Origin: a virus | Direction: 5' to 3' (one strand) | Length of the DNA stretch: 37,582 nucleotides | IMG/VR virus record: IMGVR_UViG_3300045988_169098 | In this document: in pieces, positions 1 through 37,582 of the stretch | Position numbering within the stretch: the stretch's first letter is position 1 | Layout of the letters: each line of letters opens with the position of its first letter | The notes under the pieces: model-generated | Told to the model about the DNA's origin: nothing | The model's input: the letters and a program-made list of their open reading frames with translations, nothing else | Database searches by the model: none | Translations under genes and position numbers: made by a program

Positions 1-55
1 TCCCGTAAGGCAAAGCGGCTATTTTCCAACCCGCTCTCAGCTCAGTGCGTCCTTC
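1..55 (+). repeat. 55-bp terminal direct repeat, left copy (attL core, or circular-assembly overlap)
   Basis: tcccgtaaggcaaagcggctattttccaacccgctctcagctcagtgcgtccttc is identical to 37528-37582, read directly. Confidence 0.9.
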
Positions 56-113
56 AACTTGCGAAGAAACCACCATTCGCAGGAATGGCGTGATTCCAAC
101 GTTTTTAAGGGTT

Positions 114-1289
114 TCAGACGGGCTTCAAAACGTTTTTGCCCACATTTTGCCCACATTCTTCCACGCCCGTCTCCACCTGCACGGCGGCATCGAGCAGACG
201 GGCCACGTCCATAAGGTCGCTGTCGAACAGATCCGCGTACACGTCCAACGTCATGCTCGCGTTCTTGTGGCCCAGCATCCTCTGCAGGGCCTTGACGTTC
301 GCGCCCGCATGCACGGCCAACGAGGCGGCGGTGTGACGCAGGTCGTGAGGCACCGGCCAATCGTCCCGCTTCCAGCCCAGACGGGTGAGCGTGTGCGTCC
401 ACCATCCCGTCTCGCGGGCGAGGCTCTGCTTGCGGATAGGGCCTCCACGCACGTCACGGAACACGCGCTCCTCGTGTTCGCGTTGCTCGCATATCGGTTT
501 GAGCGCGTCCATGACTATGCGGGGCATGGGCACGTCACGGCGTTCGTGGTTCTTCGGGGTGCCCTCGGCCCATTTGGCGTTGACGTATACGAGGTTGCGG
601 CGCACGTGCAGTATGCCGGCGTCGAAGTCGAGATCGCGTCTTTGTAATCCGGCCGCTTCGCCCCATCTCAGCCCGCAGAAGCCCAATAGCAGTATGAGCG
701 CCCGGCGCTCCTCTCCCAGCTTCCGGCAGTTCGACGCTTCGTTGGCGAGTGCCAGCAGTCTGGTAATGGTCAGGTAGATGCGGCGATCCTTGCGTTTGGG
801 GAGTCTCGGCAGTTCGATGCCGTCGCACGGGTTGGAGGAGATGAGCTTGTCCCGCACAGCCATGCTGCATATGCCCTGCATGATCTGGTATGGGCGGCTG
901 ACGGATGGTGCGCCGGACTTATCGATTATGCTTCCGACCCATGCCTGGACTTCGGCGTGTGTGATGCTGCCTATCTGCCGTTCTGCCCATTTGGCCTCGC
1001 AGTGGCATTTCCATGCGCTGTCCATGTTGGAACCCGAAGACGCCTTCCAAAACGGCTTCTTTTCGGCAATCCACTGGTCATGCAGCGTGCCTATGCGTTG
1101 TTTGCCGCCTTCCGGGTCGATGTAGCTGCCGGTGGCCTTGGCTATGGTGACGTGTTCCGCAGCCCACGTCTCCGCGTCAATCTTGCGGCGGAAGCCCCTC
1201 TTGTCGGTTTGCGTGCCGTCGGGTTTCCGATAGCGGACTCGATACCTGTTTTCGCCTTTGGCCGTCCTGTATCTGGTGATGTTCGCCAT
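114..1289 (-). CDS. int: Tyrosine integrase
   Basis: 391-aa ORF with the tyrosine-recombinase signature: CGLRWGEA (Arg), HDLRHTAAS (HxxR), LGHKNASMTLDVYADL (His, Tyr). It lies next to the terminal repeat. Confidence 0.92.
   Translation of the reverse strand: MANITRYRTAKGENRYRVRYRKPDGTQTDKRGFRRKIDAETWAAEHVTIAKATGSYIDPEGGKQRIGTLHDQWIAEKKPFWKASSGSNMDSAWKCHCEAKWAERQIGSITHAEVQAWVGSIIDKSGAPSVSRPYQIMQGICSMAVRDKLISSNPCDGIELPRLPKRKDRRIYLTITRLLALANEASNCRKLGEERRALILLLGFCGLRWGEAAGLQRRDLDFDAGILHVRRNLVYVNAKWAEGTPKNHERRDVPMPRIVMDALKPICEQREHEERVFRDVRGGPIRKQSLARETGWWTHTLTRLGWKRDDWPVPHDLRHTAASLAVHAGANVKALQRMLGHKNASMTLDVYADLFDSDLMDVARLLDAAVQVETGVEECGQNVGKNVLKPV
137..159 (+). promoter_or_regulatory. Candidate Int arm-type site pair (P' arm): tandem TGCCCACATT with 11-bp period
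   Basis: tgcccacatttt tgcccacattct lies inside the int 3' end. The same tandem pair occurs at 37442-37464 in the same orientation. The two pairs bracket the 55-bp repeat at about 64-82 bp on either side once the ends are joined. Confidence 0.5.
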
Positions 1290-1319
1290 GATTTTTTCAC
1301 TCGCTCATACTTGTTTTCG

Positions 1320-1357
1320 GTTTTAACGTGTTTTAACTGGTATTAATGTGTTTTAAT
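1320..1357 (-). promoter_or_regulatory. AT-rich int upstream region with GTTTTAAC x2 (10-bp period) plus GTTTTAAT
   Basis: cggTTTTAACgtgTTTTAACtggtattaatgtgTTTTAATgag. It is the reverse complement of the GTTAAAAC triplet at 37477-37504. Confidence 0.4.
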
Positions 1358-1426
1358 GAGATTTGACGGATAACAGGGAAATTAATAAAATATTCTCTTT
1401 ACGCCAAAATCGGAAAGGAGACGGCC

Positions 1427-1606
1427 ATGACCATGACCGATACCGGCGTGAAGCCGATTCCGGCATACGTGCCGCCCGAGGACGGCAAGCCACGCAACGC
1501 CGTGGACGAGAAATGGATGAAGCTGACCCGCAGCGCCCGCCATTACATGGAACGCAGGGCAAAGGCCCGGAAGGAAACCATCGATGGGTCTGAAGCTCGT
1601 CATTGA
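1427..1606 (+). CDS. Small hypothetical protein (59 aa), translationally overlapped with the GNAT-like gene
   Basis: Below the ORF-track cutoff. ATG at 1427 follows RBS ggaaaggag. Third-position GC is high. Sequence: MTMTDTGVKPIPAYVPPEDGKPRNAVDEKWMKLTRSARHYMERRAKARKETIDGSEARH. Overlaps the next start by 23 nt. Confidence 0.5.
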   Translation: MTMTDTGVKPIPAYVPPEDGKPRNAVDEKWMKLTRSARHYMERRAKARKETIDGSEARH

Positions 1607-2141
1607 GCGCGAATGCTCCAGAGACCATCAGACGGCCCTCAGGCAGTTCCTGTGCTGTGAACCTGGAGGCCCCGAATGGGCGATGGACCCGCAACGCTAC
1701 ATACGTGACCTCAGCGTGCGCAAGACCCCGAAGGGGATCATGCGCACGCTTCTTGTCGTATCCGGAGATATTCCCTTGCATGATGACGTGGTCGGCTTCT
1801 GCGAATACGGCGTAGCCGTGGAAACGACCGATGAGTATGAGGGCGTCTACCAGATCTCGTATATCGACACCGCTTTGAAGGTGCGTGGCACACATCTCGG
1901 AGACACTCTGCTCTCCTCGGTTATCGTGCGCCTGCGTGACGATGCCTGGCGTTTCAACCGCACGCCACTCGTGCTCACCCAGGTGGATCCGCGCAACAAG
2001 CCCAGCATGGACCTGTTCACACGATTGGATTCATGGACGAGGGGCCGGATCCCCGACGACCCGGAATACCATCTGCTGTCCCTGGAGTTTACCCCGCAGG
2101 AGCGCGGAAACTACTTCGGCAGCACACTCGCGTTCTTCTGA
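1584..2141 (+). CDS. GNAT-like acetyltransferase (putative cargo / moron)
   Basis: 185-aa ORF with good codon bias. It has a motif-A-like KVRGTHLGDTLLSSVI preceded by beta-strand-like VVGFCEYGV...YQISYIDT, and a motif-B-like NKPSMDLFTRLDSW. The antisense ORF 1353..1895 looks spurious. Confidence 0.5.
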   Translation: MGLKLVIERECSRDHQTALRQFLCCEPGGPEWAMDPQRYIRDLSVRKTPKGIMRTLLVVSGDIPLHDDVVGFCEYGVAVETTDEYEGVYQISYIDTALKVRGTHLGDTLLSSVIVRLRDDAWRFNRTPLVLTQVDPRNKPSMDLFTRLDSWTRGRIPDDPEYHLLSLEFTPQERGNYFGSTLAFF

Positions 2142-2228
2142 CATTTCGGGTATAGCTCCGCCAGGCCTATCGGCTATGATGGGGAGGCGAAGCGTCCTCC
2201 TTTCTTGAACTAGCTGGATTCTTCAACC

Positions 2229-2270
2229 GCCCTGTTGGCGCTGCAGTGCCAACAGGGCAATTCTTTTATT
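2229..2270 (+). terminator. Rho-independent terminator between convergent genes
   Basis: Perfect 11-bp stem gccctgttggc / gccaacagggc with an 8-nt loop, followed by aattcttttatt. Confidence 0.75.
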
Positions 2271-3045
2271 GGGTTATTCCATTACTTGGTAAAGGTATCC
2301 CGCTGTTGCGGAATATCGACATCATGGTTGCCGTTGGTGCAATCAACACCGAGACAGGCACGGAATCATCGCCGCGTTTACAGCCGCTTGTGAATATCGC
2401 CATATATTCCTCTCCGACACCAAGATGCTTTGATAATCGAGCGGCGTTCTGCTTGTTGACGTAACCTACACAGCCAGCACCAGATGCGTGAATGGCCACT
2501 GCATTCTTATCGTATTTATTGCCGGGCTCTCTGACTAATTCGGCCTTCGCTAAGGGTCGCGTATCTGCATTCAGCACGGCCTCCTCATAGTATGCGGATC
2601 CTCGTATGGAACCGGTATAGATACCGAGCTTGTAAACCTGCCCACTAGATCTATTCGGCAATAAGCCATTCGGCGCTTCCAGCACCAGTTGGCCGTTATA
2701 CAGGTTGAGCTGCAGGTTGGTGTTGCCTTCGTCGTCCATCGTCACCAAATCAAGTTGGTGTTCGGCGGGGAGGAAGGCATCGCTGTATATCGGTACGTAT
2801 TCAGTCAATCCTTGGACTGGTTTCAAGGTTCGAGGGTCGGCAGGATGCTGAGTGGTTTCCAGCCCGACGAATGCAGAAGGGCGAATCGGCGGATTCTTCA
2901 TCGACCCCGAACCGGAGCCCTTCACTGCTTGATTTGGCTGAGACCGCCCCCATCTTTCCTCTTTGGGTTTTGTCATTTCGATAAGCATGTATGCCGGTAG
3001 GCAAAGCAGTGGAATTCCTATGGAAAAGAACAGTATCCAGCCCAT
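2266..3045 (-). CDS. Membrane-anchored HIRAN-domain protein
   Basis: N-terminal hydrophobic helix MGWILFFSIGIPLLCLPAYMLI. C-terminal HIRAN-like block GSIRGSAYYEEAV...AELVREPGNKYDKNAVAIHASGAGCVGYVNKQNAARLSKHL. RBS aagggg; start lies 10 nt after the ImmA-like stop. Confidence 0.65.
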   Translation of the reverse strand: MGWILFFSIGIPLLCLPAYMLIEMTKPKEERWGRSQPNQAVKGSGSGSMKNPPIRPSAFVGLETTQHPADPRTLKPVQGLTEYVPIYSDAFLPAEHQLDLVTMDDEGNTNLQLNLYNGQLVLEAPNGLLPNRSSGQVYKLGIYTGSIRGSAYYEEAVLNADTRPLAKAELVREPGNKYDKNAVAIHASGAGCVGYVNKQNAARLSKHLGVGEEYMAIFTSGCKRGDDSVPVSVLIAPTATMMSIFRNSGIPLPSNGITQ

Positions 3046-3054
3046 TGCGTCCCC

Positions 3055-3438
3055 TTACGCGGCCACGTTGTCGTGCAGCCATTGTTTGTATGCCTGGATT
3101 ATCCAAGGCATTACGTTCATCTCTTTTGCCATGAGGGTTTCGTCTCCGTCGTATATGTTTTCGGCGGTCTGGTATTCCACTTGGCTTATGAGCATTCGGG
3201 CGGCTTCTATATCCGCTCGTTGTTCCGTGTAGCGGTCGGCGTGGCCTCCCCTGTCGCGGTGTTTGGCGTGGCTGATTTCGTGGGCCAGTACGCACCGGTA
3301 TTGGGTTGGGGTGAGGTCGTCCGCTATGTAGATGGTCTCGGTGTTCGCGTCGTAGAGTCCTTGGTACCCGGTTTGCATCGGGGTGATGATGACTCTTTTC
3401 GCGTACCACCTGGCTTCCTGCTCTAGGTCTGTCGTCAC
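3055..3438 (-). CDS. ImmA/IrrE-family zinc metalloprotease (anti-repressor protease)
   Basis: 127 aa with HEISHAKH (HExxH). Lies directly downstream of, and overlapping, the XRE repressor gene, which is the classic ImmR-ImmA pairing. Confidence 0.8.
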   Translation of the reverse strand: MTTDLEQEARWYAKRVIITPMQTGYQGLYDANTETIYIADDLTPTQYRCVLAHEISHAKHRDRGGHADRYTEQRADIEAARMLISQVEYQTAENIYDGDETLMAKEMNVMPWIIQAYKQWLHDNVAA

Positions 3439-3782
3439 GGCAGCTCCTCGTATGCTTCCTGTTCGGCCTTGGTGTCGCCCGGCTTGGCCACCAGTGTTTG
3501 CATACGAGCAAACGCTTTCTTTGCAAGCTGAGCGTCAGATTCAATCTGAGCTTTTGCAGACGCCTCTTCAAGGATGAGGAGTGGATCGCAGCCAAGTACC
3601 CTCGCGATGGCGTCAATCTCTTCGGTGTTGAAACAGCGATCACCACGAATCTTGTTGTAGTAGCTGTTACGTCCGATACCGGTAGCTGCACAAAGGTCGT
3701 CTATCGTCATGTTGCGGTCACGACGTCGATTTTCGATAACCTCTATGACTCTTTGCGTGAAGAGTGATTCATATTTGCTCAT
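3435..3782 (-). CDS. XRE-family HTH repressor (CI / ImmR-like)
   Basis: Start chosen at MSKYESLF (ATG 3780-3782), giving 115 aa. HTH: MTIDDLCAATGIGRNSYYNKIRG. Divergent from a Cro-like gene. Confidence 0.8.
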   Translation of the reverse strand: MSKYESLFTQRVIEVIENRRRDRNMTIDDLCAATGIGRNSYYNKIRGDRCFNTEEIDAIARVLGCDPLLILEEASAKAQIESDAQLAKKAFARMQTLVAKPGDTKAEQEAYEELP

Positions 3783-3871
3783 GTGAAAGATTGTACCGTT
3801 TTCCAGTACGTTTGCAAAATTCGTGCCGTTTTGGGTTGACAGTACGTAGCGGATACGGTACTTTATAAAAC
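3783..3871. promoter_or_regulatory. Divergent promoter/operator region of the genetic switch
   Basis: AT-rich 89 bp with repeats: GTACCGT (3793-3799) inverted with ACGGTAC (3855-3861); GTRCCGTTTT at 3793 and 3823; CAGTACGT at 3804 and 3840. TTGACA at 3836-3841 lies about 17 nt before TACTTT, consistent with a leaderless cro-like mRNA starting at ATG 3872. Confidence 0.5.
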
Positions 3872-4141
3872 ATGCAAACAAACACACAGCTCTCCGCAAC
3901 ATCAATAGAACTGATTAGGGCAGTAAAGGCCGAGGCGGCGCGCTCGGGCGTGTCCACCCCAGAACTAGCCCGCCGAACTGGGCGCGACCGCAAATTCTTC
4001 TACGACCGCTTCCTATTCCTCAAAGCCTTTTCCACTGAGGACCTCGACGCCATTGCCACAGCCCTCGGCATCACCGCCGCCGACATCATCAACTCGGCAC
4101 GATTCGCAGCCGAAATGCACAACGCGAAGGCGGTGGTGTGA
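3872..4141 (+). CDS. Cro-like HTH regulator
   Basis: 89 aa with HTH VSTPELARRTGRDRKFFYDRF. First rightward gene, opposite the repressor. Confidence 0.7.
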   Translation: MQTNTQLSATSIELIRAVKAEAARSGVSTPELARRTGRDRKFFYDRFLFLKAFSTEDLDAIATALGITAADIINSARFAAEMHNAKAVV

Positions 4142-4467
4142 TGGTTAGGACCTACCGGCTTGGCGGCGCGGAACGTGAGAGGGCCCGTGCGCTGATTCGT
4201 ATTCTCAGCATCGACATGGATCGTGTCAGATGGTTGGACGGCCACCCGATGACGGTTCGCGTGTTTGATGACGGCAAATGCTGGGTCGAATACACGGGAC
4301 TCGTCGTCTGCGACAAGGAAGACATCGATTTCTGTCTCCGTGGGCTCGAGCCCGTGGATGTCGGGCCGGGGTCTATAGGGACAGGATCCGGGAATGCCGG
4401 AACAGGATTCTTCGCGAGGATACGCGGATGTCTCTCGATTTCGAGGTCTCGACCATCGCGACGATGA
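4138..4467 (+). CDS. Hypothetical early protein
   Basis: ATGA overlap with the Cro-like stop. Codon bias is good for about the first 75 codons. The 3' tail overlaps convergent gene 4373..4705 by 95 nt and has poorer codon bias. Confidence 0.4.
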   Translation: MMVRTYRLGGAERERARALIRILSIDMDRVRWLDGHPMTVRVFDDGKCWVEYTGLVVCDKEDIDFCLRGLEPVDVGPGSIGTGSGNAGTGFFARIRGCLSISRSRPSRR

Positions 4468-4705
4468 CGGTGCCGGACTCATGGCGCTTGAGCTTGGAGG
4501 CTCCACGGTATTCGACGATAGCGCCGCCAGTCGGCGTCACCCGAATGTCTCGTTCGGTGAGCCACCCGTTGTTGCGCAGTATCCACCCGTCCCCATCCGT
4601 CTTATCCACTCCCCAATCGGTCGAGAGGTACAGGCGTCGTTCCGCGTCGAAGGACAGTAGCAACGCCGTCAATCCCATCCAGTTGTCCGCCAGCCATTTC
4701 CACAT
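4373..4705 (-). CDS. Hypothetical protein encoded antisense to the early operon (moron-like, probably leaderless)
   Basis: 110 aa with high GC3 throughout and an N-terminal hydrophobic stretch WMGLTALLLSF. On the minus strand a TAGAAT -10 (4713-4718) sits 7 nt before the ATG, and no RBS is present. Confidence 0.55.
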   Translation of the reverse strand: MWKWLADNWMGLTALLLSFDAERRLYLSTDWGVDKTDGDGWILRNNGWLTERDIRVTPTGGAIVEYRGASKLKRHESGTVIVAMVETSKSRDIRVSSRRILFRHSRILSL

Positions 4706-4723
4706 GGCTCAGATTCTAGCCAC

Positions 4724-4752
4724 AAAAAAATGCCGCCGATTGGAGCGGCGGC
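4724..4752 (-). terminator. Rho-independent terminator (minus strand) just upstream of the moron promoter
   Basis: Minus-strand reading: gccgccg ctccaat cggcggc followed by attttttt. Confidence 0.6.
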
Positions 4753-4779
4753 GAATGTCAGATTGAAAGAAGGTCCAAA

Positions 4780-5547
4780 ATGACTGAATCCAATGTACAG
4801 CCCTTCGAGTTTCGGGGCAACCCGGTCGCCACGGTGACCACCGGGAACGGGACGGTGCTGTTCTGCGCGAAGCACGTCGCCACCGCACTCGGATACAAGC
4901 GCCCGGCCGATGCCGTTAAGCAGCATTGCAAGGGGTCGGTGATTCGCAGACCCCTTGAGACGGCCGGTGGAATCCAGCAGATGGTATTCATCACCGAAGG
5001 CGACGTGTACCGCCTCATCGCCAGCAGCAAGCTCCCCAGCGCGGTCGAGTTCGAGCATTGGCTGTTCGACGAGGTAGTGCCCCAGATCCGTCGTACCGGC
5101 GGTTACATTCCCCAGGGCGAGACCCCGGAGGAGACGATGGCGCGCGCGGTGCTCATCGCGCAGAAGACCATCGAAGACCAGAAGAAGCAGCTTGAGGCCC
5201 AGAGGCCGAAGGTGCTGTTCGCTGACGCTGTCGCAACGTCGAAGCGGAGCATTCTGATTGGGGAATTGGCGAAGATCCTCAAACAGAACGGCGTGAAGAC
5301 CGGCCAGAACCGGTTGTTCAAGCAATTGCGTGAGGACGGTTTCCTGATGAAGCGCAACGGGAATCCGAACATGCCGACGCAGAAGAGCATGGAACTGGGT
5401 TTGTTCGAGGTCAAGGAAACATCGATTGCCCATTCGGATGGTCATGTGTCGTTGAACTTCACGACGAAGGTCACGCCCAAGGGCCAGCAGTACCTCATCC
5501 AGAAGTATCTGGGCTGCACTCCCCTTGACTTGGAAGCGGGTGCGTGA
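4780..5547 (+). CDS. Antirepressor (Bro-N domain plus KilAC/ANT domain)
   Basis: N-terminus FEFRGNPVATV...FCAKHVATALGYKRPADAVKQHC...GGIQQMVFITEGDVYRLIASSKLPSAVEFEHWLFDEVVPQIRRTGGY is typical Bro-N. The C-terminal half is typical of phage antirepressors. Confidence 0.85.
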   Translation: MTESNVQPFEFRGNPVATVTTGNGTVLFCAKHVATALGYKRPADAVKQHCKGSVIRRPLETAGGIQQMVFITEGDVYRLIASSKLPSAVEFEHWLFDEVVPQIRRTGGYIPQGETPEETMARAVLIAQKTIEDQKKQLEAQRPKVLFADAVATSKRSILIGELAKILKQNGVKTGQNRLFKQLREDGFLMKRNGNPNMPTQKSMELGLFEVKETSIAHSDGHVSLNFTTKVTPKGQQYLIQKYLGCTPLDLEAGA

Positions 5548-5786
5548 TGGCCGGTAGTCAAATCGAATCGTCTCTTGACGGCTGGCCGATCGCCAAGGTG
5601 GCGAGCTTCCTTGGTGTCTCGAAGGGCAGTCTCTACGTGTGGTCGTGCCACGACAAGTGGGGAGGCCGGTATCCGCCCGCGCCGAAACGCGTAGGCCGCA
5701 GGCTCGTTTGGAATCCACAGGAGGTCATCGACTACCGGGACCGGCGGTGCGCGATAAGCCGCAAGGAGCTGGTCCATGGCGAATAA
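5547..5786 (+). CDS. Excisionase-family (HTH_17 / MerR-like) DNA-binding protein, Xis candidate
   Basis: IAKVASFLGVSKGSLYVW...GRRLVWNPQEVIDY. The ATG overlaps the antirepressor TGA (tgATG). The track start at GTG 5544 is an alternative. Confidence 0.6.
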   Translation: MAGSQIESSLDGWPIAKVASFLGVSKGSLYVWSCHDKWGGRYPPAPKRVGRRLVWNPQEVIDYRDRRCAISRKELVHGE

Positions 5787-5890
5787 GGGTTTCCCGGATT
5801 CGAAACCGGGAGAAAAGAGGTGCCGGCGTCGCACTGCCAAGGTTCACGCCGGCACCAACATCACCAATCACATTGAAAGGAAAACAAGTG

Positions 5891-6289
5891 ATGTCAGGAC
5901 ACAAGATTACCGGAATCCACGCCATCGGCGTCGAGATCCCGAAGGGAATGTCATTCAAGGAGCTCATGGAGCAGCTGCTTGAGGGAGGAGAGGCTGAGTT
6001 GGAGAAGGAGTTGGACGAGGAGACGCGCCAGCCGGAAACCGGCAAGTGCGATTGTCCGGCGTGCGATCCAGACAAGGACACCGTGGAGGAAAGATTGTTC
6101 CATCCGGTCGATCAGTGGCAGCACGCCGTCGATGTGGCCAGTGACGTGCATGACGCGGCCGGCTCTCTCGAACACGCGCTGTTCGAGCTGGGTGAGAACC
6201 AGTTGGCGTTCGAGGCGTCGATGATCCTCAGCCAGTCGCTGACCCTGCTGCGTGCCATCCAACGCAAGCGCAAGGAGGTTGCGGAATGA
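5891..6289 (+). CDS. Hypothetical acidic protein
   Basis: Start at ATG 5891 after RBS gaaagga (MSGHKITG...), 132 aa. The upstream part of track ORF 5639..6289 looks non-coding. Confidence 0.65.
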   Translation: MSGHKITGIHAIGVEIPKGMSFKELMEQLLEGGEAELEKELDEETRQPETGKCDCPACDPDKDTVEERLFHPVDQWQHAVDVASDVHDAAGSLEHALFELGENQLAFEASMILSQSLTLLRAIQRKRKEVAE

Positions 6290-6552
6290 GCATCGAAGCA
6301 TTACGGCGTAAAAAGCGGCGTATGCGTCGCCCGAAGCCGCGCCTGACGGACGGGCAGAAATCGGCCGTATTACTGGCTCTCACGTTCTTCGAGGGTTGGC
6401 TGGTCGGTTTCGCCGGCACGCATAGTCGCATCCCCAGTCCGGTGGGTACGCCGCAGTGGATGATAACCGGCTCGCTCGCATTGGCGGTCGTATTGCCGCT
6501 CGTGTTCGTGGGAATCCTGTTGAAGTGGGGTGGCGATGGAACAGCCAAGTGA
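6286..6552 (+). CDS. Small membrane protein
   Basis: ATGA overlap with the previous gene. Basic N-terminus followed by two hydrophobic segments (SAVLLALTFFEGWLVGFAG; ITGSLALAVVLPLVFVGILL). Confidence 0.65.
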   Translation: MSIEALRRKKRRMRRPKPRLTDGQKSAVLLALTFFEGWLVGFAGTHSRIPSPVGTPQWMITGSLALAVVLPLVFVGILLKWGGDGTAK

Positions 6553-7006
6553 GTTCACGCTCTGCTTGCCGGGCGACCCGGCGCCGAAGGGCAGGCCCCG
6601 CGTCTACAACGGGCATGCGATCACTCCGAAACGCACCGTCAGGGCGGAGGAACGCCTGTTCGCGGAATTCCGGTTGAAATACCCGCAGGCGAAACCGTTC
6701 CAATGCCCCGTGCGCTTGGAGGCGGAGTTCTGGATGAGCCATAGGGGTCGGCCCGACCTCGACAACCTGCTGAAGCTGGTTTTGGATTCATTGAACGGCG
6801 TCGCCTACGTGGATGACGCGCAGGTCGTCGAATCCCACGCCAGCAAGCGGATGCCCGACCTATGGGTCTACGGGTCGAAGGGCCGCTACCGGAAGCGCAA
6901 GAGCGGCGACCCCTACACGTGTTGCGGGCACGAGTACGAGCCGCACCTCTATATCAGTATCAAACCGCTCCCGGAATGGGAGCCGGAGGAAAGGAGACAA
7001 TCATGA
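6530..7006 (+). CDS. rusA: RusA-family Holliday-junction resolvase
   Basis: GDPAPKGRPRV...RPDLDNLLKLVLDSLNGVAYVDDAQV matches the RusA signature. ATG 6536 is an alternative start. Confidence 0.85.
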   Translation: MAMEQPSEFTLCLPGDPAPKGRPRVYNGHAITPKRTVRAEERLFAEFRLKYPQAKPFQCPVRLEAEFWMSHRGRPDLDNLLKLVLDSLNGVAYVDDAQVVESHASKRMPDLWVYGSKGRYRKRKSGDPYTCCGHEYEPHLYISIKPLPEWEPEERRQS

Positions 7007-7386
7007 AGCAGCCGAAGATGATACAGGAGACGTTGATCGATGACGAGGACCTGTCCGCGGACATCGCCGACCTCGTGCCGGTCTCCTCGAAAATCACGGA
7101 TGCGGCCGCGACCTACATCGGCAAGGTGTCGAAGAAGTTCGGCGACGAGACGATTGCCGGCGACAAGCTGCGAATCCTGAACAAGACCAGCGAGCTGGCG
7201 CAGGAGGTCGTGAAGGCCGGTGCGGCGATCAACCGGCTGCTGCGCAACCCGCGTCAGGCGATGGCCGAACTTGTGGAGGCCGAAGTCAAGCAGCGTGAGC
7301 TTGAAAGGCTGGCGGCCCGACCGCCGAAGCATAGGCGTCGCATTCCACGCAACCCACGTTTCCATGGGACCCAGTGCCATGCCTGA
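7003..7386 (+). CDS. Hypothetical protein
   Basis: ATG 7003 after RBS ggaaaggag, with ATGA overlap on the rusA stop. 127 aa (MKQPKMIQETLIDDEDL...). Confidence 0.7.
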   Translation: MKQPKMIQETLIDDEDLSADIADLVPVSSKITDAAATYIGKVSKKFGDETIAGDKLRILNKTSELAQEVVKAGAAINRLLRNPRQAMAELVEAEVKQRELERLAARPPKHRRRIPRNPRFHGTQCHA

Positions 7387-7399
7387 CCGGCGTCTCTAT

Positions 7400-7561
7400 A
7401 TGCCGCGTTGCAGGACATGCGGTCCGCTCGGCAGGCCCACCGGCCTGGACGAGGCGGTCACCTGCTGCAACCGGCACACGAACCAGACCAAACATCAGAC
7501 GGCGTGGTATCCCACCCACGCCCAAATCATCGTGAAAGGCAAATCAAATGACTGCGAATGA
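7400..7561 (+). CDS. Small Cys-rich hypothetical protein (possible zinc ribbon)
   Basis: MPRCRTCGPLGRPTGLDEAVTCCNRH... High GC3. Fills the gap between 7386 and 7548. The start is uncertain (7379 or 7400). Confidence 0.35.
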   Translation: MPRCRTCGPLGRPTGLDEAVTCCNRHTNQTKHQTAWYPTHAQIIVKGKSNDCE

Positions 7562-7940
7562 CACGTCAACCATTGAAACCACGGAGGCCGTGAACCCGGA
7601 CGGGGAATTGCGTCAGGGATTGTTCGCCGCGCAGGCGGCGCGCATCGTCGAACTGCAGGCCGAGATCGCCAGCCGACAGGAGGAAATCGACAATCTCAAA
7701 TCCCTGATTCTCGACTCGCATCCGGTCGGCACCTACCAGGCCGGCAACCTGAAGGTGCAGGTCAAGCCGGGCGCGCGCCGCATCAACGCCGGCACGTTCG
7801 AAAAAGCCTACCCGGCCACCAAGTATCCCGGAGCCTACCAGTTGCGGCCGCGGCCGCTCAGCCAGTTGGAGAAGCTGCTGTCGGCGGACGCGGTGGCCGA
7901 TTACGCGATGAGCGGCAAGCCGACGGTGGTGGTCTCATGA
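7548..7940 (+). CDS. Hypothetical protein with coiled-coil segment
   Basis: 130-aa ORF with RBS gaaagg and coiled-coil-like AAQAARIVELQAEIASRQEEIDNLKSLI. Confidence 0.7.
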   Translation: MTANDTSTIETTEAVNPDGELRQGLFAAQAARIVELQAEIASRQEEIDNLKSLILDSHPVGTYQAGNLKVQVKPGARRINAGTFEKAYPATKYPGAYQLRPRPLSQLEKLLSADAVADYAMSGKPTVVVS

Positions 7941-8335
7941 GCGCGGAACTGTCCAGCCTGGGCATCGCCCAGATCGTGGAAAGCGTTATCGCCGACTACG
8001 ACCTGCACGACGAGGACGGCAACGAGCTGACCGACGACCTGTACGTCATCCGCTCCGAGCAGCTCGACGAGCTGGGCCTCACCGTCGCCAGACGCATCCA
8101 CAAGGCCATACGCGAACTGGAGACGCAGGGCAAGACCGGTTTTCCCGTGCATTCGATGGCCTTCGGCAGCATGCCGGTAACCATCGCGAAGGACGGCGAC
8201 CGCACCTACACGCTGCGCTTCGACAATTCGGACGAGGCGGTGGCCATTACACGGCTCAGCAGAACCGCGTTGGCGGACATTAGGAAACAGATCAACGAGT
8301 TTTTGAAGGAGGTGAAGAACCATGAGCATGAATGA
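7937..8335 (+). CDS. Hypothetical acidic protein
   Basis: 132 aa with ATGA overlap on the previous gene. Confidence 0.7.
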   Translation: MSAELSSLGIAQIVESVIADYDLHDEDGNELTDDLYVIRSEQLDELGLTVARRIHKAIRELETQGKTGFPVHSMAFGSMPVTIAKDGDRTYTLRFDNSDEAVAITRLSRTALADIRKQINEFLKEVKNHEHE

Positions 8336-9332
8336 CGCCATTCTCGCCGTAGCACAAGCCCAACAGCAGGGTGACGCGATACCCGTCGACGTGCCGCCCA
8401 TGACCCAAACGGCACCCGATATGGACAAGCCGCCCGTCACGCCGAAGACCAAAATCGGCACGATGGAGGAACCACGATTGTGGCCGGAGATCCGCCAGCT
8501 CATCGAAGCGGATATCCAGAACGCTCCGCGTGAGCTGCAGCGTGAGATAGGCCCGTCAGAACTGGGAACGGATTGCGTGCATTGCCTGGCGGCGAAGCTG
8601 GCGGGCTGGCCGGAGCGTCGCTCCCCGGGCTGGCTGCCGTTCATCGGCACGTGCGTCCACGCGCATTTCGAAACCATGTTCCATGACCTGAACGGGGAGC
8701 CGGCGTTCCAATTCCCCTACACGAGCGAGGACAACGTGACCGAGCTCGTGGAACGGTGGCGCTCGGAGTACCGGGTCACCGTAGGCCGGTTGCAGGGTTT
8801 GCACGGCGGCTACGACGTGACCGGCAGCATCGACCTATGGGACCGCAAAACCCGCAGCACCATCGACTGGAAGATAGTCGGCAACACGACCGTCACCAAG
8901 GTCAAGGCCCACGGCCCCTCGCAACAGTACCGGGTACAGGCCTCACTCTACGGCATGGGCCTGCAGAACGAGGGCGAGCGGGTGGAGCGCAACTGCATCT
9001 ACTTCCTGCCCCGCAACAAGACCTCGTTGGGTGACGCATTGCCATGGGAGACCAGGTTCGACCCGGAGCCCGGCAAATGGGCGTTGAGCCGCGCCCAACT
9101 GCTCGTCAACCTCATGGATTGCGTGGAGCAGGCGGAAGGCCCCGACGTGCGCGACAGCTGGATCAAACAGTTGCCGGCGGCCGGGCCCGACAAATGCTTC
9201 TCATGCAAGGGCCGGGTCTGGCCCGACATGAGCGCGCTCCCCGAGTTCGACGCTAAGCCATGGCCGGACGTTCCCGACAAGTGGCTCCGACTCATCCCCC
9301 TAATCGAATCCGAATACCAATTCACCAAGTAA
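8322..9332 (+). CDS. Cas4/RecB-like PD-(D/E)XK exonuclease with Cys cluster
   Basis: GSIDLWD...TIDWKIVG (D...DxK), QYRVQASLY (QxxxY), and four Cys (TDCVHC near the N-terminus, CFSC near the C-terminus) as in Fe-S Cas4-type nucleases. Confidence 0.7.
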   Translation: MSMNDAILAVAQAQQQGDAIPVDVPPMTQTAPDMDKPPVTPKTKIGTMEEPRLWPEIRQLIEADIQNAPRELQREIGPSELGTDCVHCLAAKLAGWPERRSPGWLPFIGTCVHAHFETMFHDLNGEPAFQFPYTSEDNVTELVERWRSEYRVTVGRLQGLHGGYDVTGSIDLWDRKTRSTIDWKIVGNTTVTKVKAHGPSQQYRVQASLYGMGLQNEGERVERNCIYFLPRNKTSLGDALPWETRFDPEPGKWALSRAQLLVNLMDCVEQAEGPDVRDSWIKQLPAAGPDKCFSCKGRVWPDMSALPEFDAKPWPDVPDKWLRLIPLIESEYQFTK

Positions 9333-9354
9333 AAACAACGAAAGGAACACGACA

Positions 9355-10233
9355 ATGTTCGGACAACCACAACCACAGTACGGTTACCCGCAGCAGGGGT
9401 ACGGCTACCAGCAGCCCCAACGGCAGCCAGCCCAGTTGAGTTCGCTCGGCGACCTGCTCGCCGGCAACAGCGCCAAAGCGTACTTCGGCGCGAACAGCCA
9501 GCCCGGAGACTCGGTGACCGGCGTCATCGAAAAAATCGAGACCACGCAGGTCACCGACTTCCAGACCAAGCAGCCCGCCTTCTGGAACGACGGACGCCCG
9601 AAGGAGCAGATCCACGTCATCATCCAGACCCAGTTGCGCGACCCGAGCGTGGATGACGACGACGGCCGCCGTTCTCTCTGGGTCAAAGGTTGGGGAATCC
9701 AGTTGAAGGCGTTTCGCGATGCCTGCCGTCAGGCGGGCGTGAAGATCCCGAAGCCGGGCGACACCATCACGGAACGGTTCGTGGGTCTCGACCAGCGGGG
9801 CGACGCGCCCCAGCCGCCGAAAGTGTTCGAATTCCACATCGAACCCGCTTCCAGCGTCAACAGTCTCGTGAACGGCAGCCAACCCCAGCAGCCCGGCATG
9901 CAGCAAGCCCAGCCGGCATACCCGCAGCAGCAGTACGCGCCCCAGCAGCCCATGCAGGCCCCGAATCAGGGATATGCGCCGGCTCCGGTCGACCCATGGA
10001 ACCCGCCGACGCAGCAGCAGCCGCAGCAACCCGCCCAGCCGGTACAGCTCGGCCAGCCACAGCAGCAGGCTGATCCGATGAAGGTCAACCAGTTGAAGGC
10101 CGTGGGCAAAAGCCCGCAGGAGATAGCCGCATTGTTGGGCGTGCCGGTCGAAGCGGTCACCGCCGTCACCGACCAGGCGCAACCCCAATACCACGGGGGT
10201 TCCGAACAGATGCCGGAAACCGGTGAATTCTGA
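9355..10233 (+). CDS. Q/P-rich putative ssDNA-binding protein
   Basis: The central globular part is flanked by Q/P/G-rich low-complexity linkers, with an acidic tip ending in Phe (SEQMPETGEF) reminiscent of SSB C-terminal tails. The position in the recombination/replication module also supports the call. Confidence 0.35.
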   Translation: MFGQPQPQYGYPQQGYGYQQPQRQPAQLSSLGDLLAGNSAKAYFGANSQPGDSVTGVIEKIETTQVTDFQTKQPAFWNDGRPKEQIHVIIQTQLRDPSVDDDDGRRSLWVKGWGIQLKAFRDACRQAGVKIPKPGDTITERFVGLDQRGDAPQPPKVFEFHIEPASSVNSLVNGSQPQQPGMQQAQPAYPQQQYAPQQPMQAPNQGYAPAPVDPWNPPTQQQPQQPAQPVQLGQPQQQADPMKVNQLKAVGKSPQEIAALLGVPVEAVTAVTDQAQPQYHGGSEQMPETGEF

Positions 10234-10409
10234 TGGACGAACTGCTGAAACACCTGCAGAACCAGTGGCTCGAGCTGATGAAAGACATGGATTCCCTCGC
10301 CTCCGATCAGGACGGTTTCCGTGACGTCGACTCGGAAAGCCTCCAGCTCATGAGCGTGAGACTCGTGCTCCTGGGCTGGCACAAGAGCAAGGATTCCGAC
10401 AAGGACTGA
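10233..10409 (+). CDS. Small hypothetical protein (58 aa)
   Basis: Below the track cutoff. The ATG overlaps the previous TGA. High GC3. Sequence: MDELLKHLQNQWLELMKDMDSLASDQDGFRDVDSESLQLMSVRLVLLGWHKSKDSDKD. Confidence 0.5.
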   Translation: MDELLKHLQNQWLELMKDMDSLASDQDGFRDVDSESLQLMSVRLVLLGWHKSKDSDKD

Positions 10410-10510
10410 GTCCAGTCCCGACCGCCGTAGCCGTATCCAAGCGGCCGGCACGTATGCAAAGGCGTGCACGGCACCACACATATTCACATCACATCAAAGG
10501 AGTTTCAAGG

Positions 10511-12805
10511 ATGACCGACATCTACGGATACGCGGCAGCCGCGCCACTGTACCGTGCGGAGGGCTGGATGCAGGTCATCCCCCTGCCGGAAGGCCGCAAG
10601 ACCCCACCACCCAGCGGTTTCACTGGACGCAGCCGCAAACCCGTCACCGACGAACAAGTACAGGTCTGGTCGCAGGCGACCCCGGACGCGAACACGGGAA
10701 TCGTCATCCCCGAAGGCGTATTGGTGTTGGACATCGACACCGCACAAGGCCATCAGGTCAAGGCGGACGGGGCGAAAGGCATCAGCGAACTCTCTCAGGA
10801 ACTGGGCATGCTTCCGGCCACGTGGAGCAGCACGGCGCACGGCATCGACAGTCCGGCACGCCACCTGTTCTACAAGGTGCCCGAAGGCCTCGCGTGGAAG
10901 GGCGGCGCCATCGAGGGCGTCGACATCCTGCAACCCGGCCACCGGTATTCCGTGGTCTGGCCGTCGATCCACCCGAGTGGCGAAATGTACTGCTGGTACA
11001 CGCCCAGCGGCAGGGTTGCCAGCACGCTCCCCCGCATCAGCGACTTGGCGACCCTGCCATGGAAGTGGGTGGACTACCTGCGCAAACCCGACAGCATGGC
11101 GAACCTGACACATTCAAACCCGTCGACCACTCCAATCGCCTCTAATCCGAGGGGATACGACGACCGCATGTGCAAGGCGGTCAACACGTTCCTCAACAAG
11201 ACGCTCGCCAACCCGGCAAGCAAAGGCTCAAGGCATGACACCACGCTGCAGGCCGTCTGGGCGTTGGTTAACTTCGCGCAGGAGGGACACCAGGGGGCTC
11301 TCGACGCCATCAACCAATTGAAGCCACGGTTCATCGCCGAGGTGGCCCCCGACCGTCAAGGCAAGGAGCGTGAGGCGGCACGCGAATGGGCCAGCATTCT
11401 CAGTGGCGCGATGGAGAAGGTCAACGGCGTGCAATCGCATGTGGATCCGTGCGAGCAGTCGAAAATCGAACGCATGACGCCCGGCGAGTTCGACGAACTC
11501 ACCCAAAACGCGGCTGCGAGTCAAATGGAGGAAAGTCACCCGGAAGCAGTTCAAAACACTGGAACAATGCCGGTTCAAGCCGGTTCAACACCCGTCGCAT
11601 CGGTTCAAAACGGTTCAATGGAAAGTCACGAGGCAAGTAAAAACGCCTCCTCCAGCTGGCAGTTCGAAGACCTCACCCAGCTCGCTTCCGGCATTGAACT
11701 GCCGCCCACGCCCACCGTGTTCCAACGAGAGGACGGCCAAGGCCTCTTCTATAGGGGCGCGGTCAACGACCTGCACGGCGAACCCGGCTGCGGCAAAAGC
11801 ATGCTCGCCCAGATCGCCACCGCCCAGGAACTCAAACAGGGACATGACGTGATCTATATCGACTATGAGGATTCCGCCAGAAACGTCGTCAAGCGTCTCC
11901 TGCTGCTCGGCGTGACCGGCGAACAGATTGTGCAGCATTTACACTACGTGCGGCCCAGCGCCAAGCCGAGCAGCCCCACCAGCCTCGACGGCTGGAAGGA
12001 AACCCTCGACTACGCGGACACGGCCACGCTGGCCATCATCGACGGCGTCACCAGCTGCCTCGCCTACGCCGGCCTCGACAGCAACAGCGGTGACGACATC
12101 GCCGCCTGGTACAACACCATGCCACGACTCATCAGCGCCTGTGGGCCAGCGGTCGTACTCATCGACCACGTCGTCAAAAGCAAGGACAACCGGGGCCGCT
12201 ACGCCGGCGGCAGCATGCAGAAACTCGCACTCATCGACGGCATCAGCTACTCGGTGGACATGACCAAACCAGTCGGCAAGGGCGTGCGCGGCACCATCGT
12301 CATCAAATCAGGCAAGGACCGCATCAGCGAGATCGAGGAGCATTGCGCCGTCAGCTGGGATTCGAACGGCTCGCACCTGCGCGAAGCAGCACGCATCGAA
12401 ATCAACAGCACGGATCCGAAACTCATGCGCGTCACCATCGCACGCCCCAACATGATGCCCAGCGACGAAACCACACGACAGCGCGGCCTCGAACGACCAA
12501 CCGGACTCATGGAGAAGATCAGCCGGATCATCGAGAACGCGCCCGAGGATCCGAACCAGACCGAAATCATCGAACTGCTGAAGGACGACGGGTCAAGCGC
12601 CCGGAAGATCACCGTGCTCACCGCCATCAACCGGCTGCTCGAGGGCGAGTGGATCAGCAACCGCTCCGGACGAAACAACCGGAACATCTACGCCAGCGTC
12701 AGACCATACCGGCAGATGAACGACCCGAAATCGGACGCTTTCGTGGACCGGATGAGCAGGGAGGAGGCGAACGAATTGGATAAGGAAAACCATCTCGAAA
12801 TCTAG
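10511..12805 (+). CDS. Bifunctional primase-polymerase (PrimPol) / RepA-like AAA helicase with C-terminal winged-helix domain
   Basis: Start at ATG 10511 after RBS aaggag. N-terminus is typical bifunctional primase/polymerase: GWMQVIPLPEGRKTPPPSGFTG...VLVLDID. Walker A is GEPGCGKSMLAQ and Walker B is VVLIDHVVKS. The C-terminal block SSARKITVLTAINRLLEGEWISNRSGRNNRNIYASV looks like a wHTH. Confidence 0.85.
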   Translation: MTDIYGYAAAAPLYRAEGWMQVIPLPEGRKTPPPSGFTGRSRKPVTDEQVQVWSQATPDANTGIVIPEGVLVLDIDTAQGHQVKADGAKGISELSQELGMLPATWSSTAHGIDSPARHLFYKVPEGLAWKGGAIEGVDILQPGHRYSVVWPSIHPSGEMYCWYTPSGRVASTLPRISDLATLPWKWVDYLRKPDSMANLTHSNPSTTPIASNPRGYDDRMCKAVNTFLNKTLANPASKGSRHDTTLQAVWALVNFAQEGHQGALDAINQLKPRFIAEVAPDRQGKEREAAREWASILSGAMEKVNGVQSHVDPCEQSKIERMTPGEFDELTQNAAASQMEESHPEAVQNTGTMPVQAGSTPVASVQNGSMESHEASKNASSSWQFEDLTQLASGIELPPTPTVFQREDGQGLFYRGAVNDLHGEPGCGKSMLAQIATAQELKQGHDVIYIDYEDSARNVVKRLLLLGVTGEQIVQHLHYVRPSAKPSSPTSLDGWKETLDYADTATLAIIDGVTSCLAYAGLDSNSGDDIAAWYNTMPRLISACGPAVVLIDHVVKSKDNRGRYAGGSMQKLALIDGISYSVDMTKPVGKGVRGTIVIKSGKDRISEIEEHCAVSWDSNGSHLREAARIEINSTDPKLMRVTIARPNMMPSDETTRQRGLERPTGLMEKISRIIENAPEDPNQTEIIELLKDDGSSARKITVLTAINRLLEGEWISNRSGRNNRNIYASVRPYRQMNDPKSDAFVDRMSREEANELDKENHLEI

Positions 12806-12980
12806 TTGTTCCCGTTGTTCCCAGTTGTTCCGAGTTGTTCCCGGAACAACTGGAGTAGCGATGTCCAGCTGTTCCCAGCACTCCCCACCCACACTACGTG
12901 TGTGGGTGGGTGCGGGAACAACTGCGACTCGGCCCTCCGGAACAGCAAAAAAAGCACGTCAACGACACTAGTTGTTCCCA
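12804..12980 (+). promoter_or_regulatory. Iteron-rich origin-like region, copy 1
   Basis: GTTGTTCC at 12805, 12814, 12824 and 12834 (9-10 bp period). The last copy forms a palindrome with GGAACAAC at 12843. Further GGAACAAC at 12915, GTTGTTCC at 12971, and variants GCTGTTCC / GGAACAGC. A 10-bp-stem hairpin ccacccacac/gtgtgggtgg lies at 12885-12909. Confidence 0.55.
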
Positions 12981-13011
12981 ATCAAGAAAACGTCAGAAAG
13001 GAGACCGGAAG

Positions 13012-13383
13012 ATGGCACTCACATTCAGGGAGCAAATCGAAGCTACCGCATGGGAGCTCGGCAACGGAGAAGGAACCATGCCCGAGCTTCGGAAGCGGTT
13101 CGACGCTGACCCCGAGACCCCGAATTTCGACCCTGCCAAGGCGTTGGAGATGCTGCTGAAGGACGACGGGTCAAGCGCCCGGAAGATCACCGTGCTCACC
13201 GCCATCAACCGGCTGCTCGAGGGCGAGTGGATCAGCAACCGCTCCGGACGAAACAACCGGAACATCTACGCCAGCGTCAGACCATACCGGCAGATGAACG
13301 ACCCGAAATCGGACGCTTTCGTGGACCGGATGAGCAGGGAGGAGGCGAACGAATTGGATAAGGAAAACCATCTCGAAATCTAG
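13012..13383 (+). CDS. Chimeric ORF created by the duplication (N-terminus of gene 13590..13961 fused to the helicase C-terminal wHTH)
   Basis: ATG 13012 after RBS gaaaggag. The first 48 aa (MALTFREQIEATAWELG...AKALEML) equal those of 13590..13961. The last 75 aa equal the PrimPol-helicase C-terminus (LKDDGSSARKITVLTAINRLLEGEW...ENHLEI). Confidence 0.6.
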   Translation: MALTFREQIEATAWELGNGEGTMPELRKRFDADPETPNFDPAKALEMLLKDDGSSARKITVLTAINRLLEGEWISNRSGRNNRNIYASVRPYRQMNDPKSDAFVDRMSREEANELDKENHLEI

Positions 13384-13558
13384 TTGTTCCCGTTGTTCCC
13401 AGTTGTTCCGAGTTGTTCCCGGAACAACTGGAGTAGCGATGTCCAGCTGTTCCCAGCACTCCCCACCCACACTACGTGTGTGGGTGGGTGCGGGAACAAC
13501 TGCGACTCGGCCCTCCGGAACAGCAAAAAAAGCACGTCAACGACACTAGTTGTTCCCA
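13382..13558 (+). promoter_or_regulatory. Iteron-rich origin-like region, copy 2 (duplicate)
   Basis: Identical to 12804-12980, shifted by 578 bp. Confidence 0.55.
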
Positions 13559-13589
13559 ATCAAGAAAACGTCAGAAAGGAGACCGGAAG

Positions 13590-13961
13590 ATGGCACTCAC
13601 ATTCAGGGAGCAAATCGAAGCTACCGCATGGGAGCTCGGCAACGGAGAAGGAACCATGCCCGAGCTTCGGAAGCGGTTCGACGCTGACCCCGAGACCCCG
13701 AATTTCGACCCTGCCAAGGCGTTGGAGATGCTGCACATACTCCAGCTCATCAACTACAAGCAAGCCGGCAAGGGACGCGGACACGCCCGCTGCTACTATC
13801 TGAAGAAACCCGAATACGGACTACTCAACCTCAATGAGCCGAAACCAGCTCCCAAGGACGAGCGGGAGCGGGAAAACCGCATCCAATGGGCCAGGGACTT
13901 CCGCGTCATCGCCGACTGGCTCGACGCGAACTGTTACACGACTGAAAGCGAGGAAGCATGA
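13590..13961 (+). CDS. Hypothetical protein (possible winged-helix)
   Basis: 123 aa, ATG after RBS gaaaggag. Contains LHILQLINYKQAGKGRGHARCYYL. Confidence 0.7.
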   Translation: MALTFREQIEATAWELGNGEGTMPELRKRFDADPETPNFDPAKALEMLHILQLINYKQAGKGRGHARCYYLKKPEYGLLNLNEPKPAPKDERERENRIQWARDFRVIADWLDANCYTTESEEA

Positions 13962-14182
13962 AAGAATCCGTCACCATCCAATACCGCTGTGAGGATGCTG
14001 ACACCAATCTGGTCGAAACCATCCCAATCGTCTCCATCGGCATCGACCAGTGGAGTCAAGGCCATCCCGTCCTGTTCAACCTTGACCGGAGAGGACATCA
14101 CGGCCGCCGTATGCTCAGCGTACTCATCACCGCCTGCGAAGCGGTGCTGCATGAAATCCAGGACATCAAATGGGAGGACTGA
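13958..14182 (+). CDS. Hypothetical protein
   Basis: 74 aa with ATGA overlap on the previous gene. Confidence 0.6.
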   Translation: MKESVTIQYRCEDADTNLVETIPIVSIGIDQWSQGHPVLFNLDRRGHHGRRMLSVLITACEAVLHEIQDIKWED

Positions 14183-14185
14183 CCC

Positions 14186-14380
14186 ATGGCCGGACCGATT
14201 GACGTGATTCAACGGGCGCTCAGCGCACTGGCCTCAGCGGGATTGGGCAGCGAGTCGCCGGCAGAGGCGTATGTGCTCGGCTACCAGGCCGGCTGGCGGG
14301 AAGCGCTCGACCTGTGCATACGAATCGAAACGGCAATCAACAACGAAACGGAGGAAACGAATGAGCATCATCAGCAGTGA
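14186..14380 (+). CDS. Hypothetical protein
   Basis: 64-aa ORF immediately after the previous stop. Confidence 0.55.
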   Translation: MAGPIDVIQRALSALASAGLGSESPAEAYVLGYQAGWREALDLCIRIETAINNETEETNEHHQQ

Positions 14381-14603
14381 AATCGAGGCGCAGAAGCAGC
14401 GTGACCCGTCGTACATCGACAGTGGCCTGCAGTGGGCGTGGGGACGAGGATACAAGGCCGGAGCGTCACGCGGAATCACCGAAGAGGAGATTGCCGCCGC
14501 CATGGCCGAAACCCGAAAGTTCATCACGCTCCCCGGCGCGTGGTTGGAGAACATCATCAGAATCGCGTTCGACGCGGCAAGAAGAAAGGCAATGGAGGAG
14601 TGA
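14361..14603 (+). CDS. Hypothetical protein
   Basis: Start at ATG 14361 after RBS ggaggaaacga (MSIISSEIEAQ...), 80 aa. Confidence 0.6.
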   Translation: MSIISSEIEAQKQRDPSYIDSGLQWAWGRGYKAGASRGITEEEIAAAMAETRKFITLPGAWLENIIRIAFDAARRKAMEE

Positions 14604-15106
14604 GCAGGCCACGCGCCCGTGAACGCAAACCAGCATGGCTTCGCGCGTTCATCCCGAAAACGAGTCCCCTCGTTGTCACCGTCTGCGAGGGGTGCGGCCT
14701 GTACGTCATCGAGGATCGGGAAACCGTGTGGGAGTCGTGGGATTACGGGTGTGTGGCGGGTGACGACCTGACCGTGGCGATAATCCTCGGCCGGCCGTTG
14801 ACCCGCGTCACGTGGCTTCCCTCCGTCGGCCACCCGCTGCTCCGTAGCACCTGCGGAGATGCAGGCATCAGACCGGACGGCCAGTATCTGGCCATGCACA
14901 TGTGTCATCTCGCCCGGATAAGCGTCAAACCGTTCAAACCGCCGAAACGGGAACGCCCGCCAGGCAAGCCATGGGGCGGGCCGAAACTGTCGAAGCAGGA
15001 GATAGCCGAATTCAAACGCATATGGAACATGCCATACAGCCGGCTCAAATACGAGAAAGCCCCAACCATGGTCGGCCAGGGCGATGAGAAGCAAACATTA
15101 TTCTAG
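14600..15106 (+). CDS. Hypothetical protein
   Basis: Probable GTG start at 14600 overlapping the previous TGA. Contains VCEGCG. The upstream part of track ORF 14432..15106 overlaps the previous gene in another frame. Confidence 0.5.
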   Translation: MSRPRARERKPAWLRAFIPKTSPLVVTVCEGCGLYVIEDRETVWESWDYGCVAGDDLTVAIILGRPLTRVTWLPSVGHPLLRSTCGDAGIRPDGQYLAMHMCHLARISVKPFKPPKRERPPGKPWGGPKLSKQEIAEFKRIWNMPYSRLKYEKAPTMVGQGDEKQTLF

Positions 15107-15129
15107 CCGACCAGCCGGAAGGGGCCAAC

Positions 15130-15906
15130 GTGAACTGCCAGAACTGCAGGACGATGACCGAAGAGGGGTGTTCGCTGTGCGAGACGTGCGAGATGCGCTT
15201 CGCAGGCACATTATTGCGCTTGGCGCGTGATGTCACGCCGTTGCATGACAGCCTCGACGCGACATTGCATCCGGGAGGGCATTCGCCCGTGCGCATCCAG
15301 ACCGCCACTCCCCCGACTCCTATCAGGCTTGACGTGCTCGACCTGATCGACATGCTCGACGCCACGGCCCGTGAACTATGGCGTTGCCTCGACGGCATCG
15401 ACGCCTTGGACTGGCGCAAAGACAAACGCAACGAGGATCTGAAGGCCACGCTCATCGCATGCGCAGGCCACCCCAAACTCGCCACGTTCGCCGACGCGGG
15501 CTTCTACATGCACGTCGTTGACGGCATCGCCCGCAAAGTCGATGCTGCGCTGGACCCGCCGGAGCAACGCCGCGAGATAGGAACCTGCGAACTATGCGAG
15601 ACCATGCTCACCGCTGGGGCAGCAGACCAGTGGGTGACATGCCCGGTCTGCGGGAGGGAACAGCGAGCGCAGACGGTTAAACTGCGTAGGCTCAAGACGT
15701 TGTGTTGGGATGATTCCGGGCGCGGGTCTGCGGCTGAGATAGCCAAGGTGTTCACGGACGCGGGAATCACCGTCAAAAGGCATACGCTCACCGTGTGGAA
15801 ATCCCGAGGCAAGCTTGATGTCACGCCCCAAGGCATTTCATACAGCAGCGTCTACCGGCTCGTCATCAGTGGCGGACTTGACAAAGAGCTGACTGTGACC
15901 GCATAA
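15130..15906 (+). CDS. Zinc-ribbon protein with C-terminal HTH-like region (possible late-gene regulator)
   Basis: 258 aa with CQNC...CSLCETC and CELC...CPVC pairs. The C-terminus SAAEIAKVFTDAGITVKRHTLTVWKSRG is HTH-like. Last gene before the terminator and the packaging module. Confidence 0.55.
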   Translation: MNCQNCRTMTEEGCSLCETCEMRFAGTLLRLARDVTPLHDSLDATLHPGGHSPVRIQTATPPTPIRLDVLDLIDMLDATARELWRCLDGIDALDWRKDKRNEDLKATLIACAGHPKLATFADAGFYMHVVDGIARKVDAALDPPEQRREIGTCELCETMLTAGAADQWVTCPVCGREQRAQTVKLRRLKTLCWDDSGRGSAAEIAKVFTDAGITVKRHTLTVWKSRGKLDVTPQGISYSSVYRLVISGGLDKELTVTA

Positions 15907-15925
15907 TGTCAGTGGATTAGTGTCG

Positions 15926-15955
15926 AAAAACCCAGCTCATGTGGCTGGGTTTTCG
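15926..15955. terminator. Bidirectional rho-independent terminator
   Basis: aaaaacccagc tcatgtg gctgggtttt, with an A-run and a T-run on either side, between convergent genes. Confidence 0.75.
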
Positions 15956-15960
15956 CGTAT

Positions 15961-16164
15961 CTATGCTTTGTTTTTGCGTGGCCTTCCTCCGCCGACACCA
16001 CGTCCCGGACGTTGAGCGTTCCATTCATCGATGGTCTCAGGCAACCAGCCCCGAGTGCGGCCTATGGTCGCGTCGGGTTCGGGGAGTTTGAGGTTGAGCA
16101 GGCCGCCGCTGGTGATGCCGAGGCGTTCGGCGACCTGTTTGACGCCGAGGTATTCAGTCGTCAT
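15961..16164 (-). CDS. Excisionase-family (HTH_17) DNA-binding protein
   Basis: Start at MTTEYLGVKQVAERLGITSGG (ATG 16162-16164, RBS aaggaagg), 67 aa. Basic tail RPGRGVGGGRPRKNKA. Confidence 0.65.
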   Translation of the reverse strand: MTTEYLGVKQVAERLGITSGGLLNLKLPEPDATIGRTRGWLPETIDEWNAQRPGRGVGGGRPRKNKA

Positions 16165-16324
16165 TGTTGCCTTCCTTGCCGTTGATGATTCCGGCCGCAA
16201 GGCCCATGATTCCGGCCGCGAGACCGAAGCCGCCAGATACTATCGGGCTGTCGGATAGCGCGCCGCCCAAGGCCATGGCTCCGAACGTCAGGGCCACGAT
16301 TCCGAAAATCAGTGATGTTCTCAT
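16154..16324 (-). CDS. Small membrane protein (56 aa, Gly/Ala-rich, two hydrophobic segments)
   Basis: Hand translation: MRTSLIFGIVALTFGAMALGGALSDSPIVSGGFGLAAGIMGLAAGIINGKEGNNDD. The stop overlaps the downstream HTH gene start by 11 nt. Below the track cutoff. Confidence 0.5.
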   Translation of the reverse strand: MRTSLIFGIVALTFGAMALGGALSDSPIVSGGFGLAAGIMGLAAGIINGKEGNNDD

Positions 16325-16390
16325 GATGTGTTTCCGATGAGATAGGATTGGCGGGGAGGTTCCGGCTAGTAGGGTTAGCCGGAACCTGTT

Positions 16391-16498
16391 TTACTTCTTG
16401 TGCTTCGGTCTTCGTCTGATTGCGATGATTATGGCTATCGCGGCGAGGACGTTGGCGATGATGCCGTTGATGACATCGAACCAATCCTTTGGATTCAT
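16391..16498 (-). CDS. Small single-pass membrane peptide (35 aa)
   Basis: Strong RBS aaggagg 6 nt before the ATG. Sequence: MNPKDWFDVINGIIANVLAAIAIIIAIRRRPKHKK. Confidence 0.45.
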   Translation of the reverse strand: MNPKDWFDVINGIIANVLAAIAIIIAIRRRPKHKK

Positions 16499-16517
16499 CG
16501 GACCTCCTTTCTGCTGA

Positions 16518-16550
16518 CATATCTATAGTAACACAATAACTATAGATATG
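16518..16550. promoter_or_regulatory. Perfect 12-bp inverted repeat in AT-rich divergent intergenic region (operator candidate)
   Basis: CATATCTATAGT aacacaata ACTATAGATATG. TATAGT/TATAGA -10-like hexamers lie on both strands. The site sits between the leftward mini-operon and the rightward HNH/terminase genes. Confidence 0.55.
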
Positions 16551-16602
16551 CAAGCCGGGGACACCAAGACGCGCCAACGGACACAATGACTGCGAGGCAT
16601 AC

Positions 16603-17001
16603 ATGAGCTGGCGAGTCTGCTCGACACCCGGATGCCCGAACCTCATCGAGACGCCGGCACGCAAATGCGACGCCTGCGCTCGGGCCCAGCGGGACCGCGC
16701 CCGTACCCGAGGCCATAACCCCTACGGCACCAAGGGGCACCAATCATTCCGCAGGCAAGTGCTCGCACGAGACCCATACTGCACATGCCCCGGCGACTCC
16801 GGACGCGGAGGCTGCGGCAAACACCACGGACTCTGCGGCAATCCAAGCACAATCGCAGACCATTACCCATACGAAAGAACCGAACTCATCGACATGCGAC
16901 TCAACCCCAACGACCCGAAGTTCGGACGAGGCCTATGCAAACAATGCCACGATGTAAAAACCGGCAAAACAAGACCAGCAGGCTTCAACACCAGACAATA
17001 A
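16603..17001 (+). CDS. HNH endonuclease (packaging-associated)
   Basis: ADHYPYERTELI...NPNDPKFGRGLCKQCHDVKTG plus N-terminal Cys pairs. Lies immediately upstream of the terminase genes. Confidence 0.85.
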   Translation: MSWRVCSTPGCPNLIETPARKCDACARAQRDRARTRGHNPYGTKGHQSFRRQVLARDPYCTCPGDSGRGGCGKHHGLCGNPSTIADHYPYERTELIDMRLNPNDPKFGRGLCKQCHDVKTGKTRPAGFNTRQ

Positions 17002-17037
17002 ACAGGAACACTGTGCATCACGACAAAAACAGCCGGC

Positions 17038-17075
17038 AACACCCCCAGGGGGGGGTGGGGTGACGACCACCCCGC
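17038..17075 (+). other. Candidate cos / packaging recognition region
   Basis: C5 run (17042-17046), G8 run (17048-17055), and inverted repeat GGGGTG acgac CACCCC (17057-17073), located between HNH and terS. Confidence 0.3.
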
Positions 17076-17196
17076 TTGGACCGCCGGTGAGCTGTCTGCC
17101 GGGTGCGCAGGGTTCAAACATCGCTGGCGGGCCGCCGCGAGGGCGGTCTCGTCGATCTGTCGCTAGGGCGCAAGGCCATGACGAGAGGTGAACATC

Positions 17197-17724
17197 ATGC
17201 CAAGTGGAGGCAAACGAGTACGCTCCGGGCCGGCCAAGGACCCGAACAGCGAGAAGAGCCGCAGACTCGGATACACATTGCAGAGCCTGCCGAACACCGA
17301 GTGCCGGATGAAGCCGCCGGAATGGCCCTTGGAGCCCGCCGATGACGAGCGCGTCCGCAAACTTGAGGCGGAGAAGTGGAAGTGGCTGTGGAAGCTGCCT
17401 CAGGCACGCGCCTGGCATCTGCCCCAGTTCAAGTGGATGATTCACGAACTGGCGTTGTACGCACGGCTTTCCACCGCATGCGAGATCGCGCCGGCACCCA
17501 CGGCGTTGACCGTGCTGCTGCGCATCTCCGACCGCGTCGGCATGAGCGCCGCCGGATTGCAGGCGTTGGGCTGGAAGATCGAAGCGGAGGCCGAGCGGAA
17601 GCCAGTCGATTCGGAGTTCACGCGCCGCAGGGCCAAGGAGCTGAACCGGGAATCGGCCGCCGAACGCTCTCCCATGGACGAGACGAGGCATGTGTACCGG
17701 CGTCGGATGAGCGGCAATGGCTGA
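17197..17724 (+). CDS. terS: Terminase small subunit
   Basis: ATG 17197 after RBS gagagg. N-terminus MPSGGKRVRSGPAKDPNS is typical of P27-type small terminases. Position between HNH and terL supports the call. Confidence 0.65.
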   Translation: MPSGGKRVRSGPAKDPNSEKSRRLGYTLQSLPNTECRMKPPEWPLEPADDERVRKLEAEKWKWLWKLPQARAWHLPQFKWMIHELALYARLSTACEIAPAPTALTVLLRISDRVGMSAAGLQALGWKIEAEAERKPVDSEFTRRRAKELNRESAAERSPMDETRHVYRRRMSGNG

Positions 17725-18841
17725 CGAGGATTCATGGCTCATCGACTTCCCCACGTTGGGGCATCTGGTGTGCGCGTGGATCGAACGTCACTGCCGGCAG
17801 CCTGACGGCCCGTTGCGAGGCCGTCCGGTGGTGCTGTCCGACTGGCAGTACTGGCTGGCGGCGAACCGTTGGCGCATCCGCGTGGACGCCCCATATGTGC
17901 CGCCCGAGGAAGTCACCGTCGACAATCCGATGGTGCTCAATCAGGCGTTCACCTATCGAATGACGTTGACCGTCGGACCGCAGAAATGGGGCAAGGGGCC
18001 ATGCACGGCGTTCTTCACCGCCGCCGAGGGCTGCGGGCCCACCATCTTCGATGGCTGGGCACAGGAAGGCGACGTGTACCGTTGCGCCGACAACGGCTGT
18101 CCGTGCGGCTGGGAGTGGCCATACAATCCGGGCGAGCCGAAAGGCCGTCGGCATCCGTCGCCGCTCATCCAGCTGACCGCCAACTCCGAGGAACAGGTAC
18201 GCAACATCTACCGTCCTCTCGTGGCGACGATCCTGCTGGGCCCGCTCAAGGAGCTCATGCGCGTGAGGGACACCTTCATCCGCATACTGCAGCCGGGGCG
18301 CGAAGGCGAGGCCGACGCCTTGGACCTGGACCGCATCGACGTGGTGACCGCCTCAGCGAAATCCCGTCTGGGCAACCCGATCACGGACGCCGAACAGGAC
18401 GAGGCCGGCCTGTACACGAAATCGAACGGCATGATAGCGGTCGCCACCACGCAGCGCCGAGGAGCCGCCGGCATGGGCGGCCGCACACATGCGTGGACGA
18501 ACGCATGGGATCCGGGCGAGGACAGTTACGCGCAGCAGGTGTTCGAGAACGCCGAGGACGACGTGTTCGTGTTCTACCGGAACCCCGATCTCGCGAAATC
18601 ATTGCGACACCGCGACGGCCGCCCATTGGACTTCAACCTGAAATCCGAACGGTTGAAGATGCTCGAATACGTGTACCGCGGCTCACCATGGGTCGACCTG
18701 AACTCCATCGAATCGGAAGCCAAGGCGCTGATGAAGACCGACCCTACCCAAGCGGAACGGTTCTTCGGGAACCGTCTGGTGCAGGGCGGCGGCGCATGGC
18801 TCGAAGACGGACTGTGGGAGAGCTGCTATGCCGGCGCATGA
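17717..18841 (+). CDS. terL: Terminase large subunit, ATPase part (first of two ORFs)
   Basis: Walker A-like GPQKWGKGP and Walker B-like AEQDEAGLY. Ends at TGA 18839-18841. Confidence 0.8.
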   Translation: MADEDSWLIDFPTLGHLVCAWIERHCRQPDGPLRGRPVVLSDWQYWLAANRWRIRVDAPYVPPEEVTVDNPMVLNQAFTYRMTLTVGPQKWGKGPCTAFFTAAEGCGPTIFDGWAQEGDVYRCADNGCPCGWEWPYNPGEPKGRRHPSPLIQLTANSEEQVRNIYRPLVATILLGPLKELMRVRDTFIRILQPGREGEADALDLDRIDVVTASAKSRLGNPITDAEQDEAGLYTKSNGMIAVATTQRRGAAGMGGRTHAWTNAWDPGEDSYAQQVFENAEDDVFVFYRNPDLAKSLRHRDGRPLDFNLKSERLKMLEYVYRGSPWVDLNSIESEAKALMKTDPTQAERFFGNRLVQGGGAWLEDGLWESCYAGA

Positions 18842-19484
18842 ACTCTGGTTGCCGAACCCGCCAAAAGGCACGCGCGTATGCGCGGGCTTCGACGGTTCGG
18901 AGAACGACGACTGGACATGCATCAAGATGGAGACCCTCGACGGGCTGATATTCACACCCCGATACGGGCCCGACCAGCGTGCGACCATCTGGAACCCGAA
19001 ACAATGGGGCGGCCGCATCCCCCGCGCCGAGGTATCCGCAGCATGGGCGGAACTCAACGAACGCTACAAAATCGAACGCGCCTACTGCGACCCCGGCTTC
19101 CGCGACGAACTGTCATGGGAATCGGAGATAGAAGCATGGGATCGCGCCTACGGGCCGAAGAAATTCATGCCATGGAGCATGTCGGGCAGCTCCCGCATCG
19201 GAGCCGTCTACGAGGCATTGCGCCGATTCGAAGCCGACCTGACCACACACCGCATCACGCAGGACGGCTGCCCCATCACCCGCACCCACATGATGAACGC
19301 GCGAAAGGTCGCCAAGACCCTGGAACGCTACGGACTGGCGAAACCCCAACAGAACAGGAAAATAGACGCCGCCGTGACCAGCGTGCTCGCCCACGAAGCC
19401 GCATGCGACGCGCGAGCCGCCGGCTGGGGCGCTCGCAAACACAATTACATGCTTACCGGATCATCGACCAGAAGGAGGTACTGA
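18828..19484 (+). CDS. terL: Terminase large subunit, nuclease part (second ORF, +1 frame)
   Basis: RNaseH-like acidic motifs VCAGFDGSENDDWT, AYCDPG and KIDAAVTSVLAHEA. This frame is open from 18735. Confidence 0.8.
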   Translation: MPAHELWLPNPPKGTRVCAGFDGSENDDWTCIKMETLDGLIFTPRYGPDQRATIWNPKQWGGRIPRAEVSAAWAELNERYKIERAYCDPGFRDELSWESEIEAWDRAYGPKKFMPWSMSGSSRIGAVYEALRRFEADLTTHRITQDGCPITRTHMMNARKVAKTLERYGLAKPQQNRKIDAAVTSVLAHEAACDARAAGWGARKHNYMLTGSSTRRRY

Positions 19485-20977
19485 TGGACTACAGCCAGCA
19501 GGAACTGTCCTCATTGGCGAACCGACTGGCCGATAAGATCCAGTTCCGTCGACCCAGCATCGGCACCCACACCGATTACGTCTTGGGCAAACGCGGCAAG
19601 CTCAAGTTCGCGTCCAAGGAATTCAAGCGCTACATGAGCGACCGGTTCTCCGACTTCTCCGACAACTGGTGCCTCCCCGTGGCGCAGGCCCCAGTGGAAC
19701 GCATCAAGTTCAAGGGCTTCGTCCCTTATGATGACGTGAAGCTCGGCACCGGCATCATGAAATGCCTCGACCGCAACGACTTCGAACGCGGACTTCAGGA
19801 AGCCGCGCTGATGATGACCACCACGGGCCGCGCGTTCGCTTTGGTCACGCAGGTCGACGGCAGGGCCCGCATCACGTTCGAGCACCCGGACAGCGCCGCA
19901 GTCATCTACGATGCGCGCACCGGCCAGCCGTCAGCCGGGTTCCTCATCCAGCAGGGCGACGACAAGGAGTACGGCACCCTCATGCTGCCCGGCTGGACGG
20001 TCAGCATGGAACGCAAGAAGATGCTCGATCTGACCGACCAGCGCGTGCCGCCCGACGTGTACGGCTGGAAGATGAATGACCCTCAGCCCACCGGTCTGGA
20101 CACGATCCCCCTGCGCGAGTTCCGCAACCAGATGCTATTGGACAATGCGCCGATCAGCGACATCGCGCACGTCGAATCGATGCAGGACACGGTCAACGTC
20201 GTATGGGCCTACCTGCTGAACGCATTGGACTACGCCTCACTGCCGGCACGAGTCATCCTCGGCGGAGACCCGCTCGTCGAGCCCGTCTACAACGAGGAGG
20301 GACAGCAGGTCGGCGAAAAGCCCATCGAACTCGACAAGCAGGTGCTGGAGCGCATCTACCAGTTCACCGGCGACAACGTGAACCTGGGCGAATGGTCAAG
20401 CTCGAACCTGAACGTGTTCATCCCGGTCATCGAGAAGGCCGTGGAACATATCGCCGCCGAAACACGCACCCCCGGCCATTACCTGCTGACAAACGCGGAG
20501 GTTCCCGCCACAGGCTACGAGGTCGCCGAAGCCGGCCTCGTATCCAAGACCATCGAACGCATCAGCTTCCTGAAATCCCCCATCCGCGACATCTGCAGCA
20601 TCGCCATGCGCTACGAGAACGACGTGGCTGAGGCGGACATCATCGCCGACTCCAAGGTGCAGTTCGCGACCCCGCAGTATCGCAGCGAGACGCTGATGGC
20701 GGACGCGATGCTCAAGTACAAGCAGCTCGGCTTCCCGATCCAATGGGTCGCGGAGCAGATGGGCCAAAGCTCGGACGAGGTGCAGCGCATCATGCGCATG
20801 CGCGCCGACGAGATGGCCGACCCCGAACTCGAATCGTTGAACCGTGCCCTGCAGATCGGAGGCGCTGATGGCGGTCGAATCGCAGGTGCTGGCCTACAGC
20901 CAGAAACGGCTGGCGACGTTGGAGCTGACGGCGGACAGGGCCGCTCGCAGAACATGGAACAGGGTCGACGCCAATAA
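19484..20977 (+). CDS. Portal protein
   Basis: ATG 19484 after RBS gaaggagg, overlapping the terL TGA. About 497 aa. Position and size are typical. The upstream part of track ORF 18878.. is non-coding for this gene. Confidence 0.8.
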   Translation: MDYSQQELSSLANRLADKIQFRRPSIGTHTDYVLGKRGKLKFASKEFKRYMSDRFSDFSDNWCLPVAQAPVERIKFKGFVPYDDVKLGTGIMKCLDRNDFERGLQEAALMMTTTGRAFALVTQVDGRARITFEHPDSAAVIYDARTGQPSAGFLIQQGDDKEYGTLMLPGWTVSMERKKMLDLTDQRVPPDVYGWKMNDPQPTGLDTIPLREFRNQMLLDNAPISDIAHVESMQDTVNVVWAYLLNALDYASLPARVILGGDPLVEPVYNEEGQQVGEKPIELDKQVLERIYQFTGDNVNLGEWSSSNLNVFIPVIEKAVEHIAAETRTPGHYLLTNAEVPATGYEVAEAGLVSKTIERISFLKSPIRDICSIAMRYENDVAEADIIADSKVQFATPQYRSETLMADAMLKYKQLGFPIQWVAEQMGQSSDEVQRIMRMRADEMADPELESLNRALQIGGADGGRIAGAGLQPETAGDVGADGGQGRSQNMEQGRRQ

Positions 20978-22079
20978 CATCCAGGCGTCGTGGAAGTCGA
21001 TAAGCCGCGACTTCCTCACCCTGTTCTCCACGATCCAAACCAAGTCCGCCGAAACGGCCATCGACGCGAGCGGCATGATGCTCGCCGAACAGGGCGTCTA
21101 CATCACGCCACACGCCTTGGCCAACCCGAACGCATTCGCCGGTTGGGCACCGTCCGGCCTCGACATCGCATCCTACTTCCAATCCCCCGTGTTCGCAGCC
21201 CTGCACGCGATACGCACCGGCAGCTCCTCATTGGAGGCGTTGGAATACGGACGCAACCTGCTGGTAATGCTCACCTCTCTGGCCGTCATGGACACCGCCC
21301 GCCAGGCGGAGTCACTGGACATCACCAGCCGTCCCAAGGTCGGCTACATCCGCGTCGAATCCGCCACCTGCTGCGACAGGTGCATGATATTGGCCGGCAA
21401 ATGGTTCCGATTCAACGAGGGGTTCCTGCGCCACCCCCACTGCCACGGCCGCCACGTGCCCTGCAGCCAGAGCATGGCCAAACAGCAGGGATGGATCAGC
21501 GGCCCTATGGAGGGTTTCAAAAGTCTCTCCCATGAGGAGCAGGACAAACGCTTCGGCACGAACTACGCCCAGGCCATCCGCGACGGGGCCGACATCTACC
21601 AGGTCGTCAACTCGAAACGCGGCATGCGGAAGGTGGGCAAAGGCTATACGGCGTTGACCACCAGCGAGGGCACCACCCGATACGGGTGGGCCAGCATGCA
21701 ATACGCGCAACAGTCCGGACGGAGGATGAAACGCCGCCTGTCCATCGACGGCATCTACTCGCTGACCGGAGGCGACCGGGAGAAGACCATAGCCGCGTTG
21801 AAGGCCAACGGATATTTCGTGGACAACGACTGGCGCGGCAAGGTGCCCGAGATCCGCAAGGGCATGTGGCTGCACGACAACACGTACCGGCAGGGGCGCG
21901 TCGAACTGTTGACCGCCGCCGAGAAGCGCGTTCAGACCGCGAAGCTCCGCTACGAGGCCGTATTGGAGGGACGCAACCCCAACGATGGCCGCATGCCCCT
22001 CACCCCCGAAATCGCGGCCCAGTGCGAACGCGAATACCGCCGATGGGTCACCTCCGGCGGCCAGATTTTCCAGCAATGA
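20868..22079 (+). CDS. MuF / SPP1 gp7-like head morphogenesis (minor capsid) protein
   Basis: YIRVESATCCDRCMILAGKWFRFNEGFLRHPHCHGRHVPC matches the MuF-family Cys/His block. ATG 20868 follows RBS ggagg. Overlaps the portal 3' end by 110 nt. Confidence 0.75.
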   Translation: MAVESQVLAYSQKRLATLELTADRAARRTWNRVDANNIQASWKSISRDFLTLFSTIQTKSAETAIDASGMMLAEQGVYITPHALANPNAFAGWAPSGLDIASYFQSPVFAALHAIRTGSSSLEALEYGRNLLVMLTSLAVMDTARQAESLDITSRPKVGYIRVESATCCDRCMILAGKWFRFNEGFLRHPHCHGRHVPCSQSMAKQQGWISGPMEGFKSLSHEEQDKRFGTNYAQAIRDGADIYQVVNSKRGMRKVGKGYTALTTSEGTTRYGWASMQYAQQSGRRMKRRLSIDGIYSLTGGDREKTIAALKANGYFVDNDWRGKVPEIRKGMWLHDNTYRQGRVELLTAAEKRVQTAKLRYEAVLEGRNPNDGRMPLTPEIAAQCEREYRRWVTSGGQIFQQ

Positions 22080-22102
22080 TCCAGCGAATCGAAAGGAAGA
22101 AC

Positions 22103-22717
22103 ATGGATCCCGCAAACCAGAACCAGCAGACAGGCGACAACAAGGCCAAGAAGCCGGAGAACACCGGCGGCGAGGATTGGCAGTCGAAGTTCGAGGGCCA
22201 GCGGAAAGTCAACCGCGACCTCGAAAAGAAACTGAACGAAGCCTACGCCAAGGCCGACAAGGTAGACGAACTCGAAAAACAGATCGCCGCCCTGCAGGGC
22301 AAGGAGGCCGAATACGAGGCCGCCCGGAAGGAGCAGGCCGTCAAGGACGAGGCCCTTGCCGCCGCCAACCAGCGCATCCTCAAGGCCGAAGTCCGCGCCG
22401 CAGCCAGCGGCAAGCTCACCGACCCGGCCGACGCCCTGCGCTACCTCGACCTGTCCAAATTCACCGTCACGGATGACGGCGGCGTGGACACGCAGGCCAT
22501 CGCCGACTCCATCGGCGAACTGCTGGAACAGAAACCTTATCTCGGGAAAGCCGAGCAAGCGCCCTCGGGCGCGAACATCACGCCGCCCAGCGGAACACGG
22601 GACGGCGACCGCCATCAGGGTCAGCTCACCCGAGACGACCTGAAAACCATGAGCCCCGCAGAAATCGTCAAAGCCCAACAGGACGGACGACTGAAGGACC
22701 TGCTCGGAGCCAACTAA
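22103..22717 (+). CDS. Scaffolding protein
   Basis: ATG 22103 after RBS gaaaggaag. 204 aa, highly charged coiled coil (KKLNEAYAKADKVDELEKQIAALQGKEAEYEAARKEQ). Lies directly before the capsid gene. Confidence 0.7.
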   Translation: MDPANQNQQTGDNKAKKPENTGGEDWQSKFEGQRKVNRDLEKKLNEAYAKADKVDELEKQIAALQGKEAEYEAARKEQAVKDEALAAANQRILKAEVRAAASGKLTDPADALRYLDLSKFTVTDDGGVDTQAIADSIGELLEQKPYLGKAEQAPSGANITPPSGTRDGDRHQGQLTRDDLKTMSPAEIVKAQQDGRLKDLLGAN

Positions 22718-22734
22718 ACAGAAGGAGGCCTTAA

Positions 22735-23592
22735 ATGGCCATCACCAATTTCATCCCCGAACTGTGGAGCGCCAACATCCTGCTGGAACTCCAGAAGAAC
22801 CTCGTCTACGGTTCCGCAGTGAACCGCGACTACGAGGGCGACATCGCCAACTACGGCGACACCGTGCACATCACCGGCATCGCGCACATCAGCATCGGCG
22901 ACTACACGGCCCACACCGACATCACCATCGAACCGGCCACCGACAAGGACGCCGGCGAACTCGTCATCAACCAGAGCAAGTACTTCGCGTTCGAAATCGA
23001 CGACGTGGAGAAGCGCCAGGCCATGAACAACCTGACCGCCGCATATTCCCGGGACGCCGCCTACAAGCTGCGCGACCTGACCGACCAGTACCTGGCCGGC
23101 CTGATGGCAGCCGGCGCGAAGAGCAAGCTCGACCCGATTTCCGGCGCCACCGCCACCAAGGCGTACGACACCATCGTGGATCTGGCCACCGCATTGGACA
23201 AGCAGAACGTGCCAGACGCGGGCCGTTGGGTCATCGTCACCCCGGACTTCTACGGTCTGCTGCGCAAGGACAGCCGTTTCGTCGCTGGCGCCGAGTCCGC
23301 TCATTCCACGCTGCTCAACGGCGTGGTCGGTGAGGCCGCGGGCATGACCATCCTCAAGTCCAACAACGCTCCCGCAGCCAAGGGCGGCTCTGCCTCGGCT
23401 CAGACCGATGAGGGCAACGTCATCATCGCCGGCACCAACGCGGCCACCACGTTCGCGGAGCAGATCGCCAAGGTCGAGGCCACCCGCAAGGAGAAGGGCT
23501 TCGACGACATCGTCAAGGGGCTGCACCTGTACGGCGCGAAGGTCGTGCGCCCCGAAGCGCTGGCCACCGTACACTTCAAGGTGGGCAAGTGA
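22735..23592 (+). CDS. Major capsid protein
   Basis: 285 aa with strong RBS gaaggagg. The N-terminus MAITNFIPELWSANILLELQKNLVYG is typical of a major capsid family. Follows the scaffold gene. Confidence 0.8.
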   Translation: MAITNFIPELWSANILLELQKNLVYGSAVNRDYEGDIANYGDTVHITGIAHISIGDYTAHTDITIEPATDKDAGELVINQSKYFAFEIDDVEKRQAMNNLTAAYSRDAAYKLRDLTDQYLAGLMAAGAKSKLDPISGATATKAYDTIVDLATALDKQNVPDAGRWVIVTPDFYGLLRKDSRFVAGAESAHSTLLNGVVGEAAGMTILKSNNAPAAKGGSASAQTDEGNVIIAGTNAATTFAEQIAKVEATRKEKGFDDIVKGLHLYGAKVVRPEALATVHFKVGK

Positions 23593-23656
23593 TGGCCGGC
23601 AGCTATGAGGCCATGCCCTACGTGGGCGAAGCCGAATAACCGCATAAGGGGGGCTC

Positions 23657-24241
23657 ATGGACACGCTGGCAACGATCAAGGACCTTGATTCATACGGCAT
23701 CGAATACGCGGACGAAAAGCTCGCGGGCAAGCTGCTCGAATCGGTTTCCGCAGCGGTGCGCGACGCCGCCGGCTGCCCCATCACACGCGGCGAATACACG
23801 GTGACCATCCCCGGCGAAACCTCACGCAGGCTCGACCTGCCCATGCGCCCCGTGATTTCCGTGAGCCGCGTGCTCATGGACGGCGAGCAGACCGGTGATT
23901 GGAAACTGCTCGGCAACGCGCTGTACAGGGAAAGCCTGTGGAGCCTGCCGAACATGGTCCCCCGCTCCATCACCGTCACCATGCTCGCCGGCTATGACCC
24001 GATCCCCCCGGACATCGTGCGCCTCGTGTGCAGCATGGTCGCAGCCGGACTCGTCCAGCAGTCGAACGGCGGCCCCGGCGCTCACCGCGACGAATCGTAC
24101 GCACGAATCGACGACGTGCAGATCGGCTACCGTCAGGGCGACTCCGAGATCATCGACGCACTCGAACTGCCCGAGGGCACGAAACGAGCCCTCCGCAACA
24201 GGTTCGGCATGCGAGGCATCGCCATAGGGGTGTTCCGATGA
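23657..24241 (+). CDS. Head-tail connector / adaptor protein (position-based)
   Basis: 194-aa ORF, first gene after the capsid gene. Confidence 0.55.
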   Translation: MDTLATIKDLDSYGIEYADEKLAGKLLESVSAAVRDAAGCPITRGEYTVTIPGETSRRLDLPMRPVISVSRVLMDGEQTGDWKLLGNALYRESLWSLPNMVPRSITVTMLAGYDPIPPDIVRLVCSMVAAGLVQQSNGGPGAHRDESYARIDDVQIGYRQGDSEIIDALELPEGTKRALRNRFGMRGIAIGVFR

Positions 24242-24660
24242 ACGTGCAGCACATCCTCAACCGAGGCCGACAGCTCGCCGAATCATTGATGACCGACCAA
24301 TGCCGCGTCACCCATATGGGCAAACCGGTCACCGACCCCGAAACGGGACTGGTGGAACCGGCCGCGAACACCGTGTATGAGGGCAAGTGCAAGGTGCAGA
24401 CCTCGGGCGGTCTGGCCGCCGAGAACACGGAGGGCGGCATCGTCGAAGCGTTGGGTGCCGTCACCCCCGTGTGGAGCATGTACGTGCATTTCCCCTACGG
24501 CACCACGGGTTTATTGCCGGGCGACGTGTGCGAGATAACCGAAGCCGCCGACCCGAATCTCAAGGGCAGGAAACTCCGGTTGTTGAACATGCAGTCCGAG
24601 AAGACACACTCCACCGCATGCCGGTGGAACGTGAAGGAGGTGGGCAACAGCAATGAGTGA
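24238..24660 (+). CDS. Head closure / neck protein (position-based)
   Basis: ATG 24238 overlaps the previous TGA. 140 aa (MNVQHILNRGRQLAESLMTDQCRV...). Confidence 0.5.
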   Translation: MNVQHILNRGRQLAESLMTDQCRVTHMGKPVTDPETGLVEPAANTVYEGKCKVQTSGGLAAENTEGGIVEALGAVTPVWSMYVHFPYGTTGLLPGDVCEITEAADPNLKGRKLRLLNMQSEKTHSTACRWNVKEVGNSNE

Positions 24661-25051
24661 CGTGACAGTCGACGCTTCGGAGCTGACCGCTTTCGGCCGC
24701 AGGGTCGCCGCAGCGCACGCCATGGCTTCGGTCAAGGTCGCGCAGGCGGTGAAGAAGGGCGCGCAAAACGTCAAGGAAGGCGTCATCTCCGACCTGCAGA
24801 CATCATCGAACTACGCGATCAGCCGTATCGGCATCGGCTACGAAATGGGCAGCACCGGCACCACCATTTATGCGGATGTGAGCCCCCGCGACGGCGGAGC
24901 TTCCGACTTGGCCAACATCGCGTTCTTCGGCACCGCGAAAGGCGGCGGAACCCACTGGTTTTACCAGTTCGCCGAACAGGAATTGCCCACGCTCGCCGAA
25001 TACGTGGGAGACGCGGCCGACGACATGCTGATAGGAGCCATCGGATTATGA
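24653..25051 (+). CDS. Neck/tail-joining protein, HK97 gp10-like (position-based)
   Basis: 132 aa with overlapping start. Neck-module position. Confidence 0.5.
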   Translation: MSDVTVDASELTAFGRRVAAAHAMASVKVAQAVKKGAQNVKEGVISDLQTSSNYAISRIGIGYEMGSTGTTIYADVSPRDGGASDLANIAFFGTAKGGGTHWFYQFAEQELPTLAEYVGDAADDMLIGAIGL

Positions 25052-25464
25052 GCGTCATGGACTTGACCAATGCGGTTCTCGACCTGCTGCCCTCCATGCC
25101 GTCCGGCGTGAAGGTGTACAGGCAGGAGGAGCCGCTGGAGTCGGAGATGCCGCCGTGGATCATCGCGCACGTCTCCACCGACCGTCATGTGGCGGCGGAG
25201 ACGATGCGGTTCACCGCCCACTCCGCCCTGCTGGAGGTTCGCGCCGTCAGCACCACCGCCGACAGCGTGAACATCTGGTGCGACGACATGCTGATCCCCG
25301 CGTTGGCGAACCGCTCCCCCACCCGGCCGCCGGGCTACACGGTCGGACAGCTCACCCTGTACGAGGATTCCGGCGCATACCCGGCCGGTCTGACCGCCGA
25401 CGACACCGCGCGCCGCTACCAGGTGCGCGTCCTGAGGTTCCGCTTCACGTGGAGCCGACCGTAA
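25048..25464 (+). CDS. Tail terminator-like protein (position-based)
   Basis: 138 aa with ATGA overlap. Last gene before the major tail protein. Confidence 0.5.
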   Translation: MSVMDLTNAVLDLLPSMPSGVKVYRQEEPLESEMPPWIIAHVSTDRHVAAETMRFTAHSALLEVRAVSTTADSVNIWCDDMLIPALANRSPTRPPGYTVGQLTLYEDSGAYPAGLTADDTARRYQVRVLRFRFTWSRP

Positions 25465-25494
25465 TCAACCAATCATTTACCAAAAGCCTTCAAC

Positions 25495-25526
25495 GCCACC
25501 CCATACGGGGGGTGGCTTTTTGCTTT
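25495..25526 (+). terminator. Rho-independent terminator / attenuator before the major tail gene
   Basis: gccacccc atac(gg) ggggtggc followed by tttttgcttt. Confidence 0.6.
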
Positions 25527-25538
25527 AAGGAGCGCATC

Positions 25539-26066
25539 ATGACCCTGAAACTGGGTACAGAGATTCCCGGCACCAGTGCCGAGGGCAACATCACCACCAT
25601 CTGGGTGCCGGCGATTAAGAACATCAAGGCCCCGACCATCATCGAGCTCGAGGCCGGCACCGACATCTCGAACTACGTCATGCTTGGCGGCTGGAGCTTC
25701 GACCCGTCGCAGGACACCGTGTCCGACCAGCGCGAGAACACCGTGCAGGACTTCGGGGCCCCCGGCCGCAAGAGCGCCGGCGACATCAGCATCGAGGTCA
25801 TCGACAACACGAACACGGAGCACAAGGAACAGAACGAGGCCGTCACCCTCATGCACGAGGGCGCGTCCGGCTATATCGTGCGTCGCCGCGGCATGGCCAC
25901 CGACGCGCCATTGGCCTCCGGCCAGAAGCTCACCGTCGTGAGCGTGAAGTGCGGCGAAAAGAAGGTCATCAACCCGGATGCGAACACCATGATCCGCAGT
26001 CAGATCCCGCTGTTCGCTCAGGCTCCCGGCTGGGAGTCCGAGACCGCCGTGCTGACCGCAGCCTGA
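25539..26066 (+). CDS. Major tail protein
   Basis: ATG 25539 after RBS taaggag, 175 aa. Lies between the neck genes and the chaperone/tape-measure genes. Confidence 0.7.
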   Translation: MTLKLGTEIPGTSAEGNITTIWVPAIKNIKAPTIIELEAGTDISNYVMLGGWSFDPSQDTVSDQRENTVQDFGAPGRKSAGDISIEVIDNTNTEHKEQNEAVTLMHEGASGYIVRRRGMATDAPLASGQKLTVVSVKCGEKKVINPDANTMIRSQIPLFAQAPGWESETAVLTAA

Positions 26067-26167
26067 CAAGTTCTTCCGTGCGGGGATTCTAAGCCTTTCT
26101 GGCCCCGCACAGGCATTCTCTCTTCTCTCTCTCAGAAAGGTTTTCAGACTTTCAGAAAGGGATAATC

Positions 26168-26662
26168 ATGGCTTTGGAAGTGAAGCGCAAGCGCGTGGAC
26201 GTCGACCTCATATTGGATCAGGAGAAGGCCGAACAGGTCGCCGCATTGGGAGCAGACCTGGAACGCGCCATGGCGCAGCATGTGACCGAGGGCGGCAACG
26301 CCGCCGCCAAACGCATCGCCGAACAAATCGACAGGCTGCGCGACGAGGTGAAGGACGACACCGTCCGCATCACCCTGGAGGCGCTGCCGCTCTCCCAGTG
26401 GCGTCAGGTACTCGAGGCGAACACCGTCACCGAGAACGGCGTACCGAAACAACACATCGAGGACATCTGCGCCGACGCCGTCAGACTCATGGTCAGGAAG
26501 ACCGTGCCGGAAACCCCCGTGGAAGAGCTGGCCAACGTCATGACCGAACTGTCCGACGGCCAGATCAGCCCCATCTGGTACGCGATCCGTGACCTGAATG
26601 CGAAGCTCATCGACCCAAAAGACGCACTCGAATCAGCCTCGCGGATAATCCGCAGACAGTAA
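26168..26662 (+). CDS. Tail assembly chaperone (gpG-like)
   Basis: 164 aa, immediately upstream of the tape measure gene. Contains the slippery site near its 3' end. Confidence 0.75.
   Translation: MALEVKRKRVDVDLILDQEKAEQVAALGADLERAMAQHVTEGGNAAAKRIAEQIDRLRDEVKDDTVRITLEALPLSQWRQVLEANTVTENGVPKQHIEDICADAVRLMVRKTVPETPVEELANVMTELSDGQISPIWYAIRDLNAKLIDPKDALESASRIIRRQ
26614..26620 (+). promoter_or_regulatory. -1 programmed ribosomal frameshift slippery heptamer C CCA AAA
   Basis: In the zero frame the codons are gaC CCA AAA gac (D P K D). The -1 frame is open from 26593 to 27030. Confidence 0.7.
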
Positions 26663-27030
26663 GGGAACTGCGAATCTGCCAGAAGCTCGGCATCAGCTAC
26701 AAGCGTTGGCTCGGCTGGGAACCGTCGTATCGGGTGGAAAGGGACGGGCATAGGCGCATCACCGGCTACACGCCGGAAACCGAATGGGATGCGACCGAAC
26801 GCGAATGGATGCTCGCACTCGACGAATACGAGCGCACGCTGTGTCCGCGCTGCGGGATGCCCGTCAGCATATGCCACGACGAGCTGGCCCCCACCAAATA
26901 CGCGAGCGAGGTCGGCGTCTGTCAGATCGACCTGATGCGCCGCATCGGGCTCGAAGAATACCGCAAGGACCATTCCGCGGAATCCGCCACGAAACTTGAC
27001 TCACTGACCGTGGGCATCAACCCACGATGA
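26620..27030 (+). CDS. gpT-like extension of the tail assembly chaperone (expressed as a G-T fusion by -1 frameshift)
   Basis: The -1 frame continues ...LIDPK|RRTRISLADNPQTVRELRICQKLGISYKRWLGWEPSYRVERDGH... to a stop at 27030. The predicted fusion is about 287 aa. Track ORF 26734..27030 is the tail of this frame. Confidence 0.65.
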   Translation, partial: RRTRISLADNPQTVRELRICQKLGISYKRWLGWEPSYRVERDGHRRITGYTPETEWDATEREWMLALDEYERTLCPRCGMPVSICHDELAPTKYASEVGVCQIDLMRRIGLEEYRKDHSAESATKLDSLTVGINPR

Positions 27031-27049
27031 TCCGACAGGAGGATATGCC

Positions 27050-30000
27050 ATGGCCGGTGGCCTGAACCGCAACATCACCGTCCGCCTGCTCGCGGACACC
27101 AGCAATTTCACCGCCGGCATGGCCAAAGTGTCCGGCGAAAGCCAGAAGACCGCGACCACCATGGAAGCCGCCGGAGGCAAATCGAAGCTCATCACCACCG
27201 GCATCGCGGCGGCCGGTGTCGCCGCCACCGCGCTGGGCGTGGCCGCTGTCAGGATGGCGGCGGACTTCGACGCCAGCATGTCGACGGTGCAGGCCAACAC
27301 CGGAGCCAGCGCAGATGAGATGAATCAGCTCCGTCAGGCCGCCATCGACGCCGGCGCCGACACCATATACTCGGCCACCGAATCCGCCGACGCCATCAAC
27401 GAACTCGGCAAAGCCGGCCTATCGACCTCGGATATTCTCTCCGGCGGTTTGAGCGGCGCATTGAACCTCGCAGCGTCCGACGGCATGGCCGTAGGCGACG
27501 CCGCCGAACTCATGGCCACCACCCTCAAACAGTTCAACCTGACGGGCGCCGAATCCACTCAGGTGGCCGACGCGCTGGCGGCCGGCGCAGGCAAGGCCGT
27601 CGGTTCCGCCCATGACCTCGGCCTCGCATTGAATCAGGCGGGTCTGGTGGCCAACAGCATGGGCGTCAGCATGCAGGAGACCACCGGCACGCTCGCCGCG
27701 TTCGCCAACGCCGGCATGATAGGCAGTGACGCGGGCACCAGCCTCAAGACCATGCTCCAACGACTGGCCAGCCCCACCGACAAGGCGCAGACCCTCATGG
27801 ACGAGCTCGGCATCAACGTGTACGACGCCAATGGCAAGTTCATCGGCCTTGCCGGTGCCGCAGGCCAATTGCAGAACGGTTTGAGCGGCCTGAGTCAACA
27901 GGAACGCAATGCCGCGCTCAACACCATCTTCGGAGCCGACGCGGTGCGAGCCGCGAACGTGCTCTACGAGCAGGGCGCGGAAGGCATCGACGACTGGACG
28001 AAAGCCGTCAGCCAATCCGGCTACGCCGCGGACCTCGCCGCCAAGAAGAACGACAACCTGAAAGGCGATCTGGAGAATCTGAGCGGCTCTTTCGAATCCC
28101 TCATGATCTCTTTGGGCGAGGGAGGTCAGGGACCATTGCGCTCCCTCGTGCAGACACTCGACACCCTTGTTGACGGTTTCGCGTCATTGCCTGCGCCCGT
28201 ACAGCAGTCCATAGTGCTGATGGCGGCTCTGGTTGGAGGCAGTGTCGCAGTCCACAAAGCGATGGGGCCGCTGAACTCTAGCAGCAGCCAGCTTGCGCAA
28301 ACCCTCGGATTGATTGCCGACCCAGGGCAAAGGCTCATAGGCCTCGGCTCCGGAATCGCGTCAGCGTTCCAGACATGGGGCGCAACTTTCGGCAGTGCAG
28401 AATCTCAGATAAACACGTTTGGCACCACTATCAGTCGTTCCCAAGGCATTATGGCCGGTTTCAAAAACCTGGGAAGCGGCATAGTATCGTTGCTGGGCGG
28501 ACCATGGGGCATGGCCATCACCGCCGCAGGACTCGCGTTGTTCGCTTTCGCGCAGGATCAGCAGGCCGCCACGCAACGAGTGGACGAACTCACCCAGGCG
28601 TTGCAGAGCGGACAAAGCGCCGCCGAATACTTCAACAAGGCGCTCTCCGAAAGCGATTCGTCACGCTACACGGCCGACATATTCAGCCGTTGGACCTCCG
28701 GCTACGACAATGTGCGAGAAGCACTCGACAAGATCGGCATCGCCCACAGCACCTACATCAAGGCCATACAAGGCGAGCCCGAAGCGATTCTGCGAGTCCG
28801 CGAACAGGCCGACAGCTACCGTGACTCGCTCGGCGGCATCAACCAGATGTGGGACCGCACCTCCAACGTTGCCTACGGCGTACTGAGCGAACAGCAGGAG
28901 ATCTTCGAGAAATCAGCCGCAGCGGCCAAGGAGGACGCGGCCAACTCGAAGGCCGCCGCACAGGAGAAACTGGCGCAGACGCTGGCCACGTCCGGATTGG
29001 TCGACGCGCAGTCGGCGAACGCGGACGCCACGCAGGAATCAGCTGACGCCCAATCTATCCTTCAGGATGGTTTGGGAGCGACCACCGACGGCATCAACGA
29101 GCAGGCCACCGCCTTGGGCGAGGTCATTGACGCGCTCGGAACCTACTACGGTTTCGCGCTCTCCAGCTCCAACGCGCTCATCTCCATGCATGACTCGTTC
29201 GACAAGGCGACCGAAAGCGTGCAGAAGAACGGGCAGACGCTCGACCTGAACACCGAACAGGGACGAGCCAACCAGAGCGCGTTGAACGATCTCGCCGAAT
29301 CCGCGTTGAAGGCGGCGGAAGCCCAGTCACGCAACGGCGAAGGACTCGAAGCGGTCAACGGCACCCTTGACCTGGCACGCGAGAAATACATCGCAGCTGC
29401 ACATGCGATGGGCATGACCCCGGAAGCCGCAGAAGCCGCAGCCAACGCCGCCGGCCTGACCAAGGACAAGTTCGACCAGCTCGCCACCAGCGTCAACAGC
29501 ATCCCCGGATCCAAAGCCATCGACGTGAACGCCCACACCGAACCGGCCAAGAACAGCCTGACCGACCTCGGCATGACGGTGGCGAAACTTCCTAACGGCG
29601 AAATCAAAATCGACGGCGACAACACACAGGCACTCGCCGCCATCGAGGCGGTCAACGGCGTCGAAGTGGATCCGCACACCGGTGTCATCACCATGGACAA
29701 AAGCCAGTACGACACCGCCCTCGCATTGGCGAACGGAGCGACGATCGATCCGAAGACCGGTCATCTGATGGGTGACAACAGCGACTATTGGAAGAAGATA
29801 GCCGAAGCGAACGGCTGGACCATCGACCCGCATACCGGCATGATCTACGCGGATGACGGTCAGGCCATGAGCGTCATCACCAATCTGAACAACACGCAGA
29901 TCGCGGACAAGTACTTCACCATCCATGGCAGCTACGTCGATGATTCAGGCGGCACGTATTCGTCCAGTGGTTATCGTCCGGCCGGTGCGATGGGCAATAT

Positions 30001-30391
30001 CCCCACCGGTAAGACCGGCGGCCTGTTCACCGGTTATGGGGTTTCGATGCGCGGCTACGCCACTGGCGGCAGTGTCATCGAGGGCCTCCTGCCAGGCAAG
30101 GCGAGCATCACGGGCGGCGACAACATCACGTTGGCGAACGCGCGAGTCAAGAGTGGCGAATTCGTGTCCAATGTGAAATCCGTCGCATATTATGGCGCCG
30201 ACACATACGCGGCCATGAACCGCCGGCAGATACCCAAGGAATCGTTCTCCGGCCGGGATATCGACGTGAGCGGCGTCATCGAGGAGATACGTTCCTTCCG
30301 CGAGCAGATCGGCCCAATCATCAGCGCGTATGCCCCGCAACTCGGCAAACGCGACTTACAGCGGCTCACCAAGGAGGTTTTGCGCACATGA
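27050..30391 (+). CDS. Tape measure protein
   Basis: 1113 aa. The N-terminal region FDASMSTVQANTGASADEMNQLRQAAIDAGADTIYSATESADAINELGKAG is typical of TMPs. It also has hydrophobic central segments, and its size and position fit. Confidence 0.9.
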   Translation: MAGGLNRNITVRLLADTSNFTAGMAKVSGESQKTATTMEAAGGKSKLITTGIAAAGVAATALGVAAVRMAADFDASMSTVQANTGASADEMNQLRQAAIDAGADTIYSATESADAINELGKAGLSTSDILSGGLSGALNLAASDGMAVGDAAELMATTLKQFNLTGAESTQVADALAAGAGKAVGSAHDLGLALNQAGLVANSMGVSMQETTGTLAAFANAGMIGSDAGTSLKTMLQRLASPTDKAQTLMDELGINVYDANGKFIGLAGAAGQLQNGLSGLSQQERNAALNTIFGADAVRAANVLYEQGAEGIDDWTKAVSQSGYAADLAAKKNDNLKGDLENLSGSFESLMISLGEGGQGPLRSLVQTLDTLVDGFASLPAPVQQSIVLMAALVGGSVAVHKAMGPLNSSSSQLAQTLGLIADPGQRLIGLGSGIASAFQTWGATFGSAESQINTFGTTISRSQGIMAGFKNLGSGIVSLLGGPWGMAITAAGLALFAFAQDQQAATQRVDELTQALQSGQSAAEYFNKALSESDSSRYTADIFSRWTSGYDNVREALDKIGIAHSTYIKAIQGEPEAILRVREQADSYRDSLGGINQMWDRTSNVAYGVLSEQQEIFEKSAAAAKEDAANSKAAAQEKLAQTLATSGLVDAQSANADATQESADAQSILQDGLGATTDGINEQATALGEVIDALGTYYGFALSSSNALISMHDSFDKATESVQKNGQTLDLNTEQGRANQSALNDLAESALKAAEAQSRNGEGLEAVNGTLDLAREKYIAAAHAMGMTPEAAEAAANAAGLTKDKFDQLATSVNSIPGSKAIDVNAHTEPAKNSLTDLGMTVAKLPNGEIKIDGDNTQALAAIEAVNGVEVDPHTGVITMDKSQYDTALALANGATIDPKTGHLMGDNSDYWKKIAEANGWTIDPHTGMIYADDGQAMSVITNLNNTQIADKYFTIHGSYVDDSGGTYSSSGYRPAGAMGNIPTGKTGGLFTGYGVSMRGYATGGSVIEGLLPGKASITGGDNITLANARVKSGEFVSNVKSVAYYGADTYAAMNRRQIPKESFSGRDIDVSGVIEEIRSFREQIGPIISAYAPQLGKRDLQRLTKEVLRT

Positions 30392-31224
30392 TGCACACGC
30401 TCACCTACACGTCAAACCGCGCCGGAACCGTGATTGATCTCGCCGACCCGGAGGGAATCATGTGCGGACAGATCCTGGAGCTACGCACCCGCACGTGGGA
30501 GTTCGAGCTCGGCTACCGGTCATTGCATGCCACGCGGCCCGCGAAGACCGTCAAGGTCACCGGGCTCGTCTACGGTATCCCGGCGCTCGAAAAGGCCGAG
30601 GAACTGTTCGACGCGGACATGTACGCCTACCTCAACGATGCCGCGAAACCCGGCGTCATCACGGTGGACGGATGGTCACAGACCTGCCTCGTGGTCGGCC
30701 ACGAACCTGACTACACGTCACCCCTGCTCGTGCGCGGCGATTTCACGGTCGCCTTGCTTGACGGGGTGTGGCACAAACCGGTCAGGCAGAGCTTCAGCCG
30801 GTCGACGACCCGCTACAACAGAGGCAAGGACTATCCCTACGACTATCGCTACGATTACGCGCCGACCCGCAACGTCAGCAGCATCGACAACCAATCCGCC
30901 CTGCCCTCGCGGATGAGGCTCACCATTTACGGGCCGGTCTCTACGCCGAGCATCATCATCGGCGGCAACAAGGTGATAGCCGACGTGAGCGTCCCATCCG
31001 GCGGCTACCTCATCATCGACGGCACCGGCTCACCACGCACGGCCGTGATGGTCGCCGCCAACGGCGACATCACCAACGTGTTCGACAAAACGCATCGCGA
31101 CCAGGCCTCCAACGAATACGCGTTCGCCACCCTCCCGCCGGGACTGCAGCAGGTCTCATGGGATGAATCGTTCGGGTTCGACGTGGAGTACTGGTTGGAG
31201 CAGACGGGACTGCCATGGACCTGA
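30388..31224 (+). CDS. Distal tail protein (Dit-like)
   Basis: 278 aa with ATGA overlap on the TMP stop. First gene after the TMP. Confidence 0.6.
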   Translation: MMHTLTYTSNRAGTVIDLADPEGIMCGQILELRTRTWEFELGYRSLHATRPAKTVKVTGLVYGIPALEKAEELFDADMYAYLNDAAKPGVITVDGWSQTCLVVGHEPDYTSPLLVRGDFTVALLDGVWHKPVRQSFSRSTTRYNRGKDYPYDYRYDYAPTRNVSSIDNQSALPSRMRLTIYGPVSTPSIIIGGNKVIADVSVPSGGYLIIDGTGSPRTAVMVAANGDITNVFDKTHRDQASNEYAFATLPPGLQQVSWDESFGFDVEYWLEQTGLPWT

Positions 31225-32198
31225 TCTGGACCAATACCGCTCACGTGCCACAAGGCGAACTCGTCTCCCCCGCACTCGACCTGCAGTACGGCGACGAGCA
31301 GAATGATTTCGAACTCACTCACTCCACCCCCGGACTGCTGCTCTCCGACGGCTGCTACATCGGGGCGGAAGGCACCGAGTTCGGAGGCCGCGTCGACGCG
31401 GTGCGTATCACTGTGGATGACGGGCATGCCCTGTATACGCTCACCGGCCGCACATGGCACGGTTTGCTCGCAGGCAAGATCCTCCAACCCGACCCCGGCA
31501 CCGACCGGCTCACGGTCTCCGGCGACGCCAACAGCATCATCCGCACGATAATCAGCCGGATCGGACTGTCCACGGTGTTCGACGTGCCCTCGGAAACGAG
31601 CGGCATCACCCTCAGCAACTATTCGTTCCGCCGGTACATTACCGCGTGGGACGGGTTGCGCATGATGCTCACCGCGCAGGGAGCCAGACTCGACCTGACC
31701 TACACCGCTGGACGCTGCCGGATTCGCGCGGTCGCCGCCGACACGTACGGCGACGCGGACAGCGACCAGCGCATCAGTTTCGAGGCGCAACGCATCTGGA
31801 CCCAAGTCAACCACCTCACGGGCCTGGGCAAAGGCCAGCTGCGCAACAGGGCGCGCAGCGACTGGTATGCGGATGCGTCCGGCAACATCTCCCAGACCCA
31901 GACTCTGACCGGCGACCGGGAGATAGCTCAGATCTACGAGCTCACATCCTCCGAAGGCGCCGAATTGTCCGACCAGACCAGGGACAAGCTCAAGGACATG
32001 TGGAAACAGGGCACCGTCGATTTGACGATCCCCGAGAACCTTGGCCTGCATATCGACGACCATGTGCGCGCCTACGATGCGCTGACCGGCGTCAGCGTGG
32101 ACAGCCCCATCGTGCGCATCACCGTCAAACTCGCCAACGGCACACCAACCATCCGATACGAAGCCGGCCAATACAGTTGGCCCGATGAACAAGACTAA
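31215..32198 (+). CDS. Tail-associated / baseplate hub-like minor tail protein (Tal-like, short)
   Basis: 327 aa, overlapping the Dit stop. Second gene after the TMP. Confidence 0.5.
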   Translation: MDLIWTNTAHVPQGELVSPALDLQYGDEQNDFELTHSTPGLLLSDGCYIGAEGTEFGGRVDAVRITVDDGHALYTLTGRTWHGLLAGKILQPDPGTDRLTVSGDANSIIRTIISRIGLSTVFDVPSETSGITLSNYSFRRYITAWDGLRMMLTAQGARLDLTYTAGRCRIRAVAADTYGDADSDQRISFEAQRIWTQVNHLTGLGKGQLRNRARSDWYADASGNISQTQTLTGDREIAQIYELTSSEGAELSDQTRDKLKDMWKQGTVDLTIPENLGLHIDDHVRAYDALTGVSVDSPIVRITVKLANGTPTIRYEAGQYSWPDEQD

Positions 32199-32207
32199 AG
32201 GAGCATC

Positions 32208-32456
32208 ATGCCGAAACAGCCCAACATCACCCTCTACTCCTGTGATCGGCCTTCGTGCGTCAACAAGGAATACGTGTTGCCCAACGCGACGGCCAGCCCC
32301 AACTGGCACGAGGTCACGCGCGTCGACCGCAACGGCAACCAGAGGAAAATCCTTTTTTGCGAATCCGACTACCAGCAGTACCTACAGTTGGCCGAAAATC
32401 AGGACAAGGATTATGACCTCTGGCTCAACAAGTCCCTCAACGCGGAAGGTAAGTGA
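32208..32456 (+). CDS. Hypothetical small tail-module protein
   Basis: 82-aa ORF (MPKQPNITLYSCDRPSCVNKEY...) with RBS aaggag. Confidence 0.6.
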   Translation: MPKQPNITLYSCDRPSCVNKEYVLPNATASPNWHEVTRVDRNGNQRKILFCESDYQQYLQLAENQDKDYDLWLNKSLNAEGK

Positions 32457-32458
32457 TC

Positions 32459-33295
32459 ATGGCAACAAATCTGCTTGTAACCGGCTCGCACGGCGGCGAC
32501 GACCCGCACGTGGAATCGAAGCATGACGCGCTCATGCACGCCGCCATGCTCGGTCGAAGCGGATACATTTTGAAAACCCGGAATTGGACGATGAAACCGA
32601 CGGCGAAGGATGCGAACAACATCACCATCCCAGCATGGGACCTCGTGGTCGAGGGCCGGCAGATCTACATCGCCGCACCGACCGACGTGAACATCCAATC
32701 CGGCTCGCAAGGGCAAAAACGACGCGATCTCATCGTGGCCCGGTACGCGTTGAACTCAGGCACCGGCGTGGAGACGGTCACCCTCGAAGCCATCAAGGGC
32801 GTGCCCAGCTCGGGCACGCCCGCGGATCCGGGCATCGAGACCGGCAGCATCATCGGCGGGGCCATCGTCTCCGACCTGCCACTCTGCCGCGTCAACCTCG
32901 ACGGCATCACCATCACATCGATTGACACACTGGTCAATGTTCTCCAACCCCTAGAGGATGTGTGGGATTCCCTAACCCAGCGTTCTACGATGTGGCGAGT
33001 ACCTTACAGCAGAGACAGCATTTTGCTTACGCGCATCGGTGATATCTGTTTCATGGGTGGCAACGTAAAATTCAACAGTAGCGGGCAGAACAATTACACG
33101 AAGGCTCAGGAGAAGCTCCCCGAAGGGTATCGACCCGTCATCGTCAATACGCCCGTGGCCGTTTTCGGTGGTGAAACGACATTCATCTGTTACGGCGAGG
33201 CCAATGGCACCGTCACGATGCTCGGCAATCCGAACAGCGCGTACGCGGGATGCACCGGCGTATGGAGGACCGCCGACCCGATGCCCGCCGCATAG
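32459..33295 (+). CDS. Receptor-binding / tail tip protein with exchangeable C-terminus (currently carries cassette 0)
   Basis: 278 aa from ATG 32459 (GTG 32453 is an alternative). Last tail gene. Contains the crossover site at codons VWDSLTQ (32960-32980). The constant part runs to about aa 170 and the variable part is 32969-33295. Confidence 0.75.
   Translation: MATNLLVTGSHGGDDPHVESKHDALMHAAMLGRSGYILKTRNWTMKPTAKDANNITIPAWDLVVEGRQIYIAAPTDVNIQSGSQGQKRRDLIVARYALNSGTGVETVTLEAIKGVPSSGTPADPGIETGSIIGGAIVSDLPLCRVNLDGITITSIDTLVNVLQPLEDVWDSLTQRSTMWRVPYSRDSILLTRIGDICFMGGNVKFNSSGQNNYTKAQEKLPEGYRPVIVNTPVAVFGGETTFICYGEANGTVTMLGNPNSAYAGCTGVWRTADPMPAA
32964..32978 (+). repeat. Shufflon crossover site S0 (inside the expressed gene)
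   Basis: GGGATTCCCTAACCC. The 11-bp core TTCCCTAACCC (32968-32978) is shared with S1-S4. The full 15 bp form a perfect inverted repeat with S4. Confidence 0.8.
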
Positions 33296-33346
33296 CTTCG
33301 GGACACTGGCTCAGGCGGTTGCACTGTCTTGCAGTGACCCCACGGG

Positions 33347-33661
33347 TCATAGCGCGTATGAGACGGTCATGCCGAACGCGTTCGTGCCCTGCGTGCCGCC
33401 CTGGTTGTTGTAGGTCATGGTGCCGTTGGCGTTCACGTTGATGGTCTTCTGGTTGGCCCCGTCGCGTCCGCCGTAGGAGAAGTTCAAGTCCATCGGGGGA
33501 CGCCATCCTTCGGGCAGAGTGCCGAACGTGCCGCTGTTCCAGGAGCCGGAGGCCGACGACTTCCAGTCGATTCGCAACGTCACCATCGGCCCGGACCTAT
33601 AGCCCTTAACGGTGCCGTAATTGCCACTGATGAGGGTCGTGACATCGGTGTGGGTTAGGGA
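33347..33661 (-). CDS. Silent RBP C-terminal cassette 1 (start-less, in frame with site S1)
   Basis: Minus-strand frame from the site: SLTHTDVTTLISGNYGTVKGYRSGPMVTLRIDWKSS...LPEGWRPP...MTVSYAL*. There is no RBS or start at its 5' end. Track ORF 33347..33586 is its distal part. Confidence 0.75.
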   Translation of the reverse strand, partial: SLTHTDVTTLISGNYGTVKGYRSGPMVTLRIDWKSSASGSWNSGTFGTLPEGWRPPMDLNFSYGGRDGANQKTINVNANGTMTYNNQGGTQGTNAFGMTVSYAL

Positions 33662-33662
33662 A
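33652..33662 (-). repeat. Shufflon site S1 (inverted relative to S0)
   Basis: GGGTTAGGGAA followed by aa and then CTA, which is the stop codon of cassette 2 on the minus strand. Confidence 0.8.
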
Positions 33663-33664
33663 AA

Positions 33665-33958
33665 CTATTGCCTGTTCCAGATTGCGATCCAGCTTCCGAA
33701 TATCGCGACCCTCCCGCACCAGCGGTTGTCTTTGGTGTTCCACAGGCGGAAGCGTATCTGGTTTACGTCGCTGGTATCCCAACGTTGTGCGGTGCACTCG
33801 CCGGCCTGGGCGAAACCAGTGCCGAACGGCCCAATCGTGTAGGCCGCGTAATCGGCTTTCTTCCCGTTTGGGGATTGGACGTTGATGTAGAATGTGCCGT
33901 CATCATTCGTGGTGACGGTATGGCCTCCGCACAGAATATACGGCATTCGGGTTAGGGA
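33665..33958 (-). CDS. Silent RBP C-terminal cassette 2
   Basis: SLTRMPYILCGGHTVTTNDDGTFYINVQSPNGKKADYAAYTIGPF...GSWIAIWNRQ*, in phase with the SLT codons of S2. Confidence 0.75.
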   Translation of the reverse strand, partial: SLTRMPYILCGGHTVTTNDDGTFYINVQSPNGKKADYAAYTIGPFGTGFAQAGECTAQRWDTSDVNQIRFRLWNTKDNRWCGRVAIFGSWIAIWNRQ

Positions 33959-33959
33959 A
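33949..33959 (-). repeat. Shufflon site S2
   Basis: GGGTTAGGGAA followed by ag and then CTA (stop of cassette 3). Confidence 0.8.
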
Positions 33960-33961
33960 AG

Positions 33962-34243
33962 CTAGTTCCATATCGCAACCCATGAGAATCTTGCAGGCCA
34001 TCTTGCGCCGAACTCTCCAGTACGGGTGTCCATCAATCGCATTTGTGCCGAGTCCACACCATTCTCCCAAATGGTTATGGCCAAGCCTCGCATGTCGTCC
34101 GAGGGCCACGGCCCGGGGGTGGCGACAATTACGTCAGGCGCCTTGCCGTTGGGAGATTGGTAGGAGATGACGCAAATGCCGTTCTCGTTGGAACTCCCAA
34201 TGAACACGCCTGATTGGACGGACGTGGGCAGTGGGGTTAGGGA
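33962..34243 (-). CDS. Silent RBP C-terminal cassette 3
   Basis: SLTPLPTSVQSGVFIGSSNENGICVISYQSPNGKAPDVIVATPGPW...FSWVAIWN*, a paralogue of cassette 2. Confidence 0.75.
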   Translation of the reverse strand, partial: SLTPLPTSVQSGVFIGSSNENGICVISYQSPNGKAPDVIVATPGPWPSDDMRGLAITIWENGVDSAQMRLMDTRTGEFGARWPARFSWVAIWN

Positions 34244-34244
34244 A
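34234..34244 (-). repeat. Shufflon site S3
   Basis: GGGTTAGGGAA followed by ag and then CTA (stop of cassette 4). Confidence 0.8.
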
Positions 34245-34246
34245 AG

Positions 34247-34570
34247 CTACGCGGTAATCCAACAGCCGGATATACCGACGAATCGGCCGGTACATCCGGT
34301 GCCGTTCAACACCATTTTCCCCTCCGGCGTGCCGTAAAGGTAGAAACTGATTGCACCGCTGTTGTCGGTGCCGCGCATGACCGCGCGGGAATCGCCGGAC
34401 GGTCTGAAACCCTCCGGGATTGTCTCGTTGACGGATGTGTTGCCGGTCTGATTGAAATTGCTTGTCAGCGTGATATACGCGCAGGCGGTGACAATACGGC
34501 CGACACGAACCAGAGTGATATGCCTATCGGAGTACGGTATCCTGACTTGGCCCGTGACAGGGGTTAGGGA
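34247..34570 (-). CDS. Silent RBP C-terminal cassette 4 (absent from the ORF track: no usable Met)
   Basis: Hand translation from S4: SLTPVTGQVRIPYSDRHITLVRVGRIVTACAYITLTSNFNQTGNTSVNETIPEGFRPSGDSRAVMRGTDNSGAISFYLYGTPEGKMVLNGTGCTGRFVGISGCWITA*. It is a paralogue of the expressed C-terminus. Confidence 0.7.
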   Translation of the reverse strand, partial: SLTPVTGQVRIPYSDRHITLVRVGRIVTACAYITLTSNFNQTGNTSVNETIPEGFRPSGDSRAVMRGTDNSGAISFYLYGTPEGKMVLNGTGCTGRFVGISGCWITA

Positions 34571-34575
34571 ATCCC
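34561..34575 (-). repeat. Shufflon site S4 (outer boundary, next to the recombinase gene)
   Basis: GGGTTAGGGAATCCC is the exact reverse complement of S0 (32964-32978). The recombinase stop codon lies at 34578-34580. Confidence 0.8.
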
Positions 34576-34577
34576 GT

Positions 34578-35447
34578 TCAGGCTATTAGGGCTCGTTCCC
34601 AGAGGCGTTGCGCGTCTCGCAGGGCTGAGATATCCGGTTTGAGGTAGTACTTTGCGGTGGTTTTGATGTCGCTGTGGCCGAGCATTTTGCTCACGATGGC
34701 GATGTCAGCCCCGGCGGCCAGAGTGTTCGTCGCCCATGAGTGGCGCAGGTTGCGTGCGGGCACGTGCGGCAGGTTATGCCGTTTGCACCAGCTCGCGTAT
34801 TGGCGTGCGGTTTGCGGCGGGGTGAGGGTGCCGATGAGTCGGCCTCCTTCGCGTGGTTTGATTTCGCGCAATCGTTTGACGGCGAAGCGCGGCAACGGGA
34901 GTGTGCGGCGGGACAGTTCGGTTTTAGGCGGCACTGTGACCTCATGCCCGCTCACCCATTGCAGGCCACGCTCCACGTGCAGGACACCTGAGCGCAGGTC
35001 AATATCCGACCATTCAAGCCCGTAGCCCTCTTCGGTGCGGAGTCCGCATGAGACGGCGCAGATAAGCCACGCCTCAAGCGGATGGCCGTAAAAGCCCTGC
35101 AACAGTGCGCGCTGCTGACGGAGGGTCAATATGGTCGGCTCGTAATGAGGTTTGGCCGGCAGTTGGATGTCGCGTCTCGTGATGTCCACGTCCAGCAGGT
35201 TCCAGCGGATAGCCCGCCTGAGTATCGCGCGCAATACGGCCCATGCCTTGCGTGCGGCTCCCGCAGTGTCGAAATTCGCAAGCCATTTGTCCACTAGCTC
35301 CACGCTTATCGCGTCCATACCCATGCCGCCGAAGCATGGCATGACATGCAGCCGCCACGCGGACTCGTAGCCCACGCGCGTGCTCTCACGCAGATTCCGC
35401 GTGCAATGCGGCCAAAACCGGCCGTTCCAAAACTCTTGTAACAGCAT
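34578..35447 (-). CDS. rin: Tyrosine recombinase, predicted shufflon DNA invertase (Rci/Rin-like)
   Basis: 289 aa from ATG 35445-35447 (RBS ggagg). Contains SCGLRTEEGYGLEWSDI (Arg), RNLRHSWATNTL (HxxR) and LGHSDIKTTAKYYLKP (His, Tyr). It is a second tyrosine recombinase distinct from int and abuts the cassette array. The symbol is used by analogy only. Confidence 0.8.
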   Translation of the reverse strand: MLLQEFWNGRFWPHCTRNLRESTRVGYESAWRLHVMPCFGGMGMDAISVELVDKWLANFDTAGAARKAWAVLRAILRRAIRWNLLDVDITRRDIQLPAKPHYEPTILTLRQQRALLQGFYGHPLEAWLICAVSCGLRTEEGYGLEWSDIDLRSGVLHVERGLQWVSGHEVTVPPKTELSRRTLPLPRFAVKRLREIKPREGGRLIGTLTPPQTARQYASWCKRHNLPHVPARNLRHSWATNTLAAGADIAIVSKMLGHSDIKTTAKYYLKPDISALRDAQRLWERALIA

Positions 35448-35458
35448 TTTCAACCTCC

Positions 35459-35509
35459 AAAACCCACACGCCCGTTGGCCTATCCAACGGGGACGAACGT
35501 GTGGGTTTT
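35459..35509. terminator. Long hairpin with flanking A- and T-runs between rin and the lysis genes
   Basis: aaaacccacacg cccgttgg cctat ccaacggg (gacgaa) cgtgtgggtttt. The inner stem of 8 bp and the outer stem of 10-12 bp are separated by a 6-nt bulge. On the minus strand the T-run runs into the rin RBS. Confidence 0.55.
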
Positions 35510-35532
35510 ACCCACCGTAAAGGAGCTTTTCC

Positions 35533-35832
35533 ATGTCTTTGCTCACTCACGTCGTCGATTGGCTCGTGCCTTTTATCTGTGGCGGAGTGGCCACGGTTTT
35601 GGGCCTGATGTGGCGATGGGGCAAAGCCATGGTCAACGGGCTGCGCGAGCTCCTGCTGTGCCAGTTGGAGGACCTGCGCCGCGAAATGGTCATCGAGCAC
35701 GACGGAGTGGCGGACGAGGACCTCAAATCACGCTCCCAACGCCTCTACGACAGCTATCACAGCCTGGGCGGCAACGGCCACGGGACATCGCTCAACAATG
35801 ACATCCAATCCGCGCCGATAGCGCCCCGATAA
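35533..35832 (+). CDS. Small membrane protein in the lysis module (holin-like or accessory)
   Basis: 99 aa with RBS taaaggag, one N-terminal TM segment (VDWLVPFICGGVATVLGLMW) and a charged C-terminal region. Confidence 0.5.
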   Translation: MSLLTHVVDWLVPFICGGVATVLGLMWRWGKAMVNGLRELLLCQLEDLRREMVIEHDGVADEDLKSRSQRLYDSYHSLGGNGHGTSLNNDIQSAPIAPR

Positions 35833-35847
35833 TCCTGACCCACGACC

Positions 35848-36999
35848 GTGGGCCACAAACAACAATCCATCCCGAGAAAGGGGAAAACATTGGTCAATAA
35901 CAAGGGCAAGCCGTTGTGGAAGCGTCTGCTCGCCAAGGGTACCGCGCTGGCCGCCGCCGTGTGCATGATGCTGCTTCCGGCGACCGCGCACGCGGACATG
36001 CAGGGCGTGGACATGAGCAACTGGCAGTGCGGCGCGGACGTGTACAACATGCAGGCCGATTTTATCGTGGTCGGCACCACATGGGGCACCGGGCAAGTCA
36101 ACAACAACTGCCTCGTGTCCGGCGTGAACACCGACGCCAACCGCATGATCTACCAGGCGCAGGCATCCGGCAAGAAATTCGGTTTGTATCACTACGCGAT
36201 GGGCGGCAACCCGGAGGCGGAAGCCCAATTCTTCTATCGCAACACGTCGAACTATTGGCGTCACGGCATCGTGGCGCTCGACTGGGAGATGGACGATAAC
36301 CCCGCATGGGGCAACTGGGACTGGGTACGCCGCTTCATGGCGGAATGCGAACGGCTCTCGGGCGGCGTCAAGCCGCTGCTCTACACCGGCCCCGTGGCCG
36401 GCACCATCCCCGGCGACATCCGCGCCAACTACGGTTTGTGGATCGCGCAGTACGCGAACATGAGCCCGACCGGCTACCAGGCCAACCCGTGGATGATAGG
36501 CGCATACGGCGAGGCCATGCGACAGTACAGTGGTACCGGCGTGGTCAACACGTGGAGTCCGATTGACCTCAACATTTTCCGTGGCGAGGCATGGCAGTGG
36601 GATTTGTACGCCAATCCCACCGGCTCCACAGCCCCGGCCCCGGCAACGCCCGCGCCCGTGCAGCCGAGCACTCCCCCGGCCAACACCAACACGGGTGGCA
36701 TCAGCCACGTCATGCAATGGGGAGAAACCATCTGGGGACTCGCCGTAGCCCACAACGCATGGCCGTTGTCCGCATGGCACACGCCTTCCGGTGATATCAA
36801 CCGCTACTACGTGGGCGACGTCGTCACCTACGGCGGGGGCTCCGCCCCCGCACCGTCCGACGGGGTCTCCAAGGTCCTCCAATGGGGCGACACCGTGTGG
36901 GATTTCGCCACCGCGCACGGTTACAGCGTCAGCCGCTGCACCGTACCCTCCGGCAACATCAACGTCTACTATGTGGGCGACGTGGTGACCTGCCGCTGA
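35848..36999 (+). CDS. Endolysin: signal peptide + GH25 muramidase + two LysM-like repeats
   Basis: GH25-like GVDMSNWQ...DFIVVGTTWG...GKKFGLYHYAMGGNPEAEAQFF. The N-terminus KPLWKRLLAKGTALAAAVCMMLLPATAHA|DMQG looks like a Sec signal peptide. C-terminal repeats are HVMQWGETIWGLAVAHN... and KVLQWGDTVWDFATAHGY... The likely true start is TTG 35890 after RBS gaaagggg. Confidence 0.85.
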   Translation: MGHKQQSIPRKGKTLVNNKGKPLWKRLLAKGTALAAAVCMMLLPATAHADMQGVDMSNWQCGADVYNMQADFIVVGTTWGTGQVNNNCLVSGVNTDANRMIYQAQASGKKFGLYHYAMGGNPEAEAQFFYRNTSNYWRHGIVALDWEMDDNPAWGNWDWVRRFMAECERLSGGVKPLLYTGPVAGTIPGDIRANYGLWIAQYANMSPTGYQANPWMIGAYGEAMRQYSGTGVVNTWSPIDLNIFRGEAWQWDLYANPTGSTAPAPATPAPVQPSTPPANTNTGGISHVMQWGETIWGLAVAHNAWPLSAWHTPSGDINRYYVGDVVTYGGGSAPAPSDGVSKVLQWGDTVWDFATAHGYSVSRCTVPSGNINVYYVGDVVTCR

Positions 37000-37069
37000 G
37001 ACTCAACAGATGCCGCCACCCGCTTGACCGGGTGACGGCATCACCATTATTTTTACGATCGGAGCAAAC

Positions 37070-37330
37070 ATGACCGACAATCCAACCGATACACCGGCAT
37101 CCACCGACATCGTGCCAGACTGGCTCATCCCCAGCCGCGTCTACGACATCCTCAAATGGCTCGGCCTCATCGTCCTGCCCGCACTCGCCCTGTTCGTCAA
37201 CACGGTCGGCCCCGCATGGGGTTGGACTCACGTGGACGCGATAGTGACCACGCTCAACGCGCTCGGCATCCTCGCCGGCGCGCTCATCGGCGTCAGCGCC
37301 ATCAAACAACGCCTCGACCGCGCCGCATAA
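37070..37330 (+). CDS. Holin (two TM segments)
   Basis: 86 aa with WLGLIVLPALALFVNTV and LNALGILAGALIGVSAI. Last gene before a strong terminator, adjacent to the endolysin. Confidence 0.7.
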   Translation: MTDNPTDTPASTDIVPDWLIPSRVYDILKWLGLIVLPALALFVNTVGPAWGWTHVDAIVTTLNALGILAGALIGVSAIKQRLDRAA

Positions 37331-37342
37331 CCACACATAGTT

Positions 37343-37407
37343 CGGCCCCGTCCGGCATCGCAGACAGCTCGCACAGAGCTTGACTGCTGCCGGACGGGGC
37401 CGATTTC
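37343..37407 (+). terminator. Terminator of the late operon
   Basis: Perfect 15-bp stem cggccccgtccggca / tgccggacggggccg with a structured loop, followed by atttcg. Confidence 0.65.
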
Positions 37408-37441
37408 GCGTTGTGGCAGAGGGCTTCGCGGGCTCGATTTC

Positions 37442-37464
37442 TGCCCACATTTTGCCCACATTTT
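37442..37464 (+). promoter_or_regulatory. Candidate Int arm-type site pair (P arm): tandem TGCCCACATTTT
   Basis: tgcccacatttt tgcccacatttt, 64 bp left of the right 55-bp repeat. Matches 137-159. The wider similarity is gggcttc..N..tgcccacattttgcccacatt.ttcc. Confidence 0.5.
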
Positions 37465-37476
37465 CCGTAAAAACAG

Positions 37477-37504
37477 GTTAAAAACCGTTAAAACTGGTTA
37501 AAAC
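37477..37504 (+). promoter_or_regulatory. Three GTTAAAAC repeats at 10-bp phasing (candidate Xis / bending-protein sites)
   Basis: GTTAAAAAC (37477), GTTAAAAC (37487) and GTTAAAAC (37497) lie between the arm-type pair and the 55-bp repeat. An inverted pair lies at 1320-1337 upstream of int. Confidence 0.45.
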
Positions 37505-37527
37505 GAAAAAAAGCCGCTCAGCCCTAC

Positions 37528-37582
37528 TCCCGTAAGGCAAAGCGGCTATTTTCCAACCCGCTCTCAGCTCAGTGCGTCCTTC
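37528..37582 (+). repeat. 55-bp terminal direct repeat, right copy (attR core, or circular-assembly overlap)
   Basis: Identical to 1-55 in the same orientation. Confidence 0.9.

What the first reader, a model, noticed from the sequence alone, without database searches (positions are those of the whole stretch)
32964..34575. Two site classes: a perfect 15-bp inverted repeat bounds the invertible region, and internal sites are fused to stop codons
All five sites share the 11-bp core TTCCCTAACCC, but the flank on the upstream (coding-sense) side falls into two classes. The gene copy S0 (GGGATTCCCTAACCC, 32964-32978) and the outermost copy S4 (GGGTTAGGGAATCCC, 34561-34575) are exact reverse complements over 15 bp. 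They also contain the near-palindrome GGGA(T)TCCC. The three internal sites all read GGGTTAGGGAA-AR-CTA (33652-33667, 33949-33964, 34234-34249). Their other arm is therefore the TAG stop of the neighbouring cassette at a fixed 2-nt spacing. Because crossover within the shared core leaves the upstream flank in place, the GGGAT flanks mark the two fixed ends of the shufflon. The TAGYT flanks mark the movable junctions. The asymmetry (one conserved arm plus core, one variable arm) parallels R64 sfx sites, where it is thought to enforce inversion and prevent deletion between directly repeated sites. The four silent cassettes here are head-to-tail direct repeats of the site, so deletion avoidance would matter.
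Basis: partly seen in the sequence, partly recalled or inferred. Interest (0 to 1): 0.7.

Follow-up and report, generated by a model that had tools for sequence, protein, structure and literature searches.

The report
Known Rin shufflon; site flanks refined

Summary
Every sequence observation is confirmed. There are five exact copies of TTCCCTAACCC. A perfect 15-bp inverted repeat sits at the two outer sites. An amber stop lies 2 nt before each of the three inner cores.

The locus is the Rin shufflon of Mavrich et al. 2018 (PMC6109161), with the identical 11-bp rix core. It has a constant RBP N-terminus (Rc), five variable C-terminal cassettes and a XerD-like tyrosine recombinase.

In 81 complete loci of this lineage, both end sites always carry GGGW and no inner site does.

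The rule fails across the family. In other lineages the rin-proximal site is TAGCA, TAGTT or TAGGA, and inner, directly repeated sites can be GGGA.

A better description is a small dyad site, TGGGW | 7-bp overlap TTCNNNA | NCCCA. The cassette's stop codon is built into the left half-site (TGG to TAG).

Deletion avoidance by asymmetry, as in R64, is untested and not favoured. Cassette number varies from 2 to 6. Cassettes also move between phage lineages as units bounded by rix sites (99% versus 70% identity).

The system is known. The flank detail and the cassette mobility are modest additions.

The parts
32459..32967 (+). Rc: constant N-terminal part (169 aa) of the receptor-binding tail protein gene 32459-33295
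   Evidence: The ORF is. PHROG matches cover only residues 6-178. It lies after the Dit and minor tail protein genes. It corresponds to the 168-residue Rc of PMC6109161.
32963..32979 (+). rix S0 (Rc site): TGGGA | TTCCCTA | ACCCA. Its left half-site encodes Trp-Asp. The proposed 7-bp overlap is 32968-32974.
   Evidence: I3.
32968..33295 (+). Cassette C0, the currently expressed variable C-terminus (108 aa from SLT)
   Evidence: It belongs to cassette cluster V01.
33347..33662 (-). Silent cassette C1. It lies tail-to-tail with C0. Together they form the one 'two-headed' segment that every complete locus contains.
33652..33667 (-). rix S1: TAG-TT-TTCCCTAACCC. The TAG is the stop of cassette C2.
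   Evidence: D1.
33665..33959 (-). Silent cassette C2
   Evidence: In contigs carrying the identical Rin protein, C2 rather than C4 sits next to rin.
33949..33964 (-). rix S2: TAG-CT-TTCCCTAACCC. The TAG is the stop of C3.
33962..34244 (-). Silent cassette C3
   Evidence: The same cassette is 98.7-99% identical in L166 and L185, whose rin is only about 68-71% identical.
34234..34249 (-). rix S3: TAG-CT-TTCCCTAACCC. The TAG is the stop of C4.
34247..34571 (-). Silent cassette C4
   Evidence: It is 94% identical in L169 and L185, whose flanks are about 70% identical.
34561..34575 (-). rix S4 (rin-proximal site): GGGA-TTCCCTAACCC. It is the perfect 15-bp inverted partner of S0 and lies 2 nt after the rin stop.
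   Evidence: I3. The GGG[A/T] flank is conserved in 151 of 152 rin-proximal sites even though its spacing to the TGA varies from 0 to 2 nt.
34578..35447 (-). rin: a XerD-like tyrosine recombinase (289 aa from the ATG at 35447; the ORF opens at a TTG at 35453)
   Evidence: Pfam PF00589 and PF14659. The nearest solved structure is XerD 1a0p, E 3e-9. The exact protein is on record as 289 aa.

Best explanation
The region is a Rin shufflon. The tyrosine recombinase Rin (34578-35447, minus strand) recombines five rix sites. As a result, any of five unrelated C-terminal cassettes can be fused in frame, through the Ser-Leu-Thr codons of the core, to the constant N-terminus of the phage receptor-binding protein.

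Each rix site is best described as a small dyad: a left half-site (consensus TGGGW), a 7-bp asymmetric overlap TTCCCTA where the strands are exchanged, and a right half-site (NCCCA). Exchange inside the overlap leaves the left half-site with whatever lies upstream and moves the right half-site with its cassette.

The two flank classes follow from what lies upstream. The Rc site (Trp-Asp codons TGG GAT) and the short non-coding stub after rin keep the full GGGA half-site, so they form the 15-bp inverted repeat. At cassette-cassette junctions, the preceding cassette's stop codon is built into the half-site with little change (TGG to TAG, keeping T at -5 and G at -3). This gives TAG-YW.

This positional rule is a property of this phage lineage, not of Rin shufflons in general. 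Weak left half-sites may bias the reaction, but nothing here shows that they prevent deletion.

What is shown: site positions, flank conservation, flank-cassette reassortment and cassette sharing between lineages. What is inferred: the extent of the overlap, the cut positions, and Rin binding to the half-sites.
For: - Identity with the published system. The 11-bp rix is the same, and so is the layout of Rc, Rv cassettes and rin. Rin is XerD-like. The gene sits in a tail-module context. The cassettes are 15-32% identical, and Ser-Leu-Thr is the only invariant block among them.
- Exchange inside the core. Each upstream flank is found with many cassettes while base -1 stays with the flank. L172/L174 differ from L173 by a whole-segment inversion. 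Contigs with the identical Rin join the rin flank to C2 instead of C4, and the alignments overlap by exactly the 11-bp core.
- A 7-bp overlap. Positions +4, +5 and +6 differ between lineages (TTCCCTA, TTCGCTA, TTCCGTA, TTCACTA, TTCCCAA, TCCCGTA). They are uniform within a locus except in L192 (+4 mixed C/T). Positions -1 and +8 are mixed within loci.
- Hybrid sites. In L166 a transferred cassette carries +8=A on its own side, while the next core has +8=T. In L206 a site with native flanks has had +4 converted to the resident C.
- A junction at the predicted cut positions. L037 joins the two fixed flanks across a single overlap, GGGA|TAGGGAA|TCCC.
- Dyad symmetry. Among 106 unique upstream flanks, G at -3 occurs in 104, R at -4 in 104, W at -1 in 103 and T at -5 in 62. 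On the other side, A at +12 occurs in 70 of 108.
- Spacer length. L217 keeps 5-bp arms and a 7-bp spacer although the spacer sequence has changed. The E. lenta rix TTCCGTAT contains the same 7 bp.
- Lineage rule. Exceptions in other lineages.
Against: - No biochemical data exist. The cut positions and Rin binding are inferred from comparative sequence only.
- Five-bp half-sites are short for a tyrosine recombinase, so real contacts may extend into the unconserved flanks.
- Unique flanks are not phylogenetically independent.
- C or T at -2 in TAG-class flanks is not explained by the minimal-change idea, since TAGGA would also serve and is in fact used next to rin in L166/L175-197.
- L192 has mixed overlaps (TTCTCTA and TTCCCTA) in one contig.
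- The L037 junction could also arise from 3-4 bp of microhomology.
- Many relatives are metagenome assemblies.
Confidence: 0.7

Rival explanations
1. The two site classes are a functional design. Symmetric GGGA sites fix the ends. Asymmetric TAG-YT sites, as in R64 sfx, let Rin invert DNA between inverted sites but block deletion between the directly repeated silent cassettes.
For: - The positional rule is perfect in 81 loci of this lineage.
- The GGGW flank next to rin is kept although it is non-coding and its spacing to the stop codon varies.
- TAG-YW flanks are conserved down to lineages with 52% Rin identity.
- In R64, asymmetry is reported to restrict Rci to inversion, and symmetric sites give excision (PMC11852207).
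- Multi-cassette arrays persist despite heavy shuffling, so deletion must be much rarer than inversion.
- Mavrich et al. report that inversion of the whole segment, which is the reaction between the two GGGA sites, predominates in virion DNA.
Against: - Other lineages keep 4-7 sites with GGGA/GGGT flanks on internal, directly repeated sites (L164, L167/L215, L199, L200, L210). Others have TAG-class flanks at the rin-proximal end (L001, L172-174, L218, L219).
- Rin ends 21 residues after the catalytic Tyr270, so it lacks the extra C-terminal domain that the R64 model relies on.
- A plasmid-wide tblastn with Rin listed no recombinase annotated as Rci, and neither Escherichia nor Salmonella was among the ten most frequent genera.
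- Cassette number varies from 2 to 6. Tandem and duplicated cassettes occur. Cassettes have transferred between lineages at rix boundaries. All of these need recombination other than inversion.
Confidence: 0.2
2. The flanks are historical relics only. Cassette units were duplicated together with their junctions, and the GGGA next to rin is a leftover copy of the Rc site. Rin would recognise only the 11-bp core.
For: - The cassettes are homologous RBP head domains with similar C-terminal residues, so their 3' ends may share ancestry.
- Upstream flanks travel with cassette 3' ends, so the many TAG-YW counts trace back to a limited number of cassette types.
Against: - G at -3 is as conserved as the core (104 of 106 unique flanks). 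By contrast, the cassettes have diverged to 15-32% identity and the downstream flank carries almost no information.
- GGGW next to rin survives indels that change its distance to the stop.
- In L001, TAGCA is kept after a separate TAA stop.
- The T at -5 and A at +12 mirror each other.
Confidence: 0.1

Closest known systems
Rin shufflon of Bifidobacterium breve/longum dnaJ2-integrated prophages (Bb423phi1, Bl157phi1, Bl30698phi1; Mavrich et al. 2018, PMC6109161)
   Same: The 11-bp rix TTCCCTAACCC is identical. The Rc N-terminus is about 168 aa. There are five Rv cassettes of about 95-108 aa. The recombinase is XerD-like, has no arm-binding domain, and sits at the far end of the cassettes. The locus lies between the tail genes and the lysis genes. 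Natural inversion variants exist.
   Different: Nothing essential differs. The paper calls the site a short asymmetric 11-bp repeat. Its main text has no occurrence of 'palindrom' or 'symmetr', and its only 'stop codon' refers to the rin gene of Bl30698phi1; the supplements were not checked. Here the arrangement has the expressed cassette tail-to-tail with a silent one, rather than followed by a direct site.
R64 / IncI plasmid shufflon (Rci recombinase, sfx sites, pilV C-termini)
   Same: A tyrosine recombinase carries out multiple inversions. A constant N-terminus is fused to alternative C-termini of a surface adhesin. The overlap is 7 bp. One side of the site is well conserved and the other is variable.
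   Different: Rci has an extra C-terminal domain that Rin lacks. In sfx, the core plus a 12-bp right arm are conserved and the left arm is free. In rix, only 4-5 bp of each arm are conserved and the left arm comes in a full and a degenerate form. Strict inversion-only behaviour is documented for Rci but not for Rin.
Min, Gin, Cin and Pin tail-fibre inversion systems of p15B, Mu, P1 and e14
   Same: Phage-encoded switching of the C-terminal, host-range-determining part of a tail protein by DNA inversion. Min acts on several sites.
   Different: These use serine invertases with an enhancer and Fis. Rin is a tyrosine recombinase.
Rin-like shufflon of Eggerthella lenta clade 1 prophages (PMC8778435)
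   Same: The same layout of Rc, Rv cassettes and rin. The 8-bp repeat TTCCGTAT contains the same 7-bp overlap as the TTCCGTA group found here (L002, L170). The repeat is also found just after a stop codon.
   Different: It comes from a different host class. Only 8 bp are reported as conserved, and the CCC arm is not reported.
Integron gene cassettes (IntI, attI/attC)
   Same: This is a comparison of how the system works, not of membership. Promoterless coding cassettes are bounded by tyrosine-recombinase sites, and the same cassette is found in diverged platforms.
   Different: There are no attC hairpins and no single-strand substrates, and Rin is not an IntI. Here expression is selected by inversion and in-frame fusion, not by position behind a promoter.

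Membership tests
Rin shufflon (Mavrich 2018) | 11-bp rix repeat TTCCCTAACCC upstream of every variable cassette and inside the RBP gene | tested here: met
   There are five exact copies, one in frame in the gene and four at cassette starts. The same sequence is given in PMC6109161.
Rin shufflon (Mavrich 2018) | Adjacent tyrosine recombinase of XerD-like build (core-binding plus catalytic domains, no arm-type domain) | tested here: met
   Pfam PF14659 and PF00589. The best PDB match is XerD. Columns invariant in 19 homologues include R139, K177, R237, H260 and Y270; reading these as the catalytic residues is inference from the family motifs.
Rin shufflon (Mavrich 2018) | Constant RBP N-terminus fused to dissimilar C-terminal cassettes, in a tail gene module | tested here: met
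   The constant part is 169 aa. The cassettes are 15-32% identical. Dit and minor tail protein genes lie upstream and an endolysin gene downstream. RBP fold homology was not retested: a sequence search of the PDB found nothing, and the paper used HHpred.
Rin shufflon (Mavrich 2018) | Inversions actually occur at the rix sites | tested here: met
   Contigs with the identical Rin protein carry different arrangements, and the junctions lie at the core. The 81 complete close-relative loci show many different cassette orders. Of the 95 contigs that end downstream of rin, 57 end within 130 nt of a rix core.
Rin shufflon (Mavrich 2018) | Bifidobacterium prophage integrated in dnaJ2 | not tested
   The window is a circular metagenome assembly without host flanks. 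Related loci come from Bifidobacterium genomes, and L166 has dnaJ next to the prophage end.
R64-type shufflon (Rci/sfx) | Rci-family recombinase with the additional C-terminal domain | tested here: not met
   Rin has 21 residues after the catalytic Tyr270. A tblastn search of 72,556 plasmids at E<=1e-3 matched 747 records; none of the 25 rows shown is annotated as Rci, and neither Escherichia nor Salmonella is among the ten most frequent genera. This second test is indirect, because no Rci sequence was compared directly.
R64-type shufflon (Rci/sfx) | Site made of a 7-bp spacer plus a conserved 12-bp right arm and an unconserved left arm | tested here: inconclusive
   A 7-bp stretch that is uniform within each locus (one exception, L192) is supported. 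However, the right arm is conserved over only 4-5 bp, and the left arm is partly conserved (G at -3 in 104 of 106).
R64-type shufflon (Rci/sfx) | Inversion only, with no recombination between direct sites | not testable with these tools
   Indirect evidence points against strictness. Loci carry 2-6 cassettes. Cassettes are duplicated. Cassettes bounded by rix sites have transferred between lineages.
Serine-invertase tail-fibre switches (Gin/Cin/Min) | Serine recombinase of the resolvase/invertase family | tested here: not met
   The only recombinase at the locus is a tyrosine recombinase.

The most novel reading that the evidence does not exclude
Besides inverting, the rix sites make the Rv cassettes a horizontally shared pool. 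Cassettes bounded by rix sites move between phage lineages whose Rin and Rc genes are only about 70% identical at the DNA level. The likely route is Rin-mediated excision and integration, or cassette exchange between co-resident genomes. The 7-bp overlap sequence (TTCCCTA, TTCGCTA, TTCCGTA, TTCACTA, TTCCCAA, TCCCGTA) would define which shufflons can exchange. On this reading the system is a shufflon that also behaves like a small integron for receptor-binding domains, and the left half-site variants tune the reaction rather than forbid deletion.
Probability: 0.45. Interest if true: 0.6.

Novelty: already known. Interest (0 to 1): 0.33.

Why it matters
Rin shufflons let temperate phages of a key infant-gut genus change their host range, and they are common in gut metagenomes. 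The largest Rin protein clusters found here hold about 2,000-3,900 member sequences each.

The authors who described the system left one question open: how an armless tyrosine recombinase favours inversion over deletion. The flank classes give a concrete variable to test, namely a full versus a degenerate left half-site. The proposed 7-bp overlap gives a site model that can be mutated.

The comparative data suggest the answer is not a strict prohibition. Cassettes are gained, lost, duplicated and exchanged between lineages at rix sites. This bears on how phage host range evolves in the gut. It could also offer a compact tyrosine invertase and a short site for synthetic shuffling tools, alongside Rci.

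Tried and rejected
- Megablast of the locus against GenBank phages found nothing, so the published prophages could not be aligned directly.
- R64 (AP005147) is not in the plasmid collection, so Rci could not be compared directly. An indirect tblastn was used instead.
- My first Rc query was translated in the wrong frame and found only 19 complete loci. After correction it found 83.
- A site filter required a repeated 7-mer. This biases the within-locus uniformity of +1 to +7 reported. That claim therefore rests on the unfiltered tables.
- The idea that base -1 is exchanged during recombination was considered, because A/T variants occur on the same flank background. It was rejected as the rule because -1 stays with the flank in more than 93% of cases.
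- Contigs L222-L225, where the rin flank is joined to C2 in direct orientation, at first looked like S4 x S2 deletion products. That arrangement can be reached by two inversions, so they do not prove deletion.
- Loci with 2-3 cassettes that are closely related to 5-6 cassette loci (L150 and L079, rin 99.9% identical) carry different cassette sets. They are therefore not simple deletion derivatives.
- The sigma-70 promoter and terminator scan gave nothing above chance.
- A sequence search of the PDB with the RBP gave no significant hit.
- Some contig ends carry an inverted second copy of the rin 3' end (L016, L023, L033, L089). These were treated as assembly artefacts at the invertible region.
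Full report
**1. Observation**

The window holds exactly five copies of TTCCCTAACCC: one on the + strand (32968-32978) and four on the - strand (33652, 33949, 34234, 34561). Shuffles give a mean of 0.27 matches, and 0 of 100 reach five.

The two outermost copies extend to a perfect 15-nt inverted repeat, GGGATTCCCTAACCC / GGGTTAGGGAATCCC, at 32964-32978 and 34561-34575 (I3). The three inner copies are each followed on the + strand by AA-CTA or AG-CTA. Those CTA triplets are the TAG stops of minus-strand ORFs ending at 33665, 33962 and 34247. All coordinates and sequences in the finding are correct.

Two additions:
- The TAGs are in the same frame as the Ser-Leu-Thr codons of the core. TAG therefore sits where the gene copy has the Trp codon TGG.
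- The recombinase gene's own TGA stop lies 2 nt from the 15-mer S4.

**2. What the locus is**

- The + strand gene 32459-33295 (278 aa) lies after the Dit and minor-tail-protein genes. Its PHROG matches cover only residues 6-178.
- The minus strand carries four head-to-tail ORF fragments. Each starts at a core and ends at the next one.
- The five alternative C-termini are 15-32% identical. Ser-Leu-Thr, encoded by the core, is the only invariant block.
- Next comes a 289-aa tyrosine recombinase (Pfam PF14659 and PF00589). Its nearest solved structure is XerD. A small ORF of unknown function and an endolysin gene follow.

This is the Rin shufflon described by Mavrich et al. 2018 (PMC6109161). 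That paper reports the same 11-bp rix sequence, the same layout of Rc, Rv cassettes and rin, and inversions at the rix sites. Its authors explicitly left open how deletion between direct rix sites is avoided. The main text of the paper has no occurrence of 'palindrom' or 'symmetr', and its only 'stop codon' refers to the rin gene of Bl30698phi1; the supplements were not checked.

The layout in the window is: Rc, S0>, C0>, <C1, <S1, <C2, <S2, <C3, <S3, <C4, <S4, <rin.

**3. Relatives**

I fetched about 220 loci:
- 160 close relatives with Rin 88-98% identical.
- Contigs with the identical Rin protein.
- Diverged lineages with Rin 52-77% identical, from Bifidobacterium genomes, MAGs and viromes.

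Of the 95 contigs that end downstream of rin, 57 end within 130 nt of a rix core. That is expected if populations are mixtures of arrangements.

**4.

- Each upstream flank (the rin 3' end, the Rc end, and each cassette's 3' end) is found joined to many cassettes. The rin flank is joined to 11 cassette clusters and one Rc flank to 13. Base -1 stays with its flank in 77/77, 110/117 and 63/64 cases.
- L172/L174 and L173 differ by a whole-segment inversion in which the flanks stay and the cassette starts swap.
- Four contigs from different samples with the identical Rin protein join the rin flank to C2 instead of C4. The alignments overlap by exactly the 11-bp core.
- In all 83 complete loci, every site pointing away from rin precedes every site pointing the other way. 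So there is always exactly one tail-to-tail pair of cassettes. The rin and Rc sites are always mutually inverted, and each end site is a direct repeat of the inner sites on its own side.

**5. The two-class rule is real in this lineage**

In the 81 complete loci of the window's lineage, the rin-proximal site and the Rc site carry GGG[A/T] in 81/81 each. Inner sites carry TAG+2 nt in 134 of 144 cases and never GGGW.

The GGGW flank next to rin is non-coding. It persists although its distance to the TGA stop varies from 0 to 2 nt.

**6. The rule is not a property of the family**

The rin-proximal flank in other lineages is:
- TAGCA in L001 and L218.
- TAGCT in L219.
- TAGTT in L172-174.
- TAGGA in L166 and L175-197.
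- AGCA in L168.
- GGCT in L170.

Inner, directly repeated sites carry GGGA or GGGT in L164, L167/L215 and L198-L214, often as TAGGGA with the stop one base further out and in another frame.

In L001, rin ends with TAA, and TAGCA follows before the core. There the TAG is kept without serving as the stop.

**7. A better site model**

Between lineages the core differs at +4, +5 or +6: TTCCCTA, TTCGCTA, TTCCGTA, TTCACTA, TTCCCAA, and TCCCGTA in L217. Within a locus these positions are uniform, with one exception (L192). Positions -1 and +8 are mixed within loci. This is the signature of a 7-bp overlap region, which must match between partner sites, flanked by bases that stay with each arm.

Three natural hybrids agree with this:
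- In L166 a transferred cassette brings +8=A on its own side, while the next core keeps +8=T and the donor's TAGCT flank.
- In L206 a site with native flanks has had +4 converted to the resident C.
- In L037, from an isolate genome, the rin flank and the Rc flank are joined across a single overlap (TGA-AC-GGGA|TAGGGAA|TCCCACACG). All cassettes are gone and the Rc ORF is truncated. The breakpoints lie at -1/+1 of one site and +7/+8 of the other. This is a single case, and a microhomology deletion is not excluded.

Outside the overlap, the 106 unique upstream flanks show G at -3 in 104, G or A at -4 in 104, A or T at -1 in 103, and T at -5 in 62. Downstream, CCC is invariant and A at +12 occurs in 70 of 108. 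Together these give the dyad TGGGW | N7 | NCCCA. S0 reads TGGGA|TTCCCTA|ACCCA.

GGGW flanks are therefore full left half-sites. TAG-YW flanks keep T at -5, G at -3 and W at -1.

The E. lenta rix TTCCGTAT contains the same 7 bp (PMC8778435).

**8. Deletion avoidance**

The sfx site has a 12-bp left arm, a 7-bp core and a 12-bp right arm. Only the core and right arm are conserved. Symmetric sites give excision, and the model relies on an extra C-terminal domain of Rci (PMC11852207).

Rin has only 21 residues after its catalytic Tyr. A plasmid-wide tblastn with Rin listed no recombinase annotated as Rci, and neither Escherichia nor Salmonella was among the ten most frequent genera.

Multi-cassette arrays persist despite heavy shuffling, so deletion must be much rarer than inversion. 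Recombination other than inversion clearly happens on evolutionary time, though:
- Close relatives have 2, 3, 4, 5 or 6 sites per locus (10, 23, 30, 15 and 4 loci).
- L182 has two alleles of one cassette in tandem, and L106 has the same cassette twice.
- Cassettes are shared between lineages as blocks that end exactly at rix cores. C3 is 98.7-99.0% identical, C2 98.7% and C4 94% between the window and L166, L169 or L185. The adjoining rin and Rc sequences there are 67-71% identical.

Eleven to fifteen shared bases are too few for homologous recombination or for assembly chimeras. Rin-mediated excision and integration, or cassette exchange, is therefore the most economical explanation. This step is inferred.

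**9. Verdict**

The feature is real, and the system is already known. The flank dichotomy is a true regularity of this lineage that I did not find in the main text of the original paper. It is best explained by a partly conserved left half-site into which cassette stop codons are built.

Its positional form does not hold in other lineages.

The most interesting by-products are the 7-bp overlap model, with its lineage-specific overlap sequences, and the evidence that cassettes move between phages at rix sites.

Noticed in passing
window 1-55 and 37528-37582: The first 55 bases equal the last 55, so the window is a circular assembly of a whole phage genome of about 37.5 kb. L220, a 37,076-bp contig from another record, runs across the junction at 99.9-100% identity.
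   Followed up: partly
L037 5868-5900 (IMGVR_UViG_2907562514_000001): The rin stop and the Rc gene are joined through one hybrid site, GGGA|TAGGGAA|TCCC. All cassettes are missing and the Rc ORF ends ...VWDSLSRSGY*. This looks like an illegitimate deletion between the two mutually inverted end sites, with breakpoints at the predicted cut positions.
   Followed up: partly
window 33962-34244 (C3) and 34247-34571 (C4); L166 6357-6657; L169 3460-3797; L185 3274-4881: Individual cassettes are 94-99% identical between phage lineages whose rin and Rc are about 67-71% identical. The blocks end exactly at rix cores. The cassettes therefore form a horizontally shared pool.
   Followed up: yes
rin, window about 34830-34860 (residues about 200-213); proteins P0054, P0056, P0063: Many database clusters hold rin alleles frameshifted at or near the same spot. 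Two (P0054, P0056) differ by one base within GGAGGCCGA, and one (P0063) shifts a few codons later. They lose the catalytic half of the protein. Some clusters have 36-269 members, so locked shufflons seem common. Mavrich et al. also noted a broken rin in Bl30698phi1.
   Followed up: partly
L169 1929-3098 (protein P0068, 389 aa); also P0015, P0017, P0023, P0043 and P0046 (339-367 aa): In L169 the stop before the rin-proximal core is TGG instead of TAG, so rin reads through the rix site into the adjacent cassette and gives a Rin-Rv fusion. The C-terminus of that fusion would change with each inversion. Of the other long Rin proteins only P0015 was read: its C-terminal tail is out of frame. The other four were not inspected.
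   Followed up: partly
L164, L167, L170, L198-L215, L217-L219 (rix sites): The overlap sequences fall into groups (TTCCCTA, TTCGCTA, TTCCGTA, TTCACTA, TTCCCAA, TCCCGTA) that are uniform within a locus. These may be compatibility groups for recombination. L192 is an exception, with TTCTCTA and TTCCCTA in one contig.
   Followed up: partly
L182 3240-3893; L106 5883 and 7773: L182 has two alleles of the same cassette (316 of 327 bases identical) in tandem. L106 has the same cassette both next to rin and fused to Rc.
   Followed up: partly
L003-L162, contig ends: Of the 95 contigs that end downstream of rin, 57 stop within 130 nt of a rix core, and 28 of those stop at the rin-proximal site. A few end in an inverted copy of the rin 3' end (L016, L023, L033, L089), probably an assembly artefact of mixed arrangements.
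   Followed up: partly
literature, PMC6109161 section 8: The 8-bp site CAGGGTTA of the second, recombinase-less inversion in the tRNA-Met prophages is the reverse complement of TAACCCTG. That overlaps rix positions +6 to +11 (TAACCC). One of these prophages (Bb423phi2) shares its host with the Rin phage Bb423phi1, so Rin might act on it in trans.
   Followed up: no
window 33296-33346: The 51-bp gap between the convergent stops of C0 and C1 contains a small hairpin (CACTG-TCTTG-CAGTG). The terminator scan did not call it. This two-headed segment is the one part that rix x rix recombination can never excise.
   Followed up: no
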